Part shown: positions 1 through 64,000 of the stretch, piece after piece | Position numbering within the stretch: position 1 is the stretch's first letter | Layout of the letters: each line of letters opens with the position of its first letter | Source of the DNA: Deltaproteobacteria bacterium | Lineage (GTDB): Bacteria > Myxococcota_A > Polyangia > Polyangiales > Houyiibacteriaceae | DNA length: 64,000 nucleotides | Assembly (NCBI GenBank): GCA_034670305.1 | Contig: JAXMNT010000031.1 | Span: 1 to 64,000 of the forward strand | Direction of reading: 5' to 3' | Notes under the pieces: generated by a model | Told to the model about the DNA's origin: nothing | The model's input: only the letters and a program-made list of their open reading frames with translations | Databases searched by the model: none | Translations under genes and position numbers: made by a program

Positions 1-150
1 ACTGAACTCGCCTGCGCCCTCGGCGATGTTGGCGACGACGGAAGTCGCAGCGCGATCGATCTGGTCTCGGAGGTGAGCACGGCCTCGCGGGAGCTGCTCG
101 GCGATGAGGTCGCAGGCGTCGAGGGCACGGACTGCTGCTCGATCTGCGCA
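1..150 (-). pseudogene. Four-helix-bundle protein (23S rRNA IVP/bAvd-like family), 5'-truncated; runs off the left edge
   Basis: Manual minus-strand translation gives ...RAAVRALDACDLIAEQLPRGRAHLRDQIDRAATSVVANIAEGAGEFS, with the family-typical QxxRAAxSxxxNIAEG motif. An in-frame TGA lies at 151-153 and there is no start codon after it. Not in the ORF track. Confidence 0.7.
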
Positions 151-251
151 TCAGCGAGGCCAACGGTAAAAGCGAACGCGAGACCGCGATCGAGATGCTG
201 CTTCGACACGTCGAATCGCAGGCCCGGCGGCTTCGTCCGCTGGGCATCGGG

Positions 252-357
252 CACCGATTCGCGGCCTCTCGCGAAACACACGGCGTCCACGACGCGGGCA
301 AGGGCACGGGCAAGGGCAACGGCAAGGGAGCAGGTCGCTTTTTCAGCGACCTGCTAG
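252..357. repeat. Dispersed ~105-bp intergenic element, copy 1 (GGGCAA/GGGCAC tract plus 11-bp hairpin)
   Basis: Near-identical to the reverse complement of 37708-37815. Hairpin AGCAGGTCGCT-ttttc-AGCGACCTGCT at 329-355. Confidence 0.9.
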
Positions 358-399
358 CTGAACCGAGCGACCGGGCCGGACGTTGGGGGCGCAGTCGGT

Positions 400-1254
400 C
401 TACGAGGCCATGACGACGGTGAGGTCGACGCGGTCGACCGAGGCGCGGTGGAGGCGCATGCGCCAGTCGACGCCGAGGATCTCGTGCTCGGCGAGCGGCT
501 CCCAGATGTTCTCGCCCTGCAGGGGCTCACTGGAGAAGATGAGGTGGTTCACGAACCCGGTCTTGGTCGGTGCTTCGCATTCGGCGGCGAGGCTCGGACA
601 GGAATCCCGGTCGGCGCACTTCTTCTTGAAGGTGGACCAGTAGAGTTCCTTGCCGCCTTGCACCGCGGCCATCGTCGTTCCGTCGGTGAGAATGATGGTC
701 AGCAGCGCGCGGTTGTCGGCGTCGTCGCAGATGGCCCGCACCTTCGCGACGGTGGCGCGGAGCGCGGGTACGACCGCGTCGATCCCGAACCGGGACCCAA
801 GCGCCCCATTCGCGCTGAGCTCGGAGAGGAACAGCAGGAAGATGACTTCGCTGTCGGTGTCACCCAGCACGAAGCGTCGAAGCCGTGGCGCGATCTCGGC
901 GAGCAACTCCGCCCGCTTCGCGGCGAAGTTCGGGATGTCGCCGTTGTGCGCCATCACCCACCGGCCGTACTGAAACGGGTGGCAGTTGAGCACCGTCAGG
1001 TTGCCCTGGGTGGCCTTGCGCACGTGCGCGAGCACCGTCTCCGACGCGACCACGCCACTGACCCGATGAAAGAGTTGGTCGCTCACCGCCGTCGTCGGGC
1101 TTCGGGTGATGTGCGGTGATCCGTCCACGTAGAACGCGACCCCCCACCCGTCCGGATGCTGGTTGCTCTGGGTGCCAAGCGCGTTGTCCGCCGCGACGAG
1201 CGAGCGGTGTACTTGGCTGGGGATCACACTGCGGAAACCAAAGAGTCGGCACAT
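400..1254 (-). CDS. Class II glutamine amidotransferase (YafJ/EgtC-like Ntn hydrolase)
   Basis: N-terminal MCRLFG nucleophile, plus HPDGWG, AHVRKAT, NCHPF, HNG, GDTDSE and SSEPL motifs. Confidence 0.9.
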   Translation of the reverse strand: MCRLFGFRSVIPSQVHRSLVAADNALGTQSNQHPDGWGVAFYVDGSPHITRSPTTAVSDQLFHRVSGVVASETVLAHVRKATQGNLTVLNCHPFQYGRWVMAHNGDIPNFAAKRAELLAEIAPRLRRFVLGDTDSEVIFLLFLSELSANGALGSRFGIDAVVPALRATVAKVRAICDDADNRALLTIILTDGTTMAAVQGGKELYWSTFKKKCADRDSCPSLAAECEAPTKTGFVNHLIFSSEPLQGENIWEPLAEHEILGVDWRMRLHRASVDRVDLTVVMAS

Positions 1255-1297
1255 CGTCGGCGCACCATACCGGAGAACCCGGGGGCTTGCTCCAGAG

Positions 1298-1512
1298 CCG
1301 CAGAGCTGCAGGACCGCAGAGGTGCAGGACCGCAGGACCGCACCAAGGGCAAGGGCAGGGGCAAGGGCATCGCGCCGCTGGCGCTGGCAAGGGAGCTGCA
1401 GGACCGCAGAGCTGCAGGACCGCAGAACCGCACCACGGGCAGGGGCAAGGGCATCGCGCCTTTGGCGCTGGCAAGGGAGCTGCAGGACCGCAGAGCTGCA
1501 GGACCGCAGGAC
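1298..1512. repeat. Intergenic composite tandem repeat (~85-90-bp unit, about 2.4 copies, built from GCAGGACC/GCAGAGCT 8-mers and GGGCAA hexamers)
   Basis: GCTGCAGGACCGCAG recurs throughout, and GGGGCAAGGGCATCGCGCC..TGGCGCTGGCAAGGGA occurs twice. Confidence 0.85.
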
Positions 1513-2811
1513 CTACGGGACGAGGGCGTCGCAGCCTTCGCCGCGGATGCTCGGGATGACGATCTGAACGACCGTGCTCTTGAGGTTGTTCACGCCGTCG
1601 CCGCGCAGGATGATCGTGAGGAAGTACACGATGGGTTCTTCGCCGCGCATGATGGTGTCGTTGGCGAGCATCACCCGGAGCCCGACGCGCGTGCCGGGGC
1701 GCACCCGCTCGTACCGGTCGCCGAGGTCGTCGGCGCCCGAGGCGGGCGTGGCCCCGGTGGTCACGATGCCGGTGACGAACTCGCGGGCGTCGTAGTCGTC
1801 GCCTGGGTAGTCCTCGGTGATCGCGTCGATGTTGATTGGGGTCTCGTCGACGAGCTGCCGGACGACGTCGATGACGCCGCGGTCGAGCCGTTCACCGCTC
1901 GTCCCGATGTCCACGACGATGGGCGACCCGTCTTCGGTGACCGCGCCGGTGTCGCGCGCGATCTGCTCGAGGTCGCGCACGGCCGGCGGAGTGCCGGGAC
2001 CGAACGAGCCGCCGCTGTAGAGGCCAAGCACCTTCGCGCCGATCGAACGGAGCGCGGTGACCGCGTCCTCGTAGACGGCGGGCGGAGGCGCGATGCCCAT
2101 GTAGGGTTCGCTGCCGCCGGGTCCGTTGTGGAACGCGGCGTCGGTGAAGAGCAGGATGATCGGCGTGCCTTCGCCGCGGAAACACGGCGCCCCCACGGTG
2201 CCGTCCGGACAGCGGCGGCCGGGGACGCGGAAGCTCGGCAGACCAGCGCCGGTCGCGACCTGAAAGAGCGCTTCGGTGTGGCTCTCGGGTACGTCGCTGC
2301 CGCTGAGGAACGAAAGGCTGTTCACGCCGGCCTGCGCTTCCGGAAGGCTGGCCGTGCTGCGTTGCAAGAGCCGGAACGGGATGTCGTTCGAGGTGTCGCC
2401 GTAGGGGGAGACCGGGTAGTCGGCGAACTCCGCGACACTCAGCTGCACGTCCGAGATCTCTTCGATGAGGGCCGGCGAGATCACGTCGTTCAGGCCGCGC
2501 TGAATCTGCCCGATCTCTTCGGTCATGCTCCCGGTCACGTCGACGAGGAACAAGACGTCGGCGGTGGAGATGCGCGCGACGAAGGCGACGTCCACGAACT
2601 CGGGCGGCTCGTCCGGAGGAAGCTCGATGCAGACGTCCGGGGGGGGCGGCGGCACGAACCCATCGATCGGCGGAGCGTCGCGAAGCGGCGCGTCGATCGG
2701 GACGAAACCGTCCTCTTCGGGGCCGGCATCGACGAACGGCACGTTCAATCCGGTCTTGGCGCCACAGGCACCGAGCAGAAGAACGAAGAGGAGCGAGAGA
2801 GGGCGGTTCAT
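1513..2811 (-). CDS. VWA-domain lipoprotein, integrin-beta-like (paralog A)
   Basis: Start re-called at MNRPLSLLFVLLLGAC-GAKTGL (lipobox). MIDAS-like DVTGSM, SDVPESHTEALFQVATG, LFTDAAFH. Confidence 0.85.
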   Translation of the reverse strand: MNRPLSLLFVLLLGACGAKTGLNVPFVDAGPEEDGFVPIDAPLRDAPPIDGFVPPPPPDVCIELPPDEPPEFVDVAFVARISTADVLFLVDVTGSMTEEIGQIQRGLNDVISPALIEEISDVQLSVAEFADYPVSPYGDTSNDIPFRLLQRSTASLPEAQAGVNSLSFLSGSDVPESHTEALFQVATGAGLPSFRVPGRRCPDGTVGAPCFRGEGTPIILLFTDAAFHNGPGGSEPYMGIAPPPAVYEDAVTALRSIGAKVLGLYSGGSFGPGTPPAVRDLEQIARDTGAVTEDGSPIVVDIGTSGERLDRGVIDVVRQLVDETPINIDAITEDYPGDDYDAREFVTGIVTTGATPASGADDLGDRYERVRPGTRVGLRVMLANDTIMRGEEPIVYFLTIILRGDGVNNLKSTVVQIVIPSIRGEGCDALVP

Positions 2812-2942
2812 CGGAGTCCAGAGTGTCGGTTGACCGTCGGTCGGTCGAGGGCGATGCCCCCTAAGTGGCACCAACCTCAAGCAATCATCATACCCACACT
2901 TGGCGTGCCTCGCTGTGCCACCCCGGGCTTCGCGTTGCGTGG

Positions 2943-4217
2943 CTACATGTCGCATCCGCCGCCATCTTCCCCAGGAATGACGAAAACCACGTCGTTTCGG
3001 GCCAACCGACTGCGGCGGAAGGCGCGAAAGAGCACCCGGGCCGGGATGCGAATCGTCTCCGGAACCACCGGAAAACTGCCCGCGTCCAGCTCGATCTCGA
3101 AGGTGACCCGTGTCCCAGGGATCACACCCACGAACTCGTCTTCGGCGATTTCGGTCACACCGTCGGGCGGATCCGCCGATAGCGGCCGCACCGCGCGCAC
3201 CAGATCGCGGGCGTCGTACATGTCGCCGAGGACGTCCTCGACGAGTGCGTCGACATCGAGCGGCGTGCCTTCCGCGAGGCGCTGGATCGCGTCCACGATG
3301 CCGGTGCCCACGCCGGTGCCCGCGCCCCCGATGTCGAACGCGAGCGGGGTGCCGTCCGCCTCGACGGCGCCGGTGTCGCGGGCCAGCGCGCGCAGGTGGC
3401 TCATCGGAGACATGGAGAACGAGTCCCGCGCACCGAGGCCGATCACGAGCACACCGAGCGCGCGAAGCGCCTCGATGGACTCGGCGTAGGTGTGCGGCGT
3501 GCCCGGCGTGGTGAAGCGGTAGCGGCTGACCGGCGCGACGCTCGGCGGACCGTTGTTCATCGGCGCGTCGGTGATCAAGACCACGACCGGCAGTGAGTCG
3601 CGTCGAAAGCAGACGCCTCCGAGACCACCCGATGCGCAGCCGGCCGAGGTCGGGATCCACGGCGAGAGACCGTCGCCGGTCGCGACCTGGTAGAGCCCTT
3701 CGACCTGTGCTTCGGGTTCGTCGAAGTTGCCCCAGCTCGGCAACCCTTCGAGGGCCGATTCGACCAGGAGCAGATCGCTCGTGATGGGCGTTCGAAGTTC
3801 GAACGGCTCGACGTCTCGAGGGCCATGCGGTGCGACGGGGAACTCACCCACGAGCGCGACGCCGAACGCGGCGTCCGGAATCGCGGCGCGCACGCCGGGC
3901 ACCACCCGGTCGCGGAGCCGGTTTCGAATGTTGTCGATTTCGTCGAGCATCGAGGCGGTCGCGTCGAGCAGGAAGAAGACGTCGGCGACGGCCAAGCTCA
4001 CAGGCGCTTCGAACGAGGTTCGAACCGGGCCGCCTTCGCGCGGGATCTCGATGCAGGGGGGCGGTACGAACGCATCGACGCCGGCATCGATCGGGGGCGG
4101 TGCGTCCGGACCGCCGTCCATGGGCGCGTCCGGCTGGTAGAGGCCCGTCTTTGCACCGCAGCCGAAGCCGACGAGGAGCAGGGCGAGGGAGGCCGCCTTG
4201 GTCAGGGTTCGTCGCAT
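2943..4217 (-). CDS. VWA-domain lipoprotein, integrin-beta-like (paralog B)
   Basis: Start re-called at MRRTLTKAASLALLLVGFGC-GAKTGL. DATASM, GNFDEPEAQVEGLYQVATG, LITDAP. Confidence 0.85.
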   Translation of the reverse strand: MRRTLTKAASLALLLVGFGCGAKTGLYQPDAPMDGGPDAPPPIDAGVDAFVPPPCIEIPREGGPVRTSFEAPVSLAVADVFFLLDATASMLDEIDNIRNRLRDRVVPGVRAAIPDAAFGVALVGEFPVAPHGPRDVEPFELRTPITSDLLLVESALEGLPSWGNFDEPEAQVEGLYQVATGDGLSPWIPTSAGCASGGLGGVCFRRDSLPVVVLITDAPMNNGPPSVAPVSRYRFTTPGTPHTYAESIEALRALGVLVIGLGARDSFSMSPMSHLRALARDTGAVEADGTPLAFDIGGAGTGVGTGIVDAIQRLAEGTPLDVDALVEDVLGDMYDARDLVRAVRPLSADPPDGVTEIAEDEFVGVIPGTRVTFEIELDAGSFPVVPETIRIPARVLFRAFRRSRLARNDVVFVIPGEDGGGCDM

Positions 4218-5503
4218 CCGGCGCCGTCCGTGCCGGGGACCACGATGTCGATGAACGCGCGGCTGATTCTTCGCCGCATGTCGCCCCGGAAGATGACCTC
4301 GAGGCGGAAGCGCTGGGGTCTCGGTCCAGGCACCACTGCGTCGTTGCGGAGCACGACTTCCCAGGTGAGCAGGGTGCCGGCGGTGACATCTCGGAACACG
4401 CCCGCGTCGAAGTCGATCGAACCCACGCCGGACATCGGGTCCGCGCTCAGCGGACGGAGCGCTTCCACGAAGTCGGCCGAGTTGACGTCGTCGGTGGGAT
4501 CCCCATCGAAGTAGATCGCGTCGACGTCCTGTTCGGCGGTGCTCGCAAAGGTTCGAATCGCTTCGACGACGCCCGCGCTCAAGCCCTCGCCGGTCGAGCC
4601 GATGTCGTAGACCAGCTCGTCCCCATCGGCGACAGCGCCCGTGTCTCTCGCGACCCGTTCCAGGTGTTGTCGGGGCACGCCCCGACCGGAATCGAATCCG
4701 ATGACCCGCATGTCGAGCGCGCGCAGTGCCGCGAGGGCGTCGGGGTAGGTCGCGGGTCTTGGCACGACGTCGCTGCCGTAGGGATGGGCACCGTCGGGAC
4801 CGTTGTGGAACTCGGCGTCGGTGAACAGCATCACCACAGCCATGGCGTCGCTTCGGAAGCAGGCGTAGCCGCGGCCGCCGCTTGGACAACCAGCACTCGG
4901 GGGCACGTGGCTGCCGCGGCCTTCTCCGGTCGCGAGTTGGTAGAGCGCTTCGACCTGGCTCTCCTCGACGTCGCGCCCGTCCGCCATCGTGATCGAGTTG
5001 ACCGCGGCCTGCACCGCTGAGATGTCGTCGGTCATCGGCAGGCGCAGCTCGAAGGGTTTGTCGCCCCGGACCGAGGACCCGTACGAGCCGACCGCGAAGT
5101 CTGCGAACGTGGCGACCGCGAGACGCGAGTCGGGAATGGCCTCTCGGATGGCCGGCGCGATCGAGTCGCGCAAGCGCGCGCGGATGCGATCGATCTCCTG
5201 GTCCATGGACGAGGTCACGTCGATCAAGAACGCGATGTCCGCGGCGCCGATCTGCGCTTCGACCTCGAGCGAGATCTCCACCGGTCCCCCGTCGAAGGGG
5301 ACCTCGATGCAGAGGTCGGCGTCGATGCCGGCGTCCATGCCGCTGTCGATGCCCGCATCGAATGAAGCATCGGGTGCGTTGTCGCCTCCGTCGGGCACAT
5401 AGAGGCCGGTTTTCGCGCCACAGCCCACGCACGCCAAGGCCGTCGCCAAGGTCACCGCGTGGCGGAGCGAGGGCGTTGTTCGCAGACCGGAACTCAGACG
5501 CAT
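4202..5503 (-). CDS. VWA-domain lipoprotein, integrin-beta-like (paralog C)
   Basis: Start re-called near MRLSSGLRTT..LACVGC-GAKTGL (alternative start 5512). DVTSSM, DVEESQVEALYQLATG, LFTDAEFH. Its stop overlaps the start of paralog B. Confidence 0.85.
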   Translation of the reverse strand: MRLSSGLRTTPSLRHAVTLATALACVGCGAKTGLYVPDGGDNAPDASFDAGIDSGMDAGIDADLCIEVPFDGGPVEISLEVEAQIGAADIAFLIDVTSSMDQEIDRIRARLRDSIAPAIREAIPDSRLAVATFADFAVGSYGSSVRGDKPFELRLPMTDDISAVQAAVNSITMADGRDVEESQVEALYQLATGEGRGSHVPPSAGCPSGGRGYACFRSDAMAVVMLFTDAEFHNGPDGAHPYGSDVVPRPATYPDALAALRALDMRVIGFDSGRGVPRQHLERVARDTGAVADGDELVYDIGSTGEGLSAGVVEAIRTFASTAEQDVDAIYFDGDPTDDVNSADFVEALRPLSADPMSGVGSIDFDAGVFRDVTAGTLLTWEVVLRNDAVVPGPRPQRFRLEVIFRGDMRRRISRAFIDIVVPGTDGAGCDEP

Positions 5504-5607
5504 CGCGCCCATCCTAACAGCCTCGAACACGGTAGGCCCACTGGGTGGCAGAACATCGTCCTCTTCGTAGGGCCGGACGCGTCGGAGCGAAAGTCCGGGC
5601 GAGGGAC

Positions 5608-6675
5608 TCATCGTTTCTTCCAGGTCGCTCGGCGTTTCGCCGCGCGGGCCCGAGCCCGGTCCCGGGAGAACAGATCGACGTAGTCGATGGCCATCGGCTC
5701 CACCGCGGCGGCGTCTCCGAAGGTGGGCAGCTTTCGCTCGAGCTGCGTGCCGAAGGCTCGGAGCGCGTCGGTGGCTCCGGCGAACTGTTGAACCTCGGCC
5801 TGGCAGGCGGCTGCCGCGACCCGAGCCGCGACCGTCCGCCCGATGTGGCGTCGCGCCGCGAGGTCCACCGTGCTCGCGACGAGGGCGTCGGCCCCGAAGC
5901 GGTGCTGGTGCACCAGATCCGCGGCGACCCGCAAGGTGGCGGCTTCGTCGATCGCGCCGTCTTTGCAGAGCACCAGCGAAGGCTGGAAGTAGTTGTGGAA
6001 GGGACACACGCGGACGCCGAACTCCTCGAAGACGTCCGGGGCGCTCATTCGTTCGAGGTGGATGAAGATCCGCCGGACCGCGTCCCGGTGCGGCAGTCGC
6101 TGCGCGCGCCGGACCAGGGATGGGATCTCGTCTCGGTACACGTTCGCGCGGTCGAGCACCGCGAGCAGCGTCTTGGTCCCGATGCGCCCCGCGCCGAGAT
6201 CGGCGTACAGGGAGTAGATGAACGCGTCGGCCTCGGCGTCGTCCCCGAACAGCACCTCTTGGGTCTCGGGCGGCGCGTCGATGCGCGCGTCCAGCAGCGC
6301 GGCGAGTTTGTAGCTCACCTGGTCTTTCAGGAACCGAACCTTGCCCCGCAAGAGCTTCCGAAACGTCGGTTTGAGGGTGAACGAGTCCCATCGAATGCCG
6401 TCGAGCCGAAGTTTCTCCTCGAGCACTTTGCGCATCTGCTCCGGGCTGCCCGAGAGGATGTAGATGCCGGCCGGTCCGGTGGCCCGGAGCTCGCGGAGCA
6501 AAGCCGATGCACCCGGTACGGTGCGTTTGAGTTCAGCCCCCTCCATCGCGGTCCGGATCAGATCGCGGATCGTGTCGAACTCCGTGCGCAGGTACGTCTT
6601 GTCCAGGTCCCACCGGTAGATGGTGTTTCCCGGAGACAAGAACGGATCGGGGCGCGGTCCCACGCCGCCGACCAT
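5608..6675 (-). CDS. HAD-superfamily phosphatase-like protein (App1/DUF2183-like)
   Basis: WDLDKT (motif I DxDxT), LSGSP, and LFGDDAEAD acidic motif IV. Confidence 0.65.
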   Translation of the reverse strand: MVGGVGPRPDPFLSPGNTIYRWDLDKTYLRTEFDTIRDLIRTAMEGAELKRTVPGASALLRELRATGPAGIYILSGSPEQMRKVLEEKLRLDGIRWDSFTLKPTFRKLLRGKVRFLKDQVSYKLAALLDARIDAPPETQEVLFGDDAEADAFIYSLYADLGAGRIGTKTLLAVLDRANVYRDEIPSLVRRAQRLPHRDAVRRIFIHLERMSAPDVFEEFGVRVCPFHNYFQPSLVLCKDGAIDEAATLRVAADLVHQHRFGADALVASTVDLAARRHIGRTVAARVAAAACQAEVQQFAGATDALRAFGTQLERKLPTFGDAAAVEPMAIDYVDLFSRDRARARAAKRRATWKKR

Positions 6676-6783
6676 ACCTCAGCTCGCCCCCAATCCATCG
6701 CGTCTGAGCACCGTTGGACCGGGTCGGGGACTTCCCGACATACGAGTCCGCGCCGTTGACAGGGGTCCCTGGACAGGGGCAGG

Positions 6784-8367
6784 TTGAAACCCGTGCGTTC
6801 CCTATCCTGCCTCACCTGTCTTCTGGCACTCGCGTGCAACGGAAACATCGGTGAACCCCCTGGCTCGGACGACCCCGATCGTCCGGGATACGACCCGGTC
6901 GACGCCCGCTTCGAAACCCGCGTCTGGCGCCTCAGTCCGCTTCACTACGAGGCGGAGATGCAGCGGCTCTTCGGTGACCAGGTCGAGGTGTCGTCGATCC
7001 CCGAAGGCGCACCCGAACACCACCTCACCGACATCGCCGCCAACCAGCGGGTCGACGTGGGCAACGCGGGACTCTTCGCGGAGAGCGCGCGTTCGGTGGC
7101 CAGTTGGCTGCGGAGCAACCCCGGCGCGATGCGTTGCGGCGCGCCAGGCTCCGACGCCTGCGTGGACGAAGTGCTCGCTTGGTTGCCGTCCGAAGCGTTT
7201 CGCCGACCGGTGACCGCTGAGGAGCGCGCGGAGCTGCGGGCCCTCTTCGACGCGCTTCAGACCGAGTACGGCTACGACTACGCGTTCGCCGGCATGATCC
7301 GCGCGGTCCTGCTCTCGCCGCACTTCCTTTACCGCACCGAGCTCGGCGACGGCTCGAGTGGCGACATCGCAGAGCTGACCCAGGACGAGATCGCGAGTTT
7401 GCTCGCGTTTGCGTTGACGGACCAGGGGCCGGACGAAGCGCTTCGGAGCGCGGGCGACCTCACCGATCCAGATGTGCGCGAAGCGCAGGCCCGTCGGCTG
7501 ATGGGTTCCTCCAGCGCGATGTGGCAGCGGTTCTTCTGGGAGTGGCTGCACATGGCAACGCTCGAGAGCCAGGGTCCCGAGGTGGGTCTCTCCGGCGGCA
7601 TGGTCGAGCAGATCCGGGAAGAGTACGAAGCGTTCGTCGGCAACATCGTCGTGGAGGAGCGTGGCTCCCTGCGGGATCTCCTGACCGCCACCCACACGTG
7701 GACACGTCCTGGACTCGCGGCGCACTACGGCGCGGAGCACCCCGGCGGCGGCCTCGCGCGGGTGGAGCTCGATCCCACCCAGCGGGGTGGACTCCTGACG
7801 CAGGCGGCGTGGCTCGTCAGTCACGGCAAGCGAGGACGCGCAAACGTCGTCCGGCGTGGCATGGGCACATTCGTGGACGCGATGTGTTTCAACGTCACGC
7901 CGCCCAACGACCTCGACCTCGAAGCGGAACTCGAGCGCATCGCAGGACCCGACGCCACGGTGCGCGAGATCGTGGTCGCCCGGGGCGAGGACGGAACCTG
8001 CGGCAACTGTCACCGCCTCGCCGATCCCATCGGCCTGGTGTTCGAGTCGTTCGCGAGCGATGGCTCGTGGCAGACCGAGTACGAGAGCGACGGCCTCCCC
8101 GTCGAGACCGACATCACCATGGAAGGCCTCGGCGACTTCGACCGCGCCAACGACTTCTCCGCGGCGTTGGTCGACGACGTTCGTTTCCAGCACTGCCTCG
8201 TTCAGCGCCTCGCCCACTTCATGGTCGGCGTGGACGTGGGCTCTCCGGGTGCCATCACCTGGACGCACGAGGCGCATGCCGCGTTCCGTGAACAGGACCT
8301 GTCGTTCGAAGCGCTGGTCGTCTCCATCGTCCGGCACCCCGCGTTCATCGAGCGGAGCAAACCATGA
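6784..8367 (+). CDS. DUF1592/DUF1588/DUF1595-type lipoprotein with a CxxCH motif
   Basis: Lipobox LALAC. RLS..Y, AFRRP, LLSPHFLYR, RGGLLTQAAWL, CGNCH..DPIGLVFESF. Confidence 0.85.
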   Translation: MKPVRSLSCLTCLLALACNGNIGEPPGSDDPDRPGYDPVDARFETRVWRLSPLHYEAEMQRLFGDQVEVSSIPEGAPEHHLTDIAANQRVDVGNAGLFAESARSVASWLRSNPGAMRCGAPGSDACVDEVLAWLPSEAFRRPVTAEERAELRALFDALQTEYGYDYAFAGMIRAVLLSPHFLYRTELGDGSSGDIAELTQDEIASLLAFALTDQGPDEALRSAGDLTDPDVREAQARRLMGSSSAMWQRFFWEWLHMATLESQGPEVGLSGGMVEQIREEYEAFVGNIVVEERGSLRDLLTATHTWTRPGLAAHYGAEHPGGGLARVELDPTQRGGLLTQAAWLVSHGKRGRANVVRRGMGTFVDAMCFNVTPPNDLDLEAELERIAGPDATVREIVVARGEDGTCGNCHRLADPIGLVFESFASDGSWQTEYESDGLPVETDITMEGLGDFDRANDFSAALVDDVRFQHCLVQRLAHFMVGVDVGSPGAITWTHEAHAAFREQDLSFEALVVSIVRHPAFIERSKP

Positions 8368-9839
8368 AATTCTCCCGACGACGTTTTGCCGCCATGGTGG
8401 GCGGCGCCGCGGTCGCGGCACCCTTTCTCACCGGTGCCCGTCGACACGCCATCGCCCAGCCCCCGGCCGGCCCGATGCGGTTCTTGGCGATTCGTACCCC
8501 GCACGGGGTCGATCGCGACTTCTGGATCCCGCGCACCGGTGCGGGTGGCGAGCCGGGCGGCGCGGACATGGCGCTCTCCGATCTCACCTTCGAATACCCG
8601 CTGAGCATTCTCTCTCCGCTCATGCCCTGGCGTTCCCAGATCACCGTGCTCGATGGGCTCGACACCCAGGTGTGCAAAGAGGGCACCCGCGCCGGTGTGC
8701 GCACCGCCCATGGCCACAACGAGCAGGGCACCATGTTGACGGGCGCCCAGCCGCCGGAGAACCGCGAGGGCAACTTCGACGGTCACCCGAGCCTCGACTT
8801 CGTGCTTCACGGGCGCCTCGGTGCGCCCGCGTTGCTCACCGCGTCGGTCGAAGGGACCGGTTCGTGGAAGGCGATGAGCTACGACGCCAGCGGTTCGCCC
8901 CGCGCGCCGGAGTCGAACCCGCAGGCCGTGTTCCGAGCCGCGTTCCCGTCGGATTTCGTGCCCCCGGATCCGGAAGAACCGACGATCGACTACTCCGCAG
9001 GCGAGGACCGCATCGCCGGCTACAACGACGCGTACCTCCGACAGTTGCGGGACCGCCTCACGGGCACCGAACGCGCGAAACTCGACGGCCACATCGCAGC
9101 CATGGCGGCGCTCAGCGGCGGCGGTGGGCCAGGTGGTCCGGGCGGCATGTTGGCGGCGTGTCTGACCCGCGGCAGCGATGTGCCCGGCCGCAATGGCCGC
9201 ATGTCCAGCTACACCGAGGTCGAAGAGGTGGCGCGCACCCATGCGCGGGTCATCGCGCAAGCCTTCGCGTGCGGGCGCGCCAGCTGCGCGACGCTGCAGA
9301 TTCTGAACGACTACCCGAACTGGTTCAGCGACGTGCCCGAGGTGCGGACGGGGGACATCCTCGCACGGTACGGAAGCGACTTCCGTTTTCACGAGAACCT
9401 CGTGCACGACTACTGGGGCGCGAGTGGGGCCGACAAGGACGTCCTGCGCGTCGGGTACACGGCGGGTCTGCGCTGGAGCGCGACCCACTTCGCCGGCGTG
9501 CTGAGCGAGCTCGACTCGATCGTCGATCCGCTGGATCCGACGGGCGGGACCATCTTGGACAACACGATCGTGTATTGGCACAACGAGTTCGGCCACGACG
9601 GACACGACAACCAGCACACGCGCCATCCGGTGGTGATCGCGGGTGGCGGAGGCCGCACGCTTCGACTCGGTCGGTACCTGCGTCTGCGCAACATCTCGGG
9701 CAGCGAGCGCGTGCCGCACAACCGGCTCCTGACCAGCATCGCGCAGGCGATGGGCCAGGGCGACATCGACTACTTCGGCGACCGGGACCTAGAGAGCCGC
9801 GCGGAGTACCGCGGACCCCTCGCCGAACTGATGGCCTAG
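8364..9839 (+). CDS. DUF1552 family Tat-exported protein
   Basis: Twin-arginine SRRRF signal. 4-nt overlap with the DUF1592 gene (the usual pairing). DP.GGTILDNTIV..NEFG and HNRLL motifs. Confidence 0.85.
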   Translation: MKFSRRRFAAMVGGAAVAAPFLTGARRHAIAQPPAGPMRFLAIRTPHGVDRDFWIPRTGAGGEPGGADMALSDLTFEYPLSILSPLMPWRSQITVLDGLDTQVCKEGTRAGVRTAHGHNEQGTMLTGAQPPENREGNFDGHPSLDFVLHGRLGAPALLTASVEGTGSWKAMSYDASGSPRAPESNPQAVFRAAFPSDFVPPDPEEPTIDYSAGEDRIAGYNDAYLRQLRDRLTGTERAKLDGHIAAMAALSGGGGPGGPGGMLAACLTRGSDVPGRNGRMSSYTEVEEVARTHARVIAQAFACGRASCATLQILNDYPNWFSDVPEVRTGDILARYGSDFRFHENLVHDYWGASGADKDVLRVGYTAGLRWSATHFAGVLSELDSIVDPLDPTGGTILDNTIVYWHNEFGHDGHDNQHTRHPVVIAGGGGRTLRLGRYLRLRNISGSERVPHNRLLTSIAQAMGQGDIDYFGDRDLESRAEYRGPLAELMA

Positions 9840-9854
9840 GCCCGCCAGGGCACA

Positions 9855-9880
9855 GCCCCCAAACCCCGTCCCGGTGACAC
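9855..9880. repeat. Short dispersed REP-like repeat GCCCCCAAACCCCGTCCCGGTGACAC, copy 1
   Basis: Matches the reverse complement of 38030-38056 with one mismatch and one indel. Both copies lie just after a stop codon. Confidence 0.75.
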
Positions 9881-9926
9881 GGCTTCGCTCGGCTTCGCCG
9901 CGTCGATATCGTAGTACGCTCCGATC

Positions 9927-10586
9927 GTGATCGATCTACTCCTCGTAGGAACGTCCGCGCCCGACTTGCGGGGACTCACTCAGACCCTTGGCGAGCGCAT
10001 GGACGGAGAGGTGCGCGGTCTGCGCATCAGCGCCAAAGCCGTCGGGAGCGGGGCTGCTGCATCCGCGGCGGCGACCGCCAAACGAGTGTTCCTTCTCCAG
10101 CCCCGCGCGGTGGTCATGATCGGCACCTGCGGGGTCTACCCAGGACTGCAGGAGTACGCGCCGCTGGACATCGTCGTGCCCAACCGGCTGGAGATCATCG
10201 ACCACGGAGCAGACGCCGGGCTCAGCGAATTTCCCATGGCGATGTCGACACAGTTGCCACCCACGCCAGCGCTGGTCGCAGGGTTGGCGGGGCAGCGCGG
10301 CAAGGTGTTGGCGGTGGCGTGCCCGTCCAGTGTCACAGTCAGCGACGAACACGCCGCGGCCGTGCCTGCACGACACCGATGTCAGGCGGAACACGTCGAA
10401 GCGTTCGGGGTCGCCTCCGCGTGTTCCCTCGCCCGCATCCCATTCGGGGCGGTGCTGTCGGTGACCCACGTCGTCGGCTCCCACGCCAAGCCGGACTTCA
10501 CCAAACACCACCGCGACGCCACCTTGGCCGCCGCCGAGTGTTTCCTCTCGTGGCTGCACGGCGGCGCCGCCGGCCTTCCGCACTGA
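9927..10586 (+). CDS. Nucleoside phosphorylase-family protein (MTA/SAH nucleosidase or futalosine hydrolase-like)
   Basis: VG.G..AS, VVMIGTCG, AEHVEAFGVA..C....IPF motifs of the PNP_UDP_1 fold. Confidence 0.7.
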   Translation: MIDLLLVGTSAPDLRGLTQTLGERMDGEVRGLRISAKAVGSGAAASAAATAKRVFLLQPRAVVMIGTCGVYPGLQEYAPLDIVVPNRLEIIDHGADAGLSEFPMAMSTQLPPTPALVAGLAGQRGKVLAVACPSSVTVSDEHAAAVPARHRCQAEHVEAFGVASACSLARIPFGAVLSVTHVVGSHAKPDFTKHHRDATLAAAECFLSWLHGGAAGLPH

Positions 10587-10636
10587 TTTGTGGCCACTGC
10601 GGGCCTTGCTCGCTTCGGGAGCGGGCGGCCCTTTCG

Positions 10637-11143
10637 TCACCGGATGCTGCGGTGGCCGTGTACGCCCATCAAGCGCGTCGTGTCGACCTTCAGCGTGAGC
10701 AGCAACGTGAACAAGCGGCGCGCGGTGGGGTGATCGATCTCGAGATCGCGGCAACGACGCTGGAGCTTCCGCGCGGCGTTGTCGTGGGTGGCCTTCTTCG
10801 CCATGTCGAGCACCTCGAGCTTCGACAGCGAGCCGGCCGACAACGCGATCTGGCGGACGATGTCGACGTACTCGGTGATGTGAATCGTGAGGTCGTTGTG
10901 CGCGATCTCGATCCGCACCACCTGCGTGCCGTCTGCATCGGTGCCGGTCAGTACGAACGACTGCTGCGACATCGTCACCGTGAGGGCCTCGAGATCCTCG
11001 CGGACCACACACTCGCCTGGCGCCAACATCTCTCGAATGGAGCCATCCCACTCGAGCTGTCGCGCGTCACTGGCGCCCTCCCGCAGCGCGGGGTCGAGGT
11101 GGAGCTCGGTCAGCACCCCGAGAGGGTACCAAAGCGCGGCCAC
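10637..11143 (-). CDS. UPF0262 family protein
   Basis: LEVLDMAKKATHDNAA and IDHPTARRLFTLL motifs. The true start may be slightly downstream. Confidence 0.75.
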   Translation of the reverse strand: MAALWYPLGVLTELHLDPALREGASDARQLEWDGSIREMLAPGECVVREDLEALTVTMSQQSFVLTGTDADGTQVVRIEIAHNDLTIHITEYVDIVRQIALSAGSLSKLEVLDMAKKATHDNAARKLQRRCRDLEIDHPTARRLFTLLLTLKVDTTRLMGVHGHRSIR

Positions 11144-11153
11144 CTGCGAGCCG

Positions 11154-11360
11154 CTACTCGGGGTGGCGGGCCTGGCCGGGGATCAGGAAGAGATCGATGA
11201 GCTGGCCGATGAAGAACAGCCCGCCAGTGAGCAGCCAAAGAATGCCGGTCACGTAGCGGCCGGTGTAGAACCGGTGGATGCCACACAGGCCGACGAGGCC
11301 GAAGAGCCAGAGCAAGTAGCCGACGAACGTGCTGCGCCGGCCCTGGTGCCTGCGCGTCAT
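11154..11360 (-). CDS. TM2 domain-containing small membrane protein
   Basis: Start re-called at MTRRHQG (overlaps the upstream stop, TGATG). GYLLWLFG..GIHRFY.G..TGILWLLTGG..IGQLIDLFLIP. Confidence 0.85.
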   Translation of the reverse strand: MTRRHQGRRSTFVGYLLWLFGLVGLCGIHRFYTGRYVTGILWLLTGGLFFIGQLIDLFLIPGQARHPE

Positions 11361-11908
11361 CAGCTGGCCACCGACAGACGCGAGCCGCTGGCGTCGTAGA
11401 CCTCGATGCCGGTGCCGCGGGCGTCTTCCACCGCGCGCGCGCGCTTGCGCCGGATGCTCTCTCGGAGGCGGGCGTCGAAGTCGTCGGCGATGGGATCTTC
11501 GTAGTCCACCGGTTCTTCTTCGACCCGGACGGTGCGGCGCTTGGTGCGGGCCGGCGCCGCTTCCGCGAGCTCGTTGTACTGGTCCTGAAGCAGCGCGATG
11601 ATCCCAAGCCAGCCCAGCCCGGTCCACCAGGTGAGCAGGCCGAATCCGAGCACCGGGAGCGAACGATCGGGGACGTCGACGCCGCTTGCATCGAGCAGTT
11701 TCTGAGCGCGGCTGGAGTTGCGGTAGCTCACCCAGACGCCCCAGAGGCCCCACGTCAGCAGGACGAGAAAGAGATCCAGGCCCGGGTGGGCGGGTTTGCC
11801 AGACGCCTCCGCCAGTTCAGCGGTCGTGCGCCACTGCCACACGAGGCCGTAGAGGCCGAAGGTGATGAGGGTCAGAAAAATGGGAACCAGTACGTTGCGT
11901 CGACTCAA
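11360..11908 (-). CDS. DUF4234-like membrane protein
   Basis: RRN....LTLITFGLYGLVW and LLTWGLW..W repeated TM motif, ending LQ...NEL. Confidence 0.75.
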   Translation of the reverse strand: MSRRNVLVPIFLTLITFGLYGLVWQWRTTAELAEASGKPAHPGLDLFLVLLTWGLWGVWVSYRNSSRAQKLLDASGVDVPDRSLPVLGFGLLTWWTGLGWLGIIALLQDQYNELAEAAPARTKRRTVRVEEEPVDYEDPIADDFDARLRESIRRKRARAVEDARGTGIEVYDASGSRLSVAS

Positions 11909-11977
11909 TGCGATGCCTCCTTGAACACAGGTCCCTACGGGGCGGCCGACCGCGCTATTTCAGGAATCCGAGTCCAG

Positions 11978-12283
11978 GCCCGTGCCCGTGCCCGTGGCTT
12001 TGCCCGTGCCCGTGCCCCAGGAGCGAATCCGATTCGGCGTCGCCTGCGGCGTCGGCGTCGGCATCGGCATCGGCATCGGCGTCGGCTTGGGCGTCGGCTT
12101 CGGCGTCGGCTTCGGCATCGGCTTCGGCTTCGGCTTCGGCTTCGGCATCGGCTTCGGTGTCGGCTTCGGCATCGGCTTCGGCGTCGGCTTCGGCATCGGC
12201 ATCGGCATCGGCATCGGCTCCGGCGTCGCCGTCGGCGTCGGCGTCGCCGTCGGCGTCGGCGTCGGCCTCGGCAGCGGCTTCGG
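11978..12283. repeat. Intergenic hexamer arrays: (GCCCGT)n followed by (GGCWTC/GGCGTC)n
   Basis: About 40 tandem degenerate hexamers at 12036-12283 and a CCCGTG tract at 11978-12017. Confidence 0.9.
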
Positions 12284-12307
12284 AATCCGGAGGGAGAGGA
12301 CGCGCGC

Positions 12308-12901
12308 TCAGTCGCGGCAGAGGGTGAACCAGGCGGGCATCCACTTGCCCTTCTTCTGGGCGCGCCCGATCGTCATGTGGGTCGACACCCCGCGCAGCAC
12401 GTCCTGGGTTCCGTTGTACACGAAGCGCGAGAGGCGCGACGAGTTCGGGAGCACCTTCGGCCACGCGGGCAGACCACGCGGCGGGGTGCGCAGGTAATCC
12501 ACCAGGACCTCGCCTGGGACGTGGTGCGGATACGCGACGTAGTAGCCGGGACCGATGACCGTCTCGAGCAGCGCGAGCGGGTTGCGGTTGTATCCCCAGA
12601 GTTCGCCGTCCGCTTCGCCCTTGGGTGGACGGGTGAACACCTTCGCGAACAAGGAGAACGTCGGCAGCGTGTTCTTGCCGTGATGCGGAACCTCGTCGCC
12701 GACCGACACATGAACGGGCACGAGATCGTCGAGCCCAACCGGACGGAACCCGTCGGCGGCATCGAACAACCGGCGCTGCTGTCCGCGGTCGAGCGAGCGC
12801 GACTCCGCGACCCGCCGCGGGCTGGGGATCTCATCCAGGTAAGAAGCCACAGCTTCCATGTCGACGCGCGAAGACGAGAGCAGCTCTTGCAGGCGGTTCA
12901 T
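12308..12901 (-). CDS. Hypothetical protein
   Basis: Start re-called at MNRLQELL. Globular-looking composition (HHGKNTLP, LWGYN, GPGYY) with GC3-biased codons. Confidence 0.7.
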   Translation of the reverse strand: MNRLQELLSSSRVDMEAVASYLDEIPSPRRVAESRSLDRGQQRRLFDAADGFRPVGLDDLVPVHVSVGDEVPHHGKNTLPTFSLFAKVFTRPPKGEADGELWGYNRNPLALLETVIGPGYYVAYPHHVPGEVLVDYLRTPPRGLPAWPKVLPNSSRLSRFVYNGTQDVLRGVSTHMTIGRAQKKGKWMPAWFTLCRD

Positions 12902-13064
12902 GCCGCGGGGTCTAGCACGGCCGGGTGAAATCGGCGACGCACGTGGGCCGGCGGGGGTGCTCGCTGCGTCGGTGGGGCCCAAAGCCTCCCGCGCCAGAGA
13001 CGCTACGCTTTGAGGTGTTCGGTGGGTTGTCGGCAGTCCGGGCGGACCCGGGTGTCGGCGCCAC

Positions 13065-13910
13065 TCATGGGGCGGCCGCACCGGGGCGACGACCGTAGGC
13101 GCAGCCCGCGCGGACCGTGAGTGAGAGCGCGCCGCCTGCGAAGTAGGTGTGCAGAGCGCGCTGCATGCGCGCGAGTCGTGCGTCTGCCCGCTCGTCGTCG
13201 CCGGCGAGTTCGCGCCAGAGCGGGAGCCCGACGACTTGCACCAAGCGGTCCGCGAACATGTCTTCGGCCGAGCGAAACGAGATCCGGAACTCGTCGCAGT
13301 GCACGACGACGTCTTCGTAGCCTGCGTCTCGAAGCTCCGTCTCCAGTGCCTCGGGATCCGGATCCTGGCGGGCCGCCGCTTCGACGCGCGATGCGAGCGC
13401 GTTGTCTTCGTCGTGCACCGCGATCTCACGGAGCATGTCGAGCGCTTCGACGAACGTGCCCCGCAGCGGGGTGGTCAGGTACAGCTCGCCGCCGGGGACC
13501 AGCACCCGCCGCATCTCCGCGAGCGCTTTGGCGGGGTGCTCGAGCTCCGGCAACACGAGGTTGCCAACGACCGCGTCGAACACGCCGTCGCCGAACGAGA
13601 GCGCATCGGCGGACTCGACTTTGAAGAAGAGCCGTTTGCCGATCTCGTCCCAGCCGCGCCGCCGCGCGATGTCGACCAGCCCTTCGTCGGTGTCGATGGC
13701 GATGACGCGCGACATCGAGCCGAGTCTGGCCAGTACGTGGAAGGAGACGTGTCCGGTGCCGCACCCGACGTCGAGGACCATGCGGGCGTCGCTCGAGACG
13801 CGTGGAAGGAAGAGCCGCGCGAAGTGGGCAGCGTAGCGGGGGACGACGATGGCTTCGACCACGCGGGCGTCCTGCTCGGAACTGCTCTTGCGACGCCGGC
13901 GCGGTTTCAT
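13065..13910 (-). CDS. Class I SAM-dependent methyltransferase
   Basis: VLDVGCGTG, FDAVV, RRVLVPGG motifs. Confidence 0.9.
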   Translation of the reverse strand: MKPRRRRKSSSEQDARVVEAIVVPRYAAHFARLFLPRVSSDARMVLDVGCGTGHVSFHVLARLGSMSRVIAIDTDEGLVDIARRRGWDEIGKRLFFKVESADALSFGDGVFDAVVGNLVLPELEHPAKALAEMRRVLVPGGELYLTTPLRGTFVEALDMLREIAVHDEDNALASRVEAAARQDPDPEALETELRDAGYEDVVVHCDEFRISFRSAEDMFADRLVQVVGLPLWRELAGDDERADARLARMQRALHTYFAGGALSLTVRAGCAYGRRPGAAAP

Positions 13911-14587
13911 CCGCCTTCGTCGTCCTCGTCGGCCTCCATCGACTGCAGCAGAATCTCGATGGCCTCGCTGGCGAGCTCGCCGATGCTGGCTTCGGTGGTC
14001 GGCTCGAGTTCCGCGTGCACAGGCGCGTCGTCCAGCGTCACCACACGCGTGTCGTCTTTGAGTTTCTCGAGCGCGCCGATGAGCCCCGGTTCGAGCAGCA
14101 GGGTGCTCGCTTCGATCGCAGCGGCGACCACGTTCGCGGCATCCGACTGGAGAAAGCGGGTGAGCAGCGCTTCGGCGCTCGGCTCTCCGACTTCGACGAT
14201 CACGAACGGCAGCTCCCCAAGCGCGCGGGTCTGGGTTCCGCGGTCGAGTGCGCGCTCGGTCGCACGCGCCACCTCGGCGTAGTACTCGTACGCCACGTCG
14301 AGAATCGCTTCCCCGGCGGCGACCCGGACCTGCGGTTCGTCGTGATCGAGGATTCGGATGAGCGCGTCGGCCATCTTGGGTCCCGGCACCTGCGCGCAGA
14401 GATCGGCCAACCGCTCGAGTCGAAGGACCGCTTCCCGTTCGCTGCGGACTTCGTACGCTTCGTCGACGGCCTTGGAGAGAAGCTTCGCCAAGAGCGGAAG
14501 GGGCGTCTCCATCAGGTTGGCTTCGGCCTCGCGCATCGCGCGGTCCGCCGCGAAGACGGCCTTCAAGTCGGCTTTCGGGTCGCCCAC
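13907..14587 (-). CDS. HEAT-repeat protein
   Basis: ALIRILDHDEPQVRVAAGEAI and similar helical repeats. Overlaps the methyltransferase start by 4 nt. Confidence 0.75.
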   Translation of the reverse strand: MGDPKADLKAVFAADRAMREAEANLMETPLPLLAKLLSKAVDEAYEVRSEREAVLRLERLADLCAQVPGPKMADALIRILDHDEPQVRVAAGEAILDVAYEYYAEVARATERALDRGTQTRALGELPFVIVEVGEPSAEALLTRFLQSDAANVVAAAIEASTLLLEPGLIGALEKLKDDTRVVTLDDAPVHAELEPTTEASIGELASEAIEILLQSMEADEDDEGG

Positions 14588-14588
14588 G

Positions 14589-15242
14589 TTACTTCAGCTT
14601 CGCGAGCACACCGCTCGCGTTGGCCTGCATGTCGATGTTGCGGAAGATGCAGAACGCGAGTTCGGCCTTTTCCTGAAGCGTCTGACAGTGCGCGCTGATC
14701 TCGTCCACGGACTCTTCGTCGTAACGCGATCGGTGGCCGGCCGGTCCGGGGAGACGCGCATACACGAACGGCGTCTCCGGGGGCGGCTCGTCGAGGAGCG
14801 GATCGTACGCGGCGCTGACGGTTCGTTTGCCGCAGGCGGACGCCACATCCGCGGGCTTCCAGCTCGGCAGATCCATGACGAGGTGTGGCAGGTCCTTCGG
14901 CAACCAGTTCAAGAACGCTTTCACGGCGGCTTTGCTCGCCTTGCCGTGTTTGAACTCGGGAGGCGCCTGGAACACCAGCGCTTGCGCGCCGAGGTTGCCG
15001 CAGAAGTCGACGAAGGCCGTGATCAGGGCCTTGTTCTCTTTGGTCTTCCGAAAGCCGGACTCGCCGAGCTCTTTGGGGGCCAAGGCCGTGAACGCAAATC
15101 CGTCGGGAGATTCCCGCAGCCAGCGACGAATGGTGCCCGTGCCGGGGATGCCCAATTCGGTGTCGGAGATCTCGACCGCAGGGAAGAGAGACCAGTAGCG
15201 GCTGACGGGGACTGGGAAGCCGGAGCAAGCAACGTAGAGCAT
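14589..15242 (-). CDS. DUF72 family protein
   Basis: Start re-called at MLYVACSGF. Y...FPAVEI..T, W..E.P.GF.F, VFQAPPEF, YARL.G and YDEE motifs. Confidence 0.8.
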   Translation of the reverse strand: MLYVACSGFPVPVSRYWSLFPAVEISDTELGIPGTGTIRRWLRESPDGFAFTALAPKELGESGFRKTKENKALITAFVDFCGNLGAQALVFQAPPEFKHGKASKAAVKAFLNWLPKDLPHLVMDLPSWKPADVASACGKRTVSAAYDPLLDEPPPETPFVYARLPGPAGHRSRYDEESVDEISAHCQTLQEKAELAFCIFRNIDMQANASGVLAKLK

Positions 15243-15576
15243 CGCGCGCGGAGTATACGCTGTTTCGCAGCACAACCCGAGGTTCCGTTTGCGCGGCGAA
15301 CGATCAGCACTTTCAGGGCTGGTTTGCAGGGTCGGCGGCGCCGACCGAATCAAGTCCCAGCACCCGCCCGGGGAAGAAGTGTCCGCCGCGGGCGCTCACC
15401 GGCCCCCGGAGACCAGACATCCGCCGGGTCCGACTGGACCGGCGGAAGACTTCACCCGTGCGGGGACCGGCCTGCTAGGCTGTGGGCGTGCAACGAGGGG
15501 GCGGTGACGGTGGGCGTCGCATCACAAACGGGTCCGCACGGCGCGGAGTCGATCCCGGGGGGCGGGCAGTCGGGTT

Positions 15577-15676
15577 GATCCTGGGCGTGCGGTCGATCCT
15601 GGGCGTGCGGTCGATCCTGGGCGTGCGGTCGATCCTGGGCGTGCGGTCGATCCTGGGCGTGCGGTCGATCCTGGGC
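15577..15676 (+). repeat. Perfect 18-bp tandem repeat (GATCCTGGGCGTGCGGTC) x5.5, in frame with the OmpA signal peptide
   Basis: Five exact units plus 10 nt, ending immediately before ATG 15677. Encodes (VRSILG)n. Confidence 0.95.
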
Positions 15677-17308
15677 ATGCAGTTGGTGCTCGGCCTCCTC
15701 CTCTCTCTTGCGACCTGGAGCACGGCCTCGGCGCAAAGCGACCAGTTCGACTCTCAGCTCTTTCATCCCACCCCCAGCCCCGGCACCACCTTCACCATCG
15801 GGCGTCCGGAGGTTCCGCGGCACCTCACGTTCGTGGCCGGCCTCGCGCTCAACGGGGCCGCCGGCACCTTCGACCGCCGCCGCGACGAAGAACCGGTCGT
15901 TCCGTGGAGAATCGACGCAGAGGTGCTCGCGAGTCTGGGTCTCTTCGAGTGGATCGAACTCGGCACCGCGATTCCGGTGGTCATCTCCCGCTCCGCGGCC
16001 GACCCCTACGCGTCGATGCTGGTCCACGACGTGGGTGCCGGCCTCGGCGACATCCGCCTCTACGCCAAGGTGCCGATCCTTCGGGGCGCGACCGCGCTCT
16101 CGGCGCGGCTGGTGGTCTCGCTGCCGAGCGGCGACGGAGACCGGTTCGTCGGGACCGACTACTGGACGACCTATCCCTCGGTCCTGTTCGCCCACACGGC
16201 CGGCATCTTCCGGCTCGGCGCGGAGGTCGGGTGGCGGTTCCGCCGTCAGGTGCGGGTGGGGGCGTTCGAGTGGGACGACGAACTGCAGCTGGGACTGGGT
16301 GCGAGCCTGCAGGTGCACGATCGACTGGCGCTCATCGCCGAAGGCCAAGTTCGACTCGGTTTCGCGGGCAACACGTTCGATGCCGACGAATCCCCCGCCG
16401 AAGTGGACGCGGGGGTCCGGGTGGGGCTGGCACGCGGCCTGACCCTCGACGTGGGTGCCGGAACCGGCGTGAGCGTTGGCTGGGGCTCCCCGGTCGTGCG
16501 GGGTTTTGCGATTCTGCGGTACGCGAGCGAGCGGGAGCCCTGCGAGGCCGGACCTGAAGACTTCGACGGCTTCGAAGACGGCGACTTCTGCGCCGACCCC
16601 GACAACGACGCGGACGGACTCGAGGACGCCGTGGACGAGTGCCCGAACGACGCGGAAGACATGGACGGCTTCCTCGACGGCGACGGCTGTCCCGACAGCG
16701 ACAACGACGCCGATGGGGTCAGCGACGAAGAGGACTCCTGCCCGCTCGAATCCGAAGACCGAGATGGGTTCCAGGACAGCGATGGCTGCCCCGAAGCCGA
16801 CAACGATGAGGACGGGCTCGAAGACGGGCACGACCAGTGCCCGATGGAGCCCGAGGACATCGACAACTACGAGGACGAGGACGGTTGTCCCGAACCCGGT
16901 CCGGAGCGGGCCGTGGTCACGGTGACCGACACCCGCATCCTGATCAGCGAACGGATCTACTTCGACTTCGACACGGAGACGATCCGCTCCGTGTCCCTGC
17001 CGCTCCTCGATCAGGTCGCGGAGGTCATCGGTGAGTTGCCGACCGGACGCCGGATCCGGGTCGAGGGGTACACCGATTCCGAGGGCGACGACGAGTACAA
17101 CCTCGATCTGAGCTACCGGCGGGCCCGGGCGGTGGTCGAGTACTTGAGTGGCCGGGGCGTGCCCCGCGATCGGCTCGAGTACGCCGGCTATGGAGAGGCG
17201 AACCCAGTCGCCCCGAACGACATGTTGGAGGGCCGCGCCCTCAACCGCCGGGTGGAGTTCACGATCCTGGAGCCGGGCGAACACGGCACCCGCCCCCGCC
17301 GACGCTGA
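15587..17308 (+). CDS. Outer-membrane beta-barrel + thrombospondin type 3 repeats + OmpA domain protein (TraB-like architecture)
   Basis: Signal peptide ending ASA, alternating barrel strands, DxDxDG..D.CP repeats (EDxDGFEDxDGCP), OmpA motifs VEGYTD..YNL.LS.RRA..NRRVEF. Start is ambiguous among repeated GTGs and ATG 15677. Confidence 0.85.
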   Translation: MRSILGVRSILGVRSILGVRSILGVRSILGMQLVLGLLLSLATWSTASAQSDQFDSQLFHPTPSPGTTFTIGRPEVPRHLTFVAGLALNGAAGTFDRRRDEEPVVPWRIDAEVLASLGLFEWIELGTAIPVVISRSAADPYASMLVHDVGAGLGDIRLYAKVPILRGATALSARLVVSLPSGDGDRFVGTDYWTTYPSVLFAHTAGIFRLGAEVGWRFRRQVRVGAFEWDDELQLGLGASLQVHDRLALIAEGQVRLGFAGNTFDADESPAEVDAGVRVGLARGLTLDVGAGTGVSVGWGSPVVRGFAILRYASEREPCEAGPEDFDGFEDGDFCADPDNDADGLEDAVDECPNDAEDMDGFLDGDGCPDSDNDADGVSDEEDSCPLESEDRDGFQDSDGCPEADNDEDGLEDGHDQCPMEPEDIDNYEDEDGCPEPGPERAVVTVTDTRILISERIYFDFDTETIRSVSLPLLDQVAEVIGELPTGRRIRVEGYTDSEGDDEYNLDLSYRRARAVVEYLSGRGVPRDRLEYAGYGEANPVAPNDMLEGRALNRRVEFTILEPGEHGTRPRRR

Positions 17309-17371
17309 ACCGCCGCCCCGCCGTGTTTATCCGGACCCCCCAAGCCGGATGCGCGTGGTATACGGGTCCCG

Positions 17372-18046
17372 ATGCGAGGGCCATTCCGTCGATGGTTTGT
17401 GCTCGGAGCTGCGTTGTTCGCTGCCCCAGTTTCAGGCTGTCCAGGCGGCGCCGGCACGCCACGCGGCACCGTCCAGGCGTTTTCGAGCGCGCTGGAGGCC
17501 GAGGACTGGGAACGCGCCTATGCCAACCTCAGCGAGACCTACCGGCGCAGGGTGCCTTTCGCTGAGTTCGAGCGGTATGTCCGGGCGCACCCCGAGGAAG
17601 TCCGGGAGCTCGCGGTCTCGATGAGCGAGGTGAACGAGGCCGACTCGATCACCGCGACGGTGCCATTTGACGACGGGGACGCGCTCTTGCTCAAACTCGA
17701 GGACGGGCGGTGGCGGGTCGTCGGAAACGCCGTGGACTTCTACGATCAGTCGTCTCCGCGCGCCGCGCTTCGTTCGTTCGTTCGTGCGATGGAGCGGCGG
17801 CGGTACGACGTGGTGCTCCGGTTCGTGCCGGATGGCGACCGAGAGGGCATGACCACCGACCACATGCAGCGTGCCTGGGAAGGCGATTCCCGCGAAGAGG
17901 TCGAACGGCTGGTGGTGGCGCTGCGCGAGAACTTGAACCGACCCATCGAAATCGTCGGGGACCGAGCGACCATGGCGTATGGAGAGAGCCAGGCCGTCCA
18001 GTTCGTGCTCGAAGGGGACGCTTGGAAGATCGAGGATCCCGATTGA
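17372..18046 (+). CDS. Hypothetical lipoprotein with an internal duplication
   Basis: Lipobox VSGC. Two similar halves (TPRGTVQAF..LEDGRWRV / SPRAALRSF..LEGDAWKI). Confidence 0.75.
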   Translation: MRGPFRRWFVLGAALFAAPVSGCPGGAGTPRGTVQAFSSALEAEDWERAYANLSETYRRRVPFAEFERYVRAHPEEVRELAVSMSEVNEADSITATVPFDDGDALLLKLEDGRWRVVGNAVDFYDQSSPRAALRSFVRAMERRRYDVVLRFVPDGDREGMTTDHMQRAWEGDSREEVERLVVALRENLNRPIEIVGDRATMAYGESQAVQFVLEGDAWKIEDPD

Positions 18047-21000
18047 TGGCTGAGAACCTCGACGCACGATTGCTTCGGTTCCGAAACGACCCCACGCACG
18101 AGGACGCGACAGCGCTCTCGCACGCGCTCCTCGACGGGGAGCGCTTCCGCGAGGCACTGGAAGTCACGGCGGCGCAGCTTCGGCTGCAGCCCCGAGACGC
18201 CAGCTTGCTGGTGCTTGCGGGCCGGGCGTGGATGGGTCGCGGGGATCTCCTGCGGGCACAGAAGACGCTCCTGCAGGCGGCACGGCTCGCGCCGCAAGAT
18301 GCGTCTGCATACCGGTGGCTCGGCGAAGTGTTGCTCCGCCGCGGGGATCCCGATCGTGCACGCAAAGTGTTGACCCGGGCCCGCGCGCTCGGCTCCGCGG
18401 ATCCCGAAGTGGAGACCCTGCTCGAACGGGCGGGCCGGCTGGCCCGCATCGCGGGGGATGCGCTCGACGAAGACGCGCCGACGGCCGAACGCCCGCTGCC
18501 CGACGAGCCCGCCCCGCCCAAGGTCCGCAAACCCAACGCGCCCGCGGCTCTGCGCGCGGCGCCGGCGGCGGTCCATCAACCCAAACCGGTTCCCCGCCCG
18601 CCGGCTCCGCACGAGTTCGACGAAGAAGTCACGATGGTGGCCTCGGACCTTTCCAAACACATCGCCGCCGCGTCGAAGCCCCCGCCCGCCGCCAGCTCCG
18701 CGGGGCGTGGTGCGCCCGATCCGTTCGCCGATCTTCCCGCGGCGCCCCCGCTCTTCGACACCACCCCTCTGGCACCGCCGACGCCGGAGCCCAAACCCGA
18801 GCCTCTGCCGCGGCCCCCGTCGGCCCCACCCCGCGCCCGCAAGAAGGCGCCGTTGTCCGCGCTGTTCAAGTCTGCGCCACCGCCGCCGCCGCCGGAGATC
18901 CCGGACGCCTCCGATGAGTTGGATCTTCCACTCGGCGCCGTGGTGAGCGCTCCGCCAGCCCGACCGTCGACGCCCGACTCGGGCGGGGTACGTTTCCCGC
19001 CCGCTCCTCGGGTGCCCGAGTTGATGCCGCCGCCCATGTCGGCGGACGACGATCCGTTCGCCGACGACGACGCACCCACCCAGCACGAGACCGACCTCGG
19101 CGGCGCAGACCCGTTCCAGAAGATCGTGATCCCGAAGTCGGGCGCGCCCGCTCCGAAGGCGGATCCGCTGTGGGACAGTCCGGCCGAAGCGGCGCCGGAA
19201 CCGCAGCGCCCGCCCGAACGACCCCGTGCGCCGGAGGCGCGTCCGGTGGCGCCGCCCGAAGCATTCATCGATTCGTCCGAGCCGATCCCCGACGATGGGT
19301 TCCCAGAACCAGGCGAGCCTTCCGCACCGGTGCCCGACCTCGCGCTGGGAACGAACGTGGGCGGGAGCGACGACGTGGACGAAGTCCTCGCCATGCTCGA
19401 ACGCGAGCGGCTGTTCGAACCCCCGAACAACGACGCCCACCAGTGGGCCAAGAAGAAGGAAGCACGCGGCAAGGGTACGAAGATCGCGGTGCCCATGACC
19501 GTCATGTGGGTGCTCGGCGCCGCCCTTTCGGTGGGCGGCTACTTCGGCTGGCGTGCCTGGGTCGATCACCAGGAAGCGGAAGCCGCGACCCACATCACCG
19601 AAGCCGCCCGGCTCGCGCTGCGCGGAGACCACTCGGATCTGGTCGATGCGGAGCGCTTCCTGCGGCAGGCCCGGGAACTGAGCCCCAAGAACGGCGACGG
19701 ACCCGCGGTGCTGCTCTCGGTGCACGCCCAACGTGCGCTCGAGGATGGCTCGTTCCAGCCGGGGTACCTGCGGCCGGCGGTGGACCGCGCCGAAGAGCTG
19801 GACCTGGCGGCCGGACCCGTGGCGGTGGCGCAGGCGATCTTGCAGCTCGCCTCCGGCGAAGCCGAGGCCGCTCAGACCTCTTACCGGCGCGCGATCGAAC
19901 TCGCTCCGGACGATCCGTTCGTGCACTACGTCGCGGGCCGGCTAGGCCAACGTCTGGGCGACGAGGCGGCGGAGGACGAACTCGCCAAGGCGCTCGAACT
20001 CGAGCCGACCTTCGCGGCGGCGGGCTTTGCGCTCGCCGAGTCTGCGGCGGAGGCCGGACGACCGGACGAAGCGCGCACGCAGCTGGAGACGATCCTCGGC
20101 CACCACGACGGACACCTGCGCGGCACGCTGTGGAAGGCCTACCTGGATACGGACGAGGTCGAACCCGATGCGGGACTCGCGCAGCTCGATGGACTCGAGG
20201 AGCGGCTCGAACATGGCGCGCCGACCGACCACGTGCTGGCGTCGCTGACGCGCGCTCGGTTGCTGCGCCGGGTCGGCCGCAACGATGCGGCGCAAGAAGC
20301 GGTTGAGGTCGCGGCGAGTGCGGGCGCCACCGAGCCGCGACTCCAGGCGCTGGTCGCGTCGGCGGCCCGCGCGCTCGGGGAACTCGGTCGCGCGCAACAA
20401 GCCGCGATGGCGGCGGTGACTTCGGCGCCGGCGATTCCCGAGTACCGGAAACTGCTCGCGGAGATCTTGGTGGCCCGGCGCGACGGAGTGCGTGCGCTGC
20501 GGACGTTGGCCCAGCTGAGCAGCGACGATCCCGAAGTGCTCGAGTTGAGCGCGCGGGCGGCACTCATCGTGGGCGCCCGCGACACGCTTGCGGCCGCGTC
20601 CGAGGCGTTGAACGCGCGCGTCGAAGCGGAGGAAGAACCTTCGGTGCGACTGCAAGCCCTTGCCCTGACGGTGCGGGTGCGACTCGGCGAGACCCGGGAG
20701 GAAGTTCGCCAGGTGCTGCGCGACGCGCAGACCCTCGCCGAAGGTGCACCCGGCGACGTCGACGCAGGCCTTGCGCTTGGCGAAGCTGCGCTCGCGGCGC
20801 GCGACGCGCGGGCCGCCACCGAAGCGCTCGAACGGGTGGTGGCCGCGGACCCGGACGATGCGGAGGGGCACTTCCTGCTCGGACGCGCGAAGCGCATGGG
20901 CGGAGATGGAGAAGGCGCCGACGAGGCGCTCCGCCGCGCCCTCGAGATCCAACCGACGCACAGCGAAGCCCGGGTGATGCTCGGGTACCTGATGCTCGAT

Positions 21001-21750
21001 CGGGGCGAGTTCGAAGAAGCCGACGAACTCTACACGGAGCTCGGTCGACGCATTGGAGTCAGCGGCGACGGGCAGAGTTATCAACTCGTGGGCCGGCTCG
21101 GACGCGTGGACGCGCTCGTCGGCCTCGGGCGGGTGGCGGACGCCAAGGTGCAACTCGAAGGCATCCGCGCGGATGATCGCGAGCGGGCCGCCGTGAAGTT
21201 GGCCGAAGGCCGCGTCGCGCTCGCCGAAGGCCGCGCCGGCGATGCAGTCAGCGCCTTGCGTCCTCTCGCATCGGCTGAAGGCGCGAGCACCGACGTCGTG
21301 GCGATGTACGCAGATGCGTTGTTCGCCGCCGGCGAGACCCAGGCCGCCTCCGAGACCTACGAGTTGGCACTCGAACGCGACAGCGAACATCCGGAGTCGC
21401 TCCTGGGCTTCGCCGCGGTGCTCCTGCGCGGCGAGAAGGAACGCGAAGCCCGTGCCATTCTTCAGCGGGTGGATGCGTCGCTGCGGCGCCGCATCCGACC
21501 GCCGGCACTTCGCGCGCGCATGTTGACCCTCCGCGGGCGCGCCGAGTTGATGGATGGCGACGCGAGCGGCGCGCGGGACGTGCTGCGCCAAGCGACCGAG
21601 CTGGCGGGTGTCCCGCCCGAGGCGTTCTTCTACCTGGGCGAGGCGCTGTCCGGATCGAACAGCGCGGAGGCGCGCACCGCGTACGAAGCGTACCTGGAGC
21701 GCGCGCCGACGGGCCCGCTCGCGCGCCGAGCCCGCCGGGCGATTCGGTGA
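18046..21750 (+). CDS. Large TPR-repeat membrane protein with a Pro-rich linker
   Basis: Start re-called at MAENLDARLL (TGATG overlap). N-terminal TPRs, ~350-aa Pro-rich segment, one TM helix, many C-terminal TPRs. Confidence 0.85.
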   Translation: MAENLDARLLRFRNDPTHEDATALSHALLDGERFREALEVTAAQLRLQPRDASLLVLAGRAWMGRGDLLRAQKTLLQAARLAPQDASAYRWLGEVLLRRGDPDRARKVLTRARALGSADPEVETLLERAGRLARIAGDALDEDAPTAERPLPDEPAPPKVRKPNAPAALRAAPAAVHQPKPVPRPPAPHEFDEEVTMVASDLSKHIAAASKPPPAASSAGRGAPDPFADLPAAPPLFDTTPLAPPTPEPKPEPLPRPPSAPPRARKKAPLSALFKSAPPPPPPEIPDASDELDLPLGAVVSAPPARPSTPDSGGVRFPPAPRVPELMPPPMSADDDPFADDDAPTQHETDLGGADPFQKIVIPKSGAPAPKADPLWDSPAEAAPEPQRPPERPRAPEARPVAPPEAFIDSSEPIPDDGFPEPGEPSAPVPDLALGTNVGGSDDVDEVLAMLERERLFEPPNNDAHQWAKKKEARGKGTKIAVPMTVMWVLGAALSVGGYFGWRAWVDHQEAEAATHITEAARLALRGDHSDLVDAERFLRQARELSPKNGDGPAVLLSVHAQRALEDGSFQPGYLRPAVDRAEELDLAAGPVAVAQAILQLASGEAEAAQTSYRRAIELAPDDPFVHYVAGRLGQRLGDEAAEDELAKALELEPTFAAAGFALAESAAEAGRPDEARTQLETILGHHDGHLRGTLWKAYLDTDEVEPDAGLAQLDGLEERLEHGAPTDHVLASLTRARLLRRVGRNDAAQEAVEVAASAGATEPRLQALVASAARALGELGRAQQAAMAAVTSAPAIPEYRKLLAEILVARRDGVRALRTLAQLSSDDPEVLELSARAALIVGARDTLAAASEALNARVEAEEEPSVRLQALALTVRVRLGETREEVRQVLRDAQTLAEGAPGDVDAGLALGEAALAARDARAATEALERVVAADPDDAEGHFLLGRAKRMGGDGEGADEALRRALEIQPTHSEARVMLGYLMLDRGEFEEADELYTELGRRIGVSGDGQSYQLVGRLGRVDALVGLGRVADAKVQLEGIRADDRERAAVKLAEGRVALAEGRAGDAVSALRPLASAEGASTDVVAMYADALFAAGETQAASETYELALERDSEHPESLLGFAAVLLRGEKEREARAILQRVDASLRRRIRPPALRARMLTLRGRAELMDGDASGARDVLRQATELAGVPPEAFFYLGEALSGSNSAEARTAYEAYLERAPTGPLARRARRAIR

Positions 21751-22487
21751 CCACGCCCACCCGCGCTGTGGCTGGGATCGAGGGCAAGGTCGCCATCGTC
21801 ACCGGCGGCACCCGTGGCATCGGCTTGGCCATCGCCGGGGCGCTCGCCGACGCGGGGGCCGAGGTCGTGGTCAGCAGTCGCAGCGAGTCCTCGTGCGCAG
21901 AAGCCGCCGACGCGATCGGTGGCCGCGGCGTCGCATGCGACGTGCAGGACCCGGCGGCGGTCGAGCGGCTCTTTCAGGTAGTGACCGACTGCCAACTCTT
22001 CGTCGCGTGCGCGGGCCTCTCGTCGCCTGGGCTCGCTCGGGATCTTCCGCTCTCCGAGCTCGAGCGGATGATGCAGGTGCACTACACCGGCGCGGTCGAC
22101 GGTGCGCGCCGAGCCGCCGCGCAGATGAAGACGCTCGGCGGCGGATCCATCGTGCTCGTGACCAGCGTCTGGGGACTCGGCGGTCAGCCGGGCACGCTGG
22201 CGTATGGCGCCGCCAAGGCAGCGCTCGCCCACGCGGTGAAGGTGCTCGCGATCGAGTGGGCGCGCGACCAGATCCGGGTGAACGGGCTGGCTCCGGGATT
22301 CATCGACACGGACATGACCTCTGAGATGCCGGGCGGCGTGCGGGACAAACTCTTGTCGCGGGTCCCGATGCGGCGCGCTGGCACGCCGGAGGAGATGGCC
22401 GGCCCGGCCGTGTTCCTGTTGAGCGACGCGGCGGCCTACGTCACGGGCCACACGTTGGTCGCCGACGGCGGCGAACGCGCCCGCTGA
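21747..22487 (+). CDS. SDR family oxidoreductase (FabG-like)
   Basis: TGGTRGIG, YGAAK, VNGLAPGFIDTDM motifs. Confidence 0.9.
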   Translation: MTTPTRAVAGIEGKVAIVTGGTRGIGLAIAGALADAGAEVVVSSRSESSCAEAADAIGGRGVACDVQDPAAVERLFQVVTDCQLFVACAGLSSPGLARDLPLSELERMMQVHYTGAVDGARRAAAQMKTLGGGSIVLVTSVWGLGGQPGTLAYGAAKAALAHAVKVLAIEWARDQIRVNGLAPGFIDTDMTSEMPGGVRDKLLSRVPMRRAGTPEEMAGPAVFLLSDAAAYVTGHTLVADGGERAR

Positions 22488-22526
22488 GCGCACCCCTGCG
22501 AGTGACGACCGGCGAGTGACGAGGAC

Positions 22527-24725
22527 TCACTCGGCGCTCTGGGCGCTCACCGTCTCGCTCCACACTTCGTGGGGTCGCAGACGCAGCGACCGGGTGGGCA
22601 GTCCATCCGCGCTTCGGGCCACCCGCAGCAGCATGAGATCGGCCCCGGCATGGTCTCCGAAGATCGCGCGGTAGCGTTCGTCGAGGGAGCGCAACTCGGA
22701 TCGCTCCCAGCTGCCGAGCCCATCGCCGCCCGCCCGAAAACGTGCCAGCAGGTAGGGGAGGGCGGTCATGGGCTGGACCGCCCATCCGAGGCGGTTGAGT
22801 TCGCTCCACACCGTCGCGAGTGCGCGGCCGCCTTCGAGCATGTCGCGGAGCGACGCCCCGGTCGCTCGAAGCAAGAGCACCGTCGACGCGGCTTCCACGG
22901 ATTCCCGGGTGGCCTTTCCAAGACCACGTCCGATGTCGAGCCGCTTCATCACGGCGAGCACATCCGACCGTCGAAGGAGCCGGAGTCCCGCGACGTCGGT
23001 CGGTGTCATCTCCAGCGACGCCAGGTCCAGACCGTCTCGTGTGCGCCGCGCCTCTTCGGCGGACCATCGGACCTCGGACAACAGTTCCGCACAGAGTGGG
23101 CCGGACAAGAACCGAAGCCGATCCCCATCGGCGAGAAGCTCGGCCACGGCCTCGAGCGCATCGCCGGACCGCTCCACGATCGTCAAACCCGGTGCGGCGT
23201 GCGCGATCGCGTCGAGCGCATCGAACGCATCGGGGCGACCGCGGCGGCGGTCGGTCCGGCGGGCCCTCAGCACGTCCGCAATCCGCATCGAGTCGGGGTC
23301 CGGCGCAGAAGCGCGGAAGGTCACGCGGGCCACCAGACCGGGTTCCGGCCAGAGCCCGACGTCGGTCTCCCACCCCGATGCGCGGGCGGCCCGTTCGAGG
23401 TACTCGAGCACCGCGCCGATCGCGAGCACCGACGCGCGCCGCTCGTGGTCCAGGAGACTCACGCCGCGCACCGCGTGCAGCCGCACGTCGAGGTGGGGGC
23501 TGGACCACTCGAACTGCCACGGCTGCGCGTTGCCACCGCTCGGTGCCAGCGTCGAGAACGCGATCAACGACTCGAGCTGTTCTTCCGTGGGTGGTGCCGA
23601 ACGCACGGCCGCGATGAGAGGCGTCGAAGGCAGCTGGCCTGCGGGTTCGATCGGCGGCGTGGGCGCGGGCACCTCGAGGGTTCCGCTGCCCTCGAGGATC
23701 GTGCGCAGGTCCGCGTAGAACCGTCCGGAGTGCGTCATCTGCCCGAGCAAGATCCGCCGGGCCGCTTCCGTGTTCAGTGCCCCCCCGAGCGCGACGGCGC
23801 TCGCCAGCTGCGGCCACGTGGTGAGGGTCGTGTCGATGTCGACGAGCGAGGCGCCCATGCGTTCCGAGAGCGTCTCTGCCCCGATGATGCGCAGCACGGT
23901 CGGCACCTTCTCGTAGGTCGTCAGGCCGACAAGGTCTTGTGAGCGAAGCGAGCCCACGAGTCCATGGAGCACCGGACGGTCGGGTTCGAGGTCGAAGCGT
24001 TCGACGTCCAACATGCCCCGGTCGCTGGTCTCCATGAGCACCGGGATGCGTTTGCTGCGGGCGACCTCCCGCAGCCGCAGCTTCATCGCCAGGTCGTCGC
24101 ACTCCTCGAACAACAAGGAGACGCCATCCAGAAACGCATCGAGGTTTTCTTCCAGAACGCCTTGGTCGAACGTGCGCACTTCGACGTAGGGATCGAGTTC
24201 GGCGATGGCACGCGCGGTGATGACCGTTTTGGGTAGGCCGAGGTCCAAGAGGTTCGCGCGCAGCCGGTTGAGGTTGGTCAACTCGAGCACGTCGAAGTCG
24301 GCCAGATGCACCACGCTTCCGATGCCCTCCTGGATCAGCGTCAGCGCGGTGGACGACCCCACACTCAGGCCCGCGATCGCCAGCTTCTGATCTCGCAGGA
24401 TCCGCTGCTCGGCGACGGTGATCTTGTGGTGGTTGCGGCTCGTCCGCAGCTCGAACAGGTCGTCTTCGCGGAGCACCCGAACGAGGGTGTGTCGCCACGG
24501 GTAGTACGCGAATCGCGACGGGGGCAAGGGGATGGTCTCGGCGAGCTGCTCCGCCTCGGAACGTTTGAGCCGCGCATTGCGGCTGCGGACCAGCGCGCGA
24601 TGTTGCGTCGCGAGCGTGTCGACCACGTGGGCACCGGCGCCGCGCAGCTCCGCGATTCGCTCGGCGTCTGCTTCGGGGCAGAGGAGGGTCGCGTGGATGG
24701 GCGTTTCAGGGCTGGGGTCGTGCAT
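22527..24725 (-). CDS. ThiF-adenylation + nitroreductase di-domain protein (Rv1355c/MoeY/OxzB-like)
   Basis: Start re-called at MHDPSP. RTSRN, IAGLSVG, DFDVLELTNLNRL, TSDRGMLDVERFDLEP, TWPQLAS, then the nitroreductase motif LAPSGGNAQPW. Confidence 0.88.
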   Translation of the reverse strand: MHDPSPETPIHATLLCPEADAERIAELRGAGAHVVDTLATQHRALVRSRNARLKRSEAEQLAETIPLPPSRFAYYPWRHTLVRVLREDDLFELRTSRNHHKITVAEQRILRDQKLAIAGLSVGSSTALTLIQEGIGSVVHLADFDVLELTNLNRLRANLLDLGLPKTVITARAIAELDPYVEVRTFDQGVLEENLDAFLDGVSLLFEECDDLAMKLRLREVARSKRIPVLMETSDRGMLDVERFDLEPDRPVLHGLVGSLRSQDLVGLTTYEKVPTVLRIIGAETLSERMGASLVDIDTTLTTWPQLASAVALGGALNTEAARRILLGQMTHSGRFYADLRTILEGSGTLEVPAPTPPIEPAGQLPSTPLIAAVRSAPPTEEQLESLIAFSTLAPSGGNAQPWQFEWSSPHLDVRLHAVRGVSLLDHERRASVLAIGAVLEYLERAARASGWETDVGLWPEPGLVARVTFRASAPDPDSMRIADVLRARRTDRRRGRPDAFDALDAIAHAAPGLTIVERSGDALEAVAELLADGDRLRFLSGPLCAELLSEVRWSAEEARRTRDGLDLASLEMTPTDVAGLRLLRRSDVLAVMKRLDIGRGLGKATRESVEAASTVLLLRATGASLRDMLEGGRALATVWSELNRLGWAVQPMTALPYLLARFRAGGDGLGSWERSELRSLDERYRAIFGDHAGADLMLLRVARSADGLPTRSLRLRPHEVWSETVSAQSAE

Positions 24726-24790
24726 TCGAGCTGTGTGTGCGCGTCTCGGTGAAGGTGGAGGGGATGTGAAGCGTGTTCGAGTTGCGGTGT

Positions 24791-26815
24791 CTAACGAGGA
24801 CGTCCCACCGCGCGGGCCACCTGTTCCACGAGCTCGATGCTCAGGTCGGTTCGGAAGCAGGCCATGTCCGCGTCCCCAAGATTGACCGCGCAATCGATGG
24901 GCGGACGCTCTGGGGCCTGGTCGTCGAACTCCTCCATGTAGACGAACTTGTCCTTGCCCAGATCCCCGTAGTGGAGCTGGGCGTTGGCCAGCAGCGCGGC
25001 GGTGGCCATCCGTCCGAGCGTGGCGTCTGCCGTCCGGACGTACACCCGCACGCAGTCGAGCAGCCCAAACAGATGCGCGCCGGAGTCGATGTGTTCGAAC
25101 GTGGCGATCGCGAGAATGCGACCGTCAGGCGCCAGCGCGGTTCGAAGCACGCGTTCGCGGCCGATGCCGGCCCGTTGAAACCGATCTTGCGGCGCCTTGA
25201 AGTCGATCGTCGAAGAGTCGAGGTCGAGCGCTTGGAGGTAGGCGGGCGACTTCGTCCCCGCGAGTGAATTGAGCCATCCGTCGACTTCGTCGCGGGTCGG
25301 TTCGCGGATTTCGAGTGCCGGCCGCATGGACGACGAACTCGTCAGCACTTCCCACGCACGGAACGGCTCCACGACGGCCCGAACTCCGTCCGCATGCAAC
25401 GCGGGGAAGTCGCGGTTCACGAGCCGACTGAACCGGGCTCCTTCGTGCTGCACGTACACGACGTACCACTCCATGCCGGCACGCACCGTGTGCTCGGTGG
25501 CCCGCACGTAGAGATCGAAGAGCGCCCGGTGGCCGGAGAGCGCGAGCGGTCGCGCGTGTTCTCTTGCGAGTTGGTAGATGAGGCTGGAACTCGACCATGC
25601 GTTGAGGAAGGTCACCGTTCCGTCGAGCCCGTCGAGCGAGCGCCAGGTGACCTGACTGCCGAGCGTTTGCGAGACGGAGAGTTTGCGGCTGAATGCGGTG
25701 AAGTCCGCGCGGTCGGCTTCGAAGTCGCCCGGTGATTTGCCGCTGATGTGGAAGTAGCCGCTCTTGCCGTAGAGATCGTAGAGTTCGTCGGAGGCGCGGC
25801 CATCCACGAACGTGTGCGGGTGGCAGACGCGCGATGCCTGGTGGCACCAGGAGCTGAAGTCGACGCTGTCGGGGCTCACTTCGAACACGCACCGCACCCC
25901 GTCCGCCTCGTCGTCCTCGAGGCTGACCACCCGCAGTTCCAGCGCCAGACGGCCGCCCTTCCAGCTCACCTCCGCGTACGGCAACTCCAGGCCCGGGTAG
26001 ATGAAGTCGGCGGTCAGGTCGCACGCGCAAGAGATGCGTGATTGCGATAGGTACCGGACGGGGAGGTTCAGACCCGCAGCGTCCCCCGCGCGTCCCGTGG
26101 GCAGCCCGTTGGGGAAGAGCGGGTGCACGCCGCGAACCCGGACGCTGACTGGGGCGCGGGCGCGTGCTTCGGTGCGGTGCGCAACCCGCATCAATCCGAG
26201 GTCCCGCACCTCCCCGTCGACGACGGGGCCGAGGCGGAAGCAGTAGTCGACCAGCGCGGTGTAGATGTCGACTTCGAACGCGCACTTCGGCCACATCTCG
26301 GGCGGCGGAAGTTCCGCCCCATCGAGGCGCCAACCCGGCGCCCGCACGTGGACGTCGCGGTGGAGCGCAGCCAGTGCGCGGAGGAGCTGCAAGTTGCGGC
26401 TTCGGTCGTCGCGTACTTCGACGACATTGACCGGGAGTTCGGTGACCGGCAGCGCGAGGTTGCCCGCTCGTAGATCCGCGAGCCAGTGCCCGACGCGTCG
26501 CGCGTCTTCGGGCCCGTGCCAGAGGATGCCGAGCTCGACAACCCAGCCATCCGGTTTGAGTTTGTTCTTGATGGCGCGGGCGCGACCGAACACCGGCTCG
26601 AGTCCCGGTGCCCGCAGACTCAGCACCACGTCGTCGCCGGGTGGGATCGGGTTCGGAGCGCGGACCTCGGCGTCGTGCAAGCTCAGCCGGTGCACGCGCA
26701 CAAGCTCGTGTCCGAGCATCACCTGGAGGCCGCGCACCGGATGAATCACGTAGCCCGACGAGACCGGAGCAGGCCAAGAGGGTTCGTCTCGATGGAGCGG
26801 GCGCGCCACACTCAT
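24791..26815 (-). CDS. Hypothetical protein: putative PilZ-like N-terminal barrels and C-terminal GNAT-like region
   Basis: N-terminal beta-rich segments (RLSLHDAEV; HRTEARAR..YLSQSRIS) resemble degenerate PilZ RxxxR/DxSxxG motifs. The C-terminal alpha/beta region starts at LYDLYGKSGYF. Domain calls are inference. Confidence 0.55.
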   Translation of the reverse strand: MSVARPLHRDEPSWPAPVSSGYVIHPVRGLQVMLGHELVRVHRLSLHDAEVRAPNPIPPGDDVVLSLRAPGLEPVFGRARAIKNKLKPDGWVVELGILWHGPEDARRVGHWLADLRAGNLALPVTELPVNVVEVRDDRSRNLQLLRALAALHRDVHVRAPGWRLDGAELPPPEMWPKCAFEVDIYTALVDYCFRLGPVVDGEVRDLGLMRVAHRTEARARAPVSVRVRGVHPLFPNGLPTGRAGDAAGLNLPVRYLSQSRISCACDLTADFIYPGLELPYAEVSWKGGRLALELRVVSLEDDEADGVRCVFEVSPDSVDFSSWCHQASRVCHPHTFVDGRASDELYDLYGKSGYFHISGKSPGDFEADRADFTAFSRKLSVSQTLGSQVTWRSLDGLDGTVTFLNAWSSSSLIYQLAREHARPLALSGHRALFDLYVRATEHTVRAGMEWYVVYVQHEGARFSRLVNRDFPALHADGVRAVVEPFRAWEVLTSSSSMRPALEIREPTRDEVDGWLNSLAGTKSPAYLQALDLDSSTIDFKAPQDRFQRAGIGRERVLRTALAPDGRILAIATFEHIDSGAHLFGLLDCVRVYVRTADATLGRMATAALLANAQLHYGDLGKDKFVYMEEFDDQAPERPPIDCAVNLGDADMACFRTDLSIELVEQVARAVGRPR

Positions 26816-26871
26816 GCCGCCACCTGCGGGTTACTGCGCCATCGTCCGCTGGTGCGGGGTAGACTCGGTCC

Positions 26872-27354
26872 ATGGCCTGGACTCCCCACCTCGTACATCA
26901 AGAACACGACTACGCACTCGGATACGCCGGACCCGTCTTCGCGGTGATCTGGCGACACGAGACCACGGTGCCCGGCGCGGTGGCGTTGCACACCCAGTAC
27001 GACCGGTTCCGGACAGCGGCGCAGCACGGACTCGTGACCATCATCGAGGAGGGCGCGCCGCTGCCTCCGTCCGATGCACGCGAGCGCATCGCCAAGTTCC
27101 TTCAGGAGAGCGCATCGACCCTCGTGGTGTCCGCGGTGATCTTCGAAGGGAGCGGCTTTCGCAGCGCGGCGGTCCGTGGCGTGGTCACTGGTCTGACCAT
27201 GCTGGCCAAACAGTCGTACCCCCACCGGGTGTTTGGCACCCTCGAGTCCGCGGCCGAGTGGTACGTCGGCCATGCCCCGTCGGCCTGGGGAATGGACGAG
27301 TCCCGGTTCATCTCTTCGATTCAAGGTATTCGTGCTCAGTATCCGCGAGAGTGA
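26872..27354 (+). CDS. STAS/SEC14 (SpoIIAA-like) domain protein
   Basis: VIW, LVTIIEEGAPLP...AR, AVIFEGSGFRSAAVRGVV, PHRVFGTLESAAEW, a pattern typical of this myxobacterial family. Confidence 0.7.
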   Translation: MAWTPHLVHQEHDYALGYAGPVFAVIWRHETTVPGAVALHTQYDRFRTAAQHGLVTIIEEGAPLPPSDARERIAKFLQESASTLVVSAVIFEGSGFRSAAVRGVVTGLTMLAKQSYPHRVFGTLESAAEWYVGHAPSAWGMDESRFISSIQGIRAQYPRE

Positions 27355-27512
27355 CCCCATCTGGGGGTAGCTTCGAAGGACACTTACAGTATGCGCGGAC
27401 TGGGCTCTGCGGTGTTGAGGGGAGTTTCCCGACAGCGACGGGTCCGTCGATCCCCAACCGTGTTTGTCTGGCGTGAAAAACACCAGTGAGACCAAAACGG
27501 GGAGAATCGAAG

Positions 27513-28010
27513 ATGCGCAGATGGATTCGATGGAGTGTGCTTGGTGGGCTCGGGCTGGTGGGGTTGATGGTCTGGGGGCTGATGCCTCAGGAGGCTCAGG
27601 CCCACCGAAGCGGGTGTTTTCCGCTGCGCGGCAACTTTGAAGCGTCACCGGATCCGGATTGCATGAGCCCAGTGGGTTTTTGCACGATGGGTGAACTCAG
27701 TGGGTCGTTGCGAGGAACCTACCGGTTCTCGATGGACGGCGCGGCGCCTTCGCCTGGAACGCCGGGGATCAACACGTTCTTCGGCACGAGCGTGGTGACG
27801 ACGCGTCGGGGGGCGACGTGGACCGGCATCGACGATGGGGTGATCGACCTGGACCCGGACCGGTTCGGCGCGATCAGCTCGCTGATCACGTTCAACGAGG
27901 GCACGGGCTACTTGGAGCGTGCGACCGGCCAGATTCGGATCATCGGGAGTGTGAACTTCGAGACCGGCGGCTCGAGCGGCAGGTACATCGGTCAGGTCTG
28001 CTACGAGTAG
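27513..28010 (+). CDS. Secreted beta-barrel protein (dirigent/allene-oxide-cyclase-like)
   Basis: GGGGAG RBS, signal peptide ending AQA, ITFNEGTGYLERATG motif. Confidence 0.6.
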   Translation: MRRWIRWSVLGGLGLVGLMVWGLMPQEAQAHRSGCFPLRGNFEASPDPDCMSPVGFCTMGELSGSLRGTYRFSMDGAAPSPGTPGINTFFGTSVVTTRRGATWTGIDDGVIDLDPDRFGAISSLITFNEGTGYLERATGQIRIIGSVNFETGGSSGRYIGQVCYE

Positions 28011-28050
28011 GTTTCCCGCCACCCCGAGGTGGCCGTGAAACGCCAGTACG

Positions 28051-28084
28051 ACGCCGGTCCCGCTTTCGCGAGACCGGCGTTTTT
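28051..28084 (+). terminator. Intrinsic terminator
   Basis: ACGCCGGTC..GACCGGCGT stem followed by a T-run, between convergent genes. Confidence 0.75.
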
Positions 28085-28674
28085 CATGAGAGGGGCACGG
28101 CCCACCGGACCTGCACGGTTCCCTCAAACGGCGCGAACTGGAGTTCGCGCAACGCGTTGGAGACGCAGCCGACGGTCATCGAAGGGGCCGGGTCGCCACT
28201 CATCTCGTAGCTCGAGACCGCGCCGATGGGTCCGTCGATGTCCACATCCAAGATGAGCGTCCCGCGCGCACCCGGTGCACACATTCGCAAGGGGGTCTGA
28301 AGCTGTTCCACCGCGCTCTGAAGCTCCGCCCGCGACGGTGGATCGAACGCTTCGGTCGGGGGCGGTGCGCGTTCGTGCGTCGGCATGGTCTGCGCGTTCG
28401 CGCTGTGCGGCTGCCGGTCGCGACACACGTCCAGACCGCGGCGTCGCGCGCGGCGCGAGCGACGTGAACTGGAACCGCTCAAGCTGCTCCCGCTGGCGGC
28501 CGCGGCGACGAACACCGCGAGCACGACCACGGCAGCGACCGCGATGCCGATGCCCCGTCCCGCCGCCGAGGCGCGCGCGCGTCGGCATTCCCGCCGCTCT
28601 TCCCGGGTCATGCCCGTGGCGCACGAGGTCGTCGCGAAGAGGATTCCGATCAAAACGAGGGAGACCAAGCGCAT
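28084..28674 (-). CDS. Hypothetical lipoprotein with a C-terminal TonB-C/AgmX-PglI-like domain
   Basis: Start re-called at MRLVSLVLIG..TTSC. C-terminal LRMC..GCVSNALRELQFAPF..VRW pattern. Confidence 0.55.
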   Translation of the reverse strand: MRLVSLVLIGILFATTSCATGMTREERRECRRARASAAGRGIGIAVAAVVVLAVFVAAAASGSSLSGSSSRRSRRARRRGLDVCRDRQPHSANAQTMPTHERAPPPTEAFDPPSRAELQSAVEQLQTPLRMCAPGARGTLILDVDIDGPIGAVSSYEMSGDPAPSMTVGCVSNALRELQFAPFEGTVQVRWAVPLS

Positions 28675-28805
28675 GCGGCACAGCCTCGTGGAACACCCCG
28701 CCGGTTGCAAACGGGTTCGGTCGGCCGCTGCGCGCACCAGCAAATCCCTTCAAGATGCGCCCGTCCCATTGACCCCAGCGGGGTCAAGCGACACCCTCCG
28801 CGGCC

Positions 28806-29966
28806 ATGGATCTCCGCTACACCGACGAACAATCTGCCGTACAACAGTCGGCGCGCGAATTCGCGACCGCCGAAGTGCTTCCGCTCGCCCGGACCCTGGA
28901 CGAAAACAGCGAGTGGCCCACAAAACTCGTCGCGCGCATGGGCGAGATGGGGTTCCTCGGGATCGCCGTGCCCGAGGAATACGGCGGTGCCGGCTTCGAC
29001 TACGTCTCGTACGCGCTCGCGATGATCGAGATCAGCAAGGCATGTGCGTCCACGGGCGTCATCATGTCGGTGAACAACTCCTTGGTCTGCGACCCGCTCC
29101 TCAAGTTCGGAACCGAAGCGCAGAAGAAGGAGTTCCTCACGCCGCTCGCTTCGGGCGCGCAGCTCGGCTGCTTCGGGCTGACCGAACCGAGCAGCGGCTC
29201 GGACGCGTCCGACATGCAGACGGTGGCGGTGCGCGACGGGGACGAGTGGGTGATCAACGGTTCGAAGAACTGGATCACCAACGGTCCGGCGGCCGACATG
29301 ATCCTGGTCTTCTGTTGCACCGATCGCGCCCAAGGATCGCGCGGTACGACCGCGTTCATCGTTCCGAAGGGCACCCCTGGTTTCAAACCTCAGGCCCCGG
29401 ACCACAAGCTCGGCATCCACGCGGCCCACTCCTGCACCATCTTCTTCGAAGACTGCCGCATTCCCGACGCCTACCGGGTCGGTGACGAGGGCGGCGGGTT
29501 CAAGATCGCGATGAACACCCTCGACGGAGGCCGCATCGGCATCGCGTCGCAGGCCATTGGCATCGCGGAGGCCGCGTTCGAGAAAGCGGTCGTCTACGCC
29601 CAGGAGCGCAAGGCGTTCGGAAAGCCGATCGCCAAGCTTCAAGCCATTCAGTTCAAGCTCGCCGACATGGCGATGGACATCGATGCGGCGCGCCTGCTCG
29701 TACTCCGTGCCGCGGAGTTGAAGAACTGGGCGCGCAAGGATCCCAAAGTGCGACACACCCAGGAGTCGGCCATGGCGAAGCTCTTCGCGAGTGAGATGGC
29801 CACCCGGGTGACCCACCAGGCGCTTCAGGTGTTCGGTGGGTACGGCTACTCGAAGGAGTACGACATGGAACGTCACTACCGCGACGCCCGCATCACCGAG
29901 ATCTACGAAGGCACGAGCGAGATCATGCGCCTCGTCATCGCCGGCCAGGCCCTGAGGAACGCTTGA
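28806..29966 (+). CDS. Acyl-CoA dehydrogenase (short-chain type)
   Basis: GCFGLTEPSSGSD, NGSKNWITN, LDGGRIGIA, QVFGGYGY, IYEGTSE motifs. Confidence 0.95.
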   Translation: MDLRYTDEQSAVQQSAREFATAEVLPLARTLDENSEWPTKLVARMGEMGFLGIAVPEEYGGAGFDYVSYALAMIEISKACASTGVIMSVNNSLVCDPLLKFGTEAQKKEFLTPLASGAQLGCFGLTEPSSGSDASDMQTVAVRDGDEWVINGSKNWITNGPAADMILVFCCTDRAQGSRGTTAFIVPKGTPGFKPQAPDHKLGIHAAHSCTIFFEDCRIPDAYRVGDEGGGFKIAMNTLDGGRIGIASQAIGIAEAAFEKAVVYAQERKAFGKPIAKLQAIQFKLADMAMDIDAARLLVLRAAELKNWARKDPKVRHTQESAMAKLFASEMATRVTHQALQVFGGYGYSKEYDMERHYRDARITEIYEGTSEIMRLVIAGQALRNA

Positions 29967-30709
29967 ACATGTTTGAGAATCATTCGATGACCCTTTCGAT
30001 GTGGCGCGGTGTGTGTGTGCTCGTTCTCGCGGCGGCCTGCGTCGCGTGCGGCGGCGACACGAGCGACGAGACCGTCGTCGCCGAGGAAGAGCACACCGCA
30101 GGGCATGAAACCGAGCGCCCGCCCGAAGATCGCAACGTGGCGATCGAAGGGCTGATGGGCACCATCAGCCGGGACGCCGTGGAGCGCGGCATGGAACCCC
30201 GCATGGGCCGCTTCCTGCGTTGCTTCAGTCAGCGCTACGACACCAACGAGGTTCTCGGGGGACGCATCGAGCTCGCGTTTCGGATCCGGGTCGATGGTTC
30301 GGTGCTCTGGGTGTACCCCCGCTCGAGTTCGATCGGGGATCGGGACACCGAGCGTTGCCTTCTGGAGCAGGCGTCGTCCATCCGGTTCGCCCGTCCCCAG
30401 GGCGGCGAAGCGGAGTTCATGTACCCGCTCGATCTCGAGACGCCCGAAGATGTGCGTCCACCGCTCAACTGGACCTCGGATCGGGTCGCATCCGCACTCG
30501 AGACCAACCGCGGTGAGTTGGCCGATTGCGGCCGCGGACCGTTCAGCGTGACCGTTTACATCGCACCCGGCGGCGGCGTCGTCACCGCGGGCGCGTCGGC
30601 GTCGAGCCCGGAGCAGGCGGACTCGCTGGATTGCGTCGCCCGCACCGTCAGCGGCTGGGCCATGCCGGACCCCGGCTCGTACCCGGCCAAGGTCTCGTTC
30701 GACCTCTGA
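29963..30709 (+). CDS. Lipoprotein with AgmX/PglI C-terminal (TonB-C-like) domains
   Basis: Lipobox CVAC. Two RC/DC..F/W..P.G modules. Overlaps both flanking ACAD genes. Confidence 0.7.
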   Translation: MNMFENHSMTLSMWRGVCVLVLAAACVACGGDTSDETVVAEEEHTAGHETERPPEDRNVAIEGLMGTISRDAVERGMEPRMGRFLRCFSQRYDTNEVLGGRIELAFRIRVDGSVLWVYPRSSSIGDRDTERCLLEQASSIRFARPQGGEAEFMYPLDLETPEDVRPPLNWTSDRVASALETNRGELADCGRGPFSVTVYIAPGGGVVTAGASASSPEQADSLDCVARTVSGWAMPDPGSYPAKVSFDL

Positions 30710-31836
30710 TGGAACCGGACGCTGAAACCCGCGTCGCGCTGCGCACGCGCCTCGAACGCGAGGCGCGGACGTTCGCCGACGGGCTTGTCGGCCGGGCCGG
30801 CGCCTTCGAAGCCGACGAGGGCGTGCCCGACGAGGTGTTCCGCGCGCTGGGCGAAAAGGGTTTGATGGCGGTGAACGCGCCGATGGCGCTCGGTGGCCCG
30901 GACGCCGGCACGGTCGCGTACGCGCGGGCGATGATGCAGGTCGCGCGCGGGTGTGCGTCGACCGCGGTCACGATGGCCGTGACCAACATGGTGGGCGAGG
31001 TCGTCGCGCGTTTCGGAACCGAAGAACAGGCCCGCGCATACTGTCCGCGCTTGGCGGGCGGAGAACTCGGCGCGTTCGGACTGAGCGAGGTCGGCGCGGG
31101 CAGCGATCCCGGCGGCATGCGGACGGTGGCGGTGCCGGACGGGGAGGGCTGGGTGCTCGACGGCACCAAACAGTGGATCAGCCATGGCGACGCCTCGTGT
31201 GTGATCGTCGTCTGGGCGCGGACGGACGGCGACGGTTCCCGCGGCCTGAGTTGTTTCCTCGTGCCGGGCGATGCGCCCGGGCTCGGGGTCAGCAGCCACG
31301 AAGACAAGATGGGCTTGCGTGCGAGCCACACCGTCGCGTTGACGTTCGATGGGGTCCGGCTGCCGGCCTCCGCTTTGCTCGGACAGCGGGGCGGCGGGTT
31401 TCCGATCGCGATGATGGCGCTCGATGGCGGCCGCATCGGCATCGCGTCGCAGGCCATCGGCATCGCAACCGGCGCGTACGACGTCGCCGTCGAGTGGATC
31501 CGGTCCAACGAGGCGCGCCGCTCCCAGGCGAACCTGTTCCGGCTCGCCAACATGGCGACCGAGCTCGACGCGGCCCGGCTGCTGGCCTTGCGCGCGGCGC
31601 ATCTCAAAGAAGACGGGTGCTCGTTCACGCGCGAAGCCTCGATCGCGAAAGCCTTCGCCACGGAAGCGGCGTGGCGGGTGTGCAACCTGGCGGTCGATAT
31701 CGTGGGCCACCAAGCCCTGGTGCGCGGACACCGGATCGAGCGGGCACTTCGCGACGTGCGCGTCACCCGGATCTACGAGGGCACCAGCGAAGTGCAGCGG
31801 ATCGTCATCGGTCGCGCGGTGAGCGCGACGGGCTGA
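30709..31836 (+). CDS. Acyl-CoA dehydrogenase
   Basis: Start re-called at MEPDAE (TGATG). GAFGLSE..AGSD, GTKQWISHG, LDGGRIGIA, IYEGTSEVQR. Confidence 0.92.
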   Translation: MEPDAETRVALRTRLEREARTFADGLVGRAGAFEADEGVPDEVFRALGEKGLMAVNAPMALGGPDAGTVAYARAMMQVARGCASTAVTMAVTNMVGEVVARFGTEEQARAYCPRLAGGELGAFGLSEVGAGSDPGGMRTVAVPDGEGWVLDGTKQWISHGDASCVIVVWARTDGDGSRGLSCFLVPGDAPGLGVSSHEDKMGLRASHTVALTFDGVRLPASALLGQRGGGFPIAMMALDGGRIGIASQAIGIATGAYDVAVEWIRSNEARRSQANLFRLANMATELDAARLLALRAAHLKEDGCSFTREASIAKAFATEAAWRVCNLAVDIVGHQALVRGHRIERALRDVRVTRIYEGTSEVQRIVIGRAVSATG

Positions 31837-31848
31837 TAGGCTCCGCGC

Positions 31849-32172
31849 ATGGGCAAGAAGCAGAAGGGCGAGCGCAAGTCCGCCCGCAAGGAGCGGCGGG
31901 CGGAGGAACGCGAACGGGAGAAAGAGTTCGCAGCGATGGCAGAAGCCGCACGGCAAAAGCGCAAACGCTGGCTCATCTTGATCCCGACTCTGACCCTCGT
32001 CGCAGCGGCCGTCTGCTGGTTTGGGCTCGAGGATCGCCGACTCGTCGGCGTCAGCGCGCTCATCGGTGTGTTGCTGTTTCTGATGGTCGCCTTGGGTTCG
32101 ATCGGCGCCGAGGTACAACCTCGGGATCGCACGCGTTCGGGCAGCATCGACTTCGGCACCAGGGACAAGTAG
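31849..32172 (+). CDS. Small membrane protein
   Basis: Charged N-terminus followed by two hydrophobic helices. Confidence 0.7.
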   Translation: MGKKQKGERKSARKERRAEEREREKEFAAMAEAARQKRKRWLILIPTLTLVAAAVCWFGLEDRRLVGVSALIGVLLFLMVALGSIGAEVQPRDRTRSGSIDFGTRDK

Positions 32173-32394
32173 GCCGTTCGCTCGACCCCTGAAGTGTAAG
32201 CAATCTCTCCCTGGTTCGTTCTCCAGCCGACTGGGGAATGCCTGCAAATCCGGGCGAAATCAGCGAGTTGAGTGAAGCGGTGGCCAGGGCCACCCAGATT
32301 GAGTATGAACACCGGCGGCGATTCCCCGTCCAACCTGGACTTGGAATCTCTGCCCAGCCCACGAGCTTGGGCGCGAAAGGATGGAGGGGTCTCG

Positions 32395-33057
32395 ATGAAT
32401 GGAATGCGACTCAGCGCAGTAGTGTTTGTCGCCGTCATGGCGAGCGGTTGCTACGTGCGCGCCACGGGCCGGGTCCCGCGTGCCACGGTGCGGGTTCAAA
32501 CGAACACGCCGCCGCCGCCCAACGCCACCGTCACCGTGAACGCGGGTGCGGGAGGGCAGGCGACCCTGGCATCCGGTGTCACGGTCATCGAGACCAGCTG
32601 TCAGCAGGGCGCCCAGGAGCTGTGCAACGGCCTCGACGACAACTGCGACGGCCAGATCGACGAAGGCTGCGGATACCAGTCGGGCAACATCCAGATCACG
32701 CTCGCGTGGCAGGGTGGTGCGGACCTCGACATGTACGTCACCGACCCCCAGGGCGAGACGATCAGCTACGGCAACACGAACGTGTCGTCGGGCGGTGTGC
32801 TCGACCACGACGCGCGTGGCGCCTGCAACCCGAACGAACCGAACAGCACGATCGAGAACGTCTACTGGAACCAGCCGAACCCGCCGCCCGGCAACTACAA
32901 CGTCGAAGTCCACTACTGGGACGGCAGCGGCTGCAGCACCGGTGCGGGCCCGACCAACATGACCCTCTCGGTCGCGGTCGGCGGACAGGTTCGAGGCGCG
33001 TGGCAGTACACGATTCAGCCGGGACAGCGCATCCCCGTGGTCCAGTTCCCCATCTGA
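32395..33057 (+). CDS. Lipoprotein with a MopE-like Cys/Asp motif and a YfaP/DUF2135-like domain
   Basis: GGAGG RBS, lipobox ASGC, ELCNGLDDNCDGQIDEG, ITLAW...DLDMYVTDP.GE.I.Y and ENVYW. Confidence 0.8.
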   Translation: MNGMRLSAVVFVAVMASGCYVRATGRVPRATVRVQTNTPPPPNATVTVNAGAGGQATLASGVTVIETSCQQGAQELCNGLDDNCDGQIDEGCGYQSGNIQITLAWQGGADLDMYVTDPQGETISYGNTNVSSGGVLDHDARGACNPNEPNSTIENVYWNQPNPPPGNYNVEVHYWDGSGCSTGAGPTNMTLSVAVGGQVRGAWQYTIQPGQRIPVVQFPI

Positions 33058-33079
33058 ACCGGGACCGCTGATCGAAGAG

Positions 33080-33109
33080 ACCTCGCCGTGTGAACGGCGG
33101 GGTTTTTTT
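33080..33109 (+). terminator. Intrinsic terminator
   Basis: ACCTCGCCGT-gtga-ACGGCGGGGT followed by a T-run. Confidence 0.85.
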
Positions 33110-33216
33110 GTGTTTGATGTCTCGGCGCGCAGCCAGGCTCCTGCCTCTCCAGGATGAGCCCTGCGTGGTGGATCAGCTCCTGGGACTTCGGCGGCGGCCT
33201 GCTAGGGTGCGCGACC

Positions 33217-34668
33217 GTGAACGTCGACACCGAACTCCCTCCGCCCGAGCGGCGCATCTTCTGCAACCGAACGCTGAACCTTCGCTCCATCCGCGCGATC
33301 GGTTTCGACATGGATTACACGCTCATTCACTACAACGTGAAGGTGTGGGAAGAACACGCTTACGAGCACGCCAAGCGCCGGCTCGCAGAGCGGGGATGGC
33401 CGGTGACCGCGCTGCGGTTCGACCCGGACTTCGCCTGTCTCGGTCTCGTGCTGGACGTGGAGCGCGGCAACGTCATCAAAGCCAACCGCTTCGGGTTCGT
33501 GAAGCGGGCGTGCCACGGCACCCGCGACATTCCGTACCGCGCCATGCGCGACGTCTACGCCCGTGAGCTGGTGGACCTCTCCGATCCGCAATGGCGGTTC
33601 ATGAATACCCTCTTCGCGCTCTCAGAAGCCTGTCTGTTCGCCCAGGCGGTCGACCTGCTCGACGCTGGCAAACTCGAAGAGCTGGGACCGCTGCACTACC
33701 GCGACGTCTACGCGGCCGTCCGCAGCGCCATCGACGAAGCGCACATGATGGGTGAACTCAAGGCCGAGATCATGGCCGCGCCGGATCGGTTCGTGGAGCT
33801 CGACGAAGAGCTCGCGTTGACGCTCATGGACCTGCGGCACTCCGGCAAGAAGTTGTTGCTCATCACCAACTCGGAGTGGGCGTACAGCGCCCACATGATG
33901 AGCTACGCGTTCGACCGTTTCTGTCCCGAGGGCACGACTTGGCGCGACTTGTTCGACCTGGTGATCGTAAGCGCGCGCAAGCCCGCGTTCTTCGAGGGGC
34001 AGGTGCCGGTCTTCGAGGTCGTCGACGAGGTGGCCGGTACGCTCAAGCCGGTCGTGGGAGCGCTGGAAGAGGGCGGGCTCTACCTCGGCGGACATGCGCG
34101 CCTCGTCGAGCAACTCCTCGACGTCGCCGGCGAAGAGATCCTCTACGTGGGCGACCACATCTTCAGCGACGTGAACGTCAGCAAGAAGATGCATCGCTGG
34201 CGCACCGCGCTCGTGGTTCGGGAGCTGGAAGAAGATCTTCGCGCGCTCGAGGGGTTCAAGCCAAGCCAGAAGGCCCTCTCCCTGATGATGGAAGAGAAGG
34301 AGAAGCTGGAGCACCAGTTCTCCCAGGTCCGGCTCGCGCTCCAGCGCAAAGAGGGCGGCTACGGCCCGCAGGTCGAGGACTCCGCATCGTCGCTCAAGGA
34401 GCAGATCCGCGCCGTGCGCGCGAAGCTCGTGGACCTCGACGCGAAGATCGCGCCGCTCGCGAAAGCGGCCAGCGAACTCTCGCACCCGCGCTGGGGTCTG
34501 CTGATGCGCACCGGCAACGACAAGAGCCATCTGGCACGGCAGATCGAGAAGAACGCAGACATCTACGCCGCGCGGGTCAGCAACCTGCTCTCGCAGACCC
34601 CGTTCGTGTACCTGCGCTCACCGCGCACGAGCCTCCCCCACGACCACGGCCCGTCCGGCGGCGTCTAA
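33217..34668 (+). CDS. HAD-IG family 5'-nucleotidase (cytosolic purine nucleotidase cN-II-like)
   Basis: IFCNRTLNL, GFDMDYTL, LITNS, ARKPAFF, YVGDHIFSD motifs. GTG start chosen. Confidence 0.92.
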   Translation: MNVDTELPPPERRIFCNRTLNLRSIRAIGFDMDYTLIHYNVKVWEEHAYEHAKRRLAERGWPVTALRFDPDFACLGLVLDVERGNVIKANRFGFVKRACHGTRDIPYRAMRDVYARELVDLSDPQWRFMNTLFALSEACLFAQAVDLLDAGKLEELGPLHYRDVYAAVRSAIDEAHMMGELKAEIMAAPDRFVELDEELALTLMDLRHSGKKLLLITNSEWAYSAHMMSYAFDRFCPEGTTWRDLFDLVIVSARKPAFFEGQVPVFEVVDEVAGTLKPVVGALEEGGLYLGGHARLVEQLLDVAGEEILYVGDHIFSDVNVSKKMHRWRTALVVRELEEDLRALEGFKPSQKALSLMMEEKEKLEHQFSQVRLALQRKEGGYGPQVEDSASSLKEQIRAVRAKLVDLDAKIAPLAKAASELSHPRWGLLMRTGNDKSHLARQIEKNADIYAARVSNLLSQTPFVYLRSPRTSLPHDHGPSGGV

Positions 34669-34672
34669 CAAC

Positions 34673-35173
34673 CTAGTTGTCTTCCGGGGTGGGGGGGTCG
34701 AACTCGCCGCGGCAGATTTGCAGCATGCCTTCGACTTCGAGTGCGACTTCGATCTCGGGCCGGGTCATCAGGAACCGCTCGAGGAAGCCGCGCGCTGCGG
34801 CATGTTCGCCGCGCTGAAAGTGCAGCATGCCGAGCAGGTGCAGTCCGTCGGGATCGTCTTTGCGCAGCCGGAGCACCCGGGAGCCCATCTTGAGTGCGCG
34901 GTTGTGGTCGCCCAGCAAGCGCAGCGTGTGGCCTGCGGCGATCATCGCGCCGATGTAGTCCGGCACCAGCTCGATCGCGGCCACGTAGCACTTCAGCGCG
35001 CGCGCGAAGTCGTGTTTTTCGTAGAACGCGTTGCCCAGGAAGAAGTGCGCGTACTCGTTGTCGTTGTGGGCCTCCGCGACCTGCGACAGCTCGGCGACGG
35101 CCTGGTCGAGTTCGCCCACCTGCAGCAGTTCGATGCCCTCTTCGACTTGGTCCCACTTGGTTTCGTCGTTCAC
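34673..35173 (-). CDS. Tetratricopeptide repeat protein
   Basis: Consecutive TPR consensus helices (AHFFLGNAFY, LHLLGMLHFQRG). Confidence 0.85.
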   Translation of the reverse strand: MNDETKWDQVEEGIELLQVGELDQAVAELSQVAEAHNDNEYAHFFLGNAFYEKHDFARALKCYVAAIELVPDYIGAMIAAGHTLRLLGDHNRALKMGSRVLRLRKDDPDGLHLLGMLHFQRGEHAAARGFLERFLMTRPEIEVALEVEGMLQICRGEFDPPTPEDN

Positions 35174-35889
35174 AGGGCTCCGTCTTGGTGCTCGACGAAC
35201 CAGTCTGCAAGCGCCTCGACCAGAAGTCTCCGCTTCGCGGGGTCTTCGGCGAGGTCGTTGCGCAACTCGATCTCGAGGGGGCGCTTGCCATGCTTCAGCG
35301 CGTGCCGCTCTACGCTGTAGATCAGGCCTTCTCTGCCCGAGTAGGGTTCGTTGTAGTCCACCTCGAACCCCGCCTCAGCGCAGCGCGCGCCAAGCGACCG
35401 GGCGGCCTCTTCTTCGGTGTCGAAGAGGATGCCGAGCTCCAAAGTGCGCGGGTTGCCTTCGTAGAGGGGAGTGAAGGTGTGTACGGAGAACATCCAGCGG
35501 GCTGCGCTCGCGGCCGCCGCGGCATCCACCGCAGCGTGGTAGGGCCGGTACAATTGTTCGATGCGGCGCTGCCGCTCGTCGGGCCCGATGCCGGTGTTCA
35601 TCTCGATCGACAGGCCCTCCGCGGTGTCTCGGAACAGGGTCGGAGAGTCTTCGGGACGGTTCGCATCGGCGAGCAGCCGCGAGAAGCGGGCCAGTACCGC
35701 CGGGGCGTGGAGGCGCTCCGCGAGTTCTCGGGTCAATGGGTCGGCCCCAAGATCGTACGACCAGTGGGTCCCTTGCAGCCGAAGATCGGCATCCTTCCAC
35801 ACCCAACCAGGGGGGAACCTCTCCGAGGCGTGTTCGCAAGTGAGCAGGACAGGCCCAGGGCCTGTTACAGTGTCGACAGGATTGGTCAC
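35170..35889 (-). CDS. N-formylglutamate amidohydrolase family protein
   Basis: LLTCEHAS, H.SYDLGA, FSRLLADANR, YRPYH, SVHTFTP, NEPYSG, EIELRND. Start re-called. Confidence 0.88.
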   Translation of the reverse strand: MTNPVDTVTGPGPVLLTCEHASERFPPGWVWKDADLRLQGTHWSYDLGADPLTRELAERLHAPAVLARFSRLLADANRPEDSPTLFRDTAEGLSIEMNTGIGPDERQRRIEQLYRPYHAAVDAAAAASAARWMFSVHTFTPLYEGNPRTLELGILFDTEEEAARSLGARCAEAGFEVDYNEPYSGREGLIYSVERHALKHGKRPLEIELRNDLAEDPAKRRLLVEALADWFVEHQDGAL

Positions 35890-35941
35890 GTAGACGGGAA
35901 GTTGGTTCGGCCGCGCCGGATCGGCAACAATTGAGTTCTCC

Positions 35942-37711
35942 ATGGGGGACGAAGAAGCAAAAGCAGCAGCCCGAGCGCCCGGCGTTCTGGTTCCCGACGA
36001 AGAAGAAGACGGCGCAGCGACGCCGGAGGACGGGGATCTGCCTGTCGCGCTCGGACGCAAGCCCCGCCCCCGCAAAGCCAGCGAACCACGGGTCACCGGC
36101 GTCCCGGTCCCGGACGAGGAGGACGAAGATCCCCCCGCCCCGCCGCTGCTGCGCAAGCCCCTCGCGCGGGTGCCGATCGTGAAGAAAGCCGCGCCCCGCG
36201 GCGGTCTCACTGAGGTGATGGCCGCCACAGCCGCCCGCATCCAGGACCGCACGCCGATCGGGGTGCCGGTGAAAGATCCGGAGCCCCCCCCACCTGCGAA
36301 GAAGGGCACGCTGATGGGGGTCGGCAAGGTGGCTGTCCCCGTGCCGGCGCCCAAGGTGCCCGCCCCAGCGGTCGCGTTGCCCCGTCCCCAACCGAAACCC
36401 GCCGCCCCGCCCGCCGCCGATGAGACCGTGCGCGACTCCGCGCCCCGCATCTCCGACTCCGACATTCTCGACTCCGGGGATCTCGAGGAGCTGCCCGACG
36501 ACGGGGTCGATCTCTTCTCTCCCGCCAGCATCGGCGGTGCCCAGCCATCTGGCCGGACGTCGAACCCACCGCCCGCGCTTCCGGATCTTACGGCGCGACC
36601 CAAACCGCCCGCGCCTCCGCTGCCGATTCGGCGACCCGGCGCGCCGAAGACCCCACCGCCGCCGAGCAAGAGCAAACGGCGCCCGCGCAAGGAAGCGGCC
36701 GCGGCCGCCCTCTCGCTCGAGCCGGCACGCGACTCGGGGATCGACTTCGAAGAGGTCCTTCACGCGCCGCCTTCCGTTCCGCCCGCACCGATGGGTGCGT
36801 CGGACATGCCGCCGCCCGTGCTCGGGCTCTCGGTGTCCCCTCCTCCAGATCGGTCGGCCGGCACGGCCCGGATCATCGCGGTCATCGTGCTGATGGGTGC
36901 GATCGCGGCGGGTGCCTTCTACTTCGGCACCCGACACGGCCGGGACGAGACCCTCGCGCGGTCGGCGAACGAGCCTCGCACCGGGGAGACCGAGACGGAG
37001 ACGGGCACCGAGACCGAGACGGGCACCGAAACCGAGACGGGCACCGAAACCGAGACGGGCACCGAAACCGAGACGGGCACCGAAACCGAGACGGGCGAGC
37101 CGGAGACAGGTACCGAGACCGAGACCGAAACGGGCACCGAGACCGAGACGGGCACCGAGACCGAGACCGCCAGCGGGACCGAGACCGCCACCATGAACGC
37201 GATGGCGATGGGGGGGCGGATGGTGAACACGCCCACGCAGACGGCGTCGACCATGTACGACCCGGCCACGATGCGGTTCGTGCCGGACGGTGCGTCGACC
37301 TCGATGACGACGACGACGGCAACCGCGATGACGACGGGCGCCACCCGCTTCGACCCGGCGAGCGGCATGTTCGTGCCAGTCGACACGCCGGCGGCGATGA
37401 CCACGACCCCGATGCATACCGCCCCGACGATGGCGTCCGACGAGGACCTTCCAGAGGCGCCCACCCGCGAGCAGGTTCAGTCGGCGCTCACCCGGGTCCG
37501 TCCCGCGGTGCAGGCGTGCGTCGAAGGGCACGGCACCGTGCCGGTGCGCATCACGATCGTCTCGTCGGGCCGAGTCACGACGGCGCGGGTGGAAGATGAC
37601 TACTTCGGCCGTGCGCCCACAGGCTCATGCATCGCCCGCGCGGTACGCACCGCGCGCTTCCCCCGGTTCACCCGGGACAGTTTCGTGGTGCTGTACCCCT
37701 TCCATCTCTAG
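35942..37711 (+). CDS. Pro-rich single-pass membrane protein with an ETETGT repeat stalk and C-terminal AgmX/PglI-like domain
   Basis: Pro-rich N-terminus, TM helix, 18-bp coding repeats, Met/Thr-rich segment, VQAC..GSCIARAVR.ARFP.F...YPF. Confidence 0.8.
   Translation: MGDEEAKAAARAPGVLVPDEEEDGAATPEDGDLPVALGRKPRPRKASEPRVTGVPVPDEEDEDPPAPPLLRKPLARVPIVKKAAPRGGLTEVMAATAARIQDRTPIGVPVKDPEPPPPAKKGTLMGVGKVAVPVPAPKVPAPAVALPRPQPKPAAPPAADETVRDSAPRISDSDILDSGDLEELPDDGVDLFSPASIGGAQPSGRTSNPPPALPDLTARPKPPAPPLPIRRPGAPKTPPPPSKSKRRPRKEAAAAALSLEPARDSGIDFEEVLHAPPSVPPAPMGASDMPPPVLGLSVSPPPDRSAGTARIIAVIVLMGAIAAGAFYFGTRHGRDETLARSANEPRTGETETETGTETETGTETETGTETETGTETETGTETETGEPETGTETETETGTETETGTETETASGTETATMNAMAMGGRMVNTPTQTASTMYDPATMRFVPDGASTSMTTTTATAMTTGATRFDPASGMFVPVDTPAAMTTTPMHTAPTMASDEDLPEAPTREQVQSALTRVRPAVQACVEGHGTVPVRITIVSSGRVTTARVEDDYFGRAPTGSCIARAVRTARFPRFTRDSFVVLYPFHL
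36986..37187 (+). repeat. Coding 18-bp tandem repeat (ETETGT)n
   Basis: GAGACGGGCACCGARACC units repeated about ten times. Confidence 0.9.
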
Positions 37712-37815
37712 CAGGTCGCTGAAAAGCGACCTGCTCCCTTGCCGTTGCCCTTGCCCGTGCCCTTGCCCGCGTCGTGGACGCCGTGTGTTTCGCGACGGAG
37801 AGGCCGCGAATCGGT
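37708..37815. repeat. Dispersed ~105-bp intergenic element, copy 2 (inverted relative to 252-357)
   Basis: Begins at CTAG overlapping the stop codon. Hairpin AGCAGGTCGCT-gaaa-AGCGACCTGCT, then a GCCCTT/GCCCGT tract. Confidence 0.9.
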
Positions 37816-38029
37816 CGGTGCTACGCGGCGCAGCTCCGCAGCCGCGCGACGCGTAGGAGGTTGTATGCGGCGCCGGCCAAGTAGGCGGCGAACTGTGTCT
37901 TGCGTCTGCCTCGATATTGTCTCTCGCGCGGGAGGCTCTGGCTCCAGAGCCGTTTCCAAGGGCCCTAAGAAAGCCGAAGGCGTCTGGGCCCGCAGGAACC
38001 CCGCGAGAGACCAGCAATATTCGACAGCG

Positions 38030-38056
38030 GTGTCACTGGGACGGGGGTTTGGGGGC
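38030..38056. repeat. Short dispersed REP-like repeat, copy 2
   Basis: Reverse complement of 9855-9880. Confidence 0.75.
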
Positions 38057-38061
38057 CGCGC

Positions 38062-39312
38062 CTACAAGAACGTCTGACCGAGCCCTCGGTAGGTCTTGGC
38101 TTCGCCGACGACCCGCCCATCGGCCAACAGGGTGAGGGCATCGAAGCGCTCGCAGAGTTCTCCGGCCTTGCAGTGACGGAAGAACACCGGGTCGCCGATC
38201 CCGAGTTCGAGTCCCGGCGGAACCTGCAGTGGGGTCTGCACCTCGCCGGCGCCTTCCGCCTCGAGCAGCGACAGGCCCGCGGGCAAGTAGGGGCTCGGCA
38301 ACCGGGACGGGTCCGCCGCGCCCGAAGCGATGTACCCGCCACCGAGACAGGTCACGATCGAATCGGTGGGTCGGCGCACGACGGGGAGCACGAAGCCCGC
38401 GGCCGGCTCGTGCCGAAACGAGTCGAACCCATCGAAGCTGGTCGGCACGAAGACGCCGCTGCCGGCGCTGACCTCGGTCACGCTCGGATCCCCCGCGGTG
38501 GACTCGAGGCTGCCGGTGCCGCCACCGTTGACGAACCGAATCGGGTGACCGTCGGTTCGCAGCGCGTCCACGATCGCCTTTCGTCGCGTCCGCACGAGTC
38601 CGATCGAACGTTTCTTGAGCTGGCGTACGATTCGGTCGAACACCCAGCGACCGGTGCGGTCGGGGAGCCCCGCGATCTGCGCCTCGTACCCCATGACCCC
38701 TTCGAGGCGCACCCCGCGGGTGCGATGTACGGCCTGCCCGATCGCGCGCGCGTCTTCGACCTCGGTCACGGGCGAACGGCGCACGCCAAAGTGGAGCAGC
38801 GACGTTGGAAGTGTGTCCCGCCCGATGCCCCCGAACGCAGCGCGCAAGGGAACCACCGAGAGCGACATGTCGACGTCGAGGCAGACGGGCACGTCGAGGG
38901 AGCGAGCGAACGCGAGCGCGCCAATGCGTTCGACGTGTTCGATCGAGTCCACCATCAACGTGATGTTCGCGCCGACTTCGATCCGGTCGAGCGCCGCTTC
39001 GAGCTCCGCCGCGTCGACGTTCGGGTACGCGACGACGATGTCGTCGATGCCAAAGTGTTCGTGTAAGAACGCTGCCTCACCCGGCGTGAATCCCAAGACG
39101 CCCCGGTACGCGGGGTGCTCGAGCACGCGCAAGATCAACTCCGGGCAGCGAAGGCTCTTGCTGGCGATCCGGATGGGCCGACCGGCGGCACGCTGGGCCA
39201 TGGCCTCCAGGTTGCGGTCGATGCGTTCGAGGTCCGCCCAGGCGAGCGGCAACCGGCGACCCGCGATCCACTGCCGGTACGCGTCGTAGAGCGCCGCGAG
39301 GTCGGTGGACAC
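38062..39312 (-). CDS. PLP-dependent alanine racemase-fold amino acid deaminase/aldolase (DSD1-like)
   Basis: IRIASKSLRC, MGYEAQIAG, VNGGGTGS, SAGSG, GEVQTP, FRHCKAGELCERF. GTG start re-called. Confidence 0.85.
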   Translation of the reverse strand: MSTDLAALYDAYRQWIAGRRLPLAWADLERIDRNLEAMAQRAAGRPIRIASKSLRCPELILRVLEHPAYRGVLGFTPGEAAFLHEHFGIDDIVVAYPNVDAAELEAALDRIEVGANITLMVDSIEHVERIGALAFARSLDVPVCLDVDMSLSVVPLRAAFGGIGRDTLPTSLLHFGVRRSPVTEVEDARAIGQAVHRTRGVRLEGVMGYEAQIAGLPDRTGRWVFDRIVRQLKKRSIGLVRTRRKAIVDALRTDGHPIRFVNGGGTGSLESTAGDPSVTEVSAGSGVFVPTSFDGFDSFRHEPAAGFVLPVVRRPTDSIVTCLGGGYIASGAADPSRLPSPYLPAGLSLLEAEGAGEVQTPLQVPPGLELGIGDPVFFRHCKAGELCERFDALTLLADGRVVGEAKTYRGLGQTFL

Positions 39313-39317
39313 GACCG

Positions 39318-39686
39318 CTAGCGCTCGGAGGGCACTTCGATGAGGAGGGAAGCAGAGCGCGTCACCCCGTCTTGGTCCTGTGCCCGAAACTCCATCGTGC
39401 CGGGGAGGGTCGGCACGTCGATCGTGACCACCGGATCGTCGAACACGGTGATGAACCCGTAGTTGGTCTCTACTGGCTGGAGCAACCGCACTTCGAGGAT
39501 CTCGTCTCGCTCGAACCCGCACGCCTCGATGACGAGGGTGACCTCGTCCCGTTCGACGACGGTCCCTGGACTCGGACTCAGAAAACGCACGCTTCGGTCC
39601 GAACACGTCTCGGCGTCTCCGCAGCCTGCCGCGGACAGCGCGAGCGCAACCACGAGTGCGGCCCGCAGGGATGGGAAAGGAGTCAT
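39318..39686 (-). CDS. Small lipoprotein (Ig-like)
   Basis: Start re-called at MTPFPSLRAALVVALALSAAGC. Beta-rich, with an FLSPSPG motif. Confidence 0.7.
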   Translation of the reverse strand: MTPFPSLRAALVVALALSAAGCGDAETCSDRSVRFLSPSPGTVVERDEVTLVIEACGFERDEILEVRLLQPVETNYGFITVFDDPVVTIDVPTLPGTMEFRAQDQDGVTRSASLLIEVPSER

Positions 39687-39693
39687 CGCGCCA

Positions 39694-41127
39694 TCATACG
39701 CCAACCAGCGGGAGCTGGCGGCGGGCGTGCTTGGCTTCGATCGGGATCGGGTAGTTGCCGCTGAAACACGCGTCGCAGTAGCCCTTGCCGCCGACCCCGC
39801 GGCGGAGCCCTTCGATCGAGAGGTACCCGAGTGAATCGGCGGTGACGAACTTCGCGATGTCTTCCGGAGGATGTCGGCTCGCGATGAGCTCGTCCCGACT
39901 CGGGGTGTCGATGCCGTAGAAACAGGGCCACTGGGTGGGCGGTGAGCTGATCCGGAGATGCACCTCGGCCGCGCCGGCATCGCGCAACATCTTCACGATC
40001 TTGCGGCTCGTCGTACCGCGCACGATCGAGTCGTCGACGACGGCGACACGCTTGCCCCTCAAGAGATCCGGCACCGGATGAAGTTTCAGCCGCACACCGA
40101 AGTGGCGGATGGACTGCGAGGGTTCGATGAACGTGCGGCCGACGTAGTGGCTGCGGATGAGCCCCATCTCGTAGGGGATGCCGGTGTGCTTCGCGAATCC
40201 GAGCGCTGCGGCGGTGCCGCTGTCCGGCACGGGGATCACCATGTCCGCTTCCACCGGCTGTTCTTCGGCCAGCACCGCGCCGAGGCGTTTGCGCGCTTCG
40301 TAGACACTGATCCCGTCGAACGAGCTGTCGGGGCGCGCGAAGTACACGTACTCGAAGATGCACATCTTCCGCGGCTCCTTCTCGAAGGGGCGCAGTGAGC
40401 GCATGCCGAACTTGTTCGCGACGATCATCTCGCCCGGTTCGACGTCGCGCACGTACTCCGCTCCGATGAGCTGGAAGGCGGGTGGTTCGCTCGCGACCAC
40501 CGTCGCGTCGCCTTTGCGCCCGAGACACAGTGGGCGGAATCCGTTCGGGTCGCGGACCGCGACGAGTTCTTCTGGAGACAAAAAGACCAGCGAGTAGGCG
40601 CCGTGCACTTGGCTCAGGGCGTCGGCGACGCGGTCCACCATGGTCTCCGCTTGGCTGCGTGCGATCAGGTGAACGAAGACCTCCGTGTCGCTCGACGACG
40701 AGAAGATCGAGCCCTTCGCTTCCAGCTCCTCTCGCAGGCGGTCGCCGTCGACGAGGTTGCCGTTGTGCGCGACTGCGATGCTTCCGTGACCGCAGTCCAC
40801 TGCGATGGGCTGCGCGTTCTCGATGCGGCTTCCACCCGCGGTCGAGTAGCGCACATGACCGATGGCCGCGCTTCCGGGCAGGTTCTCGATGGTGGTGGCG
40901 GTGAACACGTCCTGCACGAGGCCGAGGCCCCGGTGTACGAAGAGCTGTTCGCCGTTGGAGCTCGTGATGCCGGCGGCTTCTTGGCCACGGTGCTGCAGCG
41001 AGTGCAGCCCGAGGTAGGTCAGGTTCGCCGCCTCGTCGTCTCCAAACACTCCGAACACGCCGCATTGGTCGTGGAAGTGATCGTCCAGAACGTCTTCGTC
41101 ATCCGCGAAAGGAGGGAAGTCGGCCAC
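39694..41127 (-). CDS. purF: Amidophosphoribosyltransferase
   Basis: Propeptide then [52 protein letters not shown]. Start re-called at GTG 41127. Confidence 0.97.
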
Positions 41128-41167
41128 GGGCGGGAGTGTGCCTGTTTGTCCGGCGGGGGCAAGGGGC

Positions 41168-41490
41168 GAGGGGCCGAAGCCGAGGGGCCGAAGCCCGAAG
41201 CCGACAGCGACGCCGAAGCCGAAGCCGACGCCGAAGCCGACGGCGACGCCGACGCCGAAGCCGACGCCGAAGCCGAAACCGACGCCGAAGCCGAAGCCGA
41301 CGCCGAAGGCGACGCCGAAGGCGACGCCGAAGGCGACGCCGAAGGCGACGCCGAAGCCGATGCCGAGAACCGACGCCGAGAACCGATGCCGAGAACCGAT
41401 GCCGAGAACCGATGCCGAAGACCGATGGCGTAGAACCGACGCCGAAAACCGATGCGACGCTGACGCCGAAGCCGAAAACCGATGCCGACG
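41168..41490. repeat. Intergenic hexamer array (GAAGCC/GACGCC)n followed by 13-bp GCCGAGAACCGAY units
   Basis: Same hexamer family as 12036-12283 but in opposite orientation. Lies between divergent purF and HupE genes. Confidence 0.9.
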
Positions 41491-41541
41491 TGGATCCGGG
41501 ACCGCTGGGCAGGGGATTGGGGGGCGTGGTAGGTCAGCGGC

Positions 41542-42651
41542 ATGAAGTTTCGACGCAACCGTGTGGGGTCGGTGTGGCTCGCATCGGCGTTGCTGGCGGC
41601 GGTGCTCGCAGTGCTCGTGCCCTCCGTGACGGCGCATGCGCACCTCGGCAGCCGCAAGTACGTCCGGGTGGAACCGGGGCAGGGTGGGGCGGCGGTGGAG
41701 GTGGAGGTCGAGGCGGTGGATGCGTCCATGCAGCTCGATCTCGGCGAGGACGTCGACCTCGACGCACTGCGCGCCCGCGCACCCGCCATCAAGCAGTGGC
41801 TCTCGCAGGGCATCGCGCTCACGTCGGAGGGTGGGGACTGCACCGTGGAGGCTGGGGACCCGGAGATGACGGTGCGGGACGAGACGCCCTTCGTACGGGT
41901 GATGCTCCAGTTCAGCTGTCCCAGTCAGGAAGGGCTGGTGCTGACCGACGACACCATCTTCCCGGACGACGTGCAGCACGAGGCGATGGTGCGCATCGCG
42001 TTCGGCGCCGACGAAGACGCGCACGTGTTGCGGCGCGGCAGCCGCGAGCTCCCGATCGAACCCGTCTCGGCGATGACGGTCGCGGGCACCTTCCTGTGGG
42101 AGGGGGTGCTTCACTTCGCGCTCGGGTTCGACCACGTCCTGTTTCTGCTCTCGCTCGTGCTGGCCGCCGGGTTCGTCAGCCGCAAGGAAGGCGTCAAGCG
42201 CGCGCTGCGCGATGTGGCCATCCTGGTGACGGCGTTCACGCTCGGACACAGCGTCACGCTGATCGCGGCGGCGCTGCAGTACGTGGTCTTACCGTCGCAG
42301 CCCGTCGAAATCGTCATCGCGGCATCGATCGCAGTCGTCGCCGTGATGAACATCGTGCGCCCCGAACACCGCGGCGCGCTGCCCTGGCTCGCGGGCGGAT
42401 TCGGGTTGATCCACGGCTTCGGGTTCTCCTCGGTGTTGGCCGAGCTCGGTTTGCCGGCGGAGCAGAACGTCCTGGCGCTCGTGTGTTTCAACGTCGGCAT
42501 CGAGCTGGCGCAGCTCGCCTTCGTCGCCATCGTGATGGGCCCCATCGCGTGGGCGGCCAAACAGTCCGGCTACAAACGGTTCGTCCAGGTCGCATCCGCG
42601 CTCATCGGCCTCCTCGCATTGTTCTGGGTCGTCGAACGCGTGATGGGCTGA
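41542..42651 (+). CDS. HupE/UreJ family membrane protein with an N-terminal soluble domain
   Basis: Signal ending [46 protein letters not shown]. Confidence 0.9.
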
Positions 42652-42654
42652 GGC

Positions 42655-44805
42655 GTGCGCAGTCGCTGGTTCCACGTTCCGCTGCTCCACTCGCACGGGG
42701 CCCTCGAGAAGAAGGTCACGTGGCTCGAACTCTTCTACGACCTGATCTTCGTCGCCGCGTTCATCCAGCTCGGCAACGGCCTCTCCGAGCACGTCGACGG
42801 CACCGGCGTGCTCGTGTTCTGCGGTGTGTTCGTCCCGCTCTGGACCGCGTGGACCGGTTTCACGTTCTTCGCGAACCGGTTCACGGTCGACGACATCCTG
42901 CACCGCGTGATGGTGTTCCTGCAGATGTTCGCGGTGGGCGGCATGGCGTTGTCCGCGCCGGAGGTTCTCCGCGGACAACACGTCCCCTTCGCACTCGCGA
43001 CGGCCGGCGCCCTCTTCATCATCGCGCTGCTGCACTACCGGGTGCATCAGCAAACCGAAGAAGGGCGGGACTACTGCTTCTTCTGGGGCGGCGTGTTCCT
43101 CGTGAGTTCGATCGGCTGGCTCGCCAGTGCGTTCGTGATGGCGCACATCGCCTACTGGATCTGGGCGGGCGCGACCGTGACCATCCTCGGCGCCCCGATG
43201 CATCGGCGGTCCCGCGAACTCGCGGAGCGCTACCCGATCGACTTCGAACACCTCGGTGAGCGCTACGGCCTGCTCACCCTGATCGTGCTCGGCGAGTCCT
43301 TCGTGAAGGTGCTCTCGCTGCTGGCCGCGGAGGGCGCGGGGCTCGATGTCTACGCCCAGGCCGCCGTCGTTCTGCTCGTCACGTGCGGCGTCTGGTGGGT
43401 CTACTTCGACGATGTCGCCGGCGCGCACGTGCGCAAGGGGCCGGCCAAGTGGGTCGTGTGGCTCTACGCGCACCTGCCCCTGCAAGCGGCGATCGTGGCC
43501 ACCGGCGTGGCCCTCAAGAAGGCGGTGCACTTCACCTGGGACGAGCCGGCCGGCGCAGGCTACCGGTGGCTGCTCGCAGGGGCGGTCGCGCTGGTGTTCT
43601 TCGCGGTCGCCATGGTGGACTCGGTCACCGAGCGGAAGTCGGCGGAGCTGAGCGATCGGGCCCGGATCAACGTGCGCTGGATCAGCGGCGTGTTGCTTCT
43701 CGTGCTGGCGCCCGCGGGCAACCTGATGAGCGGGGGGCTGTTCTTGGCCCTGCTCACGGGCGTGGTCATCACCCAGGTGATCCTCGACGTCGCGATGGCG
43801 CCGTTCGAGGAGAACGAGCACTCCGAGGAGCGCCTCGGCGCCCGGTCCCTGGCGGACCGAGTCCAGTCCGGCGAAGCCCTGCCGGTCCGCCGCGATCTGA
43901 CCGAGTCCGTGCGCAAAGGCACCCCCTCGGCGATGCGGCGGGATCTCTACTTCTATTTCATGGAAGGCAGCTGGGGACGCATCTTCGTCGCGTTCTTGAT
44001 CGTGTTCCTGGTGACCAACATCTTCTTCGGGGCGCTCTACGCGCTCGAGCCGGGGGCCGTCGCGGGCGTCGATACGTTTGGAGACGCGTTCTTCTTCAGC
44101 GTGCAGACGATGTCGACCATCGGCTACGGCGCGCTCTCTCCGGAGACTGCGTATGGCAACGCGGTGGTCACGGCGGAGGCGGCCATCGGCATCATCGGGG
44201 TGGCCATCGTCACTGGGCTCGTGTTCGCCAAAGCATCCCGCGCGACCTCGTCGGTGCTCTTCAGCAACGTGGTCACGATCCACACCCACCACGGCAAACC
44301 GACGCTCAGCTTTCGCGCGGGCAACGCCCGGGGCAACGAGGTGGTGGATGCGACGGTCAGCATCACGCTGGTCAAAGACGTGATGACACCGGAGGGGCTG
44401 CACCTGCGGAAGCTCTTCGATGTGCTGCCGACGCGGGCTCGGTCCCCACTCTTCGTGCTCAGCTGGCAGATCATGCATCCCATCGAAGGGGACAGTCCGT
44501 TGATCGACGTCGACTGGGATGCGCCGGAAGGACAGATCATCGCGCTCATCGTGACGATCATGGGGCACGACGGGACCTACGCGCAGACGATCCACGCGCG
44601 CCACACGTACTACCCGGAGGACTTCCGGGTCGGCCACCGTTTCGTCGACGTGATCAGCCAGCTCGACGACGGCCGGCTGCAAGTCGACTACGGCGCGTTC
44701 CACGACACCACTGCGCTTCCCACAGACAGCACTGCGCTTCCCACAGACAGCACTGCGCTTCCCAAAGACAGCACCGAGGGGACCGTGCGTCCCGAGGAGG
44801 AGTAG
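42655..44805 (+). CDS. Fusion of LtrA (low temperature requirement A) membrane domain and KirBac-type inward-rectifier K+ channel
   Basis: N-terminal VTWLELFYDLIFV and HLGERYGLLTLIVLGES (LtrA). C-terminal DLY, FFFSVQTMSTIGYG filter, FRAGNARGN, LSWQIMHPIEGDSPL (Kir). One continuous frame. Confidence 0.9.
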   Translation: MRSRWFHVPLLHSHGALEKKVTWLELFYDLIFVAAFIQLGNGLSEHVDGTGVLVFCGVFVPLWTAWTGFTFFANRFTVDDILHRVMVFLQMFAVGGMALSAPEVLRGQHVPFALATAGALFIIALLHYRVHQQTEEGRDYCFFWGGVFLVSSIGWLASAFVMAHIAYWIWAGATVTILGAPMHRRSRELAERYPIDFEHLGERYGLLTLIVLGESFVKVLSLLAAEGAGLDVYAQAAVVLLVTCGVWWVYFDDVAGAHVRKGPAKWVVWLYAHLPLQAAIVATGVALKKAVHFTWDEPAGAGYRWLLAGAVALVFFAVAMVDSVTERKSAELSDRARINVRWISGVLLLVLAPAGNLMSGGLFLALLTGVVITQVILDVAMAPFEENEHSEERLGARSLADRVQSGEALPVRRDLTESVRKGTPSAMRRDLYFYFMEGSWGRIFVAFLIVFLVTNIFFGALYALEPGAVAGVDTFGDAFFFSVQTMSTIGYGALSPETAYGNAVVTAEAAIGIIGVAIVTGLVFAKASRATSSVLFSNVVTIHTHHGKPTLSFRAGNARGNEVVDATVSITLVKDVMTPEGLHLRKLFDVLPTRARSPLFVLSWQIMHPIEGDSPLIDVDWDAPEGQIIALIVTIMGHDGTYAQTIHARHTYYPEDFRVGHRFVDVISQLDDGRLQVDYGAFHDTTALPTDSTALPTDSTALPKDSTEGTVRPEEE
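44709..44775 (+). repeat. 21-bp tandem repeat x3 (CACTGCGCTTCCCACAGACAG) in the channel C-terminal tail
   Basis: Encodes (TALPTDS) x3, with one T-to-K change. Confidence 0.9.
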
Positions 44806-44850
44806 TAGCCTGTCGCTCGGTTTTGATTCGGCGACACGGTAGACTCGGCC

Positions 44851-46914
44851 ATGCACAGCTTGGCCCGCCTGGTTCTCGTTCTCTGCTTGGGCCTCGTGGC
44901 CTGTGACCCGTCGCCGGGCGGCGACGCCGACGCCGGGCGAAGGGACGCCCTCACCGACGCACGCATCGCGCAGCCGGACGAGGACGGCGACTTCATCTCC
45001 GATGCCGACGAAGGGCGCGCCGACGGTGTGGACACCGACGCCGATGGCGTTCCGGACTTCCAGGACCTGGATTCGGACGGAGATGGCTTCTCCGATGCGG
45101 AGGAAGCCGGCGACGAAGACACCGGGACGCCGCCTCGCGACTCGGACTCCGACGGCGTGCCGGACTACCGCGACCTCGACTCCGACGGCAACGGCATCGA
45201 AGACCGGGTGGAGGGCGGCGCCGACACCGACGGCGACGGAGTGCCGGACTACGCGGACCTGGACGACGACGGAGACTTCCTCAGCGATGTGGACGAGATC
45301 GCGGGCAACGTGGGCAGCCCGCCGGACTACGACGGAGATGGGCTCCCCGACTTCCGCGACACGGACTCCGACGACGACACCATCGCCGACCGGAACGAAG
45401 GCGCGCTCGACACGGATGGGGACGGCATCGCGGACCGCTTCGACCTCGACTCCGACAACGACACCCTGACCGACGCCATCGAGGCGGGAGACTCCGACGT
45501 GGCGACCCCGCCGGTGGACACCGACGGCGACGGACTCGCTGACTACCGCGATCCGGATTCCGACAACGACGGCTTGGCGGACGAGGTGGAGGTTCGGTTC
45601 GGCACCGATCCGACCCTGGTCGACACCGACGGCGACGGAGTGTCCGACCTCATCGAGTTCGCGGCGGGCAGCGACGGGACGGACCCGCTCGACAGCCCGC
45701 GCACCGCAGGCGACTTCGTCTTCGAGGTGCCGTTCGAAGAGACCCCGCGCCCCGAGCGCGACACGCTTCAGTTCCGGACCAACATTCGCTCCGCGGACAT
45801 CTACTTCTCGTTCGATACCTCGACCACGATGATCCAGGAGATGAACGCGATGCGGGACCCGGTCACCGGCGTGCCGGCGATCCTGAATGAACTCCTCTGC
45901 ACCGAGACCGCCACCGCGTGCGAAGAAGACGACGACTGCGGCGCCGCCGAGGTGTGCGGGGTGCGCGGCATGTGCGCGGAAGATCCCGAGGTGGATGGCT
46001 GCTTGCTCGATGTGAACACCGGCGTCGGCCAGTGGCACCACATCGACACGTTCCAGAACCTCCTCTCGCTGCAACCGGATCCGATGGCCACCGCCAGCGC
46101 GATCCCGAGTGCGCCGGACTGGTTCGTTGCGCCGGTGCAAGCAGCGGCGTGTGCCGCCGACCCCACGAACTGCACAAACACCGGCACGCTCTCGTGCGCA
46201 GCATCCGGGGTGGGTTGCCCAGGGTACCGCGAAGACGCGGTGCGCATCTACGTGCACGTCTCCGATGCGAACAACGAGTGCCGCTGCGGCGTCGAACGCA
46301 GCTCCTGCGGTGCGGGCGGCGCACCGGCGCGCTGTGGCATGTTCACGACCGCCTTCGCAGGCGCGGAGCTGGCCCGGCAAGGGATCAAGTTCATTGGACT
46401 CATCGGCGTCGGAACAGCGTTCGGGGATGGAACCGCGACCGGCATCGCCGAGGAGATGGGGCGCGCCTCGGGCAGCCTCGACGCGGCGGGCGATCCATTC
46501 GTCTACCCAGCGAACGACGCGGCCGTCGTGTCCCGCACGGTGGACGCGGTGCGGACGGTGGTGACGGAGACGCGGTTCGACATCACGATCGAAGCGACCG
46601 ATCTGCCCGACGACGCGGGCGACTCACTTCAGTTCATCGAGCGGCTCGAAATCAACGAGACGGGCGCCGGCTGCACCAGCGGCCTCATGACCCGCGACGA
46701 CGACGGCGACACCTTCGACGACGCGTTCGTTCAGGTCGAACCAGGCGTACGCGTCTGCTGGGACGTCGTCGTCCGCCAGAACGACAGCGTCCCCCCGACC
46801 CGCGAACCCCAGGTCTTCCGCGCCCGCCTCACGGTCTACGCGGACGGCTCCGAAGTGGACGGCCGCACCGTGTACTTCCTGGTGCCCGCCGACGTGGACC
46901 TGCCCATCATCTGA
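44851..46914 (+). CDS. Lipoprotein with thrombospondin type 3 (DxDxDG) repeats and an integrin-beta-like VWA domain (CglD-like)
   Basis: Lipobox LVAC, many DTDGDG.PDY/F.D.DSD repeats, [13 protein letters not shown], Cys-rich insertions. C-terminal sandwich shared with paralogs A-C. Confidence 0.8.
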
Positions 46915-46932
46915 GCGGAGCTGCAGCCGTCG

Positions 46933-47150
46933 GGATCGGCATCGGCATCGGCATCGGGATCGGCATCGGCTTCGGCTTCGGCGTCGGCATCGGCGTCGGC
47001 GTCGGCTTCGGCATCGGCATCGGCTTCGGCGTCGGCTTCGGCGTCGGCTTCGGCGTCGGCTTCGGAAGCGGCCACAGCCCCGCCCCTCACCCAGAGGGCA
47101 AGGGCAAGGGCACGGGCAAGGGCACGGGGGGAGAAGTCTTCGACTTCTCC

Positions 47151-47151
<1 letters not shown>
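46933..47151. repeat. Intergenic hexamer array + GGGCAA/GGGCAC tract + hairpin abutting the katG stop
   Basis: (GGCWTC/GGCGTC)n at 46933-47064, six GGG tracts at 47096-47131, hairpin GGGAGAAGTC-ttc-GACTTCTCCC at 47129-47151. Confidence 0.9.
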
Positions 47152-49343
<2,192 letters not shown>

Positions 49344-49415
49344 TCAGCCCCAGGTCCGCGGGACGGTCTCACACCAACAGGGGCTCCGTCACCCCCGCGC
49401 CCAAGGCCGCCAACC

Positions 49416-49693
49416 ACGGGCACGGGCACGCGCACGGGCACGGTCTCCTCCGGATTCGACTCCGGCGTCAGCCTCGGCCTCGGCTTCGGCGTCGGCTTCG
49501 GCCTCGGCTCCAGCGTCGGCCTCGGCTCCGGCGTCGGCTTCGGCGTCGGCCTCGGCCTCGGCTTCGGCGTCCGGCGTCCGGCGTCGGCTTCGGCTTCGGC
49601 GTCGGCTCCGGCTTCGGCTTCGGCCTCGGCGTCGGCCTCGGCTTCGGCCTCGGCTTCGGCTTCGGCTCCGGCTCCGGCGTCGGCGTCGGCCTC
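49416..49693. repeat. Intergenic GGGCAC tract followed by a (GGCYTC/GGCGTC)n hexamer array
   Basis: Same family as the arrays at 12036, 41168 and 46933. Confidence 0.9.
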
Positions 49694-49721
49694 AGTTCAG
49701 CGGCTCAGAGAATCAAAGAGA

Positions 49722-50882
49722 TCAGAGCGTGTCGCAGACGCCATATTCCCGCCCGTCGAACACGAGCGGGGTCATGAAGCCGTAGCACGCGGACCCCGCG
49801 CCGCAGATGCCACCGACGGTGCCGGGGGTCAGACACCAGCGCAGGCACTGGGAGGTGGGGCTGCCGATGCAACCGAAGCCGACTTGGCAATCGCCGTCGT
49901 CGGTGCAGGTGCCGCCTTGGCCGGTCGCTCCGGGCGGGCCCTGGCAGTCGGTCAGAACGCGGCCGCTCATCTCGGTGAAGAACCCGCAGTAGGTGCCGGC
50001 CGGGCACCCGGCGTTGGTCGACGGATCGCAGTGGCGCGTGCAGACGGTGTCGGTGCTGCCGGTGATGTTCACGAGGCAGCGCGAGCCGGCGCCCGAGCAG
50101 TCGCCGTGACCGTCGCAGAAGTGTTTGCACATCGGGAGGTTCATCCCGGCGGTGGCGTGCACGTTCACGCACAGGTTGCCGGGCGAACAGATGTCCGAGT
50201 CGCAACGATCGCCTTCCGCGGACGTGCCGGCCGGGAAGCAGGTGCGGGCGCCGGTGCCGTCGAGGTAGCAGCCCTGCATCGACGGGCAGCCGCACTGAGG
50301 CGAGACGGTCCGGCAGGGGCTCTCCGAGCAGGTGGCGTCGCGGCAACCGACCGTCGGGTCGCACGTCAGCGGCGCAACACACATCGAGTCCTCGGCCGTG
50401 AACACGCAGACGCCGTCGACACACTCATCGACCGTGCACGAGACCCCGTCGGAGCACACCACCGGCGTGCCCGCGCGGCAGCCACCCGAGACACAGGTTT
50501 CGATGCCGTTGCAGTCGTTGCCGTCATCGCAGTCGGCGGGGCCGACGCAGCCCGCGTCGCTCGGCGCGTCGGTGCCTGCGTCGGTGGGCATCGGTCCGCT
50601 GTCGACACCGCCAGCGTCCACATCGGAACCGGCGTCGTCGTCCGGGCCGGCGTCTTCGTCCGGTGCGGCGTCCTCTGGCACCGATGCGTCGTCGAGGACC
50701 GGCGCGTCCTCACCGCTCGGCGCGTCGTCTTGTTCGGGCGCGTCCTCGAGCAGCGGCGCATCCGCGGCGCCGACGTCCGCGCTCGACGCATCCTGTCCTG
50801 CATCGCGTGGGGTCGTGGGCGTTCCACCCGCCGCACACCCAACCAGAGCCATCGCACAACCGCACACCAAGAAATAACGCAT
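49722..50882 (-). CDS. Cys-rich lipoprotein with a DAG/DAP low-complexity stalk
   Basis: Start re-called at MRYFLVCGCAMALVGC. CDDGNDCNGIETC and CSDGVSCTVDEC repeats, followed by dense Cys modules. Confidence 0.8.
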   Translation of the reverse strand: MRYFLVCGCAMALVGCAAGGTPTTPRDAGQDASSADVGAADAPLLEDAPEQDDAPSGEDAPVLDDASVPEDAAPDEDAGPDDDAGSDVDAGGVDSGPMPTDAGTDAPSDAGCVGPADCDDGNDCNGIETCVSGGCRAGTPVVCSDGVSCTVDECVDGVCVFTAEDSMCVAPLTCDPTVGCRDATCSESPCRTVSPQCGCPSMQGCYLDGTGARTCFPAGTSAEGDRCDSDICSPGNLCVNVHATAGMNLPMCKHFCDGHGDCSGAGSRCLVNITGSTDTVCTRHCDPSTNAGCPAGTYCGFFTEMSGRVLTDCQGPPGATGQGGTCTDDGDCQVGFGCIGSPTSQCLRWCLTPGTVGGICGAGSACYGFMTPLVFDGREYGVCDTL

Positions 50883-50975
50883 CACATGCTCCCCACGCCC
50901 CACCCTACGAGAGGGCCGGGGGCCGATCAATGCGCGGCCTGGAACCACCCGCGCGCCGTGATCTAGTATCGCGCC

Positions 50976-52163
50976 ATGATCAAGCCACTCCAGGCCACAC
51001 TCACTGCGTTCGTGCTTCTCTGTCTGGCCGGCCCGGTCGGCGCCCAGGACGCGGTCTTCGACGATGGCTACCTCGCGATCCAGCTCGAGAACGAAGTCAA
51101 CGGGCGGGGTGGCACCGAACCGGCCGACGTGAACTACCACCCGGGCTTTCGGATGCGCTTCTTCGGGGCGGCGCAAGGAGACGCGGTCGTGGTGCGGTGG
51201 AAACAGGGCCGGCGAACCCTGGCCGAGATCCGTTGTCCCCTCGAGGCCCGCTACGACCACTTTCAGACGACCTTCAGCCAGCGCTGCTGGACTCAGGACG
51301 CTCCGGAGCTGACAGCCCACGGCGCAGTGCAGGTGGAGATCGATCTCGTCGACGACAGCGCCGATACCCAGCGCACCGTTCGCACGCTCGCTGTGACGGT
51401 GGGCCGCTACTGGCACTGGGACCGCCGCGTCGGCAACCGGGACGTGCACTCCCCGCGCTACCAGGTGCGCATGGACGACTCGATGGGACTGAGCACCATC
51501 CTGATGTCGCCGCCGGACTCCGGCGAGTCGTTCGGCAACGTCTACTTTCACTTCTGGGCCGCGCTCGCGGACGGCAACTCCAACTACCGGGACGCCTCGT
51601 GGCGTTGCTCTTTGAATGGGACCCGGGTTCCCGAACTCGATCGTGGCTCCGACGTCGTCGAGTCGACGGTCGATGTCAGCGTCGACAACGACCAGATGGT
51701 CGGGCGCGAGCGCACCACGACGCATTTCACGTACCGCCAGATGTGGGTCAAACCGCATATGCTGTGGGACCCGTCCGGCGGCCAGAGCGGTGCCGACGCG
51801 TGGCGCTACAACCTCAGCGCACACCCCGGCACCTACGAATGCCAGCTCCGCGACGCGGGGCGCATGGTCCGCACCTTCCGATTCACGGTCACCGCCGCGG
51901 GCACCGTCGACCCGCATCCGGTCGAGGCGGCCGCCGGCCTGACCTTCCGGCCCGGCGCGCACTTCGTGGAGACCGGGTTTCCGACCTCCAACCCGAGCGA
52001 GTTCGTCTTCAACCGCAACGCGATCCGCGCGGGCGTCGGGTTCGGGCGCTCATGGCCAGCGGTGCCGGCCATCCGAACCTGGCTCGATGGGCTGCCGCCC
52101 GCGTACGGATCGAGTGAACCGACCGCGCCCCGGGGGGCCGCGCGAGGACGTCGGCGACGGTAG
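50976..52163 (+). CDS. Secreted hypothetical protein
   Basis: Signal peptide ending VGA-Q, beta-rich, GC3-biased codons. Confidence 0.75.
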   Translation: MIKPLQATLTAFVLLCLAGPVGAQDAVFDDGYLAIQLENEVNGRGGTEPADVNYHPGFRMRFFGAAQGDAVVVRWKQGRRTLAEIRCPLEARYDHFQTTFSQRCWTQDAPELTAHGAVQVEIDLVDDSADTQRTVRTLAVTVGRYWHWDRRVGNRDVHSPRYQVRMDDSMGLSTILMSPPDSGESFGNVYFHFWAALADGNSNYRDASWRCSLNGTRVPELDRGSDVVESTVDVSVDNDQMVGRERTTTHFTYRQMWVKPHMLWDPSGGQSGADAWRYNLSAHPGTYECQLRDAGRMVRTFRFTVTAAGTVDPHPVEAAAGLTFRPGAHFVETGFPTSNPSEFVFNRNAIRAGVGFGRSWPAVPAIRTWLDGLPPAYGSSEPTAPRGAARGRRRR

Positions 52164-52181
52164 GCGCTCTGCAGACGCGCT

Positions 52182-53543
52182 CTAGCCGTTGAGCAAGAAC
52201 GCGATGCCGATGCCGAGCGCGACCAGCACGATGGCGCCGACGAGCAGCACCCACCAGGGGGGCCAACCGGTGTCCGCCTTCGGCGGCGTGAGCGCAGGGG
52301 GTGCGGCCAGACCGGCCAGTGGCGGCGGCGGGGGACCGGGCATCGCCGGCGGTCGATCGGCGGGACGGGTGGGCCGCCCGACTTTCGTCTCGACCGGTTC
52401 CATCTTCCGGGGGTCCGTTCCAAACGGACCGTAGGATCCGCTCTGGGGGAGCGATCCCGTCAGCGACTGGAACGAACCGGTCAGCTGGGAACTCTGCGGG
52501 GGGAGGGGTTCCCGATCTTCGGGTCCGAAGACGAGTCCCAGGTAGCGCGCGACCTCTTCGTCGGAGACCGGCCCGCCGGTCTTCGACAACCAGGTGTCGA
52601 GCGCGTCCCGCATGTGTCCGGCCTTCGGGAAGCGGTCGTCCGGGTGTTTCTGCAGCGCCCTCTGAACGATGGCGTCGAGCTCCGGTGCGAGGTGCGGAAG
52701 CACCGACCGGGCACTCGGCACGTCCTCTCGGACGATGGCCTCGAGCGTCGGCATCATGCCGCCGCGGTGGTAGAGCGGGGAACACGTGAGCGTTTCGTAG
52801 AGGCAGATGCCCAGCGTGAAGATGTCGCAGCGGGTGTCGAGCTGCTTGCCGCGCGCTTGCTCCGGCGCGAGGTAGGAGAACTTCCCTTTCACCACGCCTT
52901 CTTCGCTGCGCTGGTCGGTGCTGGTCCGGGCGATCCCGAAGTCGAGCAACTTCACCTTGCCCGTCCACGAGACCATGATGTTGTGAGGGCTCACGTCCCG
53001 GTGAATGATGCCGAGGGGGCGCCCGTTGACGCCCATCGCGTGGTGCACGTAGTCGAGCGCCGCGGCGACCCGCGCGATGATGTGCGCGCCGATGCGCGGG
53101 GGGAGTGGCCGGTCGGCACCGGCCCGCCGAAGCAGCTTTCGAAGGGCCACGCCGTAGACCCACTCGAGGGCCATGAACGTCGTGCCCTCGATCTCGCCAG
53201 CCTCGTACACGTGGCAGACGTTCGGGTGGTAGAGGCGGGTGGCGATGTCCGCTTCCTCCTGGAACATCCGGCCGAACTCGACGTCGTCCTCTCGTTCCGG
53301 GAGGATGCGTTTGAGCACGAGGTGCCGCGGCTGCCCGGTCGTACTCGGCTCTCGGCCCAGATACACCTCGGCCATGCCGCCCCGAGCCAGGCGTCCCAGA
53401 ATTTCGAATGGGCCGAATTGCGCGAGGGCAGGGTACGCGGGTACCTGCGGCGACTCGTCGAGCGACATGTCGACGACCGTTCCCTCCTCTTCATCGAACC
53501 CGGCGAAGAGGGACTCCAAATCCGGGACCGGCGGTTCGGCCAC
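52182..53543 (-). CDS. Serine/threonine protein kinase with a C-terminal membrane anchor
   Basis: LARGGMAEVY, LKR, HRDVSPHN, DFGIA, KGKFSYLAPEQ. Exact start uncertain. Confidence 0.92.
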   Translation of the reverse strand: MAEPPVPDLESLFAGFDEEEGTVVDMSLDESPQVPAYPALAQFGPFEILGRLARGGMAEVYLGREPSTTGQPRHLVLKRILPEREDDVEFGRMFQEEADIATRLYHPNVCHVYEAGEIEGTTFMALEWVYGVALRKLLRRAGADRPLPPRIGAHIIARVAAALDYVHHAMGVNGRPLGIIHRDVSPHNIMVSWTGKVKLLDFGIARTSTDQRSEEGVVKGKFSYLAPEQARGKQLDTRCDIFTLGICLYETLTCSPLYHRGGMMPTLEAIVREDVPSARSVLPHLAPELDAIVQRALQKHPDDRFPKAGHMRDALDTWLSKTGGPVSDEEVARYLGLVFGPEDREPLPPQSSQLTGSFQSLTGSLPQSGSYGPFGTDPRKMEPVETKVGRPTRPADRPPAMPGPPPPPLAGLAAPPALTPPKADTGWPPWWVLLVGAIVLVALGIGIAFLLNG

Positions 53544-53643
53544 ACGCAAGCATACCAGGATGGCGGCGAAGTGGCGTGTGATGTGTCTCGGTCCGGCGGA
53601 GACCCGAACCAAGGCCCGAGCCGTTCCGCGCTATCCTTGCCAG

Positions 53644-54357
53644 GTGTGTGGCCGGTTCAGTTTCGCGGTGGATCCGGAGGACGTCTTCTCCGACTTCGAC
53701 TGGCTCGATCGACCGCAGGAGCCGCTGTGGGCGGGCGAGAAACCCGGACCGCGCTTCAACGTGGCGCCCACCCAGCCCGCGGTGGTGTTGGGCCAGCGGG
53801 CGGGTGCGGCGCCCAAACCAGCCCGCTTCGACTGGGGATTCGTGCCCCGCTGGGCCAAAGACACCAAGGGTGCGGCGCGCCGCATCAACGCCCGCTCCGA
53901 GTCGATCTCACAGCGGCCGATGTTCGCCGATTCGTTCCGCGCCCGGCGGTGCCTGGTGCCCGTGACCGGCTGGTTCGAGTGGCGGGTTGGCGGCGCCGAT
54001 CGGCGTCCGGTGCATTTCCACCAGGAAGGTCGGTTGATGACATTGGCCGGAGTGTGGGACCGATGCGCGCTGCCCGGACGCGCGCCGATCTTCACCTTCG
54101 CCATCCTCACCCGTCCCTCGCTGGGGGCGGTGCGTGACGTACATCACCGCATGCCGGTCGTGGTGGGGGAAGCCGGCCGGGCAGCCTGGCTCGACCCCAC
54201 CCAAACGGTGGAGGTCGCCGCTGTGGAGCGCCTGGACGCGCCGCTCGTACCCACCACCGTCTCGACCCGTGTGAACTCGGTTCGCTACGACGACCCTCGA
54301 TGCCTCGAGCCGGATGCCGGCCACGGAGAAGACGCTCAGACGGATCTCTTCCGATGA
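53644..54357 (+). CDS. SOS response-associated peptidase (SRAP/YedK/HMCES family)
   Basis: GTG start gives M-CGRF. FNVAPT, WG.VP.W, INARSE, RCLVP..GWFEW, HHRMPV. Confidence 0.92.
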   Translation: MCGRFSFAVDPEDVFSDFDWLDRPQEPLWAGEKPGPRFNVAPTQPAVVLGQRAGAAPKPARFDWGFVPRWAKDTKGAARRINARSESISQRPMFADSFRARRCLVPVTGWFEWRVGGADRRPVHFHQEGRLMTLAGVWDRCALPGRAPIFTFAILTRPSLGAVRDVHHRMPVVVGEAGRAAWLDPTQTVEVAAVERLDAPLVPTTVSTRVNSVRYDDPRCLEPDAGHGEDAQTDLFR

Positions 54358-55775
54358 TCCGGATCGCCATGCGCATCGAAGGGTTGCTCGTCGGATGGAC
54401 CAGCGCGCTCGGGTCCGCTTGGGCCTACCTCCGCGACCTGCGCGCACTTCGCCCGGAGTGGTCGCTTGGGCTCGGAGAAGAGACGTATGCATCGACCCCG
54501 GTGCCGCTGTGGACGCACGCCGGGCCGCGGGTGGTGTCGTGCGACGGGGGTGTGCTGACGGTGGGGGCGATCGAAGCCGGACGCGCCGATCAAGAGGTGC
54601 GGATGACACGTCTCGTGGTCGCGGAATCGGTCCATGTGTTCGACGCGGTCACCGACGGACGGTTCCTCTGGATCGGTGCGGTCCGCGAGGGGGCGCTCTC
54701 AGCCTACCGCGTCCACGTCGAATCCTCGGCGGTCGCTGCGTTGGAGGTGGACGACCAAGCCGACGTCACCCAGCTCGCAGTCGCCGCGCTCGATGGTGGG
54801 GTGGCCTTGCTGCACGGCATGGTCGATGCGCGGCTGGGGGTGCTGTGTGTGGATCGCGACATGAATCTGGCGCGGAGCGTGCGGCACCCGCTCTCCGCGC
54901 CGCTTCGGCACCTCGCGGCGTTCGGCGCCCGGGACGTGGCGCTCGCGCTCCTCTGCGACCCGGGCCAGCTCGACATCGCGCTGCTCGGCATCGATGGCCG
55001 GCTGAAGGAGCGACCCCATCGCGCGATCGAAGGGGTGTTGGATCAACGCCCGGAGGTGGTCTGGATGGACGATGGGTTCGCGGTGTTCGGACAGACCGAG
55101 GCGGGGCTGGTGTGGAAACGGTTCGATCGTCCGAACACCGGAATCGTGGAAGGTGCGCGGGCGGGTGCGGCGGCTCACTTTCACGGGACCCTGGTCGGTG
55201 CCCAGATGCGTTCGGAGGGGATCGAAGATCGCCTCACGCTCTCGATGCAGGAGGTCAGTGGTCGAGGCGGGCAGGTGCACACCCTCGGGCTCGCGCCGGG
55301 CGAGTTCCGGGTGCGGCAGCGCCGGGAAGATGCCGCCGCCATCCTCGGGCGGCTCGTCGCGATGTTCGATCGGACCTCGTATCGAGAGACGGCATTGCAC
55401 GGCGTACAGACCGAACGGGACGAGGTGTCGATCGCACTGCCGCTCGAGGACGGAGACGCGCTGCTCGTGGTGGTCTGGGCGTGCGCCGAGTCCGTGGTCG
55501 TTCGAGTCTCGCGGGGCGTCGCGCCCCACGAAGGGATGAGTTTGTTGCGTCTTGCCCGCTGGGTGCGGGAGCGACGCGCCCGCAAAATCGAGGCGGCGGC
55601 GTCTCGAACTTGGGCGCAAGGCTGTCTTGAAGGCATCGACGGTGCCGAACTCTTGGGGGCAGAGCGCAGAGCGACGTTTCGCTGGCTCGAGTTTCGGGGC
55701 AAAGGGTGCCCCGCCGCCACGGCGCTCCGCGATCTGTTGCGCCGCTTCGACGCCGACAGCGACACCTCCGGATAG
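54354..55775 (+). CDS. Hypothetical protein
   Basis: ATGA overlap with the SRAP stop. Long ORF with coding-like bias and a beta-rich central part. Confidence 0.65.
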   Translation: MIRIAMRIEGLLVGWTSALGSAWAYLRDLRALRPEWSLGLGEETYASTPVPLWTHAGPRVVSCDGGVLTVGAIEAGRADQEVRMTRLVVAESVHVFDAVTDGRFLWIGAVREGALSAYRVHVESSAVAALEVDDQADVTQLAVAALDGGVALLHGMVDARLGVLCVDRDMNLARSVRHPLSAPLRHLAAFGARDVALALLCDPGQLDIALLGIDGRLKERPHRAIEGVLDQRPEVVWMDDGFAVFGQTEAGLVWKRFDRPNTGIVEGARAGAAAHFHGTLVGAQMRSEGIEDRLTLSMQEVSGRGGQVHTLGLAPGEFRVRQRREDAAAILGRLVAMFDRTSYRETALHGVQTERDEVSIALPLEDGDALLVVVWACAESVVVRVSRGVAPHEGMSLLRLARWVRERRARKIEAAASRTWAQGCLEGIDGAELLGAERRATFRWLEFRGKGCPAATALRDLLRRFDADSDTSG

Positions 55776-55799
55776 ATCCCTGCCAGTGCGATGCCCACG

Positions 55800-55871
55800 G
55801 CCAGCACTGCGATTCCCGAAGCCAGCACTGCGAGTCCCGAAGCCAGCACTGCGGTTCTCGAGGCCAACACT
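55800..55871. repeat. 21-bp degenerate tandem repeat x3.4 (GCCAGCACTGCG.TTCCCGAA) upstream of dapA
   Basis: Units start at 55800, 55821 and 55842, with a partial unit at 55863. Confidence 0.85.
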
Positions 55872-55935
55872 TCGGCCGTGCGGAAACGCGGCACGGCGAT
55901 TGATTTTGTGGGCGTCCTCCAACACTCTCGCCGCC

Positions 55936-56808
55936 ATGAGGTTCGAGGGCGCGTTCACCGCATTGGTCACACCATTTCGCGACGGATCGGTCGACGAGAA
56001 AGCGCTCGCAGCGCTGGTCGAAGCACAGATCGAGGGCGGCATCGACGGCCTGGTGCCGTGCGGCACGACGGGCGAGAGCGTCGCACTCGATGCCGACGAA
56101 CACGAGCGTGTGGTTGCGGTGGTGGCGGAAGCGGCGGCGGGCCGGGTGCCCGTGGTGGCCGGCGCGAGCACGAACTCGACGCGCAAGTCCATCGAGTTGG
56201 CTCGGCGTTCCAAGTCCGCCGGTGCGGACGGCCTGTTGCTCGTCTGCCCCTACTACAACAAGCCGACGCAGGCGGGTCTCGAGGCCCACGTGCGCGCGAT
56301 CTTGGACGCGGTGCCACTGCCGGCGATGCTGTACAACATCCCCGGCCGCAGCGCCGTCGACATGGAGGTCGACACGATCGCCCGCCTCGCCCAGCACGAG
56401 CTGGTGGTGGCCCTGAAGGAGGCCACGGGGAACATCCTCAAGGCCCAGGATGTCGTGGCGGCATGCGGAGACCGACTCACGGTGCTGAGCGGTGACGACG
56501 CCTTGACCGTGGGTATGGCGGCGGTGGGTGGCCGAGGGGTGGTGAGCGTGCTCTCGAACCTCTGCCCCGGACCCGTCTCCGAGGTCGCCGCGGCGTGCCT
56601 CGATGGCGACTTCGCGCGAGCGCGTGCGCGCCACCAGAAATTGCTCCCCGTGATCCGAGCCGTGTTCGTAGAGACGAACCCAGGGCCGATCAAAGCGGTC
56701 CTCGCCGCGCGCGGACGGATGGGACCCGAGATGCGGCTGCCGATGGTTCCGCCGAGCGCGGAGGTGCTGGCCGGCGTGCTCGCCACCATCGAGGCGCAGG
56801 GCTTGTGA
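55936..56808 (+). CDS. dapA: 4-hydroxy-tetrahydrodipicolinate synthase
   Basis: TALVTPF, CGTTGES, PYYNKP, LYNIPGRS, LKEATG, LSGDD, ETNP.PIK. Confidence 0.96.
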   Translation: MRFEGAFTALVTPFRDGSVDEKALAALVEAQIEGGIDGLVPCGTTGESVALDADEHERVVAVVAEAAAGRVPVVAGASTNSTRKSIELARRSKSAGADGLLLVCPYYNKPTQAGLEAHVRAILDAVPLPAMLYNIPGRSAVDMEVDTIARLAQHELVVALKEATGNILKAQDVVAACGDRLTVLSGDDALTVGMAAVGGRGVVSVLSNLCPGPVSEVAAACLDGDFARARARHQKLLPVIRAVFVETNPGPIKAVLAARGRMGPEMRLPMVPPSAEVLAGVLATIEAQGL

Positions 56809-57602
56809 CTGCGGCGACGGAGGCCGCGGTGAAGCTGGGTGTTCTTGGGGCGGCCGGCCGGATGGGCCGGGCGGTGGTCCAGGCGGCCACGGAAGCGGGC
56901 CACCCCATCGTCGCTGCGGTCGACCATGGGGACGCGCTGGGTCGGGATGTCGGCCAGTGGGCCGGGCTCGATCCGATCGGCGTACCGATCGTGGAAGACC
57001 TCGAGGCGCTCGCCGCTGCGGATGTGGTGGTCGATTTCAGCTTGCCGGGTGTCGCAAAGAAACTCTTCGAGCGGGCCGCTGGATGGAAGACCGCGGTGGT
57101 GACCGGTACGACCGGGTTCGACTCCACCGAGGCGCACGATCGCCTGGCGGAGAAAGTGGCGCTGGTGGCGGCCGCGAACTTCAGCCAGGGCGTGACCCTG
57201 CTGGTGCACCTGTGCGCGATGGTCACCGACAAGATGGGGCCCTCCTTCGATCCAGAAATCGTCGAGCTGCACCACCGCCGGAAGGTCGACGCGCCCAGCG
57301 GGACCGCGCTCGCGATGGCGGAAGCGGTCCGGTCGGTCCGCGAGGCCCGCCCGCTCCATGGGCGCAGCGGTGTGGTGGGCGCACGAACCGACGACGAGAT
57401 CGGGGTGCTGGCGGTCCGCGGCGGGGACGTCGTCGGGGAGCACACCCTGTACCTCCTGGGGGAGGGCGAACGGCTGGAGCTCACCCACCGCGCGACCGAC
57501 CGGATGATCTTCGCGCGCGGCGCGGTCCGGGCGGCGGCCTGGGTCTTGGGGCGTCCCCCAGGCAACTATGGGATGGTCGACGTGATGGGGCTGAACCTCT
57601 GA
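56805..57602 (+). CDS. dapB: 4-hydroxy-tetrahydrodipicolinate reductase
   Basis: GAAGRMG, VDFS, GTTG, ELHHRRKVDAPSGTA, RGGDVVGEH. GTGA overlap with dapA. Confidence 0.96.
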   Translation: MTAATEAAVKLGVLGAAGRMGRAVVQAATEAGHPIVAAVDHGDALGRDVGQWAGLDPIGVPIVEDLEALAAADVVVDFSLPGVAKKLFERAAGWKTAVVTGTTGFDSTEAHDRLAEKVALVAAANFSQGVTLLVHLCAMVTDKMGPSFDPEIVELHHRRKVDAPSGTALAMAEAVRSVREARPLHGRSGVVGARTDDEIGVLAVRGGDVVGEHTLYLLGEGERLELTHRATDRMIFARGAVRAAAWVLGRPPGNYGMVDVMGLNL

Positions 57603-57616
57603 TAGACTCGACCGCC

Positions 57617-59767
57617 ATGGGCGAAGCCTGTCCGCAGTGCCAGACGCCGTTCGCCCCGGGCACCAAGTTTTGCGGGCAATGCGGGTACGACCTCGTTTCG
57701 CGGCCCCCGGTTGCGCCCGCCGCGGCGCCTGGGCCGAAGCGCACGATGATGGGCATGGCAGAAGTGCACGCGCCCGCGTCGCCGCCGGGGCGAGAGTTCG
57801 CCAAGACGATGATGGACCCGTCGCCGGCCGGCATGGCGGTGCCGCCGGCGGCCGCACCGGCGCCCGCGAAGAAGGCCCCGCAGCGGACCATGATGGGCAT
57901 GGCGGCGGTCCAAGTGCCGCCAGGGCATCCAGCCGCGTCGGCACCCGTCGCGCCCACCACCCCCGCGGCGCCGGCTGCTCCGATCGCGCCGGCTGCGCCG
58001 GTGGCTGCCCCCGCCGCCCAGCCTGGGTCGGGCAAGAAACCTCCGATGCGCACCATGCTCGGGATGCCGGCGGTGATGCCCGGTGCCCCCGCCCCGCCCG
58101 CCGACCCGGCCGCGGCGTCACCGCCGCAGCCCTCGCCGCAGGCTTCGCCCCAGGCTGCGTTGCCGCCGAGCCCGGCCGCACCAGGGGCGGGGTTTCAGCC
58201 AGCGCCCGCCCACCATCAGACCGGTGTCGTGCACCCGCAGGGTGGGCACCTGCTCTCCGCCCAGGCCGAGGTGAGCCCAGAAGAATCGCCGCCTGCCGCC
58301 GCGCCGGCGCAGCCCCGCGTGGTGAAGCCCTCGAACCGAACCATGCTGGGCGTGCCCATTGCGGCCTCCGCCCCGGCGGCCGCAGCGGCACCCGCACCGA
58401 CGGGCAAGCCGCCCGTCAAGAGCAACCGCACCATGCTCGGTGTGGCCGCTCCGGTCGGGCCTGCGGGCCAACCGCTGCCGCCGCGCTCCCACGACGGGCC
58501 TGGCGCACCCCAAGACGGGACGCCGGTCGCTGCCTCCATGGGCGCGTGGGGCGACGAAGACGAGGTTCCGGTCCGCAAGAAGGGCAAAGGCGGTCTGGTC
58601 GCGATCGTCGTTCTGTTGATCCTCGCGGCGAGCGGTGCCGGCGTCGGCGTCTGGATGTTCCTGAAGAACGCCACCCCGGACATTCAAGTGAGCGTGGTCC
58701 AAACCGATGCCGGGGAAGCATTGCAGATCGATGTGCCCGGCGCGGCCGACGGCACCGTCGTGCGCTTCAACGCGCGGGAGATGCCGCTCGAGACCGGCCG
58801 GGCCCAGTTCACGCTCGCTGCGAATGATCTTCGCATCGGGGACAACGAAGTGAATGTGGAGATCGTAGGCCCCGACGGTTCGACCGACCAAGCCAGCGTG
58901 GTGCTCTCGGTGAGCTACCGCGTTCGGGCAGACCTCAGCGCGCTCGAGGCCGAGCCACCCAAACTTCGCATCGTCGTCGACGTGCTCCCGCAATCCGCCG
59001 TCACCTTGAACGAAGTTGCAGTGCCGCTCGATTCCACCGGCCACGGGTTCGTCGACCACGACCTCGACTCGCCCGCCGACGCCGCCCAGTACGAGCGCAC
59101 GTTTCACTACCGCGTCGTGCCCCCAGGCGGGACCCCGGCCGAAGGCGATGTCGCGGTGCGCATCCCGTTTGCGACGTTGCAGGTCGATCGCCCGGGCGCG
59201 ACGACCGTGACGGAGAGCGCCCGCGTCGAAGTCGCGGGGTCGAGTCATCCGGAAGCCAAGGTCACGCTCGATGGCACCGAACTGTTGTTGACGGCCGAAG
59301 GCCGATTCGTCACCACCATCGAGATCCCAGAAGTCGGCGAGACCGAACACACGCTCGTCGCACGGCAGCCAGGGAGGGCACCCCGCGCGCGGACCTTCTC
59401 GATCCGGCGGGTGGCCGACCTGGCGGCGGAAGCCCGCGCGTACACCGTCGATGCGTCGCTCACCTACACGCGCATCGCGGGCAACCCGGACACGTACCGC
59501 GGTCAGCGCGCGGCCTTCGAAGGGCGCGTCTACAACGTCGATGTGCACGATGGACAGAGCGATCTGCAGATCGTGTTGCGCGAGTGCCCAGGCAGCGGGC
59601 GCTGTCCGCTCTGGGTCACGTTCGAAGGCGCCACCGAGGCGGGGCTGAACGACTGGGTGCGGGTCGTGGGCGAGCTCGGCGGGCATCAGCAGTTCCGGGC
59701 CCCCTCCGGCGAAGTGATGTCGGTGCCCAAACTCGACGCCGTCTTCGTCGTGCCGGCGGGGGAGTAG
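57617..59767 (+). CDS. Zinc-ribbon, Pro-rich single-pass membrane protein with extracytoplasmic Ig-like and OB-fold-like domains
   Basis: MGEACPQCQ..FCGQCG, six TM(M/L) motifs in a Pro/Ala linker, TM helix, beta-rich C-terminus (NPDTYRGQRAAFEGRV). Confidence 0.8.
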   Translation: MGEACPQCQTPFAPGTKFCGQCGYDLVSRPPVAPAAAPGPKRTMMGMAEVHAPASPPGREFAKTMMDPSPAGMAVPPAAAPAPAKKAPQRTMMGMAAVQVPPGHPAASAPVAPTTPAAPAAPIAPAAPVAAPAAQPGSGKKPPMRTMLGMPAVMPGAPAPPADPAAASPPQPSPQASPQAALPPSPAAPGAGFQPAPAHHQTGVVHPQGGHLLSAQAEVSPEESPPAAAPAQPRVVKPSNRTMLGVPIAASAPAAAAAPAPTGKPPVKSNRTMLGVAAPVGPAGQPLPPRSHDGPGAPQDGTPVAASMGAWGDEDEVPVRKKGKGGLVAIVVLLILAASGAGVGVWMFLKNATPDIQVSVVQTDAGEALQIDVPGAADGTVVRFNAREMPLETGRAQFTLAANDLRIGDNEVNVEIVGPDGSTDQASVVLSVSYRVRADLSALEAEPPKLRIVVDVLPQSAVTLNEVAVPLDSTGHGFVDHDLDSPADAAQYERTFHYRVVPPGGTPAEGDVAVRIPFATLQVDRPGATTVTESARVEVAGSSHPEAKVTLDGTELLLTAEGRFVTTIEIPEVGETEHTLVARQPGRAPRARTFSIRRVADLAAEARAYTVDASLTYTRIAGNPDTYRGQRAAFEGRVYNVDVHDGQSDLQIVLRECPGSGRCPLWVTFEGATEAGLNDWVRVVGELGGHQQFRAPSGEVMSVPKLDAVFVVPAGE

Positions 59768-61795
59768 GTGGGGACCAGCTCGAACGAGACCGCGGACACG
59801 ATGGATCTCGGGCCCTGCAGTGAGTGCGGACGGAAGAACCCGTTCGACGCGCGCTTCTGCGGCGGGTGCGGGTTTCAGTTCCAGGGCGGCGACGACGACG
59901 GTCCAGAAGAAAACGTCGCCGACCCGCTCATCGGCCGGGTGATCGCGGACCGGTACCGCATCATCGAGCTGCTCGGACGCGGCGGCATGGGCGTGGTCTA
60001 CAAGGTCGAGCACATCCACATCGGCAAGTTCATGGCGATGAAGCTCCTCCACGGAGAGCTCGCCCGCGACCGCAACACCGTGAAACGTTTTCAGCGGGAG
60101 GCCGAAGCCATCTCGCGTCTGAGCCACCCCAACAGCGTGCAGGTGTTCGACTTCGGGCGCAGCGAGGGGCTCATGTACCTGGTGATGGAGTACCTGGAAG
60201 GGCGGGACCTCGGACAGGTCATTCGCGACGAAGGCCACCTCGACTTTCAGCGCGTGGCGCGGCTCGCGTCGCAGGTGTGCGCGTCGGTCGCCCAGGCGCA
60301 CGCCGAGGGGGTCGTGCACCGGGATCTGAAACCCGAGAACGTGATGATCCTTCCGGCCCGCCAAGGCTCGAACGAGATCGCGAAGGTGCTGGACTTCGGA
60401 CTCGCGAAGCTTCGCGATCAGATGGGCAACGTGACGGTCACCCGCGCAGGCCACATCGTCGGCACGCCGTACTACATGGCGCCCGAGCAGATCAAAGGCG
60501 AGGACGTCGACGCGCGCGGCGACGTGTATGCGATCGGCGCGATGATCTACAAGGCGTGCACGGGGGTGCCGCCGTTCGTTGCCAACACTCCGATGGGCGT
60601 GTTGACCAAACACCTCACCGAAGAGCTCGTGCCGCCTTCGTCGCGCAGTGGTTTTCATCTGCCGCCAGACGCAGACCGCATCGTCGGCCGCGCCATGCAG
60701 AAGGAGCGTGAAGACCGCTACCAGGACGCAGAGTCGCTTCGACAGGATCTGCTCCTCTACCTCCAGTCGGTCGGCGAGGCCCTCAGCGAGCCGACGATGT
60801 CGGGCATCAAGGTGGGCCGCGCGCAGCCCGAGGGCGTGGCCACCCGAGGCGACGTCGAGAAGTACGAACGCCGACTTCGCCGCCGCGGCGCAGCCCTCTA
60901 CGTGCTGCTCGTGGCGCTGTTGGCGGGCGCGGGATTCGGCGGGTGGAAGCTCTGGCAGCGCTACGAACAAAAGGTCGAAACGCTGACGGCGGAACTCGAA
61001 CCGAACAACACGCCCGAGACTGCCAACCCACTGCCGGCCGACACCGAGGTCACCGCGCTCCTCGGCAAGCGACAGGACCGCGAGTTCGGTGACATCGATC
61101 TCTACGCGCTCGAGGGGTACGTGCCCGACCCGGCTGGCCGTGTGCTGCGAGTCGACGTGAGCGCGTTGCCGAACATCGACGTGATGGTCGACGTGATCCG
61201 CGTGGGCCAACAGAACCCCGTGCTGAGCGCGGACTCGGTTGGCGCGGGCAGCGACGAGCGCATCCCCAACTTCCCTCTTGGGGACCACAGCTACATGATC
61301 CGGGTGCACGAGCGCTGGATCACCGGCCGGCTGCCCACGGAGAACGTGTCCGATCACTACACCGTTCAGTGGTCGTACGGACCGGCCGAAGCAGGCTTCG
61401 AGATCGAGGTCAACGACTCGCTCGAACTGGCGACCCCGATCAGTTCTCCGGGATCGATCCAGGGTTTCCTCGGGTGGGCGGGCGACGTGGACACCTTCTG
61501 CGTGCGCGACGACGAAGCGAACGCCGGCACCGCCGACATCGCGGTGAGCGGGCTCGCCGGCGTGGATGTGGTGTTGCGCGTCGTCGACCGAACCCTCCAG
61601 CGAAGTCGGAAGGTGGACGAACAGTCGGTCGGCGCTGGTGAAGCGATGGCGGGTCAGACCATCCAACCTGGCCGGACGTGCGTGGAGCTGTCCCTCAACG
61701 ATCCGCGGGACGCGGTGCGGCGCGCCCAACCGAACGAACCCTACACACTGACCTTCTCCCCCGCGGCGGCTGTGCCCGAGCCGGTCGAGCCCTGA
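59768..61795 (+). CDS. Ser/Thr protein kinase with an N-terminal zinc ribbon, TM helix and C-terminal PPC-like repeats
   Basis: CSECG..FCGGCG, LGRGGMGVVY, HRDLKPEN, DFGLAK, GTPYYMAPEQ, then ELEPNNT / EIEVNDS modules. Start may be ATG 59801. Confidence 0.92.
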   Translation: MGTSSNETADTMDLGPCSECGRKNPFDARFCGGCGFQFQGGDDDGPEENVADPLIGRVIADRYRIIELLGRGGMGVVYKVEHIHIGKFMAMKLLHGELARDRNTVKRFQREAEAISRLSHPNSVQVFDFGRSEGLMYLVMEYLEGRDLGQVIRDEGHLDFQRVARLASQVCASVAQAHAEGVVHRDLKPENVMILPARQGSNEIAKVLDFGLAKLRDQMGNVTVTRAGHIVGTPYYMAPEQIKGEDVDARGDVYAIGAMIYKACTGVPPFVANTPMGVLTKHLTEELVPPSSRSGFHLPPDADRIVGRAMQKEREDRYQDAESLRQDLLLYLQSVGEALSEPTMSGIKVGRAQPEGVATRGDVEKYERRLRRRGAALYVLLVALLAGAGFGGWKLWQRYEQKVETLTAELEPNNTPETANPLPADTEVTALLGKRQDREFGDIDLYALEGYVPDPAGRVLRVDVSALPNIDVMVDVIRVGQQNPVLSADSVGAGSDERIPNFPLGDHSYMIRVHERWITGRLPTENVSDHYTVQWSYGPAEAGFEIEVNDSLELATPISSPGSIQGFLGWAGDVDTFCVRDDEANAGTADIAVSGLAGVDVVLRVVDRTLQRSRKVDEQSVGAGEAMAGQTIQPGRTCVELSLNDPRDAVRRAQPNEPYTLTFSPAAAVPEPVEP

Positions 61796-61802
61796 GCAGA
61801 GC

Positions 61803-62993
61803 GTGCAGCGCGTGCACAGGTTGCTGACATCGGCCAAGCGGCGGCGTCGCGTGATGGGCGCGGTGTGGCTCGGTGCGCTTGGTGTCTTCGGCGTGTTCGC
61901 GACCGATGTCGGCGCGCGTCCGGTGCCCACGGGACGCTTCGTCGAGATCCCCTTCGGGGTCTCGGTGCAGCATCCGTCGCGGACCGGAGGCGTCGACGCG
62001 CAGCGGTCGTGGCGCACCGACGCCCGACTTCCCGAACGCGCACCCACCGAACTGTGGCGGGCGAGGGTGGGGCTCGGCCGGGCGACGACCCCGGCGATCG
62101 CGCAGGACGGCACCGCGTTCTTCGGCACGGTCAGTGGCCTCAGCGCGCTGACGTCGGAAGGGGCCGTGCGCTGGGCGCTTCCGCTCGGTGTCGTCAACGC
62201 CACCCCGTCGCTTCGGCCGGATGGCAGCGTCGCGGTCGCGCTCGGACACGGGCAGTTGGTCTTCGTCGGTGCCGGCGGGGCGGGCAGCCGCGTGCCTTTG
62301 GCCGGCGCTTCGTGGGGATCACCGCTGGTGCTCGACGACGGCTCGGTGGTCGTGGGTTCCGGGACCATCCTGCAGCGCGTGGACGCGGACGGCCGGTCCA
62401 TGTTCCGGGTGTCGCTGAGTGAGAACCTCACCGGCACCGCCGCCCTCAGCGGAGAGTTCGTCGTGGTTCCGGTCGGCGCGTCGCTGCACTGGGTCGGGCT
62501 GAGCGGGCAACCGCGACGCGTGGTCGAGCTCGGCGCGAACATCGCGGCCGGACCGTCGATCAACCGCGACGGTGAAGCGTGGGTGCTCACCCACGACGGC
62601 CAACTGATTCGGGTCACCGAGAGCGGTCGCATCGCCGTGCGCACAGTGCTCGACGGAGTGCGGGGATCCCCGGCGACCAACCTCGCGATCGCGCCGGACG
62701 GTTCGGTTCGTTTCGGCACACTGACCACGGGGCTCCTCAACGTGAGTGCCGACGGCGTCGAGCGCTGGCGCTTCGAACGGCCCGACGCACAAATCTCCGG
62801 GCCGGTCGTCGTGGACGCGGACGGACATGCGCTGACGGTGGAACCGGGCGGGGACCTCATCGCGGTCGGTGCGGACGGATCGCTTCGCTGGGCCATTCCG
62901 CTCGAGGCCCGCGTGGACGTCGCGCCGGCCGTCGCCGCCGACGGAACGATCTACGTCTCCTTCGTCCAAGGCGAAGTCCACGCCTTTCGGTAG
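61803..62993 (+). CDS. PQQ-like beta-propeller repeat protein
   Basis: Repeated P.I/V..DG.......L.A...DG..RW blades, ending GEVHAFR. Confidence 0.85.
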   Translation: MQRVHRLLTSAKRRRRVMGAVWLGALGVFGVFATDVGARPVPTGRFVEIPFGVSVQHPSRTGGVDAQRSWRTDARLPERAPTELWRARVGLGRATTPAIAQDGTAFFGTVSGLSALTSEGAVRWALPLGVVNATPSLRPDGSVAVALGHGQLVFVGAGGAGSRVPLAGASWGSPLVLDDGSVVVGSGTILQRVDADGRSMFRVSLSENLTGTAALSGEFVVVPVGASLHWVGLSGQPRRVVELGANIAAGPSINRDGEAWVLTHDGQLIRVTESGRIAVRTVLDGVRGSPATNLAIAPDGSVRFGTLTTGLLNVSADGVERWRFERPDAQISGPVVVDADGHALTVEPGGDLIAVGADGSLRWAIPLEARVDVAPAVAADGTIYVSFVQGEVHAFR

Positions 62994-63073
62994 GCGTGGA
63001 CTTTCGTGGGGGGCCGCTCTCATCGGTATGCTCGACGGGGGTCCGCGGGGCGAGGATGGTAGGTTGCGCGCAC

Positions 63074-64000
63074 ATGACCGACTCAAGTGACCTCCCACCC
63101 AACACGTTCTTCATCGAAGTATCCGGTTCCGGACTTCCCGAAGTGGACGGCCTCTTCGTCCCGTCCACGGCACCTCCGGTGGAATCGGAATCGGGGACGG
63201 TCTCGAGCCTTGGCTACTGGAACGAGCGCATGGCGTGGGACCGAGCCGACGGGAAGTGCGCCCGAAGCCCCGCCATCTCGTACTCGCAGACCTACCAGTC
63301 CTGGAGGATCTGCCGGCTCGACGGGCACCTTGCCTACGACGCGACGTGCGAAGACGAGATGCCGCCGACGGACCGGGAGTGGCACGTCTACAAGAAGGGC
63401 TTGGCCCCTGCGCCCAAGGTGACTCTGCACTACATCGACCCGAGACTGCCGTGCCCCGCGCCAAACGTCGTGTTCGTCCTGGGCGGTCCCGGTGCCGGCA
63501 AAGGAACGATGTGTGAGCTGGCCGAGACGCAGCTCGGCTGGACGCATCTGTCGACCGGCAACCTCCTTCGTGAGGAGCGCGAGAAGGGAGGCGCGACCAC
63601 GGCAACCATCGCTGAGTTCATCGCAGCCGGCAAACTCGTCCCCAACGAGATCGTCGTCACGCTGCTCAAGAACGCGATGGAGACCGTGACGAGGACGACG
63701 GGAAAGAACAACTTCCTGCTCGATGGGTTTCCGCGCTCGCTCAACAACCTCGACGGCTGGTACGAGATCTTCGGCCGCGACGCGGAGCTGCCCAAGATGT
63801 TGTACTTCGAGTGCCCCTACGAAGTGCTCGAACAGCGCATCTTGGGGCGCGCCAAGTTCTCCGGACGAACCGACGACAACGTCGAGAGCATGAAGCTCCG
63901 GTTCGACACCTTCAAAGAAGAGACCCTGCCCACCGTCGAGCTCTTCACCAGCAAGAACAAGTGCACCAACATCGACACGAGCCAAGACCGCGAGACGGTC
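63074..64000 (+). CDS. UMP-CMP kinase (adenylate kinase family) with an extra N-terminal domain; runs off the right edge
   Basis: Manual translation from ATG 63074: ..VVFVLGGPGAGKGTMC..HLSTGNLLREE..GKLVPNEI..FLLDGFPRS..SGRTDDNVESMKLRF. Open to the window end and not in the ORF track. Confidence 0.9.
   Translation, partial: MTDSSDLPPNTFFIEVSGSGLPEVDGLFVPSTAPPVESESGTVSSLGYWNERMAWDRADGKCARSPAISYSQTYQSWRICRLDGHLAYDATCEDEMPPTDREWHVYKKGLAPAPKVTLHYIDPRLPCPAPNVVFVLGGPGAGKGTMCELAETQLGWTHLSTGNLLREEREKGGATTATIAEFIAAGKLVPNEIVVTLLKNAMETVTRTTGKNNFLLDGFPRSLNNLDGWYEIFGRDAELPKMLYFECPYEVLEQRILGRAKFSGRTDDNVESMKLRFDTFKEETLPTVELFTSKNKCTNIDTSQDRETV

Follow-up and report, generated by a model that had tools for sequence, protein, structure and literature searches.

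The window analysed here is a 64,000-nucleotide stretch (positions 1 to 64,000 of contig JAXMNT010000031.1, assembly GCA_034670305.1) from an uncultured Polyangia myxobacterium. ORF calling and translation reveal three collinear genes on the minus strand, A, B and C (Table 1), with products of 424–433 residues. B and C display 46% and 41% identity to A, respectively, in line with the three collinear paralogs of about 430 residues described in the first-pass annotation. The likeness among the three proteins lies far beyond chance, since pairwise tblastn E-values range from 1e-58 to 1e-89. The end of A overlaps the start of B by 16 nt and a gap of 131 nt separates B from C. The neighbouring genes encode an APP1-like phosphatase, a GATase and a DUF1592/DUF1552 pair; inspection of these neighbours revealed neither an alpha-subunit-like partner nor an export machine adjoining the three genes.

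Table 1. Coordinates of genes A, B and C and of their sequence features within the window
Feature	Position	Strand	Basis
Gene A, predicted lipoprotein precursor with integrin-beta-headpiece-like module	4202..5503	-	433 aa; alternative start 5512
Gene B, paralog	2943..4217	-	424 aa; ORF, translation
Gene C, paralog	1513..2811	-	432 aa; ORF, translation
Signal peptide of A	5423..5503	-	upstream of lipobox Cys
Lipobox Cys and CGAKTGL of A, aa 28–34	5402..5422	-	translation
Lipobox Cys and CGAKTGL of B, aa 20–26	4140..4160	-	translation
Lipobox Cys and CGAKTGL of C, aa 16–22	2746..2766	-	translation
Acidic Gly/Ala/Pro tether of A, 30 aa, motif to Cys65	5312..5401	-	composition; pLDDT 41–48, residues 31–60; predicted disordered
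MIDAS strand of A, DVTSSM plus DQE, aa 95–103	5195..5221	-	aligned to DLSASMDDD (beta-6), DVSASMHNN (beta-8)
MIDAS strand of B, DATASMLDE	3939..3965	-	equivalent of A 95–103
MIDAS strand of C, DVTGSMTEE	2515..2541	-	equivalent of A 95–103
FADFAV of A, aa 133–138	5090..5107	-	aligned with integrin FVEKPV/FVDKxV, position of beta-3 SyMBS Asp158
VGEFPV of B	3834..3851	-	equivalent of A FADFAV
FADYPV of C	2410..2427	-	equivalent of A FADFAV
ADGRDVEESQ of A, aa 174–183	4955..4984	-	N-x-D-x-P-E equivalent (profile alignment)
WGNFDEPEAQ of B	3705..3734	-	exact N-x-D-x-P-E spacing
LSGSDVPESH of C	2278..2307	-	N-x-D-x-P-E equivalent
FTDA of A, aa 227–230, last MIDAS Asp	4814..4825	-	aligned to VSDAD of beta-6
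FTDA equivalent of B	3564..3575	-	motif coordinates
FTDA equivalent of C	2137..2148	-	motif coordinates
Cys pair C206...C215 of A (CPSGGRGYACFR)	4853..4888	-	invariant columns, 67 sequences
C-terminal GAGCD of A, aa 427–431	4211..4225	-	C430 invariant, 67 sequences
C-terminal GGGCD of B	2949..2963	-	motif coordinates
C-terminal GEGCD of C	1528..1542	-	motif coordinates

A shared N-terminal head and tether

Each of the three precursors displays a hydrophobic signal segment followed by the lipobox Cys of an invariant C-G-A-K-T-G-L sequence, as the first-pass annotation had noted. The motif is followed by a segment of 28–38 residues dominated by Asp, Pro, Gly and Ala, which corresponds to the DAG/DAP stalk recognized earlier and presents AF2 pLDDT values of 28–48 in A and C. 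A proteome-wide count had been suggested for the motif: in its strict form, CGA[KR]TGL, it is found seven times when the genome is translated in six frames, always directly behind a hydrophobic signal-like stretch. The relaxed pattern CG[AS][KR][TS]G.. is present in 117 of the 133 orthologs with a lipobox call, and the same head is also found on unrelated lipoproteins of this genome containing PKD domains or propellers. This conservation and sharing provide circumstantial support for the suggestion that CGAKTGL may act as a sorting or export signal.

Predicted fold and metal-site residues

AF2 models were produced for A (pLDDT 88.2, pTM 0.82) and C (pLDDT 83.8, pTM 0.81), while statements on the fold of B rest on the profile of its orthogroup. 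In both models the VWA domain is inserted in a β-sandwich composed of N- plus C-terminal strands. In A, strands 64–67 and 76–82 precede the VWA domain and strands 324–422 follow it, and the layout in C is the same; the β-rich regions proposed to flank the VWA domain are thus recovered, and the models depart from a plain VWA protein. Both models were compared with the PDB using Foldseek, as the first-pass annotation had advised, and in each case the best 50 matches are all integrin beta chains (E down to 5e-19 for A and 6e-17 for C), with alignments of ~390–420 columns covering betaI and hybrid domains. In a wide structure comparison the integrin beta chains display Z values of 21.8–24.4. The highest, obtained by VIA-align of A with integrin beta-7, extends over 308 residues (model 57–423), while 313 residues of 9lt3_B align with an rmsd of 4.4 Å and the betaI domain alone (5ffg_B) aligns over 211 residues with a Z of 23.6 and an rmsd of 2.6 Å. 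These models support a close resemblance of the predicted folded part of the three proteins to the ligand-binding head of the integrin beta headpiece.

Profile searches point in the same direction. PDB matches are almost all integrin beta chains (E 7e-4 to 1e-2), and in the comparison of Pfam models proposed earlier, Integrin_beta (PF00362) recognizes 50 of the 67 family members with E-values of 0.01 or lower (the lowest being 9.4e-8) vs 7 of 67 for generic VWA (PF00092). The curated Integrin_beta cut-off of 24.8 is reached by neither A (21.1) nor C (14.7), and B displays no Pfam match at E<=10. Similarly, none of the three attains the curated NCBIfam cut-offs for CglD and LptM. The CglD model matches a single one of the 67 family members (E 0.0032), none of A, B and C, and none of 21 long relatives at E<=1e-5; hhalign of the A/B/C family with a protein from genome G024 recognized by this model gives a probability of 0.5%.

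The motifs listed in the first-pass annotation are largely recovered in the three proteins. The DxTxSM MIDAS motif is present as DVTSSM in A, DATASM in B and DVTGSM in C, and the D.PE/D.EE..EAL-type motif takes the form D..E[SA][QH].E (DVEESQVEAL, DEPEAQVEGL and DVPESHTEAL, respectively). The LFTDA.FH motif holds for A (LFTDAEFH) and C (LFTDAAFH) but not for B (LITDAPMN), while all three proteins end in G.GCD. Across 67 sequences, residues D95, S99, E103, D178, E181 and D229 of A do not vary, nor do four non-lipobox cysteines, C65, C206, C215 and C430, which probably form two disulfides. In the HMM alignment of the B-orthogroup profile with beta-6, DxTxSM-x-[DE]-E pairs with DLSASMDDD, G-E-F-P-V with V-E-K-P-V, N-x-D-x-P-E with N-I-D-T-P-E and TDA with SDA. 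Together with the roles of the beta-3 site residues listed in PMC3792891, the alignments support the assignment of candidate MIDAS, SyMBS-like and ADMIDAS-like residues of A, B and C to the integrin positions. Departures from integrins are a Thr in place of the first MIDAS Ser and, in A, an ADMIDAS pair Q-E vs D-D and the sequence D-G-R-D-V-E-E as N-x-D-x-P-E equivalent.

Cassette conservation and proposed working principle

Of 69 Polyangia loci, 26 share the order A-B-C and one more has it with B divided into two parts; the triplication is therefore old. A-B alone is found in 18 loci and A alone in 19, many of the latter ended by contig edges. The B and C clades are both monophyletic (support 1.0 and 0.995), and overlapping tblastn matches of A and B are seen in several further loci too.

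On balance, we believe that A, B and C are anciently diverged paralogous lipoproteins with betaI-like metal-dependent ligand binding, an explanation that as a whole is held with moderate confidence. From its N-terminus, the mature protein would comprise a lipidated Cys, as part of an 11-residue head (C-G-A-K-T-G-L-x-x-P-[DE]), a ~30-residue disordered acidic and proline-containing tether and the headpiece-like module, in which a betaI-type VWA domain would sit within a hybrid-like β-sandwich carrying the four invariant cysteines and the last VWA helix would lead straight into the sandwich. The MIDAS cation would be held by D-x-T-x-S, a Glu and the Asp of TDA, flanked by SyMBS-like and ADMIDAS-like acidic sites, and would bind an acidic side chain of the ligand. 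The working principle is likely that of betaI domains. The metal sites are retained in all three copies, which differ elsewhere and most likely each recognize a partner of their own, either within the envelope or at the cell surface; the lipid anchor is putative, and a location at the outer membrane or the surface is presumed.

Whether the proteins reach the surface is best judged against a periplasmic facing, from the inner leaflet of the outer membrane or from the inner membrane, where they would act in an envelope complex, as metal-dependent scaffolds or assembly factors, rather than as surface adhesins. Such a facing is the default for most bacterial lipoproteins (PMC12065857), agrees with the lack of an export machine beside the genes and would suit a fold for which the structure search also returns many intracellular or scaffolding VWA proteins, such as TFIIH p44 and proteasome Rpn10. 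We nevertheless consider it unlikely, if still a serious contender: the structures most similar to theirs belong to extracellular adhesion receptors, the four cysteines and the long acidic tether fit an extracytoplasmic protein with reach, PKD and propeller domains on lipoproteins with the same head are typical of surface proteins, and the myxobacterial VWA lipoproteins CglD and CglB are reported as surface-exposed (bioRxiv 10.1101/2023.10.19.562135). A doubtful alternative to three independent binders is that the three proteins assemble into a single hetero-oligomer, so that the cassette would correspond, in bacteria, to an adhesion receptor of several chains. The conserved gene order, the overlap of A and B in the window and elsewhere and the age and distinctness of the orthogroups argue for it; paralog cassettes, however, are also kept where specificities differ, A stands alone in 19 of the 69 loci, though contig edges truncate many of these, and C lies apart from B.

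The resemblance to integrins could also reflect a general arrangement of VWA plus Ig-like domains common to many adhesins, with no specific integrin relationship. Sequence E-values to integrins are weak throughout, pilus tip adhesins and a Catenulispora VWA protein also combine VWA with a β-sandwich (Z 15.8–17.6), and 4fx5_A, 8s05_B, 7w6b_A and 6m48_A, of this VWA-plus-sandwich type, align over 259–303 residues. This appears improbable, as integrin beta and Pactolus occupy ranks 1–7, with other VWA proteins 2–6 Z units lower, the VWA domain aligns to betaI over ~30 residues more than to any other VWA (211 vs 182; the top non-integrin VWA protein is TFIIH p44, Z 18.5, 182 residues), the betaI-specific FxDxPVxPY and NxDxPE are common to both and Integrin_beta far exceeds generic VWA in family members matched. 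Finally, the N-terminal head might be a peptide of LptM type through which the lipoprotein docks into the LptDE translocon and is exported to the surface. In a PDB sequence search the first 56 residues of A match only LptM/YifL (E 0.038), with C, G, K, L, Y and P at matching positions counted from the lipidated Cys; the NCBIfam model SS_mature_LptM matches 27 of 67 members at E<=1 (best 2.2e-4), and some homologs carry the JGI name 'predicted small lipoprotein YifL'. The N-terminal LptM residues are those ordered inside LptD, and LptDE-bound lipoproteins were found surface-exposed (PMC12065857). Against this, the genome (96% complete) displays no match at E<=0.001 to LptD (PF04453, PF19838), LptD_N (PF03968), LptF/G (PF03739) or LpxC (PF03331), with seven Omp85 matches in the same genome; every LptM score lies under the cut-off of 27.7, the short model is unspecific, matching in 12 of 14 control genomes, and Pfam PF13627 is absent among matches at E<=10. 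The docking proposal is thereby already weakened and we regard it as very improbable.

Comparison with known systems

The likeness to LptM (YifL; NF047847/PF13627) resides in C-G-x-K-x-x-L-Y-x-P directly at the lipidated Cys; LptM, however, is a 6-kDa lipoprotein, whereas the motif is carried here by 400-residue proteins in a genome in which the Lpt machinery was not found. With the integrin beta headpiece (PF00362), the closest PDB fold for the A and C models, they share the two-domain topology, the metal-site residues at aligned positions and the direct passage of the last VWA helix into the sandwich. In contrast to integrin beta, A, B and C contain no PSI domain, EGF stalk, transmembrane helix or cytoplasmic tail, have no known alpha subunit and would be anchored by a lipidated Cys on a disordered tether. 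In addition to the Thr at the MIDAS, the loop following FADF in A is much shorter, with 18 residues between strands 125–133 and 152–158 and corresponding gaps in the sequence alignments with integrins. An integrin-beta-like sequence from Trichodesmium erythraeum, of a different phylum and compared by description only, is reported to have >450 residues homologous to integrin beta, including betaA (Johnson et al. 2009, cited in PMC3192720), and is described as having no EGF repeats or transmembrane segment (PMC3192720). The M. xanthus CglD (NF033765) is reported as a surface-exposed beta-integrin-like gliding lipoprotein, in which residues 644–1111 match the betaI domain of integrin beta-3 by HHpred (bioRxiv 10.1101/2023.10.19.562135). 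A, B and C similarly have a betaI-matching VWA region, and other paralogs of their module in this genome have bacterial TSP3 repeats in front, recalling the COMP-like repeats of CglD. In contrast, CglD comprises 1130 residues vs ~430, and TSP3/COMP and EGF-like parts are absent from A, B and C. The gliding focal-adhesion context, the only one studied by experiment, is not simply transferable, because searches of this genome revealed no equivalog of CglB or CglD. Integrin-beta-like proteins have already been reported from myxobacteria; the A/B/C trio adds a minimal variant not described before.

Architecture and predicted fold of the three predicted lipoproteins

The paralogs encoded by the tandem minus-strand genes A, B and C find one another by tblastn with E-values of 1e-58 to 1e-89, B and C being 46% and 41% identical to A, respectively. 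Each polypeptide starts with a hydrophobic signal segment followed by Cys plus G-A-K-T-G-L and by 28–38 residues rich in Asp, Pro, Gly and Ala. The common order continues with a Cys in C-I-E-[VIL], D-x-T-x-S-M and F-A-D-[FY]-x-V (V-G-E-F-P-V in B), while the later part displays D-x-x-E-[SA]-[QH]-x-E, a C-x8-C-F-R pair, [FI]-T-D-A and a C-terminal G-x-G-C-D. Motif coordinates and translations confirm the sequence features that the first-pass annotation had described for the three proteins in every item but one, as the LFTDA.FH motif ascribed to all of them reads LITDAPMN in B. A hydrophobic segment leading into [GA]-C provides a putative lipobox in A, B and C, with atypical residues at positions −3/−2 in A (C-V) and B (G-F), and ortholog lipoboxes are mostly [LVAM]-[AVLS]-[GA]-C. 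The proteins would start with a lipoprotein signal, and the C-termini of the A and C models lie 8–11 residues past the last strand of the β-sandwich described below. Scanning of positions 1200–5800 returned no promoter-like site and five terminator-like sites against 1.7 expected, none of which is trusted at a gene end. A tandem repeat at 1303–1513 (unit of 84–90 bp, 1.9–2.4 copies, 86–96% matches), composed of GAGCTGCAGGACCGCA 16-mers and GGGCAA hexamers, begins directly after the gene C stop and lies in the spacer ahead of the GATase gene (400–1254). A hexamer array, TCGGCG × 41.7 (83% matches), is located at 12034–12283 within overlapping ORFs, whose strand and frame decide whether it reads as Ala/Ser or Asp/Ala/Glu repeats.

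Coordinates of genes A, B and C (window positions) and of the other head-carrying lipoprotein genes of the source genome (contig:positions)
Feature	Location	Strand	Description
Gene A	5503 (or 5512)-4202	minus	ORF, 433 aa
Gene B	4217-2943	minus	ORF, 424 aa; ATG within A, 16-nt overlap
Gene C	2811-1513	minus	ORF, 432 aa; 131-nt gap after B
Strict-head carrier	C3:106171-106872		CGA[KR]T[GP]L-type head and acidic tether
Strict-head carrier	C14:83667-84821		CGA[KR]T[GP]L-type head and acidic tether
Strict-head carrier	C66:11482-13095		CGA[KR]T[GP]L-type head and acidic tether
Strict-head carrier	C97:5011-5718		CGA[KR]T[GP]L-type head and acidic tether
Loose-head carrier	C1:269001-270836		Head and acidic tether
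Loose-head carrier	C10:183527-185644		Head and acidic tether
Loose-head carrier	C17:33989-35416		Head and acidic tether
Loose-head carrier	C35:36117-37256		Head and acidic tether
Loose-head carrier	C49:43806-46364		Head and acidic tether

The structure of A was predicted with a 67-sequence alignment built from homology search (mean pLDDT 88.2, pTM 0.82). Strands 64–67 and 76–82 of the model precede a Rossmann-like α/β domain (residues 87–322), which is followed by seven strands within 324–422; residues 39–60, belonging to the tether behind the N-terminal head, fall below pLDDT 50. The model of C (25-row alignment; pLDDT 83.8, pTM 0.81) displays the same strand layout around the VWA domain, and B is collinear with A and C in the alignment, the folded models being those of A and C. 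In these models the VWA domain is inserted in a hybrid-like β-sandwich formed from segments on both sides of it. The top 50 Foldseek matches in the PDB are all integrin β chains for both A (E-values down to 5e-19) and C (down to 5.6e-17), and the alignments with A are approximately 390–410 columns long, thus covering both domains. VIA-align superposes residues 57–423 of the A model on residues 88–454 of the β7 chain (Z 24.4, 308 residues), and the model on the isolated β6 βI domain 5ffg_B with a Z of 23.6 (rmsd of 2.6 Å, 211 residues). A Foldseek-independent structure search with the A model over 48,161 representative chains placed integrin β at ranks 1–6 (Z 21.8–24.4) and Pactolus, a β-integrin relative, at rank 7 (Z 20.6). 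The best other VWA was TFIIH p44 (Z 18.5 over 182 residues), followed by a Catenulispora VWA-plus-sandwich protein (Z 17.6) and by collagen VI, αI domains, pilus tip adhesins and others at Z 14.5–17. As modelled, the VWA domain of A and C is of the βI type, nearer to integrin β than to other VWA domains. The integrin-β-like structure proposed in the first-pass annotation is supported by these top matches of the two models, and the predicted fold of A, B and C very probably resembles that of an integrin β headpiece. The A model fits open or ligand-bound headpieces (9lt3_B, at 4.4 Å over 313 residues, 5nem_B, 3ze2_D and 7nwl_B) with rmsd values of 4.4–6.4 Å and closed ones with 8.6–10.8 Å. The C model displays no such contrast (6.7 Å for 3ze2_D against 7.6–8.5 Å for many others); a reading of A as an open headpiece was therefore rejected, and no claim is made about the interdomain angle.

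Cation sites and family assignment

Profile searches of the PDB, run with three separate alignments, matched integrin β chains almost exclusively, at weak but consistent E-values (7e-4 to 1e-2). The segments aligned include those of the three cation sites of integrin βI domains, MIDAS, SyMBS and ADMIDAS.

Correspondence between segments of the A/B/C family and integrin β chains in the profile alignments
Segment	A/B/C family	Integrin β
MIDAS strand	D-x-T-x-S-M-x-[D/x]-E	DLSASMDDD (β6), DVSASMHNN (β8)
SyMBS-Asp region	G-E-F-P-V-x-P-H / F-A-D-F-P-V-x-P-Y	V-E-K-P-V-S-P-F / V-D-K-T-V-S-P-Y
Loop	(W-G-)N-x-D-x-P-E	(S-A-)N-I-D-T-P-E
Last MIDAS Asp	L-I-T-D-A	F-V-S-D-A

The MIDAS of integrin β3 is described as liganded by D119, S121, S123 and E220, the SyMBS by D158, N215, D217, P219 and E220, and the ADMIDAS by residues that include S123, D126 and D127 (PMC3792891). 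The MIDAS set is retained in A, B and C, except that Thr replaces the first Ser, and its Glu and Asp correspond to E181 and D229 of A. In these alignments all three proteins also keep an acidic residue where β3 has D158, as well as the Asp and Glu of the N-x-D-x-P-E loop. Aligned by sequence, the SyMBS positions are occupied in B by the Glu of GEFPV and by N-F-D-E-P-E, with the exact integrin spacing, in C by the Asp of FADYPV and by S-D-V-P-E, and in A by the Asp of FADFAV and by D-G-R-D-V-E-E. The ADMIDAS pair is Asp-Glu in B, Glu-Glu in C and Gln-Glu in A, the second position being an invariant Glu. Residues D95, S99, E103, D178, E181 and D229 of A are invariant in the 67 sequences, as are its four cysteines (65, 206, 215 and 430). 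The models and alignments thus display both the hybrid-like insertion and candidate SyMBS and ADMIDAS equivalents, which set these proteins apart from a plain VWA, the outcome that the first-pass annotation had named as counting against it. Metal-dependent binding by A, B and C is likely.

A, B and C all stay below the curated thresholds of known family models. A and C match part of the Pfam Integrin_beta profile (PF00362, cut-off of 24.8 bits) with 21.1 and 14.7 bits and the first half of VWA_4 (PF25106, cut-off of 27) with 24.8 and 21.5 bits, all below cut-off, and B has no Pfam match at E ≤ 10. The generic VWA cut-offs (VWA_4, PF00092 and PF13519) are thus unreached by all three, yet the predicted fold is that of a VWA. 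Among the 67 relatives gathered by homology search, VWA_4 matches 65 at E ≤ 0.01, Integrin_beta 50 (best 9.4e-8), VWA_2 18 and VWA seven, and NCBI names the homologs no more specifically than "vWA domain-containing protein" or "hypothetical protein". Our literature searches found no paper on the A/B/C family or on its N-terminal motif, and those on bacterial PF00362 and on Trichodesmium with integrin returned nothing useful; a bacterial integrin-β-head-like sequence has previously been reported from Trichodesmium (PMC3192720). Bacterial β-integrin-like lipoproteins are already known, and what is new here is the minimal form.

The conserved N-terminal head

Lipoboxes were found by script in 133 orthologs, 117 of which carry the relaxed motif CG[AS][KR][TS]G[LPVA] (58 of 63 for orthogroup A, 40 of 41 for B, 19 of 29 for C) and 81 the strict CGAKTGL. 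In almost every case the head has Pro at position +10 and Asp or Glu at +11. Ten further ortholog genes are without a regular-expression lipobox call, though several visibly carry the motif. In the six-frame translation of the source genome, G000 (7.93 Mb, 105 contigs, with the window at C31:1-64000), strict CGA[KR]TGL occurs seven times, each directly after a signal-like stretch, and the carriers are A, B, C and genes on contigs C3, C14, C66 and C97. Looser variants are borne by lipoproteins of C1, C10, C17, C35 and C49, and also of C23 and C32. None of the nine other carriers scanned is related to A, B and C: the domains present are PKD domains, MopE-type Cys-rich motifs, a Vgb-lyase/SGL-type propeller and a PQQ_2 propeller; the C14 carrier is a different VWA protein, and three carriers are without a Pfam match. 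A degenerate DNA pattern of the motif found matches in 24 of 201 sampled Myxococcota genomes, with 0–2 per genome for the reversed-pattern control. The genomes with several copies are mostly large and belong to the same order as the source (5, 6, 5, 3 and 3 copies), while two from elsewhere in the phylum hold 5 and 3 pattern matches, mostly with Asn for the Lys/Arg of the motif. The head is better conserved than the tether and is common to unrelated cargo, the pattern expected of a sorting or docking signal, which may be its role. A rough census by regular expression and codon-bias filter, over-inclusive, listed 877 candidate lipoproteins with C-G-D-D as the commonest mature N-terminus (120 of 877); it missed A and B and is therefore used for this remark only. 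The genome may have two classes of lipoprotein head, an acidic CGDD and a basic CGA[KR]TGL.

Among 177,635 PDB sequences the first 56 residues of A found LptM/YifL as their sole match (E 0.038), GCGAKTGLYVPDGGDNAP aligning with GCGLKGPLYFPPADKNAP, and the JGI label of some homologs is "predicted small lipoprotein YifL". The LptM head is described as Pfam PF13627 (10.1101/2023.01.02.522452). The crystal structure of LptDE with LptM reportedly shows order in LptM for its N-terminal part only, and lipoproteins bound to LptDE have been detected on the surface (PMC12065857); a 2026 preprint reports surface lipoprotein export via the LPS translocon in Bacteroidota. A docking of the A/B/C head into LptDE would fit this match and those of the relatives to the NCBIfam LptM model NF047847 (31 positions, cut-off of 27.7 bits), which reach E ≤ 1 in 27 of the 67 (best 2.2e-4), all under the cut-off; A scores 16.7 bits, B 12.6 and C does not match. 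However, the model is unspecific at these scores, with matches in 12 of 14 control genomes, and six-frame HMM scans of the 96%-complete source genome, which very divergent forms may escape, gave no match at E ≤ 0.001 to LptD (PF04453, PF19838), LptD_N (PF03968), LptF/G (PF03739) or LpxC (PF03331), models that each matched 1–7 of the 14 control genomes. Docking into LptDE is accordingly most improbable. The same scans, together with seven matches to Omp85/BamA-type barrels, make the organism look, from its genome sequence, like a diderm without LPS transport, a condition that has been reported for Sorangium cellulosum. Conceivably, although we consider it rather doubtful, lipoproteins of Polyangiales, at least one of whose genomes (the present one) apparently lacks both LPS and an Lpt pathway, use C-G-A-[KR]-T-G-L-x-x-P-[DE] as a clade-specific address tag, by which an unknown outer-membrane machine would bring a defined set of them to the cell surface, including those with integrin-β-like heads, PKD domains and β-propellers. 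Under the address-tag reading, the likeness to the LptM head would be a relic of, or a convergence on, a barrel-docking peptide. A motif common to unrelated lipoproteins where LPS transport is not detectable may bear on lipoprotein sorting in diderm bacteria.

Distribution, proposed working and relation to known systems

A word-based search that scored 8000 candidates yielded 402 proteins at E ≤ 0.001, the named relatives coming from Sandaracinaceae, Polyangiaceae, Polyangiales and Myxococcota MAGs. An exhaustive profile search over 50%-identity clusters reached 5786 at E ≤ 0.001, 2852 at ≤ 1e-10 and 759 at ≤ 1e-30. A, B and C thus belong to a large, unstudied superfamily (5786 clusters). Many of the matches are longer, with the VWA-in-sandwich module at the C-terminus, and MopE-type Cys-rich or TSP3 repeats stand ahead of the module in six of 21 long proteins scanned. 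The source genome holds approximately 14 full-length copies of the module. Three of its VWA-plus-sandwich modules form a second tandem triplet on the minus strand of contig C45 (locus L076, C45:54500-60794; ORFs 335-2191, 2246-4147 and 4182-5858), in which bacterial TSP3 repeats precede each module in place of the CGAKTGL head. The A/B/C cassette itself was compared over 69 loci of species-representative genomes, whose titles all name myxobacterial or unclassified MAGs; many of the loci are cut by contig ends. The gene order is A-B-C in 26, A-B-B-C in one (B split), A-B in 18, A-C in three, A alone in 19 and C alone in two. Before tree building, sequences that lacked the relaxed motif or fell outside 380–440 residues were removed. 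In the FastTree phylogeny of 121 sequences, with five TSP3-type paralogs as root, the 40 B sequences form a monophyletic group with a support of 1.0 and the 20 C sequences one with a support of 0.995, while the A-labelled sequences are not monophyletic in the tree so rooted. The recurring A-B-C order and the monophyly of B and C indicate that the triplication is older than the spread of the lineages, the three copies having been kept, and so old a cassette may bear on the use of integrin-β-like heads. An APP1-like phosphatidate phosphatase gene (PF09949, 33.1 bits; 5608–6675, minus strand) adjoins A and is also found beside A in 45 of the 69 loci. It lies on the same strand in 35 of these 45; because the strand varies, it is a neighbour and not evidently an operon partner. 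Further along the plus strand, 6784–9839 encodes a DUF1592/DUF1588/DUF1595/DUF1585 protein followed, with a 4-nt overlap, by a DUF1552 (HXXSHH) protein, a pairing known from Planctomycetes and myxobacteria.

In the working that we propose, signal peptidase II would process each precursor and the Cys would be lipidated, as the lipobox pattern suggests. The conserved head would then guide or dock the lipoprotein in the outer membrane, and the acidic tether of 30 residues, disordered in the model, would reach the folded head away from the membrane. There the MIDAS cation, with the two flanking cation sites, may bind an acidic group of a ligand, by analogy with the chemistry of integrin βI and through the residues retained here. 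The last VWA helix (308–322 in A) enters the sandwich directly in the model, as in the integrin βI-hybrid connection, so ligand binding could couple to the interdomain angle. A, B and C probably have three specificities, and a role as surface adhesins is plausible, if still tentative. A hetero-oligomer of the three proteins is conceivable but less likely; complex prediction for A (residues 33–406 of the mature form) with B (30–405), using a 36-row alignment for each, returned "no answer", with a score of 0.00 and a mark of 0.32, which counts neither in favour of binding nor against it.

The closest studied protein is CglD of M. xanthus, described as a surface-exposed β-integrin-like lipoprotein whose residues 644–1111 match integrin β3 by HHpred and are preceded by COMP-like calcium-binding repeats (10.1101/2023.10.19.562135). 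The C45 triplet recalls this layout of repeats before the VWA. In contrast with CglD, where COMP/TSP3-like Ca2+-binding repeats stand before the βI-like region, A, B and C are without TSP3 matches. The NCBIfam CglD model NF033765 (cut-off of 400 bits) matched one of the 67 relatives (E 0.0032), none of A, B and C in a genome scan at E ≤ 0.01 and none of the 21 long relatives at E ≤ 1e-5, and its matches across the phylum are mostly to TSP3 repeats. A protein of another Myxococcota genome that does match this model (L075:1076-3706:-) aligned with the family profile at no segment other than the MIDAS strand, with a probability of 0.5%, and the idea of A, B and C as short CglD homologs was therefore abandoned. 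As scans of the source genome yielded no equivalog of CglD or CglB, a role in Agl-Glt gliding is not to be assumed. With respect to integrin β, which carries a PSI domain, an EGF stalk, a transmembrane helix and a cytoplasmic tail and pairs with an α-subunit β-propeller, the Pfam searches and models of A, B and C present none of these domains, and no propeller gene stands beside the cassette. This family provides a data point on whether the integrin β head is of bacterial origin, and a head this small and soluble would lend itself to model studies of βI/hybrid allostery. Compared with the integrin chain, A, B and C would be a bare head, with approximately 370 folded residues in the models, candidate counterparts of the three metal sites of integrins, and a lipid anchor replacing the stalk.

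Follow-up and report, generated by a model that had tools for sequence, protein, structure and literature searches.

A bacterial protein that joins an LtrA domain of predicted TMEM175-like fold to a KirBac-type potassium channel module

A single gene at 42655..44805 (+) of the window, by which we mean the whole 64,000-nucleotide stretch of DNA analysed here, joins an LtrA domain to a complete KirBac-type inward-rectifier K+ channel module, and the predicted structure of the LtrA part matches the TMEM175 channels, which is what is new in this work. LtrA (PF06772) is a family of bacterial and fungal membrane proteins that was named in the 1990s after a phenotype and for which, to our knowledge, no mechanism has been proposed. 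Two independent lines, a high-confidence match of the modelled fold to TMEM175 and a conserved fusion to a K+ channel, point the same way on LtrA, so that the family gains its first testable mechanism and moves from "function unknown" to a hypothesis open to standard flux assays. The account that explains these observations best, and that we favour tentatively at slightly less than an even chance, is that the fused protein would combine a Kir K+ pore with TMEM175-like LtrA modules that conduct cations.

The gene, delimited by its open reading frame, by Pfam and by contigs that cross the junction, starts with GTG in the program-made list of open reading frames and encodes 716 amino acids plus a stop in one frame. 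In an alignment of 44 fusions the window protein and its relatives open with the identical MRxRWFHxPxLH, which supports this start. Four copies of a 21-nt tandem repeat (44693..44774, +), absent from the relatives, encode a C-terminal tail of the TALPTDS type, and a scan for promoters and terminators gave no signal exceeding that of shuffled sequences. The original prediction described one 716-residue frame holding a full LtrA region, a charged linker and a complete KirBac, a layout that the domain matches and KirBac alignments described below bear out.

Judged by sequence, the N-terminal 380 residues constitute a complete LtrA domain in which none of the residues invariant among stand-alone LtrAs is lost. 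Pfam places the family, at full length, on residues 20-372 (42712..43770, +; E 8.5e-69; model positions 1-352 of 356), with 232.9 bits against a curated cut-off of 31.9. Residues W23, E25, D29, W66, D80, R84, R129, H199, R203, W248, Y250, F251, W269 and H273 are invariant in the 44 fusions and likewise in a second alignment that includes 27 stand-alone LtrAs; across that second alignment the window sequence conforms at all 35 of the 35 invariant LtrA columns. Compared with stand-alone LtrAs, which are about 390-400 residues long and include that of Halobacteriovorax marinus SJ, the domain is 36-48% identical.

The C-terminal 300 residues likewise correspond to a complete KirBac inward-rectifier module, with slide helix, pore helix, TIGYG filter, inner helix and IRK_C domain all recognisable. 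Residues 416-713 align to the solved KirBac1.1 (7swj/1p7b; E 1.8e-57) and to KirBac3.1 (E 2.7e-55), and the TIGYG filter (residues 488-492; 44116..44130, +) falls on TVGYG of the former and TIGYG of the latter. The Kir N-terminal segment and slide helix (residues 416-440; 43900..43974, +) align to residues 36-60 of KirBac1.1 and are conserved in the 44 fusions as VRKGxPxxxRRDLYFYFMEGSW. Two helices surround a pore helix with the T-x-G-Y-G filter in the Ion_trans_2 pore domain (residues 450-524; 44002..44226, +; E 1.3e-10), followed by the beta-rich cytoplasmic IRK_C domain (PF17655; residues 534-692; 44254..44730, +; E 2.1e-22; model positions 1-163 of 174). Between the two modules lies a charged linker of about 30 residues (residues ~384-413; 43804..43893, +), the median gap between domain envelopes in the fusion proteins being 26 residues. 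Its length and sequence vary among the 44 fusions, which argues against tight coupling of LtrA to the Kir gate. One relative (G362) has a frame change within the linker, and one lineage nested among the fusions (P0257) keeps the Kir while its N-terminal 360-residue membrane domain has degenerated; these two cases suggest that the modules need not always act as one chain.

The central evidence on what LtrA might do comes from its modelled structure. The AF2 model of the LtrA part (pLDDT 92.2, pTM 0.90; 90.9-92.2 across five models) has 12 helices in two parallel six-helix repeats, the first comprising TM1-TM6 (residues 23-192; 42721..43230, +) and the second TM7-TM12 (residues 197-381; 43243..43797, +). 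In a Foldseek search of the PDB, ranks 1-7 were all human TMEM175 (TM 0.59-0.68, probability 1.00), and from rank 8 onward TM fell to 0.11-0.26. VIA-align, run over 48,161 chains, returned human TMEM175 (6w8n_A) at Z 25.9 with an rmsd of 4.6 over 339 aligned residues, CmTMEM175 (5vre_A) on repeat 1 at Z 14.9 with an rmsd of 2.7 over 160 residues, and MtTMEM175 (6hd8_B) at Z 11.3; the best unrelated chain reached Z 9.3, and these scores are to be read against a helical-bundle background of up to Z ~13-14 according to the tool's note. Among solved structures, the predicted LtrA fold matches only the TMEM175 K+/H+ channels, and in the two-repeat form of human TMEM175; the six-helix repeats characteristic of TMEM175, of which a whole channel contains four, occur within one chain of the predicted model.

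Across 239 sequences, TM1 (3.22 bits) and TM7 (2.83 bits) are the two most conserved LtrA helices. In TMEM175 the helices of these two numbers form the pore lining, and conservation is highest in TM1, according to a review (PMC10216561). The cytoplasmic start of LtrA TM1 reads WLELFYD in the alignments (42721..42741, +), which resembles the TMEM175 RxxxFSD in keeping F and D and departs from it in having W in place of R; hhalign sets WLELFYD on RLEAFSD in register, within an alignment that is not itself significant. In TM7, the invariant R203 is followed by F/L-T without an Asp, and a scan of conservation profiles against TMEM175 TM1 gave this helix no fixed register. The isoleucine constriction of human TMEM175 is formed by Ile46 and Ile271, as given in the same review (PMC10216561), and the place of Ile46 appears to be taken in LtrA by Ala34 (±1 residue), as estimated solely from how far the two aligned ranges are shifted (model 21 on chain 33). 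The original prediction had likened LELFYD to the TMEM175 RLEAFSD helix and had read the fusion as a hint that LtrA acts in ion transport; the first suggestion finds its counterpart at the level of the modelled fold, and the second gains from it another, independent line of argument.

Searches for a corresponding relationship in sequence were negative. Neither LtrA half matched the Pfam TMEM175 family (PF06736) at E<=10, hhalign gave LtrA against TMEM175 a probability of 1.9% (3.9% and 2.6% for the halves) and a set of 239 LtrA domains against 20 TMEM175 sequences 3.3%, and an LtrA profile found 0 matches among PDB sequences. Sequence homology of LtrA to TMEM175 was accordingly not detected, with every hhalign value below 4% and the Pfam and PDB profile searches empty. 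An internal repeat was also not seen by sequence when the N half was compared with the C half by hhalign (0.4-0.9%), and the ESM Atlas returned no usable match.

The second line of evidence is the distribution of the fusion. The LtrA-Kir architecture occurs in all 120 of the 120 best database relatives and in 43 of the 401 sampled genomes of the phylum, so the independent occurrences for which the original prediction proposed a search do exist. Most LtrA genes in the sampled phylum exist only as a Kir fusion (43 of 56 LtrA-bearing genomes), and we count this conservation as a functional link of LtrA to Kir. Clustering at the 50% level leaves 20 full-length fusion representatives, with identity down to 36%. 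In a tree of Kir modules, 186 of 186 fused modules lie on one side of a branch that has only 9 of the 84 non-fused Kirs on that side (FastTree support 99; SH-aLRT 91 with 78 rows), which fits a single origin of the fused modules. Some fused proteins carry Oligoflexia MAG labels. The window genome, which is 96% complete, gave no second LtrA, no further match to Kir and none to TMEM175, and the lists of fusion-bearing and TMEM175-bearing genomes share no genome, a comparison in which the numbers are small and the genomes related. That the fusion is undescribed, as originally supposed, holds for the literature searched, which contained nothing on an LtrA-Kir fusion or the LtrA fold and nothing linking LtrA to Kir or TMEM175, LtrA appearing there only as entries in genome or expression tables; public databases already contain hundreds of such proteins, named LtrA or inward rectifier.

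We propose that four Kir modules assemble to make a canonical K+ pore, and that both ends of each LtrA domain would be cytoplasmic, TM12 leading through the flexible tether to the Kir N-terminus. A tetramer would thereby carry four LtrA modules; these may associate as two TMEM175-like dimers, in each of which TM1 and TM7 surround a central path, and the dimers could conduct monovalent cations (K+ or H+) in their own right. Such a complex would hold a rectifying K+ pore and TMEM175-like leak pores in fixed stoichiometry, for homeostasis of K+ and membrane potential, and by extension stand-alone LtrA proteins might be TMEM175-like cation channels. The stricter form of this proposal, in which LtrA is a deeply diverged two-repeat branch of TMEM175 and the fusion is a three-pore complex, with an LtrA-dimer pore on either side of the Kir pore and two unrelated K+-channel architectures in one polypeptide, we regard as rather doubtful; if true, it would unite two K+-channel folds of separate kinds within one chain, something seldom met in nature.

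The most serious alternative, which we consider possible without thinking it probable, is that LtrA does not conduct and instead acts as a membrane domain that senses or regulates in response to lipid, temperature, pH or voltage, or as an assembly scaffold. It would then influence the Kir gate by way of the slide helix and the N-terminus, much as an S1-S4 domain does, or as SUR TMD0 does with Kir6. The slide helix is a known gating element of Kir channels, and LtrA is attached directly upstream of it. Regulation would also agree with the loss from LtrA of an intact TMEM175 motif and, apparently, of the isoleucine constriction, with the mismatch in symmetry between a Kir tetramer and a TMEM175-type dimer, and with the degenerate membrane domain that the P0257 lineage retains before its Kir, which would make sense if such a domain counted for its bulk or as an anchor. 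Against it, LtrA retains the full set of residues that are invariant in its stand-alone relatives, proteins that function with no Kir attached, a tether so variable in sequence and length would be a poor transmitter of conformational change, and the sole structural relatives of the predicted fold are channels.

It is distinctly improbable, in our judgement, that LtrA has no more than a helix arrangement in common with TMEM175, being itself a transporter or membrane enzyme whose fusion to Kir serves to keep the two together, for example in coupled K+/H+ or K+/metal handling. Such a protein would account for the number of charged and histidine residues that are invariant on the cytoplasmic side of LtrA (E25, D29, R75, D79, D80, H83, R84, H199, E202, R203, D252 and H273), which exceeds what a simple hydrophobic pore needs, yet the match to human TMEM175 has both repeats in place and stands far above the helical-bundle background, and no transporter fold scored in Foldseek. 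Gene neighbourhoods offer this reading a similarly mixed picture: a gene resembling HupE/UreJ metal transporters stops 4 nt before the window fusion gene begins, and a gene of the Na+/H+-exchanger family lies 3 nt upstream at 1 of 10 stand-alone LtrA loci, but these neighbours are not conserved. Neither HupE/UreJ nor any other shared neighbour was found at the 11 other fusion loci (0/11), so the 4-nt spacing is local to the window, and the 10 stand-alone loci have no neighbour in common.

The reading of the fusion as an artefact of assembly, frameshift or gene calling, with two adjacent genes read as one, draws on frame changes in 3 of ~43 fusion-bearing genomes (G362 in the linker; G386 and G106 within LtrA) and is scarcely credible given an intact single frame in 36 of the 43 genomes, representing 15 family codes, 186 full-length fused proteins among 364 fetched, and uninterrupted identical sequence from four separately assembled runs, which already refutes it for the window locus. 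In each of the four runs (4/4) one 3350-nt contig spans 42500-44738 with 0 differing letters and 0 gaps, so that the junction, for which a check had been proposed at the outset, contains no stop or frameshift in these contigs; the four runs belong to one study, possibly the window's own source, and they rule out an assembly slip rather than supply independent biology. Independent support for the fusion comes from the other genomes with the identical single-frame layout.

Our preferred reading of a Kir pore joined to TMEM175-like conducting modules can be set against several known systems. The window Kir resembles KirBac1.1 and KirBac3.1 (1p7b, 7swj, 1xl4) from end to end, from the N-terminal segment through the inner helix and IRK_C and in a filter of the form T-I/V-G-Y-G, and it differs in that known KirBacs stand alone at 301-333 residues whereas the window Kir is preceded by ~415 residues comprising 12 helices and a tether. 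Little is understood so far of KirBac physiology, and a Kir that comes with its own partner gives a way to approach it. The window protein was originally likened to the Kir6.x/SUR (KATP) octamer, which by analogy would share the plan of four large partners set in the membrane around a Kir tetramer. SUR, however, is an ABC transporter made as a polypeptide of its own and equipped with nucleotide-binding domains, whereas the window partner is covalently joined at the N-terminus and channel-like, with no ABC domain found by Pfam and no ABC fold among its structural matches. A passive accessory role of the Kir6/SUR type is not favoured, because LtrA itself looks, in its model, like a channel module.

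The founding member of the family, low temperature requirement protein A of Listeria monocytogenes, is associated only with a cold-growth phenotype, with no mechanism attached (Zheng and Kathariou, cited in PMC5491136). The window LtrA has the full-length family match in common with it and differs by its fusion to a K+ channel. With TMEM175 (human 6w8n and 9vsq; bacterial 5vre and 6hd8) the LtrA model would share two parallel six-helix repeats, as in the human protein, the first of which superposes on the bacterial form. Both families would also have in common a most conserved first helix in each repeat and a related motif where TM1 begins on the cytoplasmic side; LtrA apparently lacks the isoleucine constriction. 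Bacterial TMEM175 proteins have a single repeat and form tetramers according to the review PMC10216561, which describes only single-repeat bacterial forms, whereas the bacterial LtrA has two repeats and would, if its model is right, place a two-repeat TMEM175-type fold in bacteria.

The fusion gene (42655-44805, forward strand) is a single open frame with a GTG start that encodes 716 aa. A full-length LtrA domain occupies residues 20-372 (Pfam, E 8.5e-69, covering 1-352 of the 356 model positions) and is followed by a K+ channel pore at residues 450-524 and an inward-rectifier cytoplasmic domain, IRK_C, at residues 534-692 (both Pfam). In alignments to solved structures, KirBac1.1 matches residues 416-713 (E 1.8e-57) and KirBac3.1 matches residues 430-685 (E 2.7e-55), with the slide helix, pore helix, filter, and inner helix all inside the KirBac alignment; the selectivity filter TIGYG is encoded at 44116-44130 and the WLELFYD motif of LtrA at 42721-42741, both on the forward strand. 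Because the open frame, Pfam domains, KirBac alignments, and motif positions agree, the original prediction of LtrA and KirBac in one 716-aa frame is right in every particular, and both modules are shown to be complete and under family-typical constraint.

The architecture, for which independent occurrences had been sought, recurs widely. A search of 5.8 billion clustered proteins scored 474 matches among 8000 candidates, and all 120 matches listed (637-760 aa, 50-63% identical) combine LtrA with IRK_C and Ion_trans_2; 1.84 billion 50%-identity representatives yielded at least 20 full-length fusions of 688-724 aa, with identity down to 36%. Complete fusions make up 186 of the 364 proteins fetched, and a further 41 of these are 'partial' proteins, mostly truncated fusions. 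Within the window's phylum, 36 of 401 sampled genomes, the window genome included, hold a full-length one-frame match, spanning 15 family codes and giving 37 matches since one genome has two; in another 7 genomes it is fragmented or carries frame changes. An LtrA model search of the same sample found LtrA in 56 genomes, as a fusion with Kir in 43 and in a stand-alone or other form in only 13. Species-representative genomes returned 73 loci, 20 of them full-length fusions, all from metagenome-assembled genomes and none from a cultured isolate; their labels include Polyangiales, Polyangiaceae, Kofleriaceae, Sandaracinus, Bradymonadales, Bdellovibrionales, and 'delta proteobacterium', and a few look like mis-binning. 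The fusion gene is the sole LtrA match and the sole Kir match of the window genome (7.9 Mb, 96% complete), in which no TMEM175 match was found. In the phylum sample, where numbers are small and genomes related, no genome is both a fusion holder and one of the 24 TMEM175 holders; one genus of the window's family code has TMEM175 in 8 of 11 genomes and a fusion match in none of 18 sampled.

The fusion is old and maintained. One branch in a tree of 270 Kir modules (FastTree local support 99) separates all 186 fused ones, along with 9 of the 84 non-fused modules, from the rest, and a quick IQ-TREE search of 78 rows recovers the same split (SH-aLRT 91, below the starred level of 95) with one additional non-fused row on the fused side. 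The LtrA tree likewise places every fused domain on one side (support 100), along with 17 of 53 non-fused domains. These topologies fit one ancient fusion event, followed by diversification, with a few later splits or fragments; gain and loss are indistinguishable on them because the trees are unrooted. Nested among the fused Kirs are three Kir proteins of 635-662 aa (P0257, P0255, and P0251), whose N-terminal domain of about 360 residues is no longer recognised by Pfam LtrA and resembles an LtrA module in decay; a faint DLLYGLIILGMIQAG in P0257 still echoes LtrA TM1.

A HupE/UreJ-like gene (HupE/UreJ_2, 369 aa, 41542-42651), whose product is extended at its N-terminus by about 180 residues, ends 4 nt upstream of the fusion gene; neither it nor any shared neighbour occurs at the 11 other fusion loci, so it does not count as a conserved partner. 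At the 10 stand-alone LtrA loci, too, no neighbour is shared, and their only ion-transport neighbour is a Na_H_Exchanger-family gene 3 nt upstream of the LtrA gene at one locus (L121, G389:C716). Two intergenic hexanucleotide arrays, roughly reverse complements of each other and sources of long spurious ORFs, flank the block of HupE-like, LtrA-Kir, and TSP3-repeat protein genes: (GCCGAA/GCCGAC)n at 41173-41490 (about 51 copies) and (TCGGCA/TCGGCT)n at 46930-47128 (about 23 copies).

With 12 helices, a basic N-terminus, and a basic TM6-TM7 loop, we infer from sequence and model that both LtrA ends are cytoplasmic, and a cytoplasmic LtrA end is what the cytoplasmic Kir N-terminus requires. Both flanks of the linker are conserved across 44 aligned fusions: QVxFDxxMAP (Pro383 invariant) closes TM12, and VRKGxPxxLRRDLYFYFMEGSW opens the Kir module. 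The roughly 30 residues between these segments are charge-rich and vary in length and sequence. The domain envelopes are separated by a median of 26 residues, and from this pattern the linker resembles a tether more than a rigid coupling element.

By sequence, a 28-sequence LtrA profile matched no solved structure at E<=10. Folding residues 1-395 with AlphaFold2 from a 50-sequence alignment gave a confident model (mean pLDDT 92.2, pTM 0.90, all five models at least 90.9) whose 12 long helices fall into two sets of six (residues 23-192 and 197-381). Foldseek against the PDB ranked human TMEM175 first to seventh (TM-score 0.59-0.68, probability 1.00, about 11% identity), with TM-scores falling to 0.11-0.26 from rank 8 onward. 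A second comparison that does not depend on Foldseek, made exhaustively against 48,161 representative chains, put human TMEM175 (6w8n_A) at Z 25.9 (339 residues aligned over model 21-388, rmsd 4.6 A), far above a helical-bundle background that reaches only about 13-14 by the tool's own note; cyanobacterial CmTMEM175 (5vre_A) aligned on repeat 1 at Z 14.9 (rmsd 2.7 A, 160 residues), MtTMEM175 (6hd8_B) at Z 11.3, and the best unrelated chain at Z 9.3. The model thus shows the predicted LtrA fold to be that of a cation channel, and the likening of LELFYD to the TMEM175 RLEAFSD helix holds at the level of fold. Profile comparison by hhalign gave TMEM175 a probability of 1.9% for the whole domain, 3.9% and 2.6% for its halves, and 3.3% with deeper profiles; Pfam TMEM175 had no match in LtrA even at E<=10, nor is there a sequence match between the two halves of LtrA. 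Structure match and undetected profile relation together lead us to file LtrA as a protein of predicted TMEM175 fold, placed by fold and not as a member of the Pfam TMEM175 family, and a distant common origin is probable.

The non-significant hhalign alignment of the N-terminal half sets WLELFYD on RLEAFSD. The structural alignment starts at model residue 21 on residue 33 of the human chain and agrees with that register if the RxxxFSD motif lies where we take it to lie in human TMEM175; by the same offset, Ala34, give or take one residue, would stand in the place of Ile46. A conservation-profile scan gave no fixed TM7 register against TMEM175. A review (PMC10216561) describes prokaryotic TMEM175 as a protein with a single six-helix repeat that assembles into tetramers, and mammalian TMEM175 as a two-repeat protein that assembles into dimers; it states that the pore is lined by TM1 (and TM7), that TM1 is the most conserved region and has an RxxxFSD motif at its start, and that Ile46 and Ile271 form the constriction.

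By analogy, we tentatively predict, at a little short of an even chance, an assembly in which the Kir modules would build a tetrameric K+ pore of the usual kind, while two dimers would arise from pairing of the four LtrA modules, as in two-repeat TMEM175, and the TM1/TM7 helices of these dimers would line additional cation paths. The main competing explanation, which we consider doubtful yet serious, is that LtrA does not conduct but acts on the slide helix as a sensor or scaffold: the position of LtrA attachment, the altered TMEM175 motif, the symmetry mismatch, and the nested P0257 lineage, which kept its Kir while its N-terminal domain degenerated, all speak for it, whereas the floppy tether and the retention in the fusion of every residue invariant in stand-alone LtrAs speak against it. 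That LtrA is instead a transporter or an enzyme appears improbable beside the channel-like fold of the model.

That the fusion is an artefact is scarcely credible, since an uninterrupted 3350-nt contig spans 42500-44738, LtrA/Kir junction included, with no differing letters and no gaps in each of the four public runs containing all sampled words of the gene, runs that come from one study, possibly the window's own source, and are not independent biology. An assembly slip at the junction is ruled out, and independent support for the single frame comes from the other organisms in which the fusion recurs. No RNA run contains the gene, a result that is uninformative on expression. Their contig graphs break only at 44709-44759, within a four-copy 21-nt tandem repeat (44693-44774) that codes for a TALPTDS-type C-terminal tail absent from relatives, and its copy number may be variable given these breaks. 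Among relatives, L111 (G362:C3:43700-46900) has a one-base frame change in the variable linker, after which the LtrA frame reads on out of frame to a stop and a separate 299-aa Kir frame starts at a GTG coding the conserved Val of the VRxGxP..RRDLY segment; either the gene is naturally divided to give two proteins here or the sequence contains an error. One frame change in L112 (G386) and two in L113 (G106) lie inside the LtrA part, marking either pseudogenes or assembly indel errors.

Both modules also occur in other settings: LtrA recurs in proteins of about 500 aa that carry a zf-UBP zinc finger at the C-terminus (P0285, P0335, P0339, P0356), and P0298 (533 aa) joins a KirBac module to a C-terminal histidine kinase (HisKA + HATPase_c). 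In the literature searched, which lay outside subscription journals, we found no mention of LtrA or 'low temperature requirement' with TMEM175 and nothing pertinent on KirBac architecture and TMEM175 relatives; matches for LtrA with 'inward rectifier' were irrelevant by their listed entries, and reports naming LtrA protein or PF06772 were, by title and abstract, genome or expression surveys. The fusion thus appears undescribed in that literature, as had been supposed, while the proteins themselves already stand in public databases as 'low temperature requirement protein A' or 'inward rectifier potassium channel'. We rate the fusion protein as a KirBac with a built-in module that the model predicts to be TMEM175-like. 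LtrA parallels TMEM175 in that, across 239 sequences, helix conservation is highest in TM1 (3.22 bits) and TM7 (2.83 bits), and its TM1 opens with WLELFYD where TMEM175 proteins of the same phylum have RLEAFSD.
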